Source: Octopus vulgaris (taxonomy: Eukaryota). From it: 64,000 nucleotides of DNA. The stretch's first letter is position 1; each line of letters starts with the position of its first letter. Below are positions 1 through 64,000 of this stretch, in pieces. A model generated the notes under the pieces. It ran no database searches, was not told the origin of the DNA, and saw only the letters and a list, made by a program, of their open reading frames with translations. The translations under genes were made by a program, and so were the position numbers. The DNA is taken from contig OX597816.1 in assembly GCA_951406725.2 (NCBI GenBank), positions 52,700,001 through 52,764,000 of the forward strand, given 5' to 3'.

Positions 1-48
<48 letters not shown>

Positions 49-275
49 TGTGTGTGCATGTGTTTGTGTGTCTGTGTTTGTCACCCTAGCATTGCTTGAC
101 AACCGATGCTGGTGTGTTTACATCCCCGTCACTTAGCGGTTCGGCAAAAGAGTCCGATAGAATAAGTACTGGGCTTACAAAGAATAAGTCCCGGGGTCGA
201 TTTACTCGACTCAAGGCTGTGCTCCAGCATGGCCGCAGTCAAATGACTGAAACAAGTAAAAGAGTAAAGAGTAAT
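1..275 (+). mobile_element. SINE family A, 3' half, starting within its internal (TA)n/(TG)n tract
   Basis: Matches the 3' half of the full copies at 27368 and 49723 (cttagcggttcggcaaaagag...ccagcatggccgcagtcaaatgactgaaacaagtaaaagag). Confidence 0.9.
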
Positions 276-477
276 ATGCCAGTTTCTGTGTACCATACAC
301 TTACAAGGATATGGTTATCTCAAAGTTCCAAGGTTAGAATAGAAGATATTTGTGCAAGATACCACACAGTGGATCTGAACCCAAAACCTAGTAGTTGGGA
401 AATTAAACTTATCCACATAACCATGGTTGCACTTGTATATGTGTCTGTCTGTCTGTCTGTATGTATGTATATATAGG

Positions 478-804
478 TTGTACTGGGTCATCTTCGTAGT
501 CATAAAGCGAGACTGATGAGTGACAACCTGGCCACTGGTGGTGGTGTTTCACACCATACTAATCATATCTCTCAGGCATGTGGAATAGAGTGTAATTTGG
601 CAGGAGGACTTAAACAACATGCAAAGGTACATGAAGCCCAGTTACAACTACAGCCGGCTATTACCAGCAAAGGTTTTAGGTGCCAATTCTGTACAAGACA
701 TTGTAGATCTTTGGCTAGGCTAAAAAGTCACGTTCGATCACAGCACCAATAACAGTTAAGCTTTGTGCAATGGCCATACTCAATAGCAAGGGGGCAGCCA
801 TCAT
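478..804 (+). mobile_element. 3' end of an RTE-like LINE with C-terminal C2H2-type zinc-finger remnants
   Basis: Frame reads LGHLRSH...CGIECNLAGGLKQHAKVH...CQFCTRHCRSLARLKSHVRSQH*. The 3' terminus gcaatgg...cagccatcat is shared with the RTE copy ending at 49031. Confidence 0.7.
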
Positions 805-943
805 ATATAGATATACATACATATATGTATATATATATAAAAGCTGGACTAGATTATTTTATGCGCAACTCCATTGTCTCCCGAGACATAAAGGATGCCA
901 ACAACAATGTATATATGTTTGCGCATATGCATATATGTATGTA

Positions 944-1721
944 CTAGCAGCATAGCCCAGCGTTGCCCGGGTATGTAAGAGCCCCTAGTAGGCAACGACT
1001 AATCCCAATCTAGTCCTTTCCCTCTAGGGAATGAAAGCGCATGTGTAGGTTGCAATGTCTTCTCTTCACTCCCAAATAACTATCAAACAGCTATCGATAA
1101 TTCAACCCAACCAATTCCTACCAGGAAGAAATTACATTTGAGACTTTACTAATAGCTGCTGCAGCCGCAAGTTATTCGAATACTTTTTTTGTTTACACTT
1201 TCTTTATAACTACCACCCCAAACGTTTTACCTTAAATTTTTGACGTACCCTAAGGGTCCTCGGACGCTACTTGCAAACTCTTGGTTTATTATAAACCGCT
1301 TTTGTCGTGTGCATCAAAAAACCTTTTCCATTCGTTTGTTCAGTTTGGTCACTTTTGACTTTTTCGTTGTTGTCACTCACATTGCTGCCTGCTCTTTTGC
1401 CGTTTTTGTACATTTTTATACATTTTGGGATACTTACCCCACGTGTTCCGAGAGTTAAAAAGGTCAAGTTGCGTCCCCTAGACAGTCTGTAGAAAATGTG
1501 TTGCATATAAAAAGCTTAGATTCTCAACCCATGTCGAATTTATCGATTTTTTTTCAGAACTGGGGGAACTTTTCAAAATTTTCGCTGCGTTAATTTTGAA
1601 TTATGACATTGGGCTATGTGTGTGTCAAGTTTCATCAGAATCAGTTGAAAGCCGTGGTCAGGGTGAGGGTACAACCTGACAGACACACAGACAGACAAAC
1701 TGCCGTTTATATATAGAGAGA
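944..1721 (-). mobile_element. Non-autonomous Helitron
   Basis: Minus strand begins TCTCTCTATATATAAA plus a (GTCT)-like tract and ends with a CCCGGGCAACGCTGGG hairpin then CTAG. Inserted at A^T inside a (TGTA)n tract with no TSD. Confidence 0.85.
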
Positions 1722-3660
1722 TGTATGTATGTACATATGTATGTACGTATGTATGTATGTATGTATGTATGTATGTATATGAAACTGAGAAAAGCTTATG
1801 AATACTTTGGCAATATTTGCAGTAAAGTTATGTAAAGAGTCAATTTTTTTTCTTAATAACTGACCAGTTGTCATAACAATTTTATATCCAGGAAGGAAAC
1901 ATTCTTTTGGACGCAACCTGACTATATTTCAGATATTACAAAACCATAAGAACAGTCAATGTTTCTCTTTGGAAAAGATGAGAAAACGGATACCGCCATA
2001 ATGTCTGTGAAACATCAACTTTTTCAATGGTCTGAAATGAATAATGGAATTTTTGATGAATGCGTGTTTCCACTGATTATTAATATATGAATGGATTTAA
2101 AATACAACTGAGACAAAATAAGAATATATCTCTTCTTGTATTGATTATTTTTTTTCAACTATTTACTTTCATTAATTCTGTTCTAATTGCTAGCTAAACA
2201 ACAAATGTCTACTTCTTTTTCAGCTAGATGTAGTCAATTAAGCAGTATAATATATTTGTGTTTTTGGTTCTTTTTATTTATCTATTTATTTTATATATCC
2301 ATTGTTTATTATTTTCTGTTAAAAAAAATGACAGCTTTCTCTCTCTCTCTCTCCTTCTTCTTCTTTTCTTTTCCCTACTCTTTTGTCTGTGTCTTGTTGT
2401 GAGAGCTCTGTGTAACCAGTGAAGTGTGTTGGGCAACGAAGAAGGTTATATGATTGAACAGTTGATGAGAATGCTTTGCTAATGAGCTTGTCAAGAAGCA
2501 GAAGATTGACAACTTACATTTTACTTGAAGTACCCTTCTCTTTTTATTTACCTACTCTTTGTCTTGTGGGGCTGCCATCAGCTAAAGCTGACATGTTTAT
2601 TCAAAGGTTTGGACAATGTTTGTCATTGCAGAAGGCTTACATGAATGCAATTCCCTCCCCTTCACACCACTGATGTTGTCCAAGGGAAAGGCTGCTACCT
2701 TAGGGTTGTAGTGATCCTATACAACAGCGCGCGCTCGCGCACCGTCCATTTGTATTTCGCGCGTGCGGGGTTGGTGCTTTCACCACCGGAAGAAGAACCC
2801 TTTTGCCTACGTAGCAGTTAGCCGAGGCAAGGGGGTCGTAAGACGTTGACTACCAGCGTCCAGCAAGCAGCGACTTGAGACAGCAGCGACTGAAGGCGAC
2901 GGTCACGTATATTTTCTCTCCGTCCGAACTTGATTCTAGCAGCACCTTACCAAAAGGCCTTTAACCAAATTGTTGCAGACCACATCTCCCTGTTTCCGGA
3001 CGCCATCTTTGACCAGTGTCGTTTTGCATTTGAACACTTTCTTATTTTACAGCGATAAGGTTCAGCACTGACACATTTATACCAAAGGGATACCAGATAA
3101 CCACTTATTGTTACTGTTACCACATTAGAGAATAAAGTAGTATATATATCTTTTACGTCTGCGTCTTGTTGTTTCTGTCTACCACCAGCGTCCAGCAAGC
3201 AGCGACTTGAGACAGCAGCGACTGAAGGCGACGGTCACGTATATTTTTTCTCCGTCCGAACTTGATTCTAGCAGCACCTTACCAAAAGGCCTTTAACCAA
3301 ATTGTTGCCGACCACATCTTCCCTGTTCCGGACGCCATCTTTAACCCGTTCTGTTTTTAGCGGCTGACCATTGTAAATATTACAATCGATTAACTTTCAG
3401 CCTTGCGCGCCCAGAACCAAAGGGATACCAGATAACCACTTATTGTTACAGATACCACATTAGAGAATAAAGTAGTATATATATCTTTGACGTCTGCGTC
3501 TTGTTGTTTCTGACTGGTAGAATTCTGGATTATTAAAGCAACGGCTAGTGATTGCCTCTTGTACCCCGAAAGTACAAGAGAAGATACATTCACTCTAAGT
3601 TCATTACACTGGCACACCCCGACGTGATTCTGGTCTAAAACCACACTAAGTTCGTTACAC

Positions 3661-3678
3661 TGGTGACCCCGACGTGAT
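3661..3678 (+). promoter_or_regulatory. Primer-binding site complementary to the tRNA-Trp 3' end
   Basis: TGGTGACCCCGACGTGAT is the 18-nt tRNA-Trp PBS (as in avian leukosis virus), 1 nt after an LTR-end GTTACA. Confidence 0.92.
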
Positions 3679-5192
3679 TCTGGTCTAAAACCAGAGATCA
3701 CTTAACAACAAAGAAATCCAGTTTTTCTGCGAAGTCGGAACACGATTAACTCTACGCATTCATCTTTCGACGATTTGTTTCCGTCCTCTCGGACCGTTAT
3801 AGAAGGAGCCCTTTTCTTATTCTTCAACAATGATGACGGACGCCATCATATCATCGATGCTTTTTCTCTGCCTTCATCATCATCATCGTCGTCTTAGAAC
3901 TTCACGTCGTCGTTATCTTCGTCGCCATCAACACTAAGAACAATGTTGTCTCAAGTCCACTACAGTCGCCTTCCACCACCACCGTCGCCTTTCAACACCG
4001 TCGACCAAGATGTACATAGCAACTCGCGGAACTTTAGCGTGCACGCTGTTTGTGCATATGCACACCAAGGATTAACAGCACCGTCTATCTGCGAGATTCT
4101 TCTGTAACGATTTAACATGTCACAGCATCGAAGCTACAACCGCTACACATTGTGTTCAATCGGCATCTGCATTTGTGATTTCAACATTCTGTTACAGAAC
4201 GAACTGCTATTGTGCATCAGGCTATTACAGACTGGTAAATTAACTCCATTGTCTGGAATAGACCTTGAGAGACATTTTTTTTTCTATGCGCTGTATTTTT
4301 ATTTTGCTTGCATTCACCTTGTATGTATTTCTGTCGCACACACGTACACACATATAAATGCTATCTCTCACATACATACGTCACACATGCTTTTCTCGCT
4401 CGTTTTTTCCATGCTAAATTTGCCTTTTGTGGACACACCTCATTTCTATAGACCCTAGGGGTCACGTATACATAGAGAGGGTTGTTTGTCCATTATAACG
4501 CGCCGGCATGCCATACTTTTGTTCCTGTACGAACGAGGCATATAATCGCTCAACCACTGGCATATTCATTGCTGTTTTTCGGTCTGGCAAGCTCTATTGC
4601 ATTTCATGTGCCTTTGCTTCGCACGTGTATTGCCTTTTTTTTGCAACACGTTTGCGTTAGCTTAATTCTTTTCCCGACTCATAGAATGTCGGATGTTCAC
4701 ATGCGCTGCGCCTATGTATGGGCATAATTATTTTTCCCTGTTAGACTCCTGTTGGTCACGTAATTAACAGAGAAAATTATCTGTGTCGCGCATCACACCA
4801 GCATGCTTGCACTTTTGCTTTTTGTGTTACTAGCGATCTATCTGTGGATTCCATTTCCTCTCCTGCAGCAATTGATTTAACTGCTATTTCGCAGGACCAA
4901 CCACCTTTAGAGAAGTTGGATTTTAATTTCGCCTAGGTTCATTAACTGTGAGTTTGCTTTCCCTCCGCTCCTTTTAGTGGAAGGCTCTATACTTTGTGAC
5001 GTATCCACTTTCACGCATGCACCTTTGATTTTGCTCATTTTGAGTATTTTTTCCTTTAGTAAATTTCTTGTGTATGATGTAAATTTTGCCATTTTATTAT
5101 ATTGTGTGCTATTTGGTTATCTGGTATCCACCTTGAGTTTTATAGTTACTACAGGGAATTTTGTGTCGTGCTTACGCACTGGGGTGGAGCTC

Positions 5193-5762
5193 TGTAGTGA
5201 TCCTATACAACGGCGCGCGCTCGCGCACCGTCCATTTGTATTTCGCGCGTGCGGGGTTGGTGCTTTCACCACCGGAAGAAGAACCCTTTTGCCTACGTAG
5301 CAGTATGCCGAGGCAAGGGGGTCGTAAGACGTTGACCACCAGCGTCCAGCAAGCAGCGACTTGAGACAGCAGCGACTGAAGGCGACGGTCACGTATATTT
5401 TTTCTCCGTCCGAACTTGATTCTAGCAGCACCTTACCAAAAGGCCTTTAACCAAATTGTTGCAGACCACATCTTCCCTGTTCCGGACGCCATCTTTAACC
5501 CGTTCTGTTTTTAGCGGCTGAACATTGTAAATATTACAATCGATTAACTTTCAGCCTTGCGCGCCCAGAACCAAAGGGATACCAGATAACCACTTATTGT
5601 TACAGTTACCACATTAGAGAATAAAGTAGTATATATATCTTTGACGTCTGCGTCTTGTTGTTTCTGACTGGTAGAATTCTGGATTATTAAAGCAACGGCT
5701 AGTGATTGCCTCTTGTACCCCGAAAGTACAAGAGAAGATACATTCACTCTAAGTTCGTTACA
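5193..5762 (+). repeat. 3' LTR (570 bp)
   Basis: TGTAGTG...GTTACA ends, AATAAA near 5620, 9-bp hairpin ctcttgtac/gtacaagag near the end. Only a handful of differences from the matching parts of the 5' LTR. Confidence 0.9.
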
Positions 5763-6041
5763 GGGTTTATACAACTCGGTAGCAGTATCATTGCAAATGT
5801 TGCTGCAAGAATGTAAGGAGCTGGTACAGATGCCACAACACATCCCCTCCAAGGGTCTAATGGTCCCATCAGGCTTTTGCTCTGGAATGGTACTTTTCAT
5901 TAATCCCAAAAGGGTGAAAGGCAAAGTTTACCACAGCAAGATTTGGAGATGGAGTGCAGAGGTATACAAGAAACACCATAATTCCTTTAATCCAAATGTC
6001 AAACAACACGGCCAGTCTATCACCAAGTCTTTGTCCTAGTA

Positions 6042-6627
6042 AGGCGGCGAACTGGCAGAAACATTAGCATGCCAGGTGAAATGCTTAGCAGTATTTCATC
6101 TGCCGTTATGTTCTGAGTTCAAATTCCACCGAGGTCGACTTTGCATTTCACCCTTTCGAGGTCGATTAAATAAGTACCAGTTACGCACTGGGGTCGATAT
6201 AATTGACTTAATCCGTTCGTCTGTCCTTGTTTGTCTCCTCTATATTTAGCCCCTTGTGGGCAATAAAGAAATAAGTCTTTGTCGTAGTATTAGAATATTT
6301 AATACCAAAATTTAGGACAAAATTTACTGAAGAGTTCATATATACTAATGTGTTTAGCCTCTTGTGGTAGTAAAGAGATAGGTATTTCGTCTATCTTTAC
6401 ATTCTGAGTTCAAATTTCGCTGAGGTCAACTTTGCCTTTCATCTTTTTGGGGTCGATAAATTAAGTACCAGTTACACACTGGGGTCGATATATTCGACTT
6501 AATCCCTTTGTCTCTCTTTGTTTTTCCCTCTATATTTAGCCCCTTGTGGGCAATAAAGAAATAAGTCTTTGTCCAAGTATTAGAATATTTAATACCAAAA
6601 TTTACTGAAGAGTTCATATATACTAAT
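6042..6627 (+). mobile_element. Two SINE family B units with a duplicated 3' flank
   Basis: tRNA-like head ggcggcgaactggcagaa, core gtcgactttgcctttcatcc...taagtaccag, tail ttagccccttgtgggcaataaagaaata. Flank aagtctttgtc occurs three times. Confidence 0.88.
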
Positions 6628-7039
6628 CTATTCTATAAAAGTTTCAAATTTCGTACGAGCAGTTTAAAATGGAAAAGATTTTGTCTGTTAATGGCTGGAA
6701 ATAATTTAAACAGGAATGAAAATGTGAAATGGAATACTTTCATGGCAGCAACAGACAATATAAGCTCAACACTTAGTCATAAGATAGAAAGAGTAACTTT
6801 AACATGAGAGATCATTGATATTTTGCAAGTGACCACAAATCAATCAATGGTTATAGTTGTCCTTTGCGAAAATAGTGACAGAAGTGTTTGGGAGTCATTT
6901 GGGCACCAAGACAGAAATTGTATGTTGATGATATTGCTTTTTTTTTGGCGGGGGGGTGTGTGTATTTTTTTGTTTTTGTGGTCTTTTTAAGATTTTCAGC
7001 AGAAGAGGTGAAATGTGCATTCTATCACTGAATGATGAT

Positions 7040-7330
7040 ATTGATGTCATTGGTGTTAGAATTGAACCTTTGTGGATCAGTGTTTACAGGTAAAGCATGT
7101 GAGTGAGAGAATTCCAGGAGGTTGCATTTCTGAAAAGGCTAGAATGGGAAAGATTTTGGAGAAGGATCTGAGTAAGGGAACACACTGAAGGTGATGAGGA
7201 AAAACAGGTGAAGTTAGTGGATCAAAGTGGTGAAGATAAGAAACTAGCTTGAGCAGAGGAACAGAAGTTTTTGTTGTAATGATCGGAATCTGTATAGTAT
7301 ATCTGTGAACCAGTGGCTGTCATCTGTTGG
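7040..7330 (-). mobile_element. Highly decayed Jockey/L2-group LINE 3' region
   Basis: The reverse complement loosely resembles the RT C-terminal pattern ending in WNSL. Similar remnants lie near 10720-10960 and 61740-61960. Confidence 0.4.
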
Positions 7331-7647
7331 CATGCGAATCACAAGCAATTAACCAAATTACTGTCATTTGGAAGTGATCTAGAATATTCCTTCTGATAAC
7401 TGTTAACCTGTATTTTCCTTGGAGGAGAGCTGTGAGAATTGGAAAGGGAACAGACAAATTGCTATGTCTCATAAAGTTAAGATGGTTTTTGAACATTTTA
7501 ACTTATCCAACCCCATAATGGAGAAAGAAGAATTAAATGTATGCCACACACACACACTCTGCTGTAATTGGGAAGTGAGACAACATCTTAAGTACTGGTG
7601 TCAAGAAAAATACATCCAAGACTCACTATAAATTGCTTGGTAAAGTT

Positions 7648-8065
7648 AATAATAATAATAATAATGAAATTATTGTATACAGTGCTCAGGTGCACCACAA
7701 CTTGTCAAAAGTGCGTATAAAGCATATGCAGTAATGTACAAATGTCTGGAAAGTGAACAGTGGATGAGTCAGATACATGCTTGCATGTGTATGGAGGGGA
7801 GAAAATCAGGTGTAGTGTTGGTGAATCTCAGGAAGCATGGATGTTTTGAAGGATGCAGTGCTCCGACAACTAACAACTGATGCCCGCAGTTTGTTCCATA
7901 CTTCAACAACTCTTAGCATGTAAAAATGTTTCCGAAAGTCATGGGAGCTGTGCTGTTTTCTGACTTTGTAAACATGTCCACGGGTGTTAGACAGGTGGAG
8001 TTTGAAAAGGTGCTCAGAGTTATTGCTTGTAAGATGGTTAATAATTTTATGGGTGTCTGCCAAAT
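7648..8065 (-). mobile_element. 5'-truncated CR1/L2-like LINE, ORF2 C-terminus plus (TTA)n tail
   Basis: NTRGHVYKV...RKHFYMLRVVEVWNKL...VVSCRSTASFK matches the TRGH..K...FF..RVV..WN.LP...FK motif. Confidence 0.85.
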
Positions 8066-8446
8066 CTTAAGAAATGGATAAGTTGTAAGGTCTCTTTAGT
8101 TCTGTTGTGTCAAGGATTTATCAACTTCTTTAATGCTAGAGCCACAGGAATATGCATTCAGTACACTCTGTTAAGTGTTGGTGATAGGAAAGGCATCTAA
8201 CCAGAGGCAGCAAGTTAAATGATATGCATGACCACCAGTCTATGAGAGCAGTGGTTCTCGATAAGAAATGATTCAGACTGAGATGACCATCTCGACCCAT
8301 ACAAGCATGGAAATTGAATACAAAATGGTGGTGATGGTGGAGGTGGTGGTGGTAGCAGCGGGGGCAGCGGCGGTGGTGGTTGTAGTGGTGGTTTTGGTAG
8401 TGGTGGTTATGATGATGATGACAATGATGCATATAGTATATACGCC

Positions 8447-8540
8447 TGTATATGCATCACTGATGTTATATATATACATCAGTGATTAGTATATATGTCT
8501 GTATATGCATCACTGATGTTATATATATATACATCAGTGA
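8447..8540. repeat. Two tandem units of about 50 bp, each with a tcactgatgt-(TA)n-acatcagtga hairpin
   Basis: Direct inspection of the sequence. Confidence 0.8.
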
Positions 8541-9113
8541 AAAAATAATAACAAACAAAACTGATGCTTACAAAATCTTTTGTGCTTTTCTTCTGCACTA
8601 AGTGACACAGACAATGCTCAATTTTTAACTCAAGCCAGAAGAAATGAGACGTAAACTTGATTGGTCCTACAATACTATTGTTTACCAATCATGATATATA
8701 TCTAAATTAAAACAAAAAAAAAGTAATAATAATTTTAATGGAATAAAATGTAATTTTACAATTTCTGCCTCTTGGTTTGTCTTTCTCAATTTCTCCACCA
8801 CTACACAGCTCTTCCTTCCATACTTATATTTACATCGTCTACTGTCTCCTATTGTTTACAATTGTTTTCTTTTTTATTGTTTTTTTTTGTCTTTTTGGTT
8901 TTGCTTTTCCTTTTGTTCCTTCTCCTATCACATGTTTCACTTTGGTCCTTCCTTTACATCTTTCTCTTTTCCTTCTCTCCTCTTTTCTCTCATCTCCATG
9001 TCTACTTAAAGTTCTTACCACACACACACACTCAACGCCTAATATCTACTGTTTAATTTTTCTCATGCATTATTTTAGTGCTATTTACAGTAAACAATGA
9101 TGGTGATGATGAT

Positions 9114-9154
<41 letters not shown>

Positions 9155-9545
9155 TAATAATAATAAATCCAATTTTTATGAGTTTCAAGTTTTAAAATAC
9201 AGTACTGGTTTATATGCTTGACGTTAATATTCCCAGAATACAATGGAATTTATATTTTCTCTTTAAAGTATTATTTCCATTTCTTTTTTTCATTTCTTAT
9301 TTTTTTGCTACTGTTTTCTGTAATAATTGACTTTTACATGTTTTTATTTCAGTTTATAGAGATTGTAATAAGTAGCTCACAGGAAAATGAATTACTCCAA
9401 TTAAAACAAAGATATATGAGTTGAGTATATCCACTAAAGCTTAAAATGTATGCTTTTTTTTTTTTTCTGCTCCTCTATTTTGCTATAGGTGGAGATGCCT
9501 GGCTGAGTGGTGAGAGTGTTGTGCTCATGATCGTTAGGACATTGA

Positions 9546-9750
9546 AGGTGGTGAGCTGGCAGAAACGTTAGCATGCCAGGCGAAATGCACAACCGTATTT
9601 CGTCTGCCGTTACGTTCTGAGTTCAAATTCCACCGAGGTCGACTTTGCCTTTCATCCTTTTGGGGTCGATAAATTAAGTACCAGTTACGCACTTTGTCTG
9701 TCCTTGTTTGTCCCCTCTATGTTTGGCCCCTTGTGGGTAGTAAAGAAATA
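9546..9750 (+). mobile_element. SINE family B
   Basis: Same head, core and tail as the copy at 6042. Confidence 0.88.
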
Positions 9751-10271
9751 GATAGTTAGGACATGAATCTGATTCTCAAACCAGGCAATATGTTGTGTTC
9801 TTAAACTTGAACGGCCTCCATAAAAATAGGAAGAGGATTTAACTAAGCAATGTAAATCAAGGTGGCAAAAAAATGGTATAAAGACAGGATTGGGAGCGAG
9901 CACATTGAGACCAAGAGTGTGCCATAGTATCTACTGATCTGGTTGATACTGTGATATATACACTCAATCATCAACACTATATATTACCTGTTCCCCTCAC
10001 ATAATTCAGACTGTGTCCGACTACACCTTACTCTGCACTAACTACTATATTCAGTTCTTCATCCTTATAATATCAATCCTCTGATAGTTCGTTTTAATAC
10101 ATTTTTTCCCCTTGATGTTGTTCAAGAAGAACACCAACTACATTAATAGCACAATTCTCAGAGTCCAATTCTTTCAAAGTAAAACATTTAAAAGATTAAA
10201 AATACAAGCAAAGTTGATGTACTTGAACTAACTTGTGAAGATGACTCTTTTAGAAATATGTGCACAGAGTA

Positions 10272-10428
10272 GGCTTAGGAGTGGCTATGTGGTAATGATT
10301 ACCAACCACATGATTCCAGGTTCAACCCCACTGCGTGGCACCTTGGGCAAGTGTCTTCTACTATAGCCTCGGGCCGACCAAAGCCTTGTGAGTGGATTTG
10401 GTAGACAGAAATTGAAAGAAGCCTGTCG

Positions 10429-10503
<75 letters not shown>

Positions 10504-10716
10504 TTGTGTGTCTGTGTTTGTCCCCCCAACATCGCTTGACAACCGATGCTGGTGCGTTTACATCCCTGTAACTTAGCGGTTCAGCAAAAGAGACCGATAA
10601 AATAAGTACTAGGCTTACAAAGAATAAGTCCTGGGGTTGATTTGATTCGACTAAAGGCGGTGCTCCAGCATGGCCACAGTCAAATGACTGAAACAAGTAA
10701 TACGGAGTAAAAGAGA
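10272..10716 (+). mobile_element. SINE family A, full length, with internal (TA)(TG)n
   Basis: tRNA-like A/B boxes (gtggctatgtgg; ggttcaaccc), ccttgggcaagtg core, microsatellite, conserved 3' half. Confidence 0.9.
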
Positions 10717-11640
10717 ATGGAGGTAAGAGACAATTCCAGGAAGTTGCATATCCAAAGAGAAGAATTTGATAAAGAGTTTGGTATTAAACAAGAGATGTCC
10801 AGAATCTGAGGAAACTGGTGGCGGTGTGGGTCAGTAAAAAGGAATCCACAAGAGAGTTAGTTTGTAGAGTTGCTTTGACATGAGAAGGGAATGAATGTAA
10901 CATACCGAGAACTTGCTTTTGTTCTGAGAGTGAGAAAGAATACATGGCAACAGAGGATAAATAGAAGCAGAGAATATATAGAAATATAGTTGTGAGCATG
11001 AGAGAATATATAAAAACAAAGAATGTATAGAGATATTGTTACCTTGGTTGCAAAATAGAGTGTGTTTAATATAGAATCTGATAGGTGAAATATGGTAAGA
11101 ATAGTGTAAAGATAGGAGGCAGGTGCTTTCAGGGAATTATATAATGATGGTGGGAATCAGAAATTCCTCTCTCTCACTCTCTCTTTCTCTCTCTCCCTCT
11201 TTTTTCTCCCTCTTACTCACACTTACATATACCAAAGTTTCACCAAAAGAAACAATATGAAAGTGAGATATATCAAATTATTTGAGTCACCCAACAAGTG
11301 ATCTGTGCAAAGATCAAAGACAAACTTTCGTCCAGTAAGTTATGTAGCTTTAAATATACATATGTAAACTTATTCACAATTTATTAGGTTGCTGTGTCTC
11401 GCTAACTAAATCAATAAACCAGCAAAAGGAATTTCATAATTTCTTTAAGCACCGAATTGCCAGCCAATAACAGCAGGTGTACATAATTAATCAACATATG
11501 ATAATTATTTTAACCCTTTAGCAATCAGATTACTTTGTCAAATATGATGCATATTCATTCACATTGTTTTGAATTAATCATGCTTTACCTAATAATTTTG
11601 AGATTTCAAAAATGTCATTCATCATTTTTAGAATGAGATT

Positions 11641-12586
11641 TGCAGTGATGCTATCTTGGAAATCTCCAGCACGCATGCACAGAGTTGGAGTCTTCCAGGA
11701 GGCCTACCAGAAGTTCCCTTATGCGCATGCACAGAAAACTAGCAGCAGCGAAATTCCCTTGTATTGTTCTCTTGAATGCCAGCAGCTGAACAAGACATGT
11801 GTGTTTTATCAGCTCTCTCAAGCTGCTACCTTGTGACGTATCTCTGCTATGCTTGAATGGACAGGATTTGGCTCATGCCACTTGACTACTGCGATAAGCT
11901 CCTAGGCTGCCGATTCACCCGGAAAGAAGAAATGTATATATTGCAAATCAAGAAGTAAATATTTATACTGTGGTTGTATACTGTCAACTTAACGTGACAG
12001 TCCTGTATGGGAATTACACCACTCTGCCAGATCAGATTGGAGTCTGGTGTAGCCATCTGGTTTGCCAGACTTCAGTCAAATCGTCCAACCCATGCTAGCA
12101 TGGAAAGTGGGCATAAAACGAAGATGATGATGATGATCTTTGACACATTTTCTGTGTCCTTATATTTGTGAAGGGGAGGCAAGCACCCCCACCAGCCAAG
12201 ATTCACACCTAAGGACATGCATGTTTCTGGGTCTTCCCTTCACAAATATAAGGACACAGAAAATGTGTCAAAGTCAACAGGAAGCGTTCGATGCTTCCTA
12301 GGGCTAAACAGCGGTGGTGTAATTCCCATACGGGACTGTCACGTTAAGCTGGCAGTATACAACCACTCTATCGCTCCACCACTGCTCATGTCTCTTTGAG
12401 ACATTTAGAAATTTAATATTTTTAACATTTATACAGTTGAAGTTAATCAGAAGTCTTGACTCTTTCCTTCGATTAATAATTTTAATGTAAAGGATGCGAG
12501 CTGCACCCATCCAGTGTGGGGATCTCTCATCCTGTTACAATTGGTGACCCTGACATGATGGAGATTTCCAAGATGGCGTCACCACA
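11641..12586 (+). mobile_element. LTR + tRNA-Trp PBS + inverted copy of the LTR start
   Basis: TG start at 11641, gttaca end at 12539, PBS tggtgaccctgacatgat at 12542-12559 (16/18 match). 12560-12586 is the reverse complement of 11641-11667. Flanks are gatt and catt. Confidence 0.75.
11968..12424. repeat. Palindromic (fold-back) element, left arm interrupted by a family C SINE fragment (12024-12137)
   Basis: 11968-12022 pairs with 12312-12366 and 12138-12175 pairs with 12236-12273. Possible TSD atatttatac/acatttatac. Confidence 0.75.
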
Positions 12587-12686
12587 CATTGTAGAGTCAG
12601 TGTGAGAGGTTGGATGTGGTCAGTTTTAACATAAACAGATGGAATATTTGGGTCAGATATGGTCAGTTTAAATGCTAAGGGGTTAA

Positions 12687-12905
12687 CCTTTTTAATGCCA
12701 ACAGCCTGAGGATACCACTGGTTCTATGCTGAAATGTTTCACCATTAAAGTGATTCAAATTAAAATTTCCTATTAAAATTTCTCATTAATTCATGTTTGA
12801 GGTATCAGCTTAATAACAACATATTTATTTTATATATTTATTATTTTTTTAAAATTAATTGAAATAAAGAGGAGGTATTTCAGCAGGAATACTGTAACAA
12901 AAGGT
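12687..12905. mobile_element. Decayed piggyBac-like MITE of the same family as 63720
   Basis: Starts at the TTAA shared with the previous MITE, ends gtaacaaaagg, and its interior resembles 63720-63939. Confidence 0.6.
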
Positions 12906-13270
12906 TCAATCAGCCAAGAATAAGGATAGACTGGGATTTTGGATCCATTTAGGGAAATAAAAGAAAGTAAGAGACAATCTTAACAATATGATTTTCAACC
13001 AATATAGCTTCCATAAAGAATCATTTTCCAAAAATTTCCAGAAACTTCCGGTTATTAACAAATTCTTGTGCTTAGTTATTTCATGGAGAATAATTAAGGC
13101 TAAAGATTGGTTGAAAATATTGTAAAATGTTTCTAAAAAATAATGGAACTTTTGCTTGAAACAAAGTCTAGAATTAAATGCCTGTATTTTCTTTTTCAAT
13201 ATTATTCAGGAGCATCCATTAACAACTGATTAGAATCCATCAACAACTATTATTAATGAACCAGTTCTTT

Positions 13271-13830
13271 CATCATCATCATCATCTTCGTTTAATGCCC
13301 ACTTTCCATGCTAGCATGGGTTGGACGATTTGACTGAAGTCTGGTGAACCAGATAGCTACACCAGACTCCAATCTGATCTGGCAGAGTTTCTACAGCTGG
13401 ATGCTCTTCCTAATGCCAACCACTCCAAGAGAGTAGTGGGTGCTTTTACGTGCCACCGTCATGAGGGCCAGTCTGGCAGTACTGGCAACTGGTATTTTTT
13501 ACATGCCACCTGCACAGGAGTTAGTCCAGCGGCACTGGCAACAACCTCGCTCAAATGTTTTGTTCACGTGCCAGTAAGGCGACGCTGGTAACGATCACAT
13601 TCAAATGGTGCTTTTTACATGCCACCAGCATGGAAGCCAGACAGCTGCTCTGGCAGTGATCTCGATCGGATGGAGCAGTTAGCGCTCTACTGGCACTGGT
13701 GCCAGTCATCGAATTTTGTGCAATTTCAATTTCACTTGCCCCAAAAGGTCTTCGCAAGTAGAGTTTAGTGTCCAATGAAGGAAGGTTGGCATGGGTGCCA
13801 GTCGTCGAATTTGGTTCGATTTCAAATTCG
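13271..13830 (-). mobile_element. SINE family C with a (GAT)n tail and internal repeated modules
   Basis: catcatc...ttccatgctagcatgggttggacg...cttcctaatgccaaccactcc, with repeated ggtgcttttac(g/a)tgccacc modules. Confidence 0.8.
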
Positions 13831-16025
13831 ATTTTGTAATAAATTACATCTTGCTGTTGTTTAACTGCATGTCAGTCATAATTGAAGAGACTTATAATCA
13901 AAGGTAGTCTATCCATGACCACCCCATATTATAGTACATCTAAGAGTAGATTTTCTAATTTGTTTTTGCTTTTTAATGATAATAGGGTGTTATTTAGGGA
14001 AGATTTAGTTGATCGTCTAGCAAGTAAAGTGACCATGTAAAAATTCTCTCATAGGTCTTTGTTACATGCTGTATCAGACTCTGACCTTCACACCAACTCA
14101 CCATCATTTTATCCTTTAGTTAGGAGAGAAGAACATACTCAAGACTCTTTGGAAGCCCTTTAGGCCTGATGGAGGGTATACACAAGCCAGGGACCTAGCC
14201 CAAGAGCAACAGACTCTGCTAAAGGCACTCAATGTGCCAGATGGTGATGTTAAACTAGATGACTGATTAAATCTACCTTGCCAAATGTAAATAATATTTC
14301 TATGGGAAGGATGATTGAAATAAGATAATTTTTTGTCCTTACAAATTGCTATCTTAAAGGAACTAAAAATTGATACAGAATAAAGTTTGTGTATTTAGCA
14401 GCACTACCAATATCAATCAATAATTTAATTATCTGAATATATTTCATTTTCATATTTTAAAATTGAACAGATTTTTTTTTCCCAGAAATTATATAACTTA
14501 GACAAATTATATAATTTTTATAATTTTATTTCTATTATAAATCAATAAAATACTTTGGTATTCAATGTATAAGCAGGTCTGTTTGTGTGTGTGTGTGTGT
14601 GCATGCGTGCGCATGTGTGAATTTGTGTGTGTGTGTGTGTGTTTGTATGTGTATTTATCTGTTTATCTACATATCTGATTTGAGTTTATTCAGATGAGAT
14701 ATATTTTTAATTAATTTATCTTTATGAGTTTTACAATAAATTTGTCTTCAAAACATACATATATATATATTTTTTTGGAAAACAACAAGTATTTACCAAA
14801 ACAATGAAATATTCAAAATCAGTTTGCTTCGGTGCTAAGGGAGGAAAAATCCTTTAAATCAAAGCTATTTAATTCATTCTTCACAATGATTTCTCTCACT
14901 ATTGGTTGTCATAGATACTGTATATTGAAGACATTTTCTTTGCTTCTTCTTCAATTAAATGGCTACAGATATGAATACGCAATTAAGATATTAGCTTCAT
15001 AGCAAGATTGTTCAGGGTTCATTCACACTGTGTGGCACCTTCTGCCATAGTCTTGTGGGTAAAATTTGATTGATGGAAACTGCATGAAAGCTAACAGAAA
15101 GGATATCTCTGTTCTGAAGTCATCATTTAGCTAAACATCATAACTTAGTCCTTGGATGCTTGTAACAGAGTTTTCTCTGCTGCATACATTTGGACTAGGT
15201 CTCTAGTCTGAGGCTAACTACCCCCCCCACCACCACCACCACCAATGACAGAGGCCATGGAAAGAGTCATGGCCCCCTTGATTTCTCCTCTAAGCTATAA
15301 AAAACATAAACTGCTATAAAAATTTGTTTAAACTATTATTTAATATTTACTATGCAGACATGGCTATCTGGTTAAGAAGTCCACTTTCTAAACACACAGT
15401 ATCAAAGCCAGTCTCTCTAAACAGTATCCTATGCAAGTGTTTTCTGCTCAGGCCCTGGGTCAACAAAAGCTTTATGAAAGGACTGGGTAGAAGAAAACTG
15501 AAAGAAACCTGTGGTGTGTGTGTGTGTGTGTATATATATAGAGAGAGAGAGAGATGAGTGTGTTTATGTCTGTGTGAATGCACATGTGTGTATGTTTGCT
15601 TACATTCTTAAAAATCATTCAGCTATGAGCAGTTATGTAGCTGTCATTTTCTCTATCAAGAAGTCATCATCTGACTTTGCACCTTCAAAGATGTGTGGAA
15701 TAAAATGTCCATTACTAGCTAAACAGGTAAGGGCTGGTGAAAGGAAGGCTAGAGATAGGAAGACTAGTGATAGGAAGGCTAGGAATAGAGAAAGGCTGGC
15801 AACAAGAAATATATTATTGAAGTTGTGGACCAAGGCTTCAGTAATATATTTGCCTAGCACATGGGAAAACAGATGTAAAAATGAATTAGATATCCTGTTG
15901 TGCATCTTTGGTTATTTTCTGAGACAGCACACCACCAATATAAGCCAACAAAGAAATTAAGTCAATGAAGGAACCTCCAGCTAGTCATCCAATCTTCAAG
16001 AAATCACAACCAAATATCCCTCAAA

Positions 16026-16410
16026 TCTATATATATAAAGCTGAAGTTGTCTGTTTGTGGCAGGTTTGGTAGCCTTCAACTAAAACTATCTCCTCCAAGA
16101 CCCTGTGGTGCAAGTTGACCAAAATCGAGAGTATGATAGACGAAGGCTTGCTCTTCATTTCGTAGAAATTCAAATTGGACCATGTTAAGACCAAACATTA
16201 TTTACATCAAAAATGTGCTTTTTTTCTATGAAAAACCCTATTTTTTAAAGATATTTTGATTGCTGTGTCGCCATTTGTTGGTGTATTTCAGCCAGAAGAA
16301 TGTTCACTTAAAGAGAATAACAAGCTACATAATGCAAAATTTTTACTTTTCAAAAATTCCAATTCTAAAGGGTCAAAACAAACCTGAGCAACGCCGGGTG
16401 ATACTACTAG
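16026..16410 (+). mobile_element. Non-autonomous Helitron
   Basis: A|TCTATATATATAAAG ... CCTGAGCAACGCCGGGTGATACTACTAG|T. Confidence 0.85.
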
Positions 16411-17170
16411 TATAGAATAAAAGAAACATTTAGATGTGTTCATTATACATTATACCTGCAAAAATAGATGGGTTGCTCAAAGCCAGGATAGCATTTGATT
16501 AACAGCCTGTTTTATCAGAACAATTACTTTTACCAATATCTAACTACACCAAAACAAATCCAATTCAAACAAAACCAACATTTTAATGAGGTAAAAAATA
16601 AAAACATTAATTGGTGGAGAATTACTCAAACATATTTGTGTTAAATATTATTTTTCTGTACCTTTTTGTTTTAATTGTACATTTACTTATGCCACATGGC
16701 CTAATCTACTACTTCCTGAGTTAATATGATCAATCTGGAGCTTCCAGAAAATTACAAATCCATAATTAGTTTTAAGGATTTTATAGTTTCATAGTAAATT
16801 AAGTGTTAGCATACTTGATAAAAATAAATCTAAATAATTTTATTAATTAAAAGTATGTTATTTATGATAAAAACAAATCAGTCTGCAAATTACTAATAAT
16901 GGTACAAAAAATATAAATATATAAAAAGCAAGGGAGACAATCCTGAAATGAATTAAACATGGAATGAATTTAATCTTAGCAGCACAGGAACAATTTCAAA
17001 GATATTTAAGTTTCATCAGATCTCATCAACAAAGTATAGCCTAACTCCAACCACAAAATCTTAAAATGACTATGATATTCTAAATAAGACAATAAAATAC
17101 CACTGCTAAGTATTGTTAGTTATACCATCATTGAAAAACCCCACTCATCTAGAGCTTGTTATAGTGTATA

Positions 17171-17909
17171 CAGTAGTACCTCAGTTTTGAAACAACTCTG
17201 ATCATGAATAAATCATGCTTTATATATATATATGAAATAATGTACATTTAAACACAAGAGAAAACTGCCTTCAATAGGCAGTTTTTTACATGCTAGAAGA
17301 AGTAGTCAAAACGACCAAAACCACATTTAAGAGCAATCTTCAAAAGGAATGAAAAATAAAAACTTTTACCTTGTTATTTTATTCCGGTCAGACCTAGATT
17401 TCAAAATATTTTTAGTAAATGAAATAATTTTCAAGGTGAATTTCTCATCAGTGACCACACCACAACACTAACATATAATTAAGAGATGAATAATACGTGT
17501 CTCATTGTTATACATTATAATTTTTCAAATTCACCGCACAAGTGCAGTTTCAGTCAGCTGCCAACTGAAACTGCGCTTGCACAGTGAATTTGAAAATCTC
17601 ACTGATGAGAAATTCACCAAACAAATTATTTTATTTGCTAAAAAAATTATTAAACGTAGATCTGGCCAGAATAAAATAACAAGGTAAAAGTTTTTTTTCT
17701 TTTTCATTCCTTTTGAAGATTGCTCTTAAATGTGGTTTTGGTCGTTTTGACTACTTCTAGCATGTAAAAATTGCCTATTGAAGGTAGTTTTCTCTTGTGT
17801 TTAAACATACACTATTTTATATTGAGAATATGTTGTCTATTGACTTTTTATAGATGCTAGGCCACTGGTAGTGAAATTTCTAAAAAAAACTCACTACCCT
17901 ATATTTTAC

Positions 17910-17947
<38 letters not shown>

Positions 17948-18002
17948 TTATAAAGCATGATTCATTCGTGATCAGAAGTGTTCTTAAACCAAGGTACTAC
18001 TG
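17171..18002. mobile_element. Tigger/pogo-like MITE containing a nested palindrome
   Basis: TA|cagtagtacct ... aggtactactg|TA, with an imperfect TIR of about 50 bp. Confidence 0.8.
17231..17822. repeat. Long inverted repeat with arms of at least 170 bp, probably Penelope-derived
   Basis: 17231-17400 pairs with 17653-17822. The inner region has inverted cactgatgagaaattcacc copies and a further hairpin at about 17520-17597. Confidence 0.8.
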
Positions 18003-19045
18003 TATGTAGTTTCTAATTTTAGGCATAGGGACAGCAATTTTGAAGGCTGAGTTGGTTAGTAATACCAATGACTCACATTCTTCACTGATACAATATTTTC
18101 TTAGATCACAGAAGGATAAAAAAAAAGTGTTGACCTCAGGAAGATTTGAACTCAGAACCTTTATTACTGTTGTTGCTGCTGTTTTGCAACAGGTCAACCC
18201 TGATCATACAGATTTATAATCAAGGATGTTCCAGTTGTGGCCATCGCATTTTTTTAGACATAGTTTATCTCATTTCATATATTTCCCCAAGAGAAAGTAG
18301 TGGGTGTGATTTGAGAGAGCTTTGACTTCTATTTCAAACAGATCAACCAAATACATAGCAACCAAAATAATGAGAGAGGAGGAGGACCTATTGCCCTCCA
18401 CTCAGCCACCCATTCCTAATTACAAAATAAACAAGCAAACAAAAAACAAGCACACAAACAAAAGATATTTGTAAATTTTATATAATAATTAAAAATCATT
18501 AGTTTAAATATAATTTGGAAAGTAACCTTTATCCAGTATTAGTACTAGAAGTGATTCAAGTCTCAGTAGAAGAGGACTGGCTTTAAGCATGACTAAATGT
18601 GACAGCTAAAGTGAAGCAACTCATCTAGTATTAATTCAATAATTCACCATTTTGCACAAATCACAGGCACATTGAAGTTATTTTGGTGTACAGAGTTGTT
18701 TTTCAATCTCAATATAAATTTTGATTGTGAAATATTTTGTTTTAATTATATTATTACATATAAATTTTATTATGTTATGCAATTTATGTACTATGGTTTG
18801 GTATTCCAATCTCAATTAAAGTTTTATTTTTCATACTACCCTGAGCTAGCATGGAAATAAAAATGATGATGATGATGATGATGATGACGACAACAATGAC
18901 GATGATGCCGATGAGGAAGGAAGGAAATAGAAGCATTAAAATAATATTTCACATGGCTTTCTGACTAAAGGAATGCCATTGGTTATCTATAAATATACAT
19001 ATATATATATTTGCACATGCACAAACTGACATACATGCATACACA

Positions 19046-19565
19046 TACTCTTTTACTTGTTTCAGTCATTTGACTGCAGTCATGCTGGAGCACCTCCTTT
19101 AGTAAAGCAAATCGACCCCAGGACTTAATCTTTGTAAGCCAAGTATTTATTCTATCGGTCGCTTTTGCCAATCCGCTAATTTACAGGGACGTAAACACAC
19201 TGGCATCGGTTGTTAAGTGATGTTGGGAGGACAAACACAGACACACACACACATATACATACATACGACGGGCTTCTTTCAGTTTCCATCTACCAAATCC
19301 ACTCCCAAGGCTTTGGTTGGCCCAAGGCAATAGTAGCCTTAGTTGGGTACAGCAGTTTAATGGCAACAGAGACATACAAACACACATATATATACATATA
19401 TATGACGGGCTTCTTTCAGTTTCCATCTACCAAATCCACTCACAAGGCTTTGGTTGGCCTGGGGCTATAGTAGAAGACACTTGCCCAAGGTGCCACACAG
19501 TGGGACTGAACCTGGAACCATGTGGTTGGTAAGCAAGCTACTTACCACGCAGCCACTCCTACGCC
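19046..19565 (-). mobile_element. SINE family A with an internal partial duplication
   Basis: Reverse complement of family A. The block gacgggcttctttcag...atagtag is present twice. Confidence 0.88.
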
Positions 19566-19719
19566 TATCTCTTGCCTCTTGTTCAGTATCTCAAAAGATT
19601 GCATAAATATATTATATTATTCAGTAAGGTACAATTGGTATTTCTTCATTATTTTCATAAAAAGATCTGCGGATTCAATACTAGACCAAAATATTTTGAT
19701 ATTGTTGATTCCTTTCTCA

Positions 19720-20095
19720 TTCTCATTCCAGATATCGTGGCACTCCATTGGTTATGACAGTGAGTGTTCCAGTTGATTTGATCAACGGAACAGCCTGCTC
19801 ATGAAATTAACAGACATGTGTACCCTTAACGTAATTCTCAGGGATATACAGCATGACAAAAAGTGTGACAAGGCTGGCCCTTTGAAATACAGGTACAACA
19901 GAAACATGAAGTAAGAGTGAGAGAAAGTTGTGGCGAAAGAGTACAACAGGGTTCACCACCACCCCCTGCCAGATACTCGTGGAGCTTTAAGTGTTTTCAC
20001 TCAATAAACACTCACAATGCCCAGTCTGGGAATCAAAACTGCGATCCTATGACCACGAATGTGCTGCTCTAACCACTGGGCCATTGCACCTCCAT
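19720..20095 (-). mobile_element. SINE family D (second tRNA-like head)
   Basis: Reverse-complement head tggaggtgcaatggcccagtggttagagcagc...gattcccagac, shared with 32841 and 33560. Confidence 0.8.
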
Positions 20096-20096
20096 G

Positions 20097-21000
20097 TTCC
20101 AGATATAGTGAGACAGACAAGTGGAAATTTTTTTTTCGGGTGAATCTGAAGCACTTGTGTGCCTAACCTTTAATGCTTTTTGTGATGTTCTCCCCATCCC
20201 ATCCAACTTGTTCTGCTGGGGTAAGTTGGAGTCACCATCTTGTCCCCTGTACTCAACAAGAGGAGCCCTGAAGCATATCTGCAATAGCTGTCCAAAAGCC
20301 ATGGGAGAGGGATGTCACCACTGGATGCATCAAAGGTGGGATTAGTCATTACAAGCATCTTTGCCCACGTTCATCATCTTTGTCAAAGCTAATAAGAAGA
20401 TGCCTGCTGCTAGGTTTGCCCCTTGGCACTGCTTATAAAAGTAAAAAACCAAGAGCTGAAAGCTAACCGAGCAAATCATTTGAGACTCCCTGAAACGGTT
20501 TCCTCAGCATCACTAAGGCTGAATATGGTGCTCATTTCAGAAGAATCCAAGATGATGGTGCTGTTGGAACTTTCCATTCCCTGGGAAGACAGCATTAAGA
20601 AGGCTAATGAGAGCAAGTGGAGTAAATAAGCTGAGCTAATGGAATAATGCCAAAGGAATGAGTGGCTAGCAAGGGATGGAATACAGAGGGTTTGCAAGCC
20701 AGGTCCTCTACAGAGCTTACAGCATACTTGGTATTACAGGGACCAATAGGCATAAGACCATAATGTTGGCTTTTGAAGGATCAGAAACTGCTTGAAGATG
20801 GTTGTATCCCATTAATACTACATCTGGTAGCACTGCCTCATGGAGGTGGTAGGGGCTGTGTTACCAGGGGTAGTGCTGATGCAAACTAGGGATTGATTGA
20901 CTTGGCTGGTTCAATCAGGTGAGGGTGTCTAATGTTGAAGACCCAAAACACCTGACAACACAACGAAACATCATTAATGATGTGTCTATGTGCATCACAG
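20097..21000 (+). mobile_element. Decayed RLE-type LINE 3' end (HERO/NeSL-like)
   Basis: DVLPIPSNLFCWGKLESPSCPL...LKHICNSCPKAMGEG zinc knuckle, then LRLNMVLISEESKMMVLLELSIPWED (restriction-like endonuclease, RPD...ELTVPWE motif). Confidence 0.8.
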
Positions 21001-21209
21001 AATGATGTATGGAAAAAAAAGTGAGCTTGATAAAGTTTACTTCATTATCATCGTCTACCTATGATATCTTGACTCCATAAGCTAGAGTCTTCATTAGGGA
21101 CTTATATCTGTTTAGCATTATTGAAGCAGCATTCAGTTAGAAAGTTTGGCTCTTCATTATACTTGTTGCAGTCTTTGTAGCTTCATATATATACATATAA
21201 ATACATATA

Positions 21210-21480
21210 AATTGCCTTTGAAACACGAAGTAGATGAAACAGGGACAACTGATGAAGGGGAATTTTCATTATGTTGCATGTATCATTTCTCTGTTTGATT
21301 TTTCCGTTGTTCGAAAAAAATTCGTTTTCTATATATTTGTTTTTATGTTTTCATTTCTCATTGTGTTCAATGCTTTTTTGATGTCCTGTACCCATATATG
21401 CATGTATATATGGCTATATATGTAGATATGTACATATATGTATGTATATATGCATACATTTATATATTATTTATATTATA
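21210..21480 (+). repeat. Single arm of the palindrome family at 25100-25600
   Basis: gtagatgaaacagggacaactgatgaagggg...gtacccatat matches 25349-25600. Confidence 0.75.
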
Positions 21481-21490
21481 TATATATACA

Positions 21491-21574
<84 letters not shown>

Positions 21575-22680
21575 GCATGCAGGTATATATACATACATAA
21601 ATACATACACACACACTACCAGTTTGATGTTATGCTATTCACCAGGTTAGTGTTATATTATATAGCAGTTTGGTGGTATACTATTCACTAGATTGCAAAC
21701 TGTTCATTTTTGAGTTATGAAATGTATCTATAAATGTGTTTATAAATTATATTCATACACACTTATCTACCCTAGCAGGTTCTAAAGAAAGAAAACTAAA
21801 GCCAACGGCTTTCAAAGACCTTCATAAAAGGCATTGCATGGAATACGGATGGATGTCATTCCTATCATCAATGACTTTACAACATCAGCCAGTACAGTTC
21901 ATCATATTGACAGCAATGAAATAATTGTCCATATAGGAAAATATAGTCATGTTTACTCTCTATCAGCTTTTATTCAGAGTTACTGCTCTCCTAGGCAGGT
22001 TGCCTGCATGCAACTTGTGTAATGCTAAAATGCTCATCTTTTCCATTCATTCTAAATATTATATCGTCATGAATGTGGATATAAGTAGGGTGGTTGGGCA
22101 TGTGTGGATGTATGTGTGTGGGCTTTGTAATTTTTGTTTTAATAATATTGTTTTCTTATTGCATAAAGCCATTCCAGTTTAAAGGTAAATTAATCCATAG
22201 AGATAAAATTCAAAGTAGTGAATATTTTTTTTGAAAAGCATTCAGAGCTTATTGACTGGAAGTAAAGTTACCAAAAGAACGAGTTCTCTGAAACAGAGCT
22301 GAAAGTTAGCTTTCTTACTTTAAGTTGACTAAGCATAATTTTAAATATAGTTTGGTTTCTTTTTGTTTTCTACAAAGGTCAACAAGCTTGGTCATGTATG
22401 AGATTTACATCTTGTTTGACTAGTCGACACCTAGAGACAGTTTCTGTCATAACAACATGAACATAAATAATGTGTCTAGAAGCAGTCAGTTCCTACAAGC
22501 TGGGAATAATTTATTTATATTTTGCAGATTGTTTATCTCTAGTCAATACCTGCAAGCCGTGAGCGTGTGTCTCTCTCTTCCTATAAATATTTATTTAAAT
22601 GTTACAAATAAACTGATAATATTCTATCAAAATACTGTTCCAGTATTCTGTTGTCTACAAATTCTAGGTAGTTACCATAA

Positions 22681-22916
22681 TTCTTATTTCATTATTGTCC
22701 ACAAGGGGCTAAACATAAAGGGGACAAACAAGGACAGACAAAGGGATTAAGTCGATTACATCAACCCCAGTGCGTAAATGGTACTTAATTTATCGACCCC
22801 GAAAGGATGAAAGGCAAAGTTGAGTTCGGCGGAATTTGAACTCAGAACATAATGGCAGACGAAATACTGCTAAGCATTTCATCCGGTGTGCTAATGTTTC
22901 TGCCAGCTCGCTGCCT
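22681..22916 (-). mobile_element. SINE family B with a 20-bp TSD
   Basis: tctacaaattctaggtagtt occurs on both sides. Confidence 0.9.
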
Positions 22917-23671
22917 TCTACAAATTCTAGGTAGTTTCTTTACAGTGTACATTCTACAGAAGCCTTGACACGATATAACTTAATAGGATCAAGAATTTTA
23001 ATAATAATAACTTCCTAATTTAGGTGCATGGTCTGAAATATGACAGGAGGTGATTGAAATTTTTGAAATTTCCGAGGAGTGAAGCAAACTCTCTAAGTAA
23101 AACTTGTTTAGACTATAGTGTAATATGACAGCTCTTACTAAATGGAGAAGAAATATTCTTCAAATTGATAACTATCTGATACCTTCTCCTAGGATCTAAA
23201 GTATAGTAATCTTTGAAATCATGCATTGCAAATGAAGATCTGTAAGACTAATTCTAATCACATGTAATTAATAAATTATGAATCACGAAAAATTAAGTAA
23301 ATAAAAATTCTAAACATGAAAGAAATAATCTATTTCATTATTACAAAGTTAGTAATCACCAAACCCCAAAATAGTGACAGGTAGTTCAACTTATGGAGCT
23401 GAAATATATAGAGTCTGTCTATCCACCTAACCATTTACTTGTCTATCCATTCATCCATCCAACCCTCCATCTACTCATCCAACAACCCTAATCATTCATT
23501 CATCCATCCATCCATCCATCTATCCATTCTTTCATCTGTAGCAACCATCAACCATCATGCAACTATGTGAAGTTTTAGTTATTCAATGTTTTTCATTTTT
23601 ACTGGACCCTTGAGAGAGCACTGTCTATATAAGCAGAGTTCAAAGGTCTCTGCCTCCCTATGTCTGTCTGC

Positions 23672-23765
23672 CTCTCTCTCTCTCTCTCTCTCTCTCCCAC
23701 TCTCTCCCTATATATATATGTGTGTGTGTGTGTATACATATGCATGTGTATATATGTATGTATGT

Positions 23766-23807
<42 letters not shown>

Positions 23808-24011
23808 TTGTATACAAACACGCACATATGTATATACATATACATGCATATATGCATACATACATATACATATATACATATATATATATATTTATATATA
23901 TATACACATACATACACACATATATATATACATAGATATATACATATACATATATATATATATATACATACATACATATATATACATATATATACATACA
24001 TATACATATAT

Positions 24012-24043
<32 letters not shown>

Positions 24044-24054
24044 ATATATGTATG

Positions 24055-24109
<55 letters not shown>

Positions 24110-24110
24110 G
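23672..24110. repeat. Compound microsatellite (CT)n/(TG)n/(TA)n/(TACA)n
   Basis: Direct inspection. It produces several spurious ORFs in the track. Confidence 0.95.
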
Positions 24111-24828
24111 CAAAAATCTTAGCCAGAGTGCCAGAGCAGAATTGGTCATCATCTGCTCTTCTTTCAGCTCATCTTAACACAAGATATGTTTTATCCAAAT
24201 GAGACATTCATATGTAATATCTCATTCCCTCCATGTTATAAACCAAATTGGCTGGTTTCTATTCTTTTATCTCGGCAATGTTTTCTTTTCAAAATTCACA
24301 TCTAACAGGAAAAAAAAAAAACAAAAAAAACAAACAAAACTTTACTTCAAGAAGGCACATAACCATTTCAACAGCATATTTTATCTCAATTGATGGTCTT
24401 TTACGAACGTTATAATTGAAAATTGCTGTTTTTCTCTGTATGAATTACTGTCTCATTCAAGCTTATACTTTATGAACATTTTGGAGGTAAACACATGTTG
24501 CTTAAACACATTATCATGCTACTTTGACTAAATGAGATCTACCACTGGGTAATAAGCAGAAAAATAAAAGAGAATGTGTGTGTCTGTGTGTTTGCGTGTA
24601 TGTGTAACTATTTGCAGAATCCAATAGAATCTAGGTATTTTAATAAGGACAAAAAAGTAGAGTCAAGGACAGCATGCCCACATACCAACAGCGTGTGAGG
24701 ACACTCTTACATGATGTAATTGATTTGTTCATCAATAAAAAAAATCATCTGAAACAGCTGTAGTGAACCTTGGCCCATATATCTATATCTATCTATCTAT
24801 CTATCTATCTATATATATATATGTTGAT

Positions 24829-25056
24829 TCGCTAGCCTCTGCACGCATTTTTTTTCTCTCCTTCTTTCTGTGTTTCTTCTCTGTGTTTCTTCTTCTGTTG
24901 AAGAGCGTAGGCTCGAAACGTTAAAGACTTGTTTTATTTATATTTCCTGAGCGCCATACTAATACAATTGTTTGTTTGTATTCCACCAGCCTTCGTCTTT
25001 TGTTTATTTCCGTAAACCTGCCTTCGTCTTTTGTCTATTTTCATAAAGCTTCCCGT
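24829..25056 (+). mobile_element. Penelope pseudo-LTR-like repeat with a minimal hammerhead-like motif
   Basis: tctt CTGTTGA a gagc gtag gctc GAAA cg tta aaga at 24891-24927. Homologous copy at 55609-55783 (minus). Confidence 0.7.
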
Positions 25057-25090
<34 letters not shown>

Positions 25091-25099
25091 TACACATAT

Positions 25100-25600
25100 A
25101 CATGTACATGCCTACATATATGTGTATATATAAATATAAATGCAAATATGGGTACAGGATGTCAATAAAACGTGAACAAAATGAGAAATGAAAACATAAA
25201 CACAAAAACATAGAAAACGAAATTTTATTTGAACAATGAAAAAAAACAAACAAAGAAACGAGACATGCAACAAAAAGAATATTCCCCATCATTAGTTGTC
25301 CCTGCTTCATCTACTCCACAGTTCAAAGACCCTGCCTCTGAAATGTAGAGTAGATAAAACAGGGGACAACTGATAAAGGGAATGTTCTTTATGTTGCCTG
25401 TCTCATTTCTCTATTTGTTTCTTTCGTTCTTCGAAAAAAAAGTTTGTTTTCCATTCTTTTATTTTTTATGATCTCATTTCCCCTTTTGTTCACATTTTAT
25501 TGATGTCATGTACCCATACATGCATGTATATATACATATATATGTAGGTATGTAAATGTATGTGCGTATATATACATGTATATATATTATTTATATTATT
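25100..25600. repeat. Imperfect palindrome with arms of about 230 bp, centred near 25333
   Basis: Left ...gttgtccctgcttcatctactc pairs with right gagtagataaaacaggggacaac..., and pairing extends out to tatgggtaca/tgtacccata. Confidence 0.8.
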
Positions 25601-25639
25601 ATATGATTGAATGCCATGCATCCATTTCCAAGTAAGTTT

Positions 25640-25720
<81 letters not shown>

Positions 25721-25722
<2 letters not shown>

Positions 25723-26010
25723 ACTGAGGTTACTGTGGTCTTTTCCATAGGCTTTTCTTTCCACGGATAAACCTTATCTGCTTCCCCCTTTACACTTTAC
25801 ACCATGACACTGTGATACATGATCCCTATTGATCGTTTTTCTTCCCCTTTTTCTCTCTTCTTTTTTCTTCTTCTTTCCCTTTTACGATCCCTTTTGATCG
25901 AAAACCTAACCCGCCCTTTTTTTTTCTTTCTCTCCCCCAAAAAGAAAATCTCTACTTTGTAATCTGTCCTGTCTGTGTGCAGCCCTGTGTGGCTAATAAA
26001 GAAACATATC
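25721..26010 (+). mobile_element. Probable LINE 3' UTR fragment
   Basis: Ends tgtcctgtctgtgtgcagccctgtgtggctaataaagaaac, resembling the SINE B tail. Flanked by (TA)/(TATC) tracts. Confidence 0.5.
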
Positions 26011-26052
26011 TATCTATCTATATATATATATTCACACATGCACATATATACA

Positions 26053-26107
<55 letters not shown>

Positions 26108-27367
26108 CAGTTGTGTTTCCCACCTGCCTACCTTCCAATTTGCTATCCTGCCATCTATGCTTTTATCTATCTGCCTATCCAATACATGTTTCTGTATTGT
26201 GAAGGGTTCAATGAAAAATTGGCTTCAAATTGTTTTTGGCACAAAGCCAGCAATTTTACTGGAGCTAGTTGGTTGCATCTACCCTAGTGCTCAATGATAC
26301 TTGTTCCATTGATCCTGAAAGGATGAAAGGCAAATTGACCTCAGTGGAATTTGAACTCAAAATGTAAAGATGGACAAAATGTCGATAAGCATTTTGCCTG
26401 GCATGCTAATGTTTCTGCTAGCTTGCTATCTTGATGTCACTGAAATATTGGTATCAAATTGTGGCTCAGGGCAGCAATTTCATAGAGAGGGCTAGTCAAA
26501 TATATTGTCCCCTGAACTCAATTGTTACTTATTTTATTGACCCCAAAAGGGATAAAAGGCAAAGTCTACTAAGGTAGCATTTGAAGCCAAAAGAAATGCC
26601 ACTATTCATTTTGTCCAGGATGGTAATTATTCTGCCAGCTTGTTGCTTTGGTATCATTGAGACATTAAGAACAAAAAATTATAAATAAAAGCATAAAAGT
26701 ATTGATCATATAATTGTCAGCCAGTCACACATATCAAATAATTGAAATATATTCCATTCCATTGTTCTTTGTGAATTCTAATCTTGAGACAAACTTTGAA
26801 CAATACATGGCAGAACTATTAATATGCTAGAACTCTCTTGGTTAAATGTTGAAACTATCAACATAAATCGTGTAAAATTTGCTCCTGCCAATATCAGATA
26901 CTACTTCATGCCCCAGCTGATGAACTCTTGACCAAAATGTCCTGGGTCCAAGGTTAAATATTCGCCTTGTATTTAAGCATTAAATTAATGTCTCTTTGGT
27001 ATGCGATATTAATCTACTTGCTATCTGAAAATAGCAACCTTAACCTCCTGATGAATGGTTAGCACTGTCATAAAGGGCAAATAGTGATAAAATTGTAACA
27101 TCGATGTTATCTCTAAACATCAAATTTTACAGAACAAGTAAAAATTGAATGTAAAGAGACTGAAAAAAAAGATACTAAAAACATTTTTTTAAATGAAAAA
27201 TAGGTTTAGAAAATTTTCAAGAGTTAAATAAGCTTCTCTAATTACTCTCTACTCTTTTAAACCTTTGGAGACAGAGCCTCATTTGGAGTTTCAGCACCAA
27301 GACGAAGCCCTTTTCACAAGCCCTACAGAGGGCATGCACTTATTTTTCAAAAAACTTATAAAGAATA

Positions 27368-27780
27368 GGTACAGGAGTGGCCGTGTGGTAAGTAGCTTGC
27401 TTACCAGCCACACAGTTCTGGGTTCAGTCCCACTGCGTGACACCTTGGGAAAGTGTCCTCTACTATAGCCTCGGGCCGACCAAAGCCTTGGGAGTGGATT
27501 TGGTCGACAGAAACTGAAAGAAGCCTGTCGTATATATATATATATATATGTATATATGTGTGTGTGTGTGTTTTTTTGTGTCTGTGTTTGTCCCCCCAAC
27601 ATCACTTGACAACTGATGCTGCTATGTTTACGTCACTGTTACTTAGCGGTTCGGCAAAAGAGACCGATAGAATAAGTACTAGGCTTACAAAGAATAAGAG
27701 ACCTGGGGTCGATTTGCTCGACTAAAAGGCAGTGCTCCAGCATGGCCGCAGTCAAATGACTGAAACAAGTAAAAGAGTAA
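27368..27780 (+). mobile_element. SINE family A, full length
   Basis: Same structure as the copy at 10272. Confidence 0.9.
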
Positions 27781-28049
27781 TGAGAGAATAAAGTAATTAC
27801 TTTACATATATATAATTTGGAAAACTGATTATAGCAGTGACTCCATCTAAGAATATCTGAAGAAGGAATTTTATTCCGAAATATCATAACAGACTATGGG
27901 TGACTAAATTACAACAGGTATATAGTCCATTGTTTGTATTATAGTGCATTGTTGTACCATTCAAAACATTTTATTCTTTACAAACAATACACAATGCTTC
28001 AAGCGAACTACAATACTCTCCTAAAACTATATATATTCTTGTGGGAGCA

Positions 28050-28280
28050 AGGCGGCGAGCTGGCAGACACGTTAGCGCACCGGGCGGAATGCTTAGCGGT
28101 ATTTCGTCTGTCGTTACGTTCTGAGTTCAAATTCTGCCGAGGTCGACTTTACCTTTCATCCTTTTGGGGTCGATAAATAAAAGTACCAGTTTCACACTGG
28201 GGTCGATGTAATCGACTTAATCCCTTTGGCTGTCCTTGTTTGTCCTCTCTATGTTTAGCCCCTTGTGGGCAATAAAGAAA
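28050..28280 (+). mobile_element. SINE family B with a TSD of about 15 bp
   Basis: atatatattcttgtg occurs on both sides. Confidence 0.9.
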
Positions 28281-28699
28281 TATATATTCTTGTGAGAAAT
28301 TGAATGAACTAATACAATCTTCTTTGTCATTTAACTTTTCAGCTGATAGACCAGCCTTGTCATCTCCTAAGGGTTAATCTTTACTCTTTTACTAATTTCA
28401 GACCCTGGACTATGATCATGCTGGAGTAACACCTTGTTGAGGTAGCTGAACAAATCGACTCTGGCACTTATTTAAAATCTGGTGCTTTTTCTACCAACCA
28501 CTTTTGCCAGACCATTAAGTTACAGAGATATAAACGGACCAACACCGGTTTTCAAGTAGTGGTTAGATAGTACAAACACAAGGACGCACTACATACATAT
28601 ATATGTATATATATATATATATATACACATACACACATACACACAAACACAATCTCACACAGACATATTTATGTATATATGTGTGTGTTTGAGTGTGTG

Positions 28700-29362
28700 T
28701 CTGATTCTGACTTCAATTCCCATTGAGCTGAGGTCAAATTTGCCTGTCACCCTTTTGGGGTCGGTGATATAAATATTAGTTGAATACTGGGGTCGAGGTA
28801 AACAACTTGCCTCCATCCCCAAAATTTCAGGCCTTGTGCTTATAATAGAAAGTATTATTGTTGTTGTTGTTGTTATTATCATTATCATTATCATCATTAG
28901 TTAGGTGATGAACTGGCAGAATCATTAGATGACCATTTTGTCCGTTTTCATGTTCTGAGTTCAAATTCCTCTGAGGTCAACTTCGCCGTTCATCCTTTTT
29001 GGGGTCGATAATATAAGTGCCCATTGAGCCCTGGGTTCGAAGTGATCAACTTGCCCTTCCCCCAAAATTGCAGGCCTTGAGCCAAAATTTGAAATCATTA
29101 TATTATTAGTATTATCATTATTATTATTATTGTCATCATCATCATCATCCTTATCATTATTATTATTAGACAACCCTAGTATTTGACTGGCACCTTATTT
29201 TTTGCCCTCAAAAGGATGAAAGGCAAAGGTGACCTCAAGGGAATTTGAACTCAGAATGTAGCAACAGGTGAAATACCACTAAGCACTTGTCTAGTGCGCT
29301 AACAATTCTGCCAGCTAGCTGCCTTGATAATAATAATAATGATAATAATAATAATGATAATC

Positions 29363-29397
<35 letters not shown>

Positions 29398-29662
29398 GAA
29401 AACCCATCCTCCACAGCAGAAGTGTTAAGGCCACATCCTCAGGTGAAGAGGATAAACCGGCAAAAGTCAGTGCCACAAAAAAAGCACTCGTGCTGGTGCC
29501 ACATAAAAGCACCCAGCACACTCTGTAAAGTGGTTGGCATTAGGTAAAAGCATCCAGCCATAAAAACCAAGTCAGATCAGACTGGAATCTGATGCAACAC
29601 TCTGGCTTACCATCCAACCCATGCCTGTGCAGAAAACAGATGTTAAAGGATGATAATGATGA
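28700..29662. mobile_element. Cluster of older B-related SINEs (both strands) and a family C copy, separated by (AAT)/(ATC) repeats
   Basis: Repeated degenerate B cores. Family C 3' part at about 29490-29662. Confidence 0.7.
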
Positions 29663-30527
29663 ATAAATAGGTAAATTTAGAATTTTTGATAATATTATAT
29701 TTTGCAACTAACACATTATAGAGATGTGGTATAATCTACTCAAGAGACATTATTGTCTTTTTGGCAGTTTTGATATAGAAGGTAGCATAAAATATATTCT
29801 GAGATCATTGCATTGCTCTTAAGTATATATTTCATATTATCATAAAGAGGCATATCAAACTCATGTTTAATGTATCTGGCTTGAAATATATCATTAAGTT
29901 CAGCCATTTAAGACATACACACCTTGTTATTAGAAAATACAGTTAGTGGGTTTGTGTAGAAAATTGCACGTTTTAATTAATTCAACAAAGAATTATTATG
30001 TGAAGATATCATTACCATAAATTATTTTCTTCTAGCTGCATCATTAAGTAGCTAATTAATGATTTATAATTTTGGTAAGAGCTTTGAATTATGGAGGAAA
30101 GTGTTGTCAATTAAATCTGCCCATTATTTGGCTGGCACTTATCAATACCCCACTCCTGAGAAAATGGAATATAAAATCCAACATTAGAGAAATTTTAAAT
30201 GAGAAGCTAAAGAATTTATCATCATTTAAAATCCATTTTCAATGCAAGCATGGGTTGGGAGGTTTGACAGGATCCAGCAAACAAAAGGGCTGCATTGGGC
30301 TTCAGTGTCAGATTTGACATGGTTTCTACAGCTTGGTACCCTTCCAAATGTCAACCACTTTATAGTGTGTATTGGGTACTTTTATATGTTACAGGGACTA
30401 TTGAGGTCACTTCATACTTACAAGATGAATAAAGGACAGGAAAAAAGAAGAAAGCACCCCCAGTTCAATTTAATGAGAGGAAAAATATTTAAGAGGACTT
30501 TATGCCAGACACTAAGAGACTAAAGTA

Positions 30528-30844
30528 TTGGGTTGTCTGGAAAGTTTGTGCTGATTTATAGTAGCTTACATTTCGACTTATATTAGAACATGGTTGAGTC
30601 CATAAAATAGGATTTGACTATACCTCCATTTAGTGAACAGTTTAAGCTATCTTTTCATGGAAGAAGGTTTACATTCCTATAATCTGTGTTAATTCTGTAA
30701 CCCTTTAAAATGGAAGATAAGAAAGTTCATTTTTGGCACTTGATGCTTTGGGAACCAGACAAAAATTGCTGCAGCTCAGCTGGGATGTGTTACCCCACCC
30801 TCCATTTTCACCAGATATTGCTCCTTCAGATTTCCACTTATTCA
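30528..30844 (+). pseudogene. Internally deleted mariner transposon (left TIR plus transposase fragments)
   Basis: TA|ttgggttgtc TIR. TRQKLLQLSWDVLPHPPFSPDIAPSDFHLF is the mariner YSPDLAPSDYHLF motif. Runs into the gap. Confidence 0.9.
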
Positions 30845-30944
30845 NNNNNNNNNNNNNNNNNNNNNNNNNNNNNNNNNNNNNNNNNNNNNNNNNNNNNNNN
30901 NNNNNNNNNNNNNNNNNNNNNNNNNNNNNNNNNNNNNNNNNNNN
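30845..30944. other. Assembly gap (100 N)
   Basis: Run of N. Confidence 1.
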
Positions 30945-31350
30945 TGTGTGTGTCTGTGTTTGTCCCTACCACCATCACTTGACAACTAGTGTTGGTGTGT
31001 TTACACCCCTGTAACTTAGCAGTTCAGCAAAATAGAGTGATAGAATAAGTACTAGGCTTACAAAGAATAAGTCCTGGGGTCAATTTCTTTGACTAAAAAA
31101 AATAACATACACACAGACACACTTAGTGTCTCCTGAGTGGCTCACATGCCAGTGGCATGTAAAAACCACCTACTACATTCTCGGAGTGGTTGGCATTAGG
31201 AAAGGCATCCAGCTGTAGAAACCTTGCCAGGTCAGACTGGAGCCTGGTGCAGCCTATTGGCTTGCCAGTCCTCAGTCAAACCGTTCAACCCATGCCAGCA
31301 TGGAAAGTGGATGTTAAATGACAGCAATGATGATGATGATGATGATGATA
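30945..31350 (+). mobile_element. SINE A 3' part followed by SINE C 3' part with a (GAT)n tail
   Basis: Matches other A and C copies in the window. Confidence 0.8.
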
Positions 31351-32158
31351 TATTCACAGTAAGTTTCTTCACACTTACCTTCTGCTGAGATCTACTCTGA
31401 ATGCTTTGACTGATCTAAGGTGATGGTAAATTACATTTCTCCCAAAGTGCCACAAAGTAGGATCAACCCTAGAACCCAGGGTTCTAAAGCAAACTTTGTA
31501 ACCATACTAATATGCAAGTCCATATTCACATAATTAATTTAGTTCGCAATAATTTCAATTTACTTAAATGTCTGTACTTGGAAACGTCTTTAGTAATTTT
31601 CTGTTTCTATTTAATTTAAAAAGTTTAAAAGCAATTACTATCCAATAAGATATATTTGATTTGTCATTATTCTGAAACTTTCTTAAAACATAATGATGCA
31701 GACAAATCTAAAAACATTAGAATTATAAAGACAAAATAAAAATAATAACAAATAAAATTGAGAGAGAAACAAAATTGGCATTTGCACACAGAATATGAAT
31801 TTAAGTTAAAAAGGATAAATATTATTAAATGATCAAAATTTAATTCCTTCGATAAATTTGGCAGGCAACATACTTTTGGATATAATTGTAAGACATTAGT
31901 TGAAAGCTCAATTGACAGATAATTTGCATGACATTCTGAATGAAATTTGTGTAAGCTGTAACAACTTAAAAGGAAATTCATGTTTGAAAATACCTTAATC
32001 TTGTCATTATGTGAGTTTTTGCAAGTACTAAAATTATACTTTACAGCATCCCACCTCCCTATGAAATATATTGGTGCAAAAACGATTTTAAACCATTTAA
32101 AAGATGTGAAGCATATGAAACACAGAACAGCTATTACATGTTGATATCTGGCTTCAGG

Positions 32159-32654
32159 CCATGACTCCTTTACGGCAGCGAGTCATGGTTGATGAGGGTG
32201 GAAGATATTAAGCGACTAGAATCCTTCGATCACCTCTGTCTACGCTGCATCCTTCATGTCCGATGGCATCACTTTGTCTCCAACAATTCGGTGCAAAATC
32301 ACCTCCCTCCGACAAGTCATCCTAACGAGACGTCTCCGTTGGCTGGGTCATGTCCTCTGTCGTCAACCAGGAGAATTCATCCACAAAGCAATTGCCCCAG
32401 CTCCCCTTCAGGGTTGGCGAAAGCGATGTGGTGACAACGAAAAACCTGGCTGAAGACAGTCAAGGCTGATCTGGAACCCAGCCTAGGCCCCCATGTCTAT
32501 GGCATTCGCTGCTGGAATAAGGAGTGGTTGGAGATCACGCAGTCATTAGCCTCAAATCGCTAGGCCTGGTCGGCTTTTGTGAGAGATGCAGCATTGAGGA
32601 TGAATGAAACCAGTTCAACCCACCCTGGGTGAATGCTGTCTCAGGACAAGAAGA
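32159..32654 (+). mobile_element. 5'-truncated RTE-clade LINE with an 11-bp TSD
   Basis: LLYGSESW...RLESFDHLCLRCIL...RRLRWLGHVL...KTVKADL motifs. TSD ctggcttcagg at 32148-32158 and 32655-32665. Confidence 0.9.
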
Positions 32655-32840
32655 CTGGCTTCAGGTCAACTCTGATCCAACAGATTTATAATCAAAGGCA
32701 TTCAGGCTATGACTATCCTGTTTTTTCATAAGCATAGTGTAATCTGTTGTTTTGGGTTTCTTTTTTTAATGATCCAGTATAGTTCAAGAGAAATGTAGTT
32801 GCTTTTACTAATGGTTCAAACAGCTAATGCTCCCACATTT

Positions 32841-33146
32841 GTTTGTTCCTTCTCAAGCCATGCCTGGCTCATAAGGGCTGGTTTCCCGGTTTCCTTGGCA
32901 TATAGGTTCCCCACCTGGACGGGACACCAGTCTGTCACAGGTGAGCTGCTAGATGCAGGGGGAAAGAGTGAGAGAAAGTTGTGGCGAAAGAGTCAGCAGA
33001 AGTTCGCCATTACCTTCTGCCGGAGCTGCATGGAGCTTAAGTGTTTCACTCATAAACAAACACATCGCCCGGTCTGAGATTCGAACACCCCACAATCCCT
33101 CAACCACGAGTCCACTGCTCTAATCACTAGGCCATGTGCCTCCACA
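32841..33146 (-). mobile_element. SINE family D
   Basis: Family D head on the minus strand. Duplicated flank cccacatt. Confidence 0.85.
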
Positions 33147-33559
33147 GTTTTTCCCCACATTGGCTTGGGTTTGTAAATGTGACAGCAAAGGATATAGCCA
33201 ACATGATAGCATTATGATAATTGCTATACATGATCAGTTATATCTTGAGTGATTACTGAAACTGAACTGAATAATGATTGATAATTTAAATCTGTGAAAA
33301 GATTTCAGTTGATATGATTTATCATTTCAACAACAGTGTAAGTATATTTGAATCAAAAATTATCCATTAATTCAACATCCAAGCAAGAAAAGCCAATCAT
33401 TACTTTGATGTAAATTAAGTACAAAAGCTTATGTTGCAATAATTAAAATAGTAAATAACTGACATGTTACAGCGAAACATGTCAATTACGTATAGCATAT
33501 ATAGATTATGTATCGCAATTATCATAATGCTATCATGTTGACTATATCCTTTGCTGTCA

Positions 33560-34076
33560 TGTGGAGGCACAATGGCCCAGTGGTTGGGACAGCAGACTCG
33601 CAGTCGTAAGAATGCGGCTTCAATTCCCAGACTGGGCATTATGAGTATTTATTCAGCAAAAACATCATAGGTTGCGAGCTGGCAGAATCGTTAGCATGCC
33701 AGGGCGAAATGCTTTGCGGTATTTCGTCTGCTGCTACGTTCTGAGTTCAAATTCCACCGAGGTCGACTTTGCCTTTCATCCTTTCAGGGTCGATTAAATA
33801 AGTACCAGTTACGCACTGGGGTCGATATAATCGACTTAATCCGTTTGTCTGTCCTTGTTTGTCCTCTCTGTGTTTAGCCCCTTGTGGGCAGTAAAGAAAT
33901 AGGTATTTCGTCTGTCGTTATGTTCTGTGTTCAAATTCCGTTGAGGTCGACATTGCCTTTCATCCTTTTGGGGTCGATAAATAAAGTAGCAGTTTTGCAC
34001 TGGCGTCGATGTAATCAACTTACCTGTCCTTGTTTGTTCTCTCTATGTTTAGCCCCTTGTGGGCAATCAAGAATTG
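33560..34076 (+). mobile_element. Composite insertion: SINE D head plus a SINE B dimer, with a 17-bp TSD
   Basis: tatatcctttgctgtca at 33543-33559 and 34077-34093. Confidence 0.85.
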
Positions 34077-34690
34077 TATATCCTTTGCTGTCACATTTAC
34101 AAACCCAAGCCGATGTGGGAGCATCTATGTAGCTGTTTGAACAGTTAGTAAAAGCAGCTACACTTCTCTTGAACTATATCAATGTAGTATTTAATCTGGG
34201 TGCAAGTCCTAGAACCCCGCTTTTTTTAATTATCAGTTTGCTATCATGAGTGAGTTACAGCTTCAGCATGCAATCTTATGTGAACATCCCATTTATCAAC
34301 CAATCAGCTTGTAGCAGATCAGACCACCAGTTAGAACGTCATCTCAAGTGTCCTTGGGGTTCACATTCTTTTTCTCAAGGACTCCAGTACTAAAATATAG
34401 AGCTCTGATGGCCTTTGAAGAGAAGACAACTTGGCTTTTGCCAAGCAATTCAAGGACACGCTTGAAAAATATTCAGTGATTTCACATCCTCAAGATAACA
34501 AATGGCTGAGTAACACAGTTAAAGAAACATTATTTTATTTCTTGCTGCAAGCAAGACAGAAGTGTGAATAGATACATCTTACTTCTCTTTAATGACTGGA
34601 GAATTTAGACACATGAAAGTCAATCCCTATAACTTAAATCTCTCTACCAGTGAGTATCTAACAATTATACATGTACAAAATGCTCATCCT

Positions 34691-34732
34691 TTCCTTAGGA
34701 TTGATTGCTAATTCCTTAGGATTGATTGCTAA
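34691..34732. repeat. Perfect 21-bp tandem duplication
   Basis: ttccttaggattgattgctaa repeated twice. Confidence 0.9.
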
Positions 34733-34791
34733 TTACAAAATTACTATTTGTAAATCTCACAACGTGAGATATTCAGCAACAGTACTTTGTG

Positions 34792-35163
34792 GTAAAGATT
34801 GCTTGCCAACATGACATGGTAGTCCTGGTTTAGGACTAATGTTGCTGTAATTTAGCCCCAGGAGACATTGTTTCCAGCTGGCTATATGACACAATCTGTG
34901 TCCCCTTTTTTTCAAACAAGGGAATCTAGCAGCCCCAACTCAGCTAAAACAATACCTCTAACCAAACAATTATTCTGTGCTGATGAAGTGGAATAACCCA
35001 GAAATCGCAGAGCTGAGTGGGGGTGCTAGATTGCCTTGTTAGAAAATATAAGGACACAGATCGTCTCGTATAGCCAGCTGGAAATCATATCTCCTGGGGC
35101 TAAATTACAGCAACATTAGTCCTACACTAGGACTGCCATGTTATGTTGGCAAACAATCTTTAC
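34792..35163. repeat. Palindromic element with arms of about 155 bp and a decayed hammerhead-like core in the loop
   Basis: gtaaagattg.../...caatctttac ends. The loop has CTGATGAagtggaataacccaGAAA. Shares tataaggacacaga and gggctaaa with the 11968 palindrome. Confidence 0.85.
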
Positions 35164-36659
35164 TGATTGTTAATTGTCCACAGGTTTTGTTCTTGCTAAA
35201 ATACATGCAACCTGCTCAATCCATAATAATTCAACACCACAATCAGATTTAACCTGTGAGAAATCTCCTTGGCATCTAATGAAGGCAAATTACACAGGTT
35301 ATTATGTATTTAGTATATATTGCATATATTTTGCCTTTAGTTTATTTGATAAATGTTAATGTACATAATGAGATGCAGATGTCCAAGAGGGTCAATCCAT
35401 GGTTATCTGTCTTTCTGATAGTGTCCATGAGTAAGGTATCTACTGTTATAACACTTCGGCCTATTCATCTGCAGATAAATATTATCCAACTGCTGGTGCA
35501 GCTCTCCATCCTCCAGTTGTCAAATTCCTGCTGGTTCAAGGGTGTTGGTACTAAGAGGGCATTTAAGTTAACTTGCCTTACATAGACAAAACAATTATCC
35601 AAAGCTTGGGGCATGTTATTCTGACTTGCATATGTGATGACTATGGTATACACACACACACACACACAAGCTCATACACACACACACACATTGGTCAAAC
35701 CAAAATTGTGGTAGAAGATAATTTGCCTACAATATTACCCAGTTGGATTGAACCAGCAACCACCTATTTCGTAAAGCAAACTTCTTAACTACAGACTCAT
35801 GTCTTAATGTAGGTATCCTTTGCTATAATTGAGTGTCACTTCCAGTTCCTGATTTTGATTGTTATCTTTATATAGAACAGCTTCTTTGTAATATATCTCA
35901 TCAAAGTTCAAATGTACATTTAAATTTATTGAAATGTCATTAAGGAAAACTAGGTTTGAAAACACTATATATACATATGTATGTGTGTGCAACTACATGA
36001 ATAGAATATAAAACTAATATTTGTATAGCATGACAACTGTACTGTAATTCTATATTCATGGGGGTTTGATGATTAATTACTTTAAGACAGCTTTAGTCTT
36101 ACAATTTTCTAAATATGAACTGAAAAAGAACATAAAATGCTTTGTTTTTGACGCTAAACAGATTATATTCCCAAACCATGCCAATAATATAATTTTCTGT
36201 CTGAAGAAAGTCAAGAAACTGTAATCTAAAATAGGTTTTAAACTGATTAAAAAAATAAGCTGATGGAATATATTTTCATTTCAAATCATCTGTGATACAT
36301 CTGTTCCATTCCAAACATGCTCCAATTCCAACTACTAGATTTGGCTTAATTTGAAGTTATAACAAAAACCATCAGTACATAATAATTGACTTTCCATGCA
36401 TTTATAGAACAAGCAATTTTATTTCTAGATCATTTTTCCCATTCCCACACCAGCATTATGTTATTCCTATTATTCTATGTGTATTTTTCTGTCTAGTTTT
36501 AAATAAGTATGTGAATCATGCGATCAGTCTCAGACATTTCTGGAATATTCCTACACCTTTTAGTAAATTAAAGTTAATTGTATTTACATACACACACACA
36601 CTCACACACACACACACACACATACACACATTTATAAATATATATATATATATATATAA

Positions 36660-37430
36660 ACGAGGTGGAGACAATGATAAATGTGTAGTGATATACATAT
36701 GGAAGACCCTAGAAGGTCTAACTCCCAACTTTGAAACTGAAAGTTATACCAAGCATCAAACTGGACAGCACAACATAGTACCAAAGATCTTATCTTCTTT
36801 GTCTAGAATAAGGAGGAGACCCTCTTCAGTCATGAATGACGATGGGATTGCACCTAGAAAGTTACCCTCCCAGTCACAAGTTCGGGCAAGGTTGTTTATG
36901 GAAGGCCAGCAGTCGCCCATGTATACCAGCCTCCCCTCTCCACACCACTGATGTTATGCAAGGGAAAGGCAAAGGCTGATACAGCTTGGCACCAGTAACA
37001 TTGCAACTCATTTCTACAGCTGAGTGAACTGGAGCAACGTGAAATAAAGTGTCTTGTTCAAGAACAAAACACACAGCCCGGTCTAGGAACAAACTCACAA
37101 CCTCACGATCATAAGTTTGACGTTCTAACCACTGAGCCATGCGCCTTCAATAAGTATGCTCTAACCACTCTAACCACTGAGCCATGCACTAGAATAAGGA
37201 CTGTCTAGAATAAGGACCATCTAGAATAAGTACTGTAACAACTTAGGTTTCAAGGGACCACAAGTACTCAACATTCTGTAAAACAATCTCAGAGATTTGC
37301 ATAGTGTTGATGTGGATGTCTTCAATGAAAGTTTTCACAAACTTTCATCTGAGATGCTGGATGCACCCACTTTACAGCAGAAGGCACAGAAGACAGCAGC
37401 TTTATCCAACTTGCTACTTCATCAGAAACA
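36660..37430 (+). mobile_element. Decayed CR1/L2-group LINE 3' region interrupted by a SINE (36815-37149, minus)
   Basis: IYIWKTLEGLTPNF...VPKI before the SINE and YCNNLGFKGPQVLNIL...LRDLHSVDVDVF after it. Flank tctagaataag is repeated. Confidence 0.7.
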
Positions 37431-37476
37431 ATACAGGAAATAAAACCGCTAACAGTGAAAAGTGCTGTACTATAGA

Positions 37477-37511
<35 letters not shown>

Positions 37512-38059
37512 TAATACTGAACAGTGAGAATGAGTGCTCAATAACACACTAGTGGATAAATATTCTGTATTTATGGGTCAACAAGGTAATCAATAGTTTC
37601 ATATGGAGAGAAATCTTGGATGAAAATGTTCCCATCCAAGATGGAGATGTGTACCAACGTTCCCATGTAACAGGCTTGATTACTGTTGAAAGATTTCTCA
37701 CAACATGAAACCACTGGTAGCCTTTTTAACTCACAAATAAAGTGTGTGTATATATATATACACATTATTATTATTAATATTATTAGATGATAAATTGCAT
37801 GGTATACCAGTAAAGCATGTTCCCTTTCACAATATTCTTTGGGTATTTGATTAATGTGAAAGATGGAAAATGGAAGATATGAGAATGTTTTTTAATCACT
37901 AGAATTGTTTTGACCCATCTTGCATGGGATACTTAAGTGATTTAAGAGTATCCATTGGTATAGATGTATATCTTCGGGTGATTACAAGATGTATCGCATT
38001 AAAATAACGACTGTTCCATACATAGAAAAGCAGCAAATTATAGAATACAGCTTCATTTC

Positions 38060-38550
38060 CATCATCATCATCATCGTTTAATGTCTGCTTTCCTTGCTGG
38101 CATGGGTTGGACGATTTGACTGAGGGCTTATTTCTTTATTGCCTACAAGGAGCTAAACACAGAAGGGGCAAACAAGGACAGACAAAGGGATTAAGTCGAT
38201 TACATCGACCCCAGTGTATATCTGATACCTAATTTATCGACCCTGAAAGGATGAAAGGCAAAGTCGACCTCGGCAGAATTTGAACTCAGAATGTAACAGC
38301 AGACAAAATACTGCTCAGCATTTCGCCCGGCATGCTAATGATTGTGCCAGCTCACCACCTTCGATTTGACTGAGGGCTAGCAAGCCAGAAGACTGCACCA
38401 AGCTCCAGTCAGATTCAGATGCCCTTCCTAATGCCAACCATTCCGAGAGTGTAGTGGGTGCTTTTTATGTGCCAGTCAGGCAGTGCTTGCATTGACCATG
38501 ATTATATGGTGCTTTTTATGCAATGACCATGCTGAAATGGTGCTTTTTAC
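38060..38550 (-). mobile_element. SINE C with a nested SINE B (38129-38361) and a 17-bp TSD
   Basis: cgatttgactgagggct occurs on both sides of the B copy. Confidence 0.88.
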
Positions 38551-38818
38551 AAAGTTAGTAAGCTTCAAGCAGTCAATAGAAGGTATAAAAAACAACTTTC
38601 AGGAACAATAGTAGTTTATTGATATAGAAGTTTGTAGTTTTTTATCATATCGAAGTCCAATAAGCTGCAAAAAGTTATTTTATAGTTCATGGTTAGCAAC
38701 TAGGGTTGCTATACAGGCAAATGAAAATCCAAATTGAGAGAATGGAGCAAGTAAAATCCAGGCTACATATGTTTCCTAGCTAGCACAACCTCAGAAATAA
38801 TAATTACTCAATGAAGGT

Positions 38819-38855
<37 letters not shown>

Positions 38856-38890
38856 AATATACGTATATACATATATACATATATATATAC

Positions 38891-38925
<35 letters not shown>

Positions 38926-38994
38926 GATAGATAGATAGATAGATAGATAAATTGATAGATAGATACAATTGGATATCAAAATAAATAAAGCTAT

Positions 38995-39199
38995 ACTCTT
39001 TTACTGGTTCAGTCATGTGACTGTGGCCATGCTGGAGCGTCACCTTTAGTCGAGCAAATCGACCCCAGGACTTATTCTTTGTAAGCCTAGTACTTATTCT
39101 ATCGGTCTCCTTTGCTAAACTGCAAAGTTATGGGGACATAAACACCAGCATCAGTTGTCAAGCGAAGTTGGGGGTACAAACACAGATACACAAACATAT

Positions 39200-39242
<43 letters not shown>

Positions 39243-39407
39243 TACGACGGTCTTCTTTCAGTTTCCGTCTACCAAATCCATTCACAAGGCTTTGGTCGGC
39301 CCGAGGCTATAGTAGAAGACACTTGTCCAAGGTGCTACACAGTGGGACTGAACCCGGAACCATGTGGTCCATAAGCAAGTTACTTACCACACAGCCACTC
39401 CTATGCC
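38995..39407 (-). mobile_element. SINE family A
   Basis: Reverse complement of family A. Confidence 0.9.
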
Positions 39408-40042
39408 TATAAATAATAGGATGTATAACACTGGGCTAAAAAGCACTTGACCAGAAGTAGTTGAAGGCTATCCCTTTGCCAAGTGATTTTTGAATCCAAT
39501 GTTCTGCACACAACTCTTTGTTTCATTATCTTTGAATTCCACCTCTAACAAAAAAAAAAAAAAAGAGTTATTTCATCTGTTTAGCACTTATACACAGCCA
39601 TGCGAATATTATTTAGGTTACCAATGAAAAGTTGATGACTATCCAGGTGTTTTGTGTCATAAATCTTTTAGTGGATTGGAGAGAGAATGGTGTATCCACT
39701 GTTGCTTGTATGTTCAGTCATATGGTGGAAGAAAAGCTAACCAGTAGAGAACACACTGATATTTTTCATTCAATTAATGTTTCTGTAGCCTAAATCATCA
39801 ATTATTTCCTCACTATTAAGTACTCAAACTTATTGATAACTATCACAATTTCTGTTATATTTGCTAAAACAGAATAAGCTTTTTGTTACAGGGAAGATGG
39901 TTTTTACCGAGATAAAAATGGGAATATAGTATTCTTGAATACTCTTTTTTGTTTAAACCAGTAGCATAGTTCTAGCAATGAATGTATGAATGAATGACTG
40001 TTTGTCAAAATCTATGTATGTATGTATGTTACTCTCTTTTAT

Positions 40043-40408
40043 TACTCTTTTACTTGTTTCAGTCATTTGACTGCGGCCATGCTGGAGCACCACCTTTAGT
40101 CGAGCAAATCAACCCCAAGACTTATACTTTGTAAGCCTATTACTTATTGCATTGGTCTCTTTTGCCAAACCGCTAAGTTACGGTGACGTAAACACACCAG
40201 CATCAGTTTTCAAATGATGTAGGGACAAACACAGACATACAAACACATACATATACATATATATGACAGGCTTCTTTCAGTTTTCGTCTACCAAACCCAC
40301 TCACAAGGCTTTGGTCAGCCCGATGCTATAGTAGAAGACACTTGCCCAAGGTGCCATGCAATGGGACTGAACCCAGAACCATGTGGTTCATAAGAAAGCT
40401 ACTTACCA
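40043..40408 (-). mobile_element. SINE family A
   Basis: Reverse complement of family A. Confidence 0.9.
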
Positions 40409-41074
40409 ATGTATGTATGTATGTATGTATGTATGTATGTATATATGTGTGCGTGTGTGTATGTGTATGTATGTATGTATGCATGTATGTATGTATGGTT
40501 GTATATATGTATTGCATAGTTTTGTAAGAACTCATAAGATATACCTGCCATCCTTGAAAAGCAAGCATATTAAATAACTGCCTAATAAAACATCTAGTGT
40601 GATACCAATAGGCAAGATCAGCTGTAATGGATCTATAGTACAGTGTACTTTGATTAGTGTGTGTGTGTATGTGTGTGCATGTGTGTACTGAGAGAGGGAG
40701 AGACAAAGACAGATCTATTGATGGACAGACAGATAGATAGATAGGTAGACAGACAGATAAATACATATATTGGTATAGGTGTAAGGGTGTGTGTGTGTGA
40801 CGCAAAATGTACAACAAGTATATTTTACATCTATTGACAAAAAATGAGGGAACTTCTATGAAGTTACTTAAACAGCTAGATATAACAACCAAATCTCTCT
40901 TAAATTACTTTCTACTGTTTTAAAAAATGAAATGACAGCTATAATGTAGTCATATCATGAAAATATGGAATGGTTATAAGTAGAACAGCTTTGATCATAA
41001 ATCTGCTTGATCAGGGCAGCCCTAGGGCTAAACAGGAGTAACAGCAGCTAACATCAAATGTCTTTCAATGCAAT

Positions 41075-41203
41075 ACTCTTTTACTCTCTTGTACTCTTTT
41101 ACTGAACTGCTAATGTTGCGGGGAATGTAAACACACCAGCATCAGTTGTCAGGCGATGTTGGGGGGACAAACACAGATACATAAACATATACACACACAT
41201 ACA

Positions 41204-41272
<69 letters not shown>

Positions 41273-41430
41273 GACGGGCTTCTTTCAGTTTCTGTCTACC
41301 AAATCCACTCACAAGGCTTTGGTCGGCCCGAGGCTATAGTAGAAGGCACTTGCCCAAGATGCCACACAGTGGGACTGAACCCGGAACCATGTGGTTGGTA
41401 AGCTAGCTACTTACCACACAACCACTCCTG
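41075..41430 (-). mobile_element. SINE family A with an internal deletion and a (CT)(TA) tract
   Basis: Reverse complement of family A. Confidence 0.85.
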
Positions 41431-42924
41431 TTCCAAAGCCTTTTAGTAACAACATGGTCAAGATCACCCCTGGTTTTATGTTACAACCCTTTCTGTGTTA
41501 AAGCGGTCTCAATTAAAACATTCCCTCAAAATGTCTTTAATTTACGTTCCAAACACCAGAATCATAATAATAATAATATCGACAAAGTTATTTTACAAAA
41601 ATTCTTCCTTAGTATTTCTAAATTCATTGAAACAAAGGCAGAAATATAGTTAACAAATGGTTAAACCACATTTAGCATATTCAGAAGTCATCAACCAAAT
41701 ATGCTTACACTCCAAGAAATTTACTAAACAGCAAGTGACTGACTGAATTGCCCATAGCTTCTATTTCAGAAGCAGTATTAGAGTAATATTCAAAATGAAA
41801 ATAATTTATTGATGTAATTGAAATGTTCACCATATACAGAGAAAATTCCAACAAAGTTTGAAGTTCATTCTTAGTGAATAAAAACTAAAAAGAAAAAGCA
41901 CTAGTGTGAATGGTTCAAAGGATTTTTGGTATTAATTGTATGAAAATATTTCTTCATGCATAGTAAATATCAATTATTCCAAGAACTGCCACCAGCAGGT
42001 TATAAATGCCAATATTATAAAACCTGAGAAAGCAAAGTATTGGAAAATTTGTATCTGTATGGTTATATTTTACTCTGGTGCTAAAATGTGATCTATCTGA
42101 AGTTACTGCATTGATAATTAAAGATTATTGTTAATGCTACTACTACTACTACTACTACTACTACAATAACAATAATTGCTTCTAATATTAGCACAAGGCA
42201 AGAAATTAATTTGGAACAGGCTTAGTTAATTATATTAACCCAAGTACTGGTGTGGTATTTTATTTAATTGACCCTTGAACGATGAAAGGTAAAGTTGGCC
42301 TTAGCTGGATTTGAACTTAGATGTAGAATTGTGAAATTAAATTCAGCAAGGTATTTTGTCCAACATTCTAACAATTCTGCCATTTCACCACACCTACAGT
42401 AACAACTTATGATTTAGGCCTGAAACTTCAAAGTATACGTTAGTCATTTAAATTGACCAGTAAGTTGTTTTAGTATAGGTTAGTCAATTACTTGACCAGC
42501 AAGTTATTTTATTGACCCTGGAGAGGTGAAAAGCCAAGGAGAATTCAATAGGATTTTGAACTCAGAATAGATTATATACTACAAGGTATTTTTTCCAACA
42601 CTTTAACAGTTCTACCCTCTATAATAACAACAACAAAAGACTGCACCACACCTCAAAAAAAGAAAAAGAGAAACTGAGGCAATACATTACCAGGAAGAGT
42701 TTGTACACTCTCAACAACAAAAAAGAAACACAATGCTGTGTATACATCAGCAACACTGAAGTGTAGCAGGTGATGCAGGACGAATTTGCCTGAAACTACC
42801 AACTGTTGAATAATGATAACAACAACAACAACAATAGTAACCAAGGTTTCAAATTTTGGCATGAGGCCCATAAGTTCAAGATAAGGAGCAATTCAATTAC
42901 CTCAATTCCAGTACTTATCTGGTA

Positions 42925-43446
42925 CTGTAAATCCTCAAGTATAGTCCACCCTTGAGTATAATACGCAGGGGATTTTTAGGGGTCTGTACCTCTGAAAAAC
43001 CTAAACCTTGCATATAATACGTGCTCCTTCTCTAACTTGAGTTGTGCATAATTAAGCCAGCAGCACCTAGTCAAACAAACACTTCTGAGCATGCGTAATA
43101 CAATAATGGTGATGTTCTTAACTGTTATATGGGAATGTAAATATGTTTGCAAATTGTTTTTGTTACATGTTATTCTGTGTTCTGAATACTTAGATTTTAA
43201 TAAATGTTGCTTACTGCAAGTTATGGATGATTCTTTTATGACTTCATTGCTTTCAGGCTTACCTTAAGGTATTTTCGTACCTGTCATCACAAAATGCAGC
43301 TGAATAAACATTGCCGGTCAGCAAATAGAGACTTGGGCATTGCTTAGAAGATATTTTTCATTTTTAGCCTCGTATATAGTATGCACTAGGGATTTTGACC
43401 TTTAAATTTTTGGGGAAAAATGCAGATTATACTCAAAGATTTATGG
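42925..43446. mobile_element. pogo/Tc1-mariner-superfamily MITE inserted in an old SINE B
   Basis: TA|ctgtaaatcctcaagtata ... tatactcaaagatttatgg|TA. The SINE B core resumes after it. Confidence 0.8.
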
Positions 43447-43599
43447 TACTCATTTTATCAACCCTGAAAGAATGAAAGGCAAGATCAACCTCGGCAGAGT
43501 TTGAACTCAGAATGTAAAGACAGATGAAATGCCACGAGGCATTTTGCACTGTGTGCTAATGATTCTGCCATAATAATAAGAAAAAAGAAGGATTTACCA

Positions 43600-44215
43600 A
43601 AAATGGAGTTGAGAATGCTAATGAAGCATGATCACAAACAGCCAACGAGAGAGAAGAAACCCTACTCTGTGTGGAATTATATGGTCAGTTCTACACTGAA
43701 ACTAACAACTTAAAAAACAAGGAAGCATCATGGAGGTGGCTCAGCATGGGTGACCTTAAAAAAAAAAGACTGCCCAGGATCAGGCATTGTGAAAAAAAGG
43801 GATATATACTACACAAGTGCAATGAACTTCCGCTGAATGTGTGGGAAGAGTGTTGAAAGCATGACTCACATTGTTAGTACTTGTGAAGGTCTTGTGCAGA
43901 AAGAGTACAAGCACAAACATGACAAGGTAGCCCAAAACCTTCACTGGCTACAATGCCAGAAGTTATGGCTATGAGGTAATGGGTGCTTGGTACCAACATA
44001 TACCAGAAAAGGTAATGGATAAAAAGGGGAAGGCAAAAATTCTCTGGGACTTTGACTTCCAGACAGACAAGGTGTTAGAGCACCAAAGGCCAGATGTAAT
44101 GACCTTTAGGAGGGACAAACAAGAGTGCTGAATAATTGATGTAACAGAGTCAGATCAATATATTATCATGAAAGAAAGAGAAAAGATTGATAAATATGGA
44201 AACCTGAGAATTGAG
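43600..44215 (+). mobile_element. Decayed R4/Dong-like LINE (zinc knuckle plus RLE region)
   Basis: LYGQF...SWRWLSMGDLKK...THIVSTCEGLVQKEYKHKHDKVA...WYQHIPEKV...KILWDFDFQTDKVLEHQRPDV...EKIDKY across frameshifts. Confidence 0.85.
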
Positions 44216-44744
44216 TGTTGTCACGAAGTTTGCTTCTTAACCACATGGTTTTGGGTTCAGTTTCATTTCATGGCACATTGTGCAAGTTCTACTATAGCCT
44301 TGGGCCAACCAAAGCCTTATAAGAGGACCTGGTGTGTGTGTGCACGCATGTACATGTGTTTTTGCCTGTCTTGATATCATGCAATAGTTGTATTATTAAT
44401 TTCAAATCTTTGGTAGAAACATGTCCAACAATGGAAACAGGTGAATATTAAAGACAGGAAAGGCATCAGGCCATAAAAAATCTGCTTCAATAAATTCCAT
44501 CTGAGCCAATGAATTACAAGCATGAGATAGTGGATATTAAATTGAAGTTGATAAAGAAAATATATTAGACATCACACTAATACAACAAATGGCATCTTAG
44601 ATCTAGCTTAATATCATGTCATTCATGGATAGATGAACGAATTTCAAGTTGCATCATGTAAACATTGATATTCAAGGATTTTACTTGTATATATATATAA
44701 GAGTGTATAAAGATTAATACACCGAGAGAAGACCCTTGTATGTA

Positions 44745-44825
<81 letters not shown>

Positions 44826-44971
44826 ATTCCCAAAAACATTACACTGTCATGTGAAAGAGAAAGAATTATATCATAATGCATCACATGATAAATCTGAATA
44901 AAAAGTCAATAAACTGTCATTTCTAATAGAAGTTAGATCTATGCTGACATTTCAGTATATGTCACTGAATA

Positions 44972-45182
44972 GAAGGTGCCCATAAATTACATTTACAATT
45001 TGAAAAACTCAGAAAAAATTGAAAAATAAGGATAACTCAGAAGAGTTTACAGGAAAGCATAGGCAAACAAATAAAGTTTTATTCAAAATATCAGAACTTT
45101 TCCACATGGGCTCCAATGGCTTCACACAATACATCTAAATAATAAATTGTGGAAATTATAAAAATAATTTATGAACACCCTG
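44972..45182. mobile_element. Tc1/mariner-like MITE
   Basis: TA|gaaggtgcccataaatta ... taatttatgaacaccctg|TA. Confidence 0.65.
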
Positions 45183-46134
45183 TATTTCAGCTCAGCATGT
45201 TCTCAATTTAAACTGCCAGATCTTTGTATCGGCAATCTTTATTATAATTCTTTCATTCTTGTTTCATAACTTGTTTTATACAGTGAAAATCCTTCATTAG
45301 TTTATTATGTAATCAGTTGAATGAAATAAAAAAACTCACTAAAACTCACTAAAAAAAAACAAATAAATGATGCTATTAAACATTTGTAAGTTAAATGAAT
45401 ATAGCAAAAATCTATGTTCAAGTCAACAAGTGAAAATTCATTGTCAACTGGCGTCTAGAAACTTAATATTATTTTCATTCATCTTAAATAGTTCTTACTG
45501 TGTCAAAACATTATTAACATTATGTCTGCTCAGCACAACTAATATTGCAATACTATTCAGTTCTCAGTCATTCAAATATATTCATTTCAGCATTCTGTAA
45601 GAGAATTTTTATAATATTAATGGATTTTTAAAGATACTCTGCAGTATTATATTCCTGGTAACTGATAGCTAAGTACAAATTATTGCTAATAATATCTTCA
45701 TGAATAGAATACAGAGATTGAATTTATTCATTTGTTAAATGTCAGGTTTTTTTGGGTTTTTTTTTTCATGCTAGCTTGCATTCGATGAGTTTTACAGCTG
45801 GATACTCTTCCTGTCACCAACACTTAGCACAGTGTGGCTGGTTATACTGTCAACAAGTAATGTCAACATCATCACCTTTTCACTCAAGAGGCAGCAAGCA
45901 TGAATGATAATATTCTTACACATTTGCACATTGCATACTCACACCCACATATGCATATGTGTGTATATATAGGTGTATGTGTGCGTATCTTTTAAATTTG
46001 TTTATGGGAAACGTTTTGAATAAGCAAAGTTCCTATTCCATTATGCTGGCCACAGTCTAATGATGCTGATGAGCAACCCAGTTTTATGGGGTGGCATCAA
46101 GTCATACTGATATAATGTTGGATAAATATAATAG

Positions 46135-46520
46135 CTATTTCAAATTTTTGCAACATGGACAGCTTGTGGGATGTGGGGGTGAGTTGATTACATCAGTGTT
46201 CAACTGGTACATATTTTATCAACCATGGAAGGATGAAAGGCAAAGTTGACCTTAGTGGAATTTGAACTAGCGACAGGCAAAATAACTATTTCTTTACTAC
46301 CCACAAGGGGCTACACACAGAGGGGACAAACAAGGACAGACAAACAGATTAAGTCGATTATATTGACCCCAGTGCATAACTGGCACTTAATTTATCGACC
46401 CCGAAAGGATGAAAGGCAAAGTCGACCTCGGCGGAATTTGAACTCAGAATGTAGCGACAGATGAAATACCACCAAGCATTTCATCCAGGATGCTAACGAT
46501 TCTGCCAGCTCACCACTTCT
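46135..46520 (-). mobile_element. SINE family B dimer
   Basis: Full unit at 46286-46520 joined to a head-less, older-looking unit. Confidence 0.8.
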
Positions 46521-46530
46521 TAGGATAAAT

Positions 46531-46833
46531 ATAATAATAATAACAATAATCCTTTGATGGAACTCATAAGCATTTAATGCATCACTACATGTGATTCCAA
46601 AAATCACATGGCTCTTAAGATCACTGTCTGTATTCTTGGGATGATTACAACGTAGTCCATAGTATCTGTGGTCATCCGGTTGATCATTATCATTGATTCA
46701 TTTCTTCAGGCAATATAATATCCCAGGAATATGGACTGTGATCTTAGGAGTCATGTGATTTGTGGCAACATGTGCAGCGATGCATTAAATGTTTATCAAT
46801 TCCATCCAAGGATTATAATTATCATTATTATTA
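46531..46833. repeat. Imperfect palindrome with arms of about 105 bp
   Basis: taatcctttgatggaa...gtattcttgggat pairs with atcccaggaatat...ttccatccaaggatta. Confidence 0.8.
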
Positions 46834-47429
46834 TGTTTTCCTCAAATCCCAAAGTTTTCAACTTTCAACTCTATCTCACGATTTCGGCATTTGCTGTTTC
46901 AGTAATTTTTGTTGAGGAGAATCCCCTACGAATACTCTTCTACCTCGTGTTTGTCCCTCCCTCTCTCTCTCGCTCTCTCTCTCTCTCCCTCTTCGATTTA
47001 CCACCTAATACACCAACAGTCCCCCCCTAATCCCTAAAAAAATAATTGCTATTATTATTACTATTATCATTATTATTCTTATTATTATTATTCTTCTTAT
47101 TATTATTATTATTATTATTATTGTTATCATTATATATATATATATGATGGGCTTCCTACAGTTTCCCTTTACTGAGTTCACTCACAAGACATTGGTAGAC
47201 TCTGAGCTATAGCAGAAGACATTCATCCAAGTTGCCACACAGTACAATCAAACACAGTGGTTACAATCAATCAATGTAGTTGCAGATAAAAATTCTTAAC
47301 CACACAGAATATTAATTACAGAACTTATGGCTTCTGACATGTTTTTCTTCTACACCAGAATTATGAATGAAATTTTGGGTGGAGACCCATCATAAGCCAC
47401 TCATAGCTGGAAGTGGGATTTGTTGTTTA

Positions 47430-47850
47430 TGGAGTGGCTGTGTAGTAAGTAGCTTGCTTACCAGCCACATGGCTCCAGGTTCATTCCTTGGGCAAGTGTC
47501 TTCTGCCATAGCCTCGGGCCAACCAAAGCCTTGTGAGTGGATGTGGTAGATGGAAACTGAAAGAAGCCCGTCGTATATATGTATATATATATATATTTAT
47601 ATATATGTGCGTGTGTATGTATGTATGTATGTGTGTGTGTGTATATACCTGTGTTTGTCGCCCCAACATTGCTTGACAACTGATGGTTGTGTGCTTACAT
47701 CCCCGCAACTTAGTGGTTTGGCAAAAGTGACTGATAGAATAAGTAATAGGGTTCCAAAGAATAAGTCCTGGGGTTGATTTGCTCAAACTAAAGGTGGCGC
47801 TCCAGCATGGCCACAATGAAATGACTGAAATAAGTAAAAAGAGTAAAAAA
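47430..47850 (+). mobile_element. SINE family A
   Basis: Same structure as the copy at 10272. Confidence 0.88.
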
Positions 47851-48096
47851 AGAAAAAAGAGATCAGAGAAGCATTTGGCATATTTCATGTTTGTTGGTAT
47901 TAGCACTGATGATCACAGGTCAAACACAACTGAAAATCTCTACAATATCATTGGTATTCCAATCATGACCACTCCATTTATAATGTAAAAGAATCTAGTC
48001 TTGGAAGTATGACTGGTATGATATCACTCAGTGTGTGCTTGTAATAAAAGAAAAATCCTTACAACATGCATTCACTATGCATGTATGTATGTACGC

Positions 48097-48129
<33 letters not shown>

Positions 48130-48165
48130 TGTATGTATGTATGTATGTATGTATGTATGTACGTA

Positions 48166-49031
48166 TAGAACCAGCTATCTTGGTTGAAGGAACAATTCTG
48201 AAGGTAGTAGACAAGTTTGCTACCTGGGCAGCACACTCAGCCGTTCTTGCTCCCTGGATGAGGAAATATCTTTCAGGTTGCAGAGAGCAACTAATTCCTT
48301 CCAGTCTCTTCAGTCTCATGTCTGGTCTCAACATGGCATCGCAAGGAAAACAAAAGTTGCTGTGTACCGTGCTTGTGTACTGACATCGCTTCTCTCTCTA
48401 CTCATGTGAGACATGGACTCTGTATAAACGTCAGGTAAGGGTCTTTGAACGTTTTCATCAGAGATGTCTCAGACACATTCTCAATGTTGGCTGGACCTCA
48501 AAAATTCCAGACACACAGATCCTGAGAACAGCTGATATCTTGAGTATTGAGGCAATGGTGCATGAGCACCGGTTGCTTTGGACTGGACATCTTATTAGGA
48601 TAGAAGGATTCCTAAGCAGATTCTCTATGGAGAACTTGTGAATGGAAGGAGACTCCGGCACAAACCAAGGCTGCGATTTAAGGACTGTGTCAAGTCCTCA
48701 TTAAAGGCCTGTGATATGCAGGACACTGACTGGGAGAACAATGCCTCTCATTGCCACAGATGGAAGAAGCAAGTTAAGGAGGGGATCAACACTTTTGAGA
48801 GAGCACGTATCCAGCATGAAAAACTTAAGCGAGCTACGCGAAAGCACACGACTCGTATAGTGAATGGGGAAAGCTTGGTCTGCAATGTTTGCAGTCATGT
48901 ATGCTTGTCAAGAGCAGGGGTCATTAGCCACCAACAGAGCCACAAATGCAAAATATAAGTTAGTCCTAGAGCGCACAATGTTCCTGAAGATCGGCAATGG
49001 TCTTCCTCGGTCACGAGTGGACAGCCATCAT
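48166..49031 (+). mobile_element. 5'-truncated RTE (BovB-like) LINE with a C-terminal zinc finger
   Basis: LKVVDKF...LYSCETWTLYKRQVRVFERFHQRCLRHIL...KPRLRFKDCVKSSLKAC...CNVCSHVCLSRAGVISHQQSH, with frameshifts. Flanked by (TATG)n. Confidence 0.9.
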
Positions 49032-49209
49032 GTATGTATGTATGTATGCATGTATGTATGCATGCATGTATGTAAGTATGTATGAATCTATGTATGTATG
49101 TATGAATGCATGCATGCTTTTATCTGTACAAGCATCTAAGTATGCATGTATGTATATACACGCATGCAGATATTTCAAACAACCTTTACTGGTACTTTAT
49201 GTCCTTCAA

Positions 49210-50856
49210 AATTGTCAATAAATTGAGTGCAAACATTTTTCATAGATTTTCTCAATAATCTGTTCCAAGCTCCCTTTATTATTTTTACTGCATCCAGAAT
49301 ATTGAATGGTTTCCAAAATTATTGTAGCGGTGAGCTCTTTTCCTTGACAATAGCATTTATTAACTGATCAAATGTGTGCTGACTGTAATACACTTTAAAT
49401 ATTGCAATAAAGCCTTGATCCATTGGTTGCCAAAGTGATGTATTTGGCAACATACACATTAATCTAATCTTGGGATAGAAATATTGTAGAACTTGTGGAA
49501 GACAAGGTACATTATCTACAATCAGTAGCTTATGAAATGGAATATTTTTTTGCCTTGGCAATATTTTATTTTTTATTTTATACTTTGGAGATAAAGTGAT
49601 GAAAGAAACAAGCTCCAAACAGTGAAACAGTAACCAAAGCATGTTTTATTTGCTTTCCATATGACTGGTAATACTGCTTTTATGAAGATTATTAGTGCCT
49701 TTGAATTTTCAGCATGAAAATAGGCGCAGGAGTGGCTGTGTGGTAAGTAGCTTACTTACAAACCACATGGTTCCGGGTTCAGTTCCACTGCGTGGCACCT
49801 TGGGTAAGTGTCTTCTATTATAGCCTCAGGCCGACCAAAGCCTTGTGAGTGGATTTGGTAGACGGAAACTGAAAGAAGCCCGTCGTATATATGTATATAT
49901 ATATATATATGCGTGTGTATGTTTCTGTGTCTGTGTTTGTCTCCCTAGCATTGCTTGATAACCGATGCTGGTGTGTTTATGTCCCCATTACTTAACGGTT
50001 CGGCAAAAAGAGACCGATAGAATAAGCACTGGGCTTACAAAAAGAATAAGTCCCGGGGTCGAGTTGCTCGATTAAAGGCGGTGCTCCAGCATGGCCGCAG
50101 TCAAATGACTGAAACAAGTAAAAGAGTAAAGAGAGTATACACAAGCATGACGTTGACTTAGCGTTTTTAAGTTGCATTACCTCCAAATTTAATGCTAACA
50201 AATCTTTAGCTACTTTAAAATCTGACATCAATGATTTTTCTTTGGCAATGTAGTTTGCCAGCATGCACTTCCAAAATAGACATGTTTCATGCATACTATA
50301 AATTTGTGAAAGCATATAACTATATTCTGCTATTGTTTTTTCTTGTTTTAACAAGAATGGAGTTGCTATACGAATTTCAGCAATCACAACTTCTTTTTGC
50401 ATTATATATTATGCCAACCAGTTCATTTTTTACATTTCTAAAACCAAGCATTGCTTGCAGTAAATATTTCATCATAATAGCCTTCTTTCTTATCATTAAG
50501 CAACTTAAAAATAGATAAGGTTTCAGCACAAACAATAGCTTGCATACTAAACATGTTTAATCACAGCACTTGTTCAATTGTCCGTGTTGATAAATGCATT
50601 TTCACGTGAACAATAAGGCTTATCACTTCTTTTTGCCATGTTCTATCAAGAAGTGAATATTTGTAATTTCATTCAAATATTTTTCTTTGTCCATTAAAAT
50701 CATTAATACAGTTAAAAATTTTTGAACCTAAATCTTTAATGATTCTTCCAGCACTTCGTTCCTTTATGATCTTATATTTTACTTCTGAAGTTATTGTTTT
50801 CCATTTCTTTGTATTTTCTATAGCATTCCCTCCTTATAATCTTTGCATTTTGGCAT
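49210..50856 (-). pseudogene. Decayed Tigger/pogo transposase (CENP-B-type HTH plus DDE_1), split by a SINE A
   Basis: KTITSEVKYKII; QIYSMHETCLFWKCM (NxDETGLFWK-like); LLIVDN...LPNTSLWQPMDQGFIAIFKVYY. Confidence 0.88.
49723..50136 (+). mobile_element. SINE family A, full length, close to the apparent consensus
   Basis: Head ggcgcaggagtggctgtgtggtaagtagc...ggttccgggttcag. Confidence 0.92.
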
Positions 50857-51013
50857 ATTGGAAGCAGGTAGCATAATCAAAATGAATTCAACATGATATG
50901 CTGTGGTTTATAGCTAGAATTAACCGAAAAATCACCCATCTAGCTCAAAAAGTAGCTATAAGAAATGCATTTTATTAAAGAATTATTATAACAAATTTAA
51001 ATATAGATTCTTT

Positions 51014-51410
51014 TGGCTGTGTGGTAAGTAGCTTGCTTACCAACCACATGGTTCTGGGTTCAGCCCCACTGCATGGCACCTTGGGCAAGTGTCTTCTACT
51101 ATAGCCTCGGGCCGACCAAAGCCTTGTGAGTGGATTTGGTAGACAGAAACTGAAAGAAGCCTGTCGTATATATGTATATATATGTGTGTATGTGTGTGTA
51201 TATGTTTGTGTGCCTGTGTTTGTCCCCCCAACATCGCTTGACAACTGATGCTGGTGTGTTTACGTCCCCCGTAACTTAGCGGTTCGGCAAAAGAGACCGA
51301 TGCAATAAGTACTAGGCTTACAAAGAATAAGTCCTGGGGTCAATTTGTTTGACTAAAGGCAGTGCTCCAGCATGGCCACAGTCACATGACTGAAACAAGT
51401 AAAAGAGTAA
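51014..51410 (+). mobile_element. SINE family A
   Basis: Same structure as the copy at 49723. Confidence 0.9.
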
Positions 51411-52329
51411 TCCGCCAAAATTTATTTATCATACCTTATAACTTAGCATAACAATCTTACTTTTTAATACTGAGCAGGAAGTTGATTCAAGTATGTGGGG
51501 GAACCTGATAAGCATTAGTAAGCTTATGCATTGGGTTATGGGTATAAGCTGTAGGTAGCAAACTAGCCTATACATTTTTCAACTACAACTACTATGGCTA
51601 TTTTGAAATTGCCATATGTGATTAACCCTTAAACTTGCGAGTCATTTTACCATAGTGTGTAATTAGCCATCTAATTAAAATGATAAAAACCACTCTGAAA
51701 GACTAGCTAGATTGTGCTACATTATTTTTTTTTAAATCAACAAGATTTATAGCTACGTGCTACGTGACTATTTCCATTAGCTATGTTATCTTAAAACATG
51801 CCAGATCTAACAAGAAATTATCTAAATTAGCAATCCTGGTTGGAAGGGTGAACTAATTTAAATGTTTTCATAAGAAAGAGAGTAGCAGGCAGAATGTCAA
51901 TACAGTGTGCACACACAATGTCAACATGCAAATTAACTGAATGACTGAATGAACAAACTAATACTCATGAACACGTTATCAAGTGGCACTGCAGTAATTA
52001 AACTTTTAAAGCAATCATTATGAATGTTTACTAGTTATTTTGCATAATTAATGATTAAGATTTTATTTTTATAATTTAAAAAAAAAAAAACTATCATTAA
52101 AGCTTGGCATTATTAAGTGAGAGATCATTAAGAGAGGGGTTACTGCATAACCCTGCAGCTTATTCTATGATTTATCTAGTGTTTTGCTATTTAAATCCCA
52201 AATGTATTATCCTATGTTATCCTTCCTTAACAAAACCTACTTTTGCATATCTTCTACCTCAAATGTCTACCACCTTCATTTCATACAGCATTGAACAGCA
52301 CACACCACCATTTTTTAAATGTTGATTTT

Positions 52330-52532
52330 GTGGCTGGTATATTGGGTGTAATTTAGCCTGGGTTAAAATCTTCTTTAAGAATTTTGGTTGCTATTTGTTT
52401 TTTATGATGGTGTATGTTTGGCGGATTCGGTTCATCTTTGGGTCTCCCTTGAGTAGGGCTGTGCTTTGGAGTATGGTGTTGAAGGCCTCATCGTTAAGTG
52501 GGTTGTGTGTAGAGATGTAGGGTAGGGTTTTT
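52330..52532 (-). mobile_element. Penelope-like element ORF fragment (linker between RT and GIY-YIG)
   Basis: The reverse complement translates TLPYISTHNPLNDEAFNTILQSTALLKGDPKM...KNK*QPKFLKKILTQAKL, matching the P.V.TYNP...RQP.NLK..L motif. Confidence 0.7.
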
Positions 52533-53945
52533 AATTTTTAAGCACTCTATTCTTTCTAAGATTCAGGCCTGGTTTTTGGTTTGTGGATATCTTCCTCCCC
52601 CATCTTCCTTCCACTAATCTTAGAAAATCTTTAAAAGATCTTGTATAATGCTCTTACCTCCTCACCGAGAGATAAAAAAAATGTTTGAAATAATCCCACA
52701 AACTACTTAACTAAAATATAATACAGTTCTGTTTCAAGAAAGTTTTAACTTTGATCAATCTGGCAGCTGACCATGTCTGATAGACTTAAATAATATCTGT
52801 GGTTGGGACCAAACTTTCAAGTACAAATAGTTTGATGTATTTACTATTTAGCCACTAAAATAAATAATTACTCCTGAAAGATAAAGATATATCAGAAACA
52901 TTTAACGAAAAGTAAATCTATTTTGAAAGAATAAATATCTAAATGTGACAATAAAATGATAGACAATCACTAAGTTAAAAGCTTATGACAGTTGATATTG
53001 AAGAAACGTTGTTGATAATGAAAACAATGATGTTGAGAACATTGATTCACCATGATGGTTACTATGGTGATGACTGTGATTACAATGATGATGTCCACTA
53101 CTCTATTGAAACTAGAAGGTTTCCAATCAGCTAAGACAAAAGATTCAATCAACAGAATGTTGAAAAGCAATTATTGATGGAAATATATTTCCAAATTAGA
53201 TCTCACTCACCATCTTCTTAGATATTATCAGCATCAACATCCTCATCTACAATAGCATTTTAATCAATATCAACATTATCAATATCATCAACAACAATAA
53301 GAACAACTTATTCACTGATTTGATGTTGTTTTAGAAAATACCAAATCACTTTGAGAATATTTTCTATGTACAGATTTATTCAGTTCATATGAAGTTAAGT
53401 AATTGCCTACTTGACATAAATGAAAATAGTTCCAAAGACCTCCTAAGATTCTTTGACAGCTAGCTGGTAATAGTAAGATTTAACCTATGTTAAGTTAGCT
53501 TACTGAAATAAAGGGTTTCATAAAATGGTAACTGAGAAAAGAAACTAAATAGAAAAAAAGAAATGATGAACTCAAGTAGCGTTCAAAGCAATATAAAAAG
53601 ACATAAAAGAAAAAAAAATTTTTACCAAGTTTTTATCGATAATGGACATTTGATTATAAAAAGAAATAATTAAATTTGTTCATATATATATCATCAACGT
53701 CATTTTAATATTCACTATTCTCTGCTCGCATGGGTCAGGTAGAATTTATTGAGGAAGATTTTCTATGGTCATACCCTTCCTTTCACCAACCCTCATCTGT
53801 TTTCAAGTAAGATATTCCCCCATGGCCTGACATGTTTTCACAAAATATCTGAAAATTATAGACATCACTTGTATAATAGTAACACTCATTTACAACTGTT
53901 ACCCTACGTTATAATGTCACACATATATACATATACATATATATA

Positions 53946-54275
53946 TTGGGTAAGTGTCTTCTACTATAGCTTCGGGCCGACCAAAGCCTTGTGAGTGCAT
54001 TTGGTAGACAGAAACTGAAAGAAGACCGTCATGTATATATATATATGTATATATTTGTGTTTGTGTCATTGTTTGACCCTCCTCCCCGCCATTGCTTGAC
54101 AACTGATGTTGGTGTGCATATGTCCTTGTAACTTTGCAGTTCAGCAAAAGAGACCCATAGCATAAGTACTAGGCTTACAAAGAATAAGTCCTGAGGTCAA
54201 TTGCTTTGACTGAAAACTTTTTAAGAAGGTGCTCCAGCATGGCCACAGTCAAAATTACTAAAACAAGTTGAAAAA
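53946..54275 (+). mobile_element. SINE family A, 5'-truncated
   Basis: Matches family A from ttgggtaagtgtc onward. Confidence 0.85.
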
Positions 54276-54280
54276 AGAAT

Positions 54281-54337
<57 letters not shown>

Positions 54338-55336
54338 CTCTTGATATCAGACACAAACACCTGACACACATGTCTCCAGGAACTCAGAACTACACTCATA
54401 AACAGGAATTATCCACAACCCCTAATAGGCAATATAATCCAACGAGCACTTAAATTAAATATAGAAGACCTGAGAATTTAGTATTTCTTTAGTGCCTTTC
54501 ACTATGCTTCTGTCACTCACTGCTCAGAATTTTTTATCACAACAGCTTCTTTTGCAATAGGTTTTTCAGTTTCGCAATTCTGAGTTATCCAATATGTCAG
54601 TCTCAATGGTCCAAGTTATGATCTAAATGTCATATCCCACGCCTTGCTTTAGTCTGCCTTAGCTACAGATACTTTCCACCTTGTTATATACATAAATGCA
54701 GATATTATCTATTTGTATAACATGTCAGGAGCAGCGTAGACAACATCTTGCTAGCATATATTAAACTATGAAATTGATTCCTAGTCACATTTTCAACCTG
54801 CTTCCAGCTTGCCTTACTCTTTCATTAATTCTGCACATCTCTTACAATATATACAACTTGTTTGTTTTCCTATAATCTCTATATATCATCTCCAATCACA
54901 ATATATATACCACAGAAATACAACTTTAAACTCCTTACATATATCTCAGAATCAACAAAGTCTCCACGGAAAATGAAAAGAAAAAATTCTGTTCCAAACA
55001 TGGTACAAATTCACACACTATAAGTCTCTTCACACTGTACTGTCACTAGTGCCATCTTCAGTACTAATTATGCCTCCATTAGATAACTTTTGTAATATTA
55101 TCTAACGCATCTGAGTAGATCTATGTAGATCAATGTTTGTTTTCAGTATTTTCATGAACAGTTATCTGAATACACACACACACAGATGATGCAGACATGG
55201 CTTTGTGGTCAAGAGGTTTGTTTTACAACTATGTATAAGTGCTTCCTCAGGTTAATCAATGTCTTGTGAGTGAAACTGATTAATGGAAACTGCATGGAAG
55301 CCAATCTGTATATATTTGGAGGTGATGTACAGGTAT

Positions 55337-55598
55337 TATATATTAGAAAAAATAAGATACTCAGAAATCTGGATTGTTGTACATTTACAGATTTTTATTA
55401 ATATGTCATATGTTTTTATAAATCATATATTAGCGCTTGCATCTACTCCAGTAGAATCTCCAGATTTAAATCTGGAGAGTCTACTAGAGTAGATGCAAGC
55501 GCTAATATATGATTTATAAAAACATGTGACATATTAATAAAAATCTGTAAATGTACAACAATCCAGATTTCTGAGTACCTTATTTTTTCTAATATATA
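55337..55598. repeat. 262-bp spacerless palindrome
   Basis: Centre ccagattt|aaatctgg at 55467/55468. Four mismatched pairs counted by eye. Confidence 0.95.
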
Positions 55599-55608
55599 TA
55601 TATATATA

Positions 55609-55783
55609 GGAAGAATTCACAAAAAACAAAAGATGAAGACAGGTGGTGTAGACAACAAACAGATGTATTAGTTTAACACTCAGGAAGTGAAAAAAGTCTT
55701 TCATGTTTCGAGCCTACACTCTTCCACAGAAAGGAACACAAAAAGAAACAAGGAGAGAAAATAAAGAATGTGTAGTGGCTAGC
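55609..55783 (-). mobile_element. Penelope pseudo-LTR-like repeat (same family as 24829)
   Basis: Reverse complement reads cttt CTGTGGA a gagt gtag gctc GAAA catg aaag. Confidence 0.7.
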
Positions 55784-56144
55784 GATCTATCATGGTGAAT
55801 GCCAGACAGAAGGGTCACACAGGAGAGCTAGGAAGAAGGGGAGATAATAAAGTAGTGGTGATCCCATCTGTGTGTATGTGGAATTTATGTACTTCTTAAA
55901 AAGATCATCCAAGAGAAGGAAAATGGCTGTGTCATGTTTATATCTCCATTGAACACTATGACCAACAAGTCTACACTCTCGAAAAAGTAGAATGAAAATA
56001 GAAATCCCTTACTTGTAAAATAGGCAAAGGTTGACAACATGAAGAACATTTGGCCAAAAGAATATCGCCTAAAATGAGTAGCCATTCAGCCTATACCAGT
56101 ATAGAAAAAGTGAATGAACAACCAAATGAACGTGTGGTGGGGTG

Positions 56145-56363
56145 TAATTGATGAGGGAACCAGAAAATGGATTTGGTACAAATCTTTATTCAACATGACA
56201 ATCGCTTTGACCCATTCTAGAGTTGTCCCTTATATGTAGGATATTGTGCATCTCGTTATGTTGGATCAATCACCATAAGGGACAGCTGTAGGATGGGTTG
56301 AAATGATTGTTGTGTTGAATAAAAGCTCATACCAAATCCATCTTCTGTTTCCTTCATCGATTA
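56145..56363. repeat. Older imperfect palindrome with arms of about 88 bp
   Basis: atggatttggta...tattcaaca...tgtccctta pairs with taagggaca...tgttgaata...taccaaatccat. Confidence 0.75.
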
Positions 56364-56503
56364 TAAGCCAAAGGAACACTGCAGAATTCCTGACATAAAT
56401 CCAGTGAAAATTATACCATTAACTGAGGATGACATCAGCTATCCCAAACAGAGAATGTGCTTCAATCAGCATACTAATAGACATATACCCAAAGTTCAAA
56501 TAA

Positions 56504-57020
56504 TCTATATATATAAAACTGTAGTTGTGTGAGTGTCTGTCTCCTACGATTTAGATTCCTAACTCCTCCGACATTTTGCGGTGCAGTTTAACCAAATTCG
56601 GGTATCTTATAGTCGTGATTAATATCGAGCCCGTCTGACTATTAGCGCACGTCTACGATGAGTCTACGATTTTAAAAATAATTTAACATCATTTTTTATT
56701 CCATTTTAATGCATAATTTTTCGTGTGTCGATGGCGGTGGAGTTGGCGTCCACGCTCAAACACCTGCACCTGTGTTTGCTTCTCCCCCTTCTTCCCTCCC
56801 TCGTGAAGCTGTGGGGAAGGGAGTTTAAGGAAATCAACGTCGTAATGCGTTGTCAAGGAGACCAGCGTTCTTTTAGAACAACGACTTCATGGCTTGAAGA
56901 CACCAAAACAGAAATGGCTAAGAAAGCCCGAATTGGCATCTATAAAGGAAGTAACTCTCTAAAAATGCTTATATAGTTATTTCCCTTACAAACCCGAGCA
57001 ACGCCGGGCGATACTGCTAG
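56504..57020 (+). mobile_element. Non-autonomous Helitron
   Basis: A|TCTATATATATAAAA ... CCCGAGCAACGCCGGGCGATACTGCTAG|T. Confidence 0.87.
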
Positions 57021-57032
57021 TTACTTATATAA

Positions 57033-57077
<45 letters not shown>

Positions 57078-58719
57078 TACATATATATATGTATGTATGT
57101 ATGTATGTATATATGTATTTGTGAATTTAATTCTTTCAAGGGGAAAAAATTTAAGTTACTCCTCTTCATTACAACTTTCTTCTGTGTTCATTGCTCAAAG
57201 GTAGCTTTCTTCCAAATTTGCCATTTTTTGTCAGGGGTGAGAGTGTGGTTTTAGATGTTCAGAATAGTTAATAGTCAACTTCAGTTTGTCCTGATGGTTT
57301 TTGGGTCAATTTGATCCAGGTATTTTTTTTTCCCCGTGCTCTTTTGTCTACTTCCCATTCTTGTGTCAAGAATTGTGCAAGTAGTTTGTATGAGCATTCT
57401 AGTTTAATTAATGCTTCTTTATTACATCAGAAATAGTAAGCTAGAAGAAACTAGTTTGTCAAATATGACCATTTCATATAAGTAGTTGTGCTATGATACT
57501 CCAAGGATTCAGCAAAGCATTTCATATGAAAGAACTCCAGTATGTTGAAATTGCTTTTGAGCAACATTCAGGATTTGGTATCATATAAAGCAACATAAGG
57601 AATAAATGTTGATTCTGGTATGTAAAATGATGTTCTGTTATTTTTAAACAAGCCTGTTAAAGGAACCAAATGCTGAGGATGTCATATAATGATGCAATCT
57701 TTTTCTTTCATATTAGATGATACAAAGTATTTAAAACTAGTAGTTTATTTCAGTTTTAGTTCATCTAATCTAAAATACTACAACTAATCTGTATTTGATT
57801 TTATCATCATAAGTAAAACACAATTTTAGGATATTTTCAAAGACTTAAAAGAATTTTTCCTTTTGTATCAGCAAGACTTGCACTGCCAATATGAGATTGC
57901 TGATATCTATTCTGGCAAAACTGCATTCACCATTGTGATTTTGGTACTTCTTTCATCCTTGCATTGATGGCTACATCGAATAACAGAGATGAGGAGATGT
58001 AGCCTTTTCTAATGCCTGCTCAATAAGGAAAATATCCAATAATGACTAACAACAATACTGATAACCTATAAAGAATCATAATGTAATGTAAACTCTGATA
58101 GAAACGCACATTGGGACCTAGGAAACTGCAACCAACAAAATGAATCATGGAATTCTTTTTGTGCCTTTGAATCTTTGCAGGGTTTCCAAGACTAAGGGGA
58201 AACCAAGGACTTGACCTAAAAACTTGCAACAAAGTGGGCCCTGCTAAAGTCTCCCAAGGGTGCCAAGCAGTGGTGTTGAACAGGGTCGCATATTATGTCT
58301 ACCACCCAAGTAGTTCGATCTGAGTTCAAATCTTCAAACTGTGTGGTCTGGCATTCTTACAGTTCAAATTAATTCACCACTCTAGTCTAAAACTTTTCTC
58401 ATCTTTCCTAAAAGAATGAAGGGCTTATTTTACTTTGATGGGATTTGAACTCAAAGCACAGAAAGTCAAAACAAACACAGCAAGGCATTCTGTCCACTAC
58501 TCAAATACTTCTGACAACTTCTTCATATTCTAAATGATTCTGGTGGCAAATTCCCACGTAATAAATATTACACATACAGAAAAGTTCACTGGCATCCTGA
58601 CCATTTTAACAACAATAAATTTCTAAGAAATAGACGGAATATTTAAAATTTTTATACAATAATGATTCTCCAACTGAGACACCATCTGCAAAACTGTTAA
58701 ATATTCCAGTGATTAATCA

Positions 58720-58925
58720 TTCTTGTGAACCACCTTCTATGAAGAAAATTAAAATGCTAGAATTGATGAATTTTTAAATGGTAACACTACAGGTGTTGAT
58801 AAAACAACATCTAAAATGCTTAAAGGTGGTGGTAATATATTGTTCTCTGAATGGCCATAACTACATCTTGCTTGAACTAAAGGGAAACATTATTGACTGG
58901 AGGAAGAATTCCATCATTATTCAAG
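58720..58925 (+). mobile_element. Very decayed LINE RT N-terminal remnant (RTE-like)
   Basis: LNGNTTGVDKTTSKMLKGGG resembles KNGKA.G.D.I..EMLK.GG. Confidence 0.4.
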
Positions 58926-59591
58926 CATTATAACAATGACTTTAACATACTTGCTGTTTAACTCCAGGTTAGCCAGAACAGAGCAGACCTATAGTTACAA
59001 GCAAATGAGCCATGAGCGTCTGCCCTCTAAATACTATAGTTATCTGGCATTCTGTTGGTTACGAGGATGAGGGATCCAGTTGAACTGATCAATGGAACAG
59101 CCTGTTCATGAAATTAATGTGCAAGTGATTGAGCTATCCACAGACATGCATAGCTTCTGCACTATGGGATGCAGATGAAAAGTTGACATTGCAGAAGTGG
59201 GGAGACAATTTTGACACCAGTGATGATGAAGAATCTGATTGATAATTTCATAATTGAAGGAGTTACCTTTATATTGTTTATTGGTGCAGTCTGTGTGAAA
59301 AATATTGACAGCTGTAGCAGTAGTAAAAGACAGCTGCTCTTAAGTTAGGGAAGATAGCAGAAAGAGCATCTTGCTGGTTCAGAAATAACTGAGAGTAGTT
59401 GAGGTGAGATCATCACTGCCAACCCAACTACTGGAGGAATCTGTATATAGGGTCAAAAGCCTTGAGAAAAGTTAGCTACCACTTATATATAACATTAATA
59501 GTATGTAACATTAATAGTTTGTATGTAAGATTAATAGTACCATATGAGGACACCCAAACAGTGACTGTTTCTAAAGAACTAAAAATCCAAA

Positions 59592-59807
59592 AGGCAGCGA
59601 CCTGGCAGAATCGTTAGCATGCCGGGCGAAATGCCTAGCAGTATTTTGTCTGACGTTACGTTCTGAGTTCAAATTCCGCTGAGGTGGACTTTGCCTTTCA
59701 TCCTTTCGGGGTCGATTAAATAAGTACCAATTATGTACTGGGGTCGATATAATCAACTTAATCCATTTGTCTGTCCTTGTTTGTCCTTGTGGGTAGTAAA
59801 GAAATAG
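59592..59807 (+). mobile_element. SINE family B with a TSD of about 15 bp
   Basis: gaact(a/g)aaaatccaa occurs on both sides. Confidence 0.88.
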
Positions 59808-60348
59808 GAACTGAAAATCCAACATTACTTTAAAAAAGATACTTGGAAAAATGTTAAGATTAGCTAAGCAAAAAAAAAAAAATGCAATTATGAACAAAAT
59901 GTGTAAGCAATGACAGGCAAGATAATAATATTATACAACATCAGGTTAAGCTATATATCAAATTGAAAGAGGATAATGTAATTGACTAAAAAGAAAACTA
60001 TTTGGTAATTGCTACCTTACTGAGAGTTTCAGGGATATTCAGCATGACACAGAATGTGACAAGGCTGGCCCCTTTAAATTACAAATACTACTAATTTTTG
60101 GCAACTGAGTGAACTGGTGCAATATGAAATAAAGAGTGTTGCTCAAGGACACAACGCACTACCAGTAATCACTCCAAGAGCCAAATCCCCATAACCACAA
60201 AACCATGCACCATCACCAATATTTATCTAGAAATACAATATTCATTGTGTCCCTCCCTTTTCAGAAGATGACAGGCTCTAACTCAAAGCCTGCCATTTTC
60301 AGATCAGCCAATCACATGGAGAGTTCTTTGTTGGCTAAGGGTCATGCG

Positions 60349-60758
60349 TACTCTTTTGCTTGTTTCAGTCATTTGACTGCAGCCATGCTGGTGCACCACT
60401 TTTAGTCGAATCAAATCGACCTCAGCACTTATTCTTTGTAAGCCCAGTACTTATTCTATTGGTCTCTTTTGCCGAACCACTAAGTTACAGGGACGTAAAC
60501 ACACTTGCATCGGTTGTCAAGCGATGTTGGGGAGACAAACACGGACACACAAACACACACACACACACACATACACATATATATATAGATATACACGATG
60601 GGCTTCTTTCAGTTTCCGTCTACCAAATCCATTCACAAGGCTTTTGTTGGCCTGAGGCTATATCAGAAAACATTTGCCCAAGGTGCCATGCAGTAGGACT
60701 GAACCCGGAACCATGTGGTTCATAAGCAAGCTACTTAGCACACAGCCACTCCTACGCC
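60349..60758 (-). mobile_element. SINE family A
   Basis: Reverse complement of family A. Confidence 0.9.
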
Positions 60759-61440
60759 TATGTAAAAATGAACACCCTTAATCAATTTCCAAAACTTATC
60801 GGGTTCTTATCAAAGGCATCCACATCATTCTGACAGCTTGTAAAACTTACTGGAAGATAAATTTAAGGTCAGCTGCTGGTAAGGATTTTATGCTTTTCCA
60901 CCAAATATACTGAAAACATGAAAATAATTACCTAAAGAGATAGGCTTCCACACGAATTATGGTTATTATAATCAAATTATTAACAACTTATGGAAGAGAG
61001 TAATCAAAGTTGCTAGTGTTTAATTATTGTGTTCCTAGATGTTAAAGTTGAATTTCCTACTGTAACTACAGAAACACCCTGAAAATACCTTGGAGCTAAA
61101 TGTATGCAAACAAAATTATCTGTTAGCTACAGCAAGTGCTTGAGAGATCAACAAGTGCTTTCAAAATTAAAGATTAAATATTTATTGATTTTTTCCTCGA
61201 TTCAAATAGGCATAAGACATGGTTGTATCCTCCCAAATCTCTCACTCTCTCTCTTTCTCTCTCTCTCTCACACACACACACACAGGTATGTAACTAGTTT
61301 GTATTAATACTTATAACCACTATCAACAAAAGGACCGAAAACATGGAAAGCACCACGAATAAATTGTATAAATTTAGTAATTAGCGACAAACTTCGATGC
61401 TTTCCTTTTTTGATTGTGTATGTGTGTGCATGTATGAGAA

Positions 61441-61474
<34 letters not shown>

Positions 61475-62049
61475 GTTGATGCATAAGTCACACTTTTTGT
61501 ACACAACTTCAATGACTAACAAATCTTATAAGAAGAAATTTCATCTCTATCACAACCAGCCACTGGGTTGAATGACATAAGTTCATATCTCATATGGGCA
61601 CAGCCATCTTGAATAAATTACCTTACTTTCTGAATTATGAAAACTAAGCCATGGAAAATATTGTACATCTGGTCTTTTGAGCTCGCTGACAGGAAACATG
61701 TTAGAAAAGATTTTCGAATCTAAATTGATACAATAAAGTGCAAATGATAAGTCCAACAAAGATAAACTGACAGAAATTGCAGTGAAAGGTGCAAACTTCT
61801 AAAGAAACAGTTAAGTCTTTAAACTGACAGATGAGATGAGAGGCTTGAGTGATATAGTAATATGTATGGGTGGAGATAGATAGTGATGAGACAATCACGA
61901 TGGTTGAGTGGGGGCTTGCAGCAAATTTCAAAGAAACAAATATAGTAAATAAGGGAACATGATGAGGGTGAATGTCAAGAAAGAAGGAAAATTTGTATTA
62001 TGAGGGTTTGTTTGTCAGACCACAAATGTTTTTATTCTTTTCTATGCCA

Positions 62050-62437
62050 GAGTGGCTGTGAGGTAAGTAGCTTGCTTGCCAACCTTATGGTTCTGGGTTC
62101 AGTCCCACTGCATGGCACCTTGGGAAAGTTTCTTCTACTATGGCCTCAGGCTGACCACAGCCTTGTGAGTGGATTTGGAAGATGGAAACTGAAAGAAGCC
62201 CACTGAATATTTATATATACTCTCTTACTCTTTTATTTGTTTCAGTCATTTGACTGTGGTCATGCTGGAGCACCACCTTTAGTTGAACAAATTGACCCCA
62301 GGACTCATTCTTGGTAAGCCTAGTGCTTATTCTATCAGTCTCTTTTGCCAAACCACTAAGTTACTGGGATGTAAACACACTAGCATTGGTCGTCAAGCGA
62401 TGGTGGGGAGACAAACACAGACACACAAACATACACA

Positions 62438-62481
<44 letters not shown>

Positions 62482-62647
62482 CACACACACACACACACAC
62501 ACACATTCAATGGGCTTCTTTCAGTTTCCATCTACCAAATCCACTCACAAGGCTTCGGTCAGCCTGAGGCTATAGTAGAAGACACTTGCCCAAGGTGCTA
62601 TGCAGTGGGACTGAACAAGCTACTTACCACACAGCCACTCCTATGCC
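62050..62647. mobile_element. Tail-to-tail SINE A pair (5' half on +, full copy on -)
   Basis: 62050-62200 is complementary to about 62511-62640. Confidence 0.85.
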
Positions 62648-62744
62648 TAATCAAATGCTGCTAAGTGTTTTACCCAGTATCCTAACAGTTCTGCCAGCTC
62701 AGCACTTTATGAAAGAAGAAAATATTATCTCATGTCAAATATTT

Positions 62745-63290
62745 GTCATGATGACAACTACTAGGATAAAGATAAAATCTTCTTTATACGTTGTTGCTTT
62801 CAAACTTAACATTTTGGAATTTGCAGAAGTTAATGATAACAGAGCTGCTGAGAGGGGTGTTTTCTGTAGCAGAGAATAATGTGAAAGATTGCAGAAATCA
62901 AAAAGAATATTTACTAGTAATGCCAAAGAAAACAGCAAAAAAAAAAAGAAGCCAAGTAGATGGAAGCAGCTTTTTATTCAGAGGTTACAAAAGGAATGGT
63001 TGAACTGAGTCATTAATGAGACGAGAAGTGATTTCATTTTAACTCTGATACAAATAAGTATTGAAGGTTACCAAGATCTCCCAATAACATCATTTAAAGG
63101 TTCTAAAGAAGTGACTCATCACTTTATGGTGAAAAATGTTTTTAGTGTATGACAGAAAGCCAAGATGTTCCCAAAACTATCACATGACTTACAACATACA
63201 ATAAATTTGCGTTACTCTTTTTTTGAGGCAAAAGAAAAAGCAGTGGGAATTTATCTCGGTTAGATTGGTAATATGGATGAAAATTCAAGG
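62745..63290 (+). pseudogene. Decayed pogo-family transposase N-terminus (Brinker-type DBD, HTH, start of DDE)
   Basis: YVVAFKLNILEFAEVNDNRAAER / FSVAENNVKDCRNQKEYL resembles Y.A.FKL.V..FAE..GNRAA.R.F.V.E..VR.WR. Ends IGNMDE. Confidence 0.75.
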
Positions 63291-63444
63291 GGTTTTTTTT
63301 TTTGGCTTTTTTCCAATCTACCTAGAAAATATACACTTGTTGTCAAAGAAAACCTATTCACTGAGGAGCAAAGAATAGGAACATATACATTTTGCAGAGA
63401 TATTTCAGTGTGTACAGCAGATAGATAAAAAAAAAAGGTATGGT

Positions 63445-63690
63445 AAAGTTAACTTCTTGAGTTATAGTGACTCATAAGGGCCAGTTTCCCAGTTTCCGTG
63501 GTGTATATATTCCCCCACTAGGATGGGATGCTGGTTGCAGAGTTACTCATTTTTGCCAGCAGAATGGACTGGAGCAACGTGAAATGAAGTGTTTTGCTCA
63601 AGAGTACAATGCATCACCTGGTCCAGAAATCAAAATCACAATCTCACGATTATAAGTCCAACACCCCAACCACTAAGCCATGTACCTCCT
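63445..63690 (-). mobile_element. Older D-related SINE
   Basis: gactggagcaacgtgaaatgaagtgttttgctcaag...accactaagccatg is shared with 36815-37149. Confidence 0.7.
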
Positions 63691-63719
63691 CCACTTACAG
63701 TAGATGACATTAAGCTTAA

Positions 63720-63939
63720 TCCTTTCATTACCAACCCAGCTGAAACCAGCTCCGGCTCTGAGTACAAATGTCTTGTTTCCATAAGTTTTGAATTAAAATC
63801 TTCCACCAAACGTTAGTCACAATTTATGTTCCTAACACTAGCTTAATGATAACTAAGTTATTTTACTAAATTCTTTGTTATATTTATAGTAATTGAAAGA
63901 AACACAGAGCATCTCAAAAGAAATACAGTAACAAAAGGG
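63720..63939. mobile_element. piggyBac-like MITE
   Basis: TTAA|tcctttcattac ... gtaacaaaaggg|TTAA. Related decayed copies at about 12687 and 41435. Confidence 0.8.
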
Positions 63940-64000
63940 TTAAACCAATGTGATGATGTTTAAGAGGAATGAATTACTAGAGGGGCAGAATAAAAAAGAT

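What the first reader, a model, noticed from the sequence alone, without database searches (positions are those of the whole stretch)
11641..12586. LTR + PBS capped by an inverted copy of its own start: a possible integrated fold-back strong-stop DNA
Seen: a TG...CA LTR-like unit (11641-12539) and a tRNA-Trp PBS (12542-12559). Exactly after PBS base 18 come 27 bp that are the reverse complement of the LTR's first 27 bp. Flanks gatt/catt fit a 4-bp TSD with one mutation, and the host MITE resumes after it. Known: plus-strand strong-stop DNA is U3-R-U5 plus 18 PBS bases, because reverse transcriptase (RT) halts at m1A58 of the primer tRNA; integrase acts on TG...CA ends. Inference: the strong-stop strand primed on its own 5' end, giving two U3-type termini that integrase inserted. 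This is neither a solo LTR nor a TRIM, and could be a route from LTR retroelement to a TIR-bounded MITE-like element.
Basis: partly seen in the sequence, partly recalled or inferred. Interest (0 to 1): 0.75.

Follow-up and report, generated by a model that had tools for sequence, protein, structure and literature searches.

The report
Dead-end retrotransposon strand, re-capped and integrated
This 946-base insertion holds one retrotransposon end repeat, an 18-base copy of a tryptophan tRNA's end and a reversed copy of the repeat's first 27 bases; it is likely a stalled copying intermediate that gained a second insertion end and was pasted in once, and similar one-off insertions across this genome likely record chemical marks on the host tRNA.

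Summary
The LTR is about 431 bp plus a later 466-bp insert. Empty host-repeat copies carry one CATT (21 of 24), so the 4-bp duplication is real. Ordinary elements of this Ty3/gypsy group have a primer site of only 9-12 nt, so the 18-nt match is likely a DNA copy of mature tRNA-Trp, that is, plus-strand strong-stop DNA. I found 13 single-LTR insertions re-capped with a new LTR end: 8 with an inverted U3 start, 5 with a direct U5 end. Of the 11 with both ends located, 8 have perfect and 3 have 3/4 duplications. Every junction is unique, so nothing supports a spreading MITE. Fold-back on the strand's own start is possible, but priming against a second, nascent strand fits better. Copies that read past base 18 show errors opposite tRNA A58 (8 of 26 versus 5 of 267) and a second halt at G37, a likely fossil record of tRNA methylation. 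The intermediate is known; my searches found no report of such genomic insertions. This scan noted the same architecture before, in this genome and in others.

The parts
11510..11636 (+). Left part of the host repeat (abundant MITE-like element with 14-bp terminal inverted repeats, 13 of 14 complementary to 12673-12686)
11637..11640 (+). Left copy of the 4-bp target duplication (GATT; empty site has CATT)
11641..11969 (+). LTR, 5' part (U3 start TG), 87-90% identical to the 29 other copies fetched
11970..12435 (.). Later insertion in the LTR: a palindromic repeat found at other loci (89-92%), whose left arm is partly replaced by a 117-bp, 97% inverted copy of the repeat at 13272-13388 (12021-12137)
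12436..12539 (+). LTR, 3' part (U5 end CA)
12540..12541 (+). AT spacer between LTR end and primer site, as in other family members
12542..12559 (+). 18-nt DNA complement of the 3' end of mature tRNA-Trp(CCA), positions 76 to 59, ending one base before A58; 6-9 nt longer than the family's ordinary primer site
12560..12586 (-). Inverted copy of the first 27 bp of the LTR (second U3-type end); 5 of 6 microhomology between the tRNA-type tail and LTR positions 28-33
12587..12590 (+). Right copy of the 4-bp target duplication (CATT)
12591..12686 (+). Right part of the host repeat

Best explanation
The insertion is one LTR, an 18-base tRNA-Trp complement and an inverted 27-bp LTR start inside a 4-bp duplication; it is likely a dead-end plus-strand strong-stop DNA of a Ty3/gypsy element that likely paired with a second, short nascent plus strand and was then likely inserted once by the element's integrase. 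Steps: (1, shown) ordinary elements have a 9-12 nt primer site. (2, sequence shown, process inferred) the first plus strand copied the LTR and 18 nt of the primer tRNA and halted before A58, leaving a tail that the short primer site cannot accept; renewed priming at the polypurine tract would displace it, as described for Ty1/Ty3. (3, inferred) its free tail annealed by a 5-of-6 match to positions 28-33 of a nascent plus strand; each strand primed on the other, giving a full duplex with two U3 ends. (4, inferred from the duplication) integrase joined both ends. (5, shown) the copy later decayed and took a 466-bp insertion; no second copy of the junction was found. The core (strong-stop origin plus two-ended integration) I put at about 0.85; the 0.6 below is for the version with a second strand.
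For: Of 86 places where this LTR end meets a primer site, 84 distinct contexts were classed: 48 continue into one of four shared internal sequences after at most 12 nt of tRNA match; 21 by script, 24 with three added by hand, carry 17 or more nt of tRNA copy. The 9 tRNA-Trp gene copies printed are not followed by CCA, so the template was mature tRNA. Read-through copies err opposite A58 in 8 of 26 versus 5 of 267 at other non-CpG positions. Re-capped loci with both ends located: 8 of 11 perfect 4-bp duplications, 3 of 11 with one mismatch; solo LTRs of the family have 4-bp duplications (19 perfect of 29). Five loci are re-capped by a DIRECT U5 end, which needs a second strand. Folding shows no pull of the tail to LTR 26-37 in 5 of 5 natural copies. 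PMC5371799 section 2.2: repeated plus-strand priming displaces a dead-end tRNA-tailed strand in Ty1/Ty3.
Against: The final sequence cannot tell a second strand from the strand's own start: cap versus own LTR comparisons were not diagnostic (window cap matches 33 of 58 other copies better than its own start, L080 cap shares 20 rare 11-mers with its own LTR). Microhomology is weak or absent at L164, L071 and L074. The window's own duplication has one mismatch. One locus without any new LTR end (L083) also shows a 4-bp duplication. In L040, L121 and L076 an 18-nt or longer tRNA copy runs on into what looks like ordinary internal sequence, so the tailed strand is not always a dead end. Two U3-capped loci (L196, L197) lack a left end. 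No enzymatic step was observed.
Confidence: 0.6

Rival explanations
1. True fold-back: the displaced strong-stop strand primed on its own U3 start, and a later primer made the second strand before integration.
For: Same end product; the strand is single-stranded once displaced and its own start is always near; some whole-LTR palindromes (L198, L202) could be snap-backs; L080 cap and own LTR share rare variants.
Against: Needs one more priming step to give two duplex ends; cannot make the five direct U5 re-caps; no predicted pairing of tail and start.
Confidence: 0.27
2. One-ended integration: integrase joined the U3 end only and host polymerases patched the tRNA-tailed end by copying nearby element DNA.
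For: Known for ASLV and HIV, including joins to viral DNA in either orientation (PMC5041404, passages). Fits uncapped loci here, such as L089 (inverted host flank) and L198 (host duplication).
Against: The cap stops exactly at the LTR's first base and is followed at once by the 4-bp duplication; host patches are described as giving longer duplications and rearrangements. 11 of 11 re-capped loci with both ends have 3/4 or 4/4 duplications.
Confidence: 0.07
3. Two independent insertions in opposite orientation, followed by a deletion.
For: The family has at least 105 LTR ends; the cap differs from the own start at 4 of 27 sites.
Against: One shared duplication and no lost host base; the join falls exactly after tRNA base 18; the 18-nt site is not the family's ordinary primer site; the pattern recurs.
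Confidence: 0.03
4. A member of a spreading non-autonomous family (TRIM- or MITE-like) whose normal structure this is.
For: TG...CA inverted termini and several loci of like design.
Against: Junction found once; short-cap pattern found only here and at L071, with another junction (its control also had 1 hit); none of 13 junctions recurs among the 136 sites compared.
Confidence: 0.03

Closest known systems
Dead-end plus-strand strong-stop DNA of yeast Ty1/Ty3 (PMC5371799, section 2.2 read; primary paper PMC1170264 not held)
   Same: One LTR plus a copy of the primer tRNA end that is not used for strand transfer; short primer site that does not track the tRNA.
   Different: Described as unintegrated DNA in particles, with 12 nt of tRNA; here 18 nt or more, given a second LTR end and fixed in an animal genome with a 4-bp duplication.
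Retroviral plus-strand strong-stop DNA and its over-extended forms (PMC8599865 and PMC13191261, passages read)
   Same: Main halt one base before m1A58; a minor halt at modified base 37; sequence behind the primer site that resembles the tRNA T-arm (primer over-extension sequence).
   Different: Shown there in vitro or in cells for tRNA-Lys3 and tRNA-Pro; PMC8599865 says over-extended strands fail to integrate. Here they are genomic fossils of tRNA-Trp.
Aberrant one-ended integrations of ASLV and HIV-1 (PMC5041404, abstract and passages read)
   Same: One normal end, the other joined to element DNA in either orientation or to host DNA.
   Different: There the second end is host-made and lacks the short duplication; here both ends are LTR termini inside a 4-bp duplication.
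Solo LTRs and TRIMs (definitions recalled)
   Same: Short, non-coding, TG...CA ends, short duplication.
   Different: Solo LTRs have no primer site; TRIMs have two direct LTRs with a primer site and a purine tract. This has one LTR, a tRNA copy and an inverted partial LTR.

Membership tests
Ty3/gypsy LTR retrotransposon (parent family) | Direct LTRs with TG...CA, primer site, purine tract and short duplication in a full-length relative | tested here: met
   L248: about 5.1 kb, LTRs 93.8% alike, purine tract, CAGT/CAGT; its LTR is 83.6% identical to the window's
Ty3/gypsy LTR retrotransposon (parent family) | pol order RT, RNase H, integrase | tested here: met
   Pfam RVT_1, RT_RNaseH, Integrase_H2C2, rve in that order in L253 (related LTR family); same domains in pieces in L246 and L248
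Ty3/gypsy LTR retrotransposon (parent family) | RT tree placement (against BEL, which shares the domain order) | not tested
   no tree built; gypsy rests on domain set and 4-bp duplication (recalled criteria)
Plus-strand strong-stop DNA | One complete LTR followed by the complement of the mature primer tRNA including CCA | tested here: met
Plus-strand strong-stop DNA | tRNA copy ends one base before position 58 and exceeds the element's own primer site | tested here: met
   18 nt versus 9-12 nt in ordinary elements
Plus-strand strong-stop DNA | m1A58 present on this organism's tRNA-Trp | not testable with these tools
   indirect only: errors opposite A58 in 8 of 26 read-through copies
Solo LTR | Duplication directly flanks a single LTR, no primer site | tested here: not met
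   47 extra bases lie between LTR end and duplication
TRIM | Two direct LTRs around a short internal region with primer site and purine tract | tested here: not met
   second terminus is inverted and 27 bp; no purine tract
MITE | Terminal inverted repeats | tested here: met
   27 bp, 23 of 27
MITE | Many copies of one structure | tested here: not met
   one copy

The most novel reading that the evidence does not exclude
LTR retrotransposons regularly rescue their dead-end, tRNA-tailed plus strands into integrase substrates by pairing them with a second nascent strand, leaving an overlooked class of single-LTR insertions that pass as solo LTRs. Their tails are ancient in-vivo reverse transcripts of germ-line tRNA and preserve a readable fossil record of m1A58 and of a modified G37; the whole-LTR versions are ready-made hairpins that could seed silencing of their own family.
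Probability: 0.55. Interest if true: 0.65.

Novelty: new variant of a known kind. Interest (0 to 1): 0.5.

Why it matters
It shows the fate, in an animal germ line, of an intermediate known only from particles and test tubes; it shows that integrase likely accepts two U3 ends; it means some apparent solo LTRs never were full-length elements, which bears on recombination-rate estimates; and the tRNA tails give a way to read tRNA modifications and reverse-transcriptase behaviour from genome sequence alone. As a single locus it is an inert one-off.

Tried and rejected
Raw reads: 0 reads laid from about 3% of each of three runs, no test. Contigs of X3 and X9 begin at 12586 with three letters unaligned; this may be an empty allele or a paralogous host repeat, undecided. 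Cap-versus-own-LTR identity did not separate one strand from two. Left ends of L196 and L197 were not found in a further 10 kb. Script hits dropped before the count of 13: distant, weak 'U3inv' hits (L065, L078, L083, L085, L108, L052; 3 mismatches in 12 allowed), possible U5 re-caps in families whose LTR start I did not locate (L038, L044, L053, L056, L058, L115, L233, L244, L245), truncated inversions without a terminus (L105, L203, L204), the complex locus L198, and L157 (69% inversion far from the site). 110 of the 210 places were not listed and so not examined; 20 newly fetched ones added no re-capped locus that I could verify. Five ORFs of 60 aa or more near the locus were listed and not pursued. 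Literature: searches found no report of genomic single-LTR insertions with tRNA tails and a new LTR end; the library lacks most subscription papers, including the older retroviral circle-junction work that I recall. Searches did not confirm m1G37 for tRNA-Trp. No supplements were read.

Full report
Observation. The window lies at G000:C3:52700001 in a 2.8-Gb genome. The sequence is as described: TG at 11641, CA at 12539, AT, 18 nt complementary to tRNA-Trp, 27 bp that are the reverse complement of the LTR start at 23 of 27 sites, and GATT/CATT flanks. Pairwise alignment to a solo LTR shows a 431-bp LTR interrupted by 466 bp at 11970-12435. That insert is a palindromic repeat seen at two other loci at 89-92%, partly replaced by a 97% inverted copy of 13272-13388.

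Target site. A search with the right flank gave 40 scored matches; 24 other loci were read. 21 of 24 have one CATT at the insertion point, none has a duplication, and 22 also match the left flank. So 11641-12586 is one insertion with a 4-bp duplication, one copy mutated, and no host loss. Of 29 other family LTRs, 19 have perfect 4-bp duplications, 2 have 3 of 4, 2 have poor ones, 2 are followed by a primer site and 4 had no end found by the script. A contig from a public run spans the PBS-cap junction with 35 and 29 letters on the two sides, modest support against an assembly error; raw reads gave no test.

Parent family. Full-length relatives exist: L248 has LTRs 93.8% alike, a purine tract and a CAGT duplication, and is 83.6% identical to the window LTR. 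Pfam gives RT, RNase H and integrase in Ty3/gypsy order. The copies closest to the window (87-90%; L005, L073, L084) have another internal sequence, and no retroelement-like frame was seen in 10 kb behind L084, so the direct parent may be non-autonomous.

The primer site is a tRNA copy. All 86 places were fetched; 84 distinct contexts were classed. 48 run into one of four shared internal sequences after at most 12 nt of tRNA match. 21 by script, 24 with L082, L090 and the second end of L092 added by hand, carry 17 nt or more. 12 have a short site and unique sequence behind it. ARAGORN found tRNA-Trp(CCA) in 11 of 15 loci given; none of 9 gene copies printed is followed by CCA. The window's 18 nt match gene plus CCA at 16 sites, the two differences at CpG. 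The template was therefore mature tRNA, and the 27-bp block is not ordinary internal sequence.

Modification signature. tRNA-copy lengths cluster at about 18-22 and at 39. Among 26 read-through sites found without the read-through pattern, the base opposite A58 is wrong in 8, against 5 of 267 at other non-CpG positions (Fisher p = 1.2e-6). Caveats: my extension rule did not penalise position 58, which favours this result somewhat, and a few rows (L076, L118) may be inherited internal sequence. Of 15 sites that reach A38, the next base is the templated C in 8, A in 6, G in 1, and the copy ends there or within three bases in those 7. A halt before m1A58 is established (PMC8599865, passages), and a minor halt at modified base 37 is known for tRNA-Lys3 (PMC13191261, passages). 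That m1A causes arrest and mismatch is the subject of PMC4787781 (search listing only). m1G37 on tRNA-Trp is recalled, not confirmed.

A class of re-capped insertions. Inverted U3 start: window (27 bp), L071 (14 bp, GTTT/GTTT), L164 (about 60 bp, GTTG/GTTG), L080 (about 300 bp, AATG/AATG), L202 and L201 (long arms, other families, 3 of 4), L196 and L197 (left end not found). Direct U5 end: L085 ACCT, L052 AACA, L074 CGTT, L045 CACT, L200 ATAT, all perfect. So 8 of 11 are perfect and 3 of 11 have one mismatch; a chance 4-of-4 match is about 0.0055 at this base composition (my arithmetic). L071, L196 and L200 carry only 10-11 nt of primer site, so their tRNA origin is not shown. About ten uncapped tRNA-tailed loci with a located LTR start show no duplication except L083; L089 and L198 show host inversion or duplication, as in one-ended retroviral integrations (PMC5041404, abstract and passages). 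No junction recurs. Rows dropped are listed under Tried and rejected.

Mechanism. In Ty1/Ty3 the first plus strand copies the tRNA end, is displaced by renewed priming at the purine tract and accumulates as a dead end (PMC5371799, section 2.2). Here the primer site is 6-9 nt shorter than the tRNA copy, so the same is likely. The tail's last six bases match the complement of LTR 28-33 at 5 sites when compared with another family copy. If the partner was a nascent plus strand of about 30 nt, mutual priming gives at once a duplex with two U3 ends; a nascent minus strand gives the U5 re-caps. A fold-back on the strand's own start gives the same sequence but only one duplex end and needs one more step; folding of five natural LTR-plus-18 copies shows at most 0.005 pairing there. 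The sequence cannot decide. Against a strict dead end, L040, L121 and L076 show tRNA-length sites leading into what looks like normal internal sequence.

Novelty. The intermediate and one-ended rescue are known. Six searches found no description of fixed genomic insertions of this build or of their use as a record of tRNA modification; the library lacks most subscription papers, and no supplements were read. The scan's own notes describe the same architecture in this genome and in others; these are unreviewed and not independent evidence. I file it as a new variant of a known kind.

Noticed in passing
L046, L083, L087, L091, L157, L189, L202, L203, L074: tRNA copies end at base 39, just before G37, mostly followed by A then T: a likely halt and misreading at a modified G37.
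   Followed up: yes
L108:1491-1564: Nearly the whole tRNA-Trp is copied behind an LTR and is called as a tRNA gene by ARAGORN: a tRNA pseudogene made by an LTR element.
   Followed up: partly
L064, L073, L068, L062 types: Ordinary internal sequences behind the short primer site contain decayed pieces resembling the tRNA T-arm complement, like the primer over-extension sequence of lentiviruses (PMC13191261).
   Followed up: no
L197 and L201: Two different LTR families share the same join: 18-nt tRNA copy directly onto an inverted LTR end with three primer-site bases.
   Followed up: partly
L198 (G000:C25:9812000 region): Head-to-head LTR ends with 65 and 29 nt of tRNA between them, beside a deleted solo LTR duplicated with 120 bp of host flank; looks like a repair event.
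   Followed up: partly
L075 / L199: LTR end, 12-nt primer site, then an LTR start in direct orientation; resembles a circle junction or an element with no internal region.
   Followed up: no
L097, L116, L226-L245 (several): Short tandem units each made of an LTR-end-like motif and a primer-site-like motif; possibly another family's internal repeat.
   Followed up: no
window 12021-12137 and 13272-13388: 117-bp, 97% inverted copy of a neighbouring repeat replaces part of a palindromic element; likely a local templated patch.
   Followed up: partly
G000:C6:58.38-58.67 Mb: Cluster of about 18 tRNA-Trp-like matches, several confirmed as genes.
   Followed up: partly
window 11510-12686: Host repeat has 14-bp inverted ends beginning TTAA, piggyBac-like by recall; 3280 first-look candidates.
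   Followed up: partly
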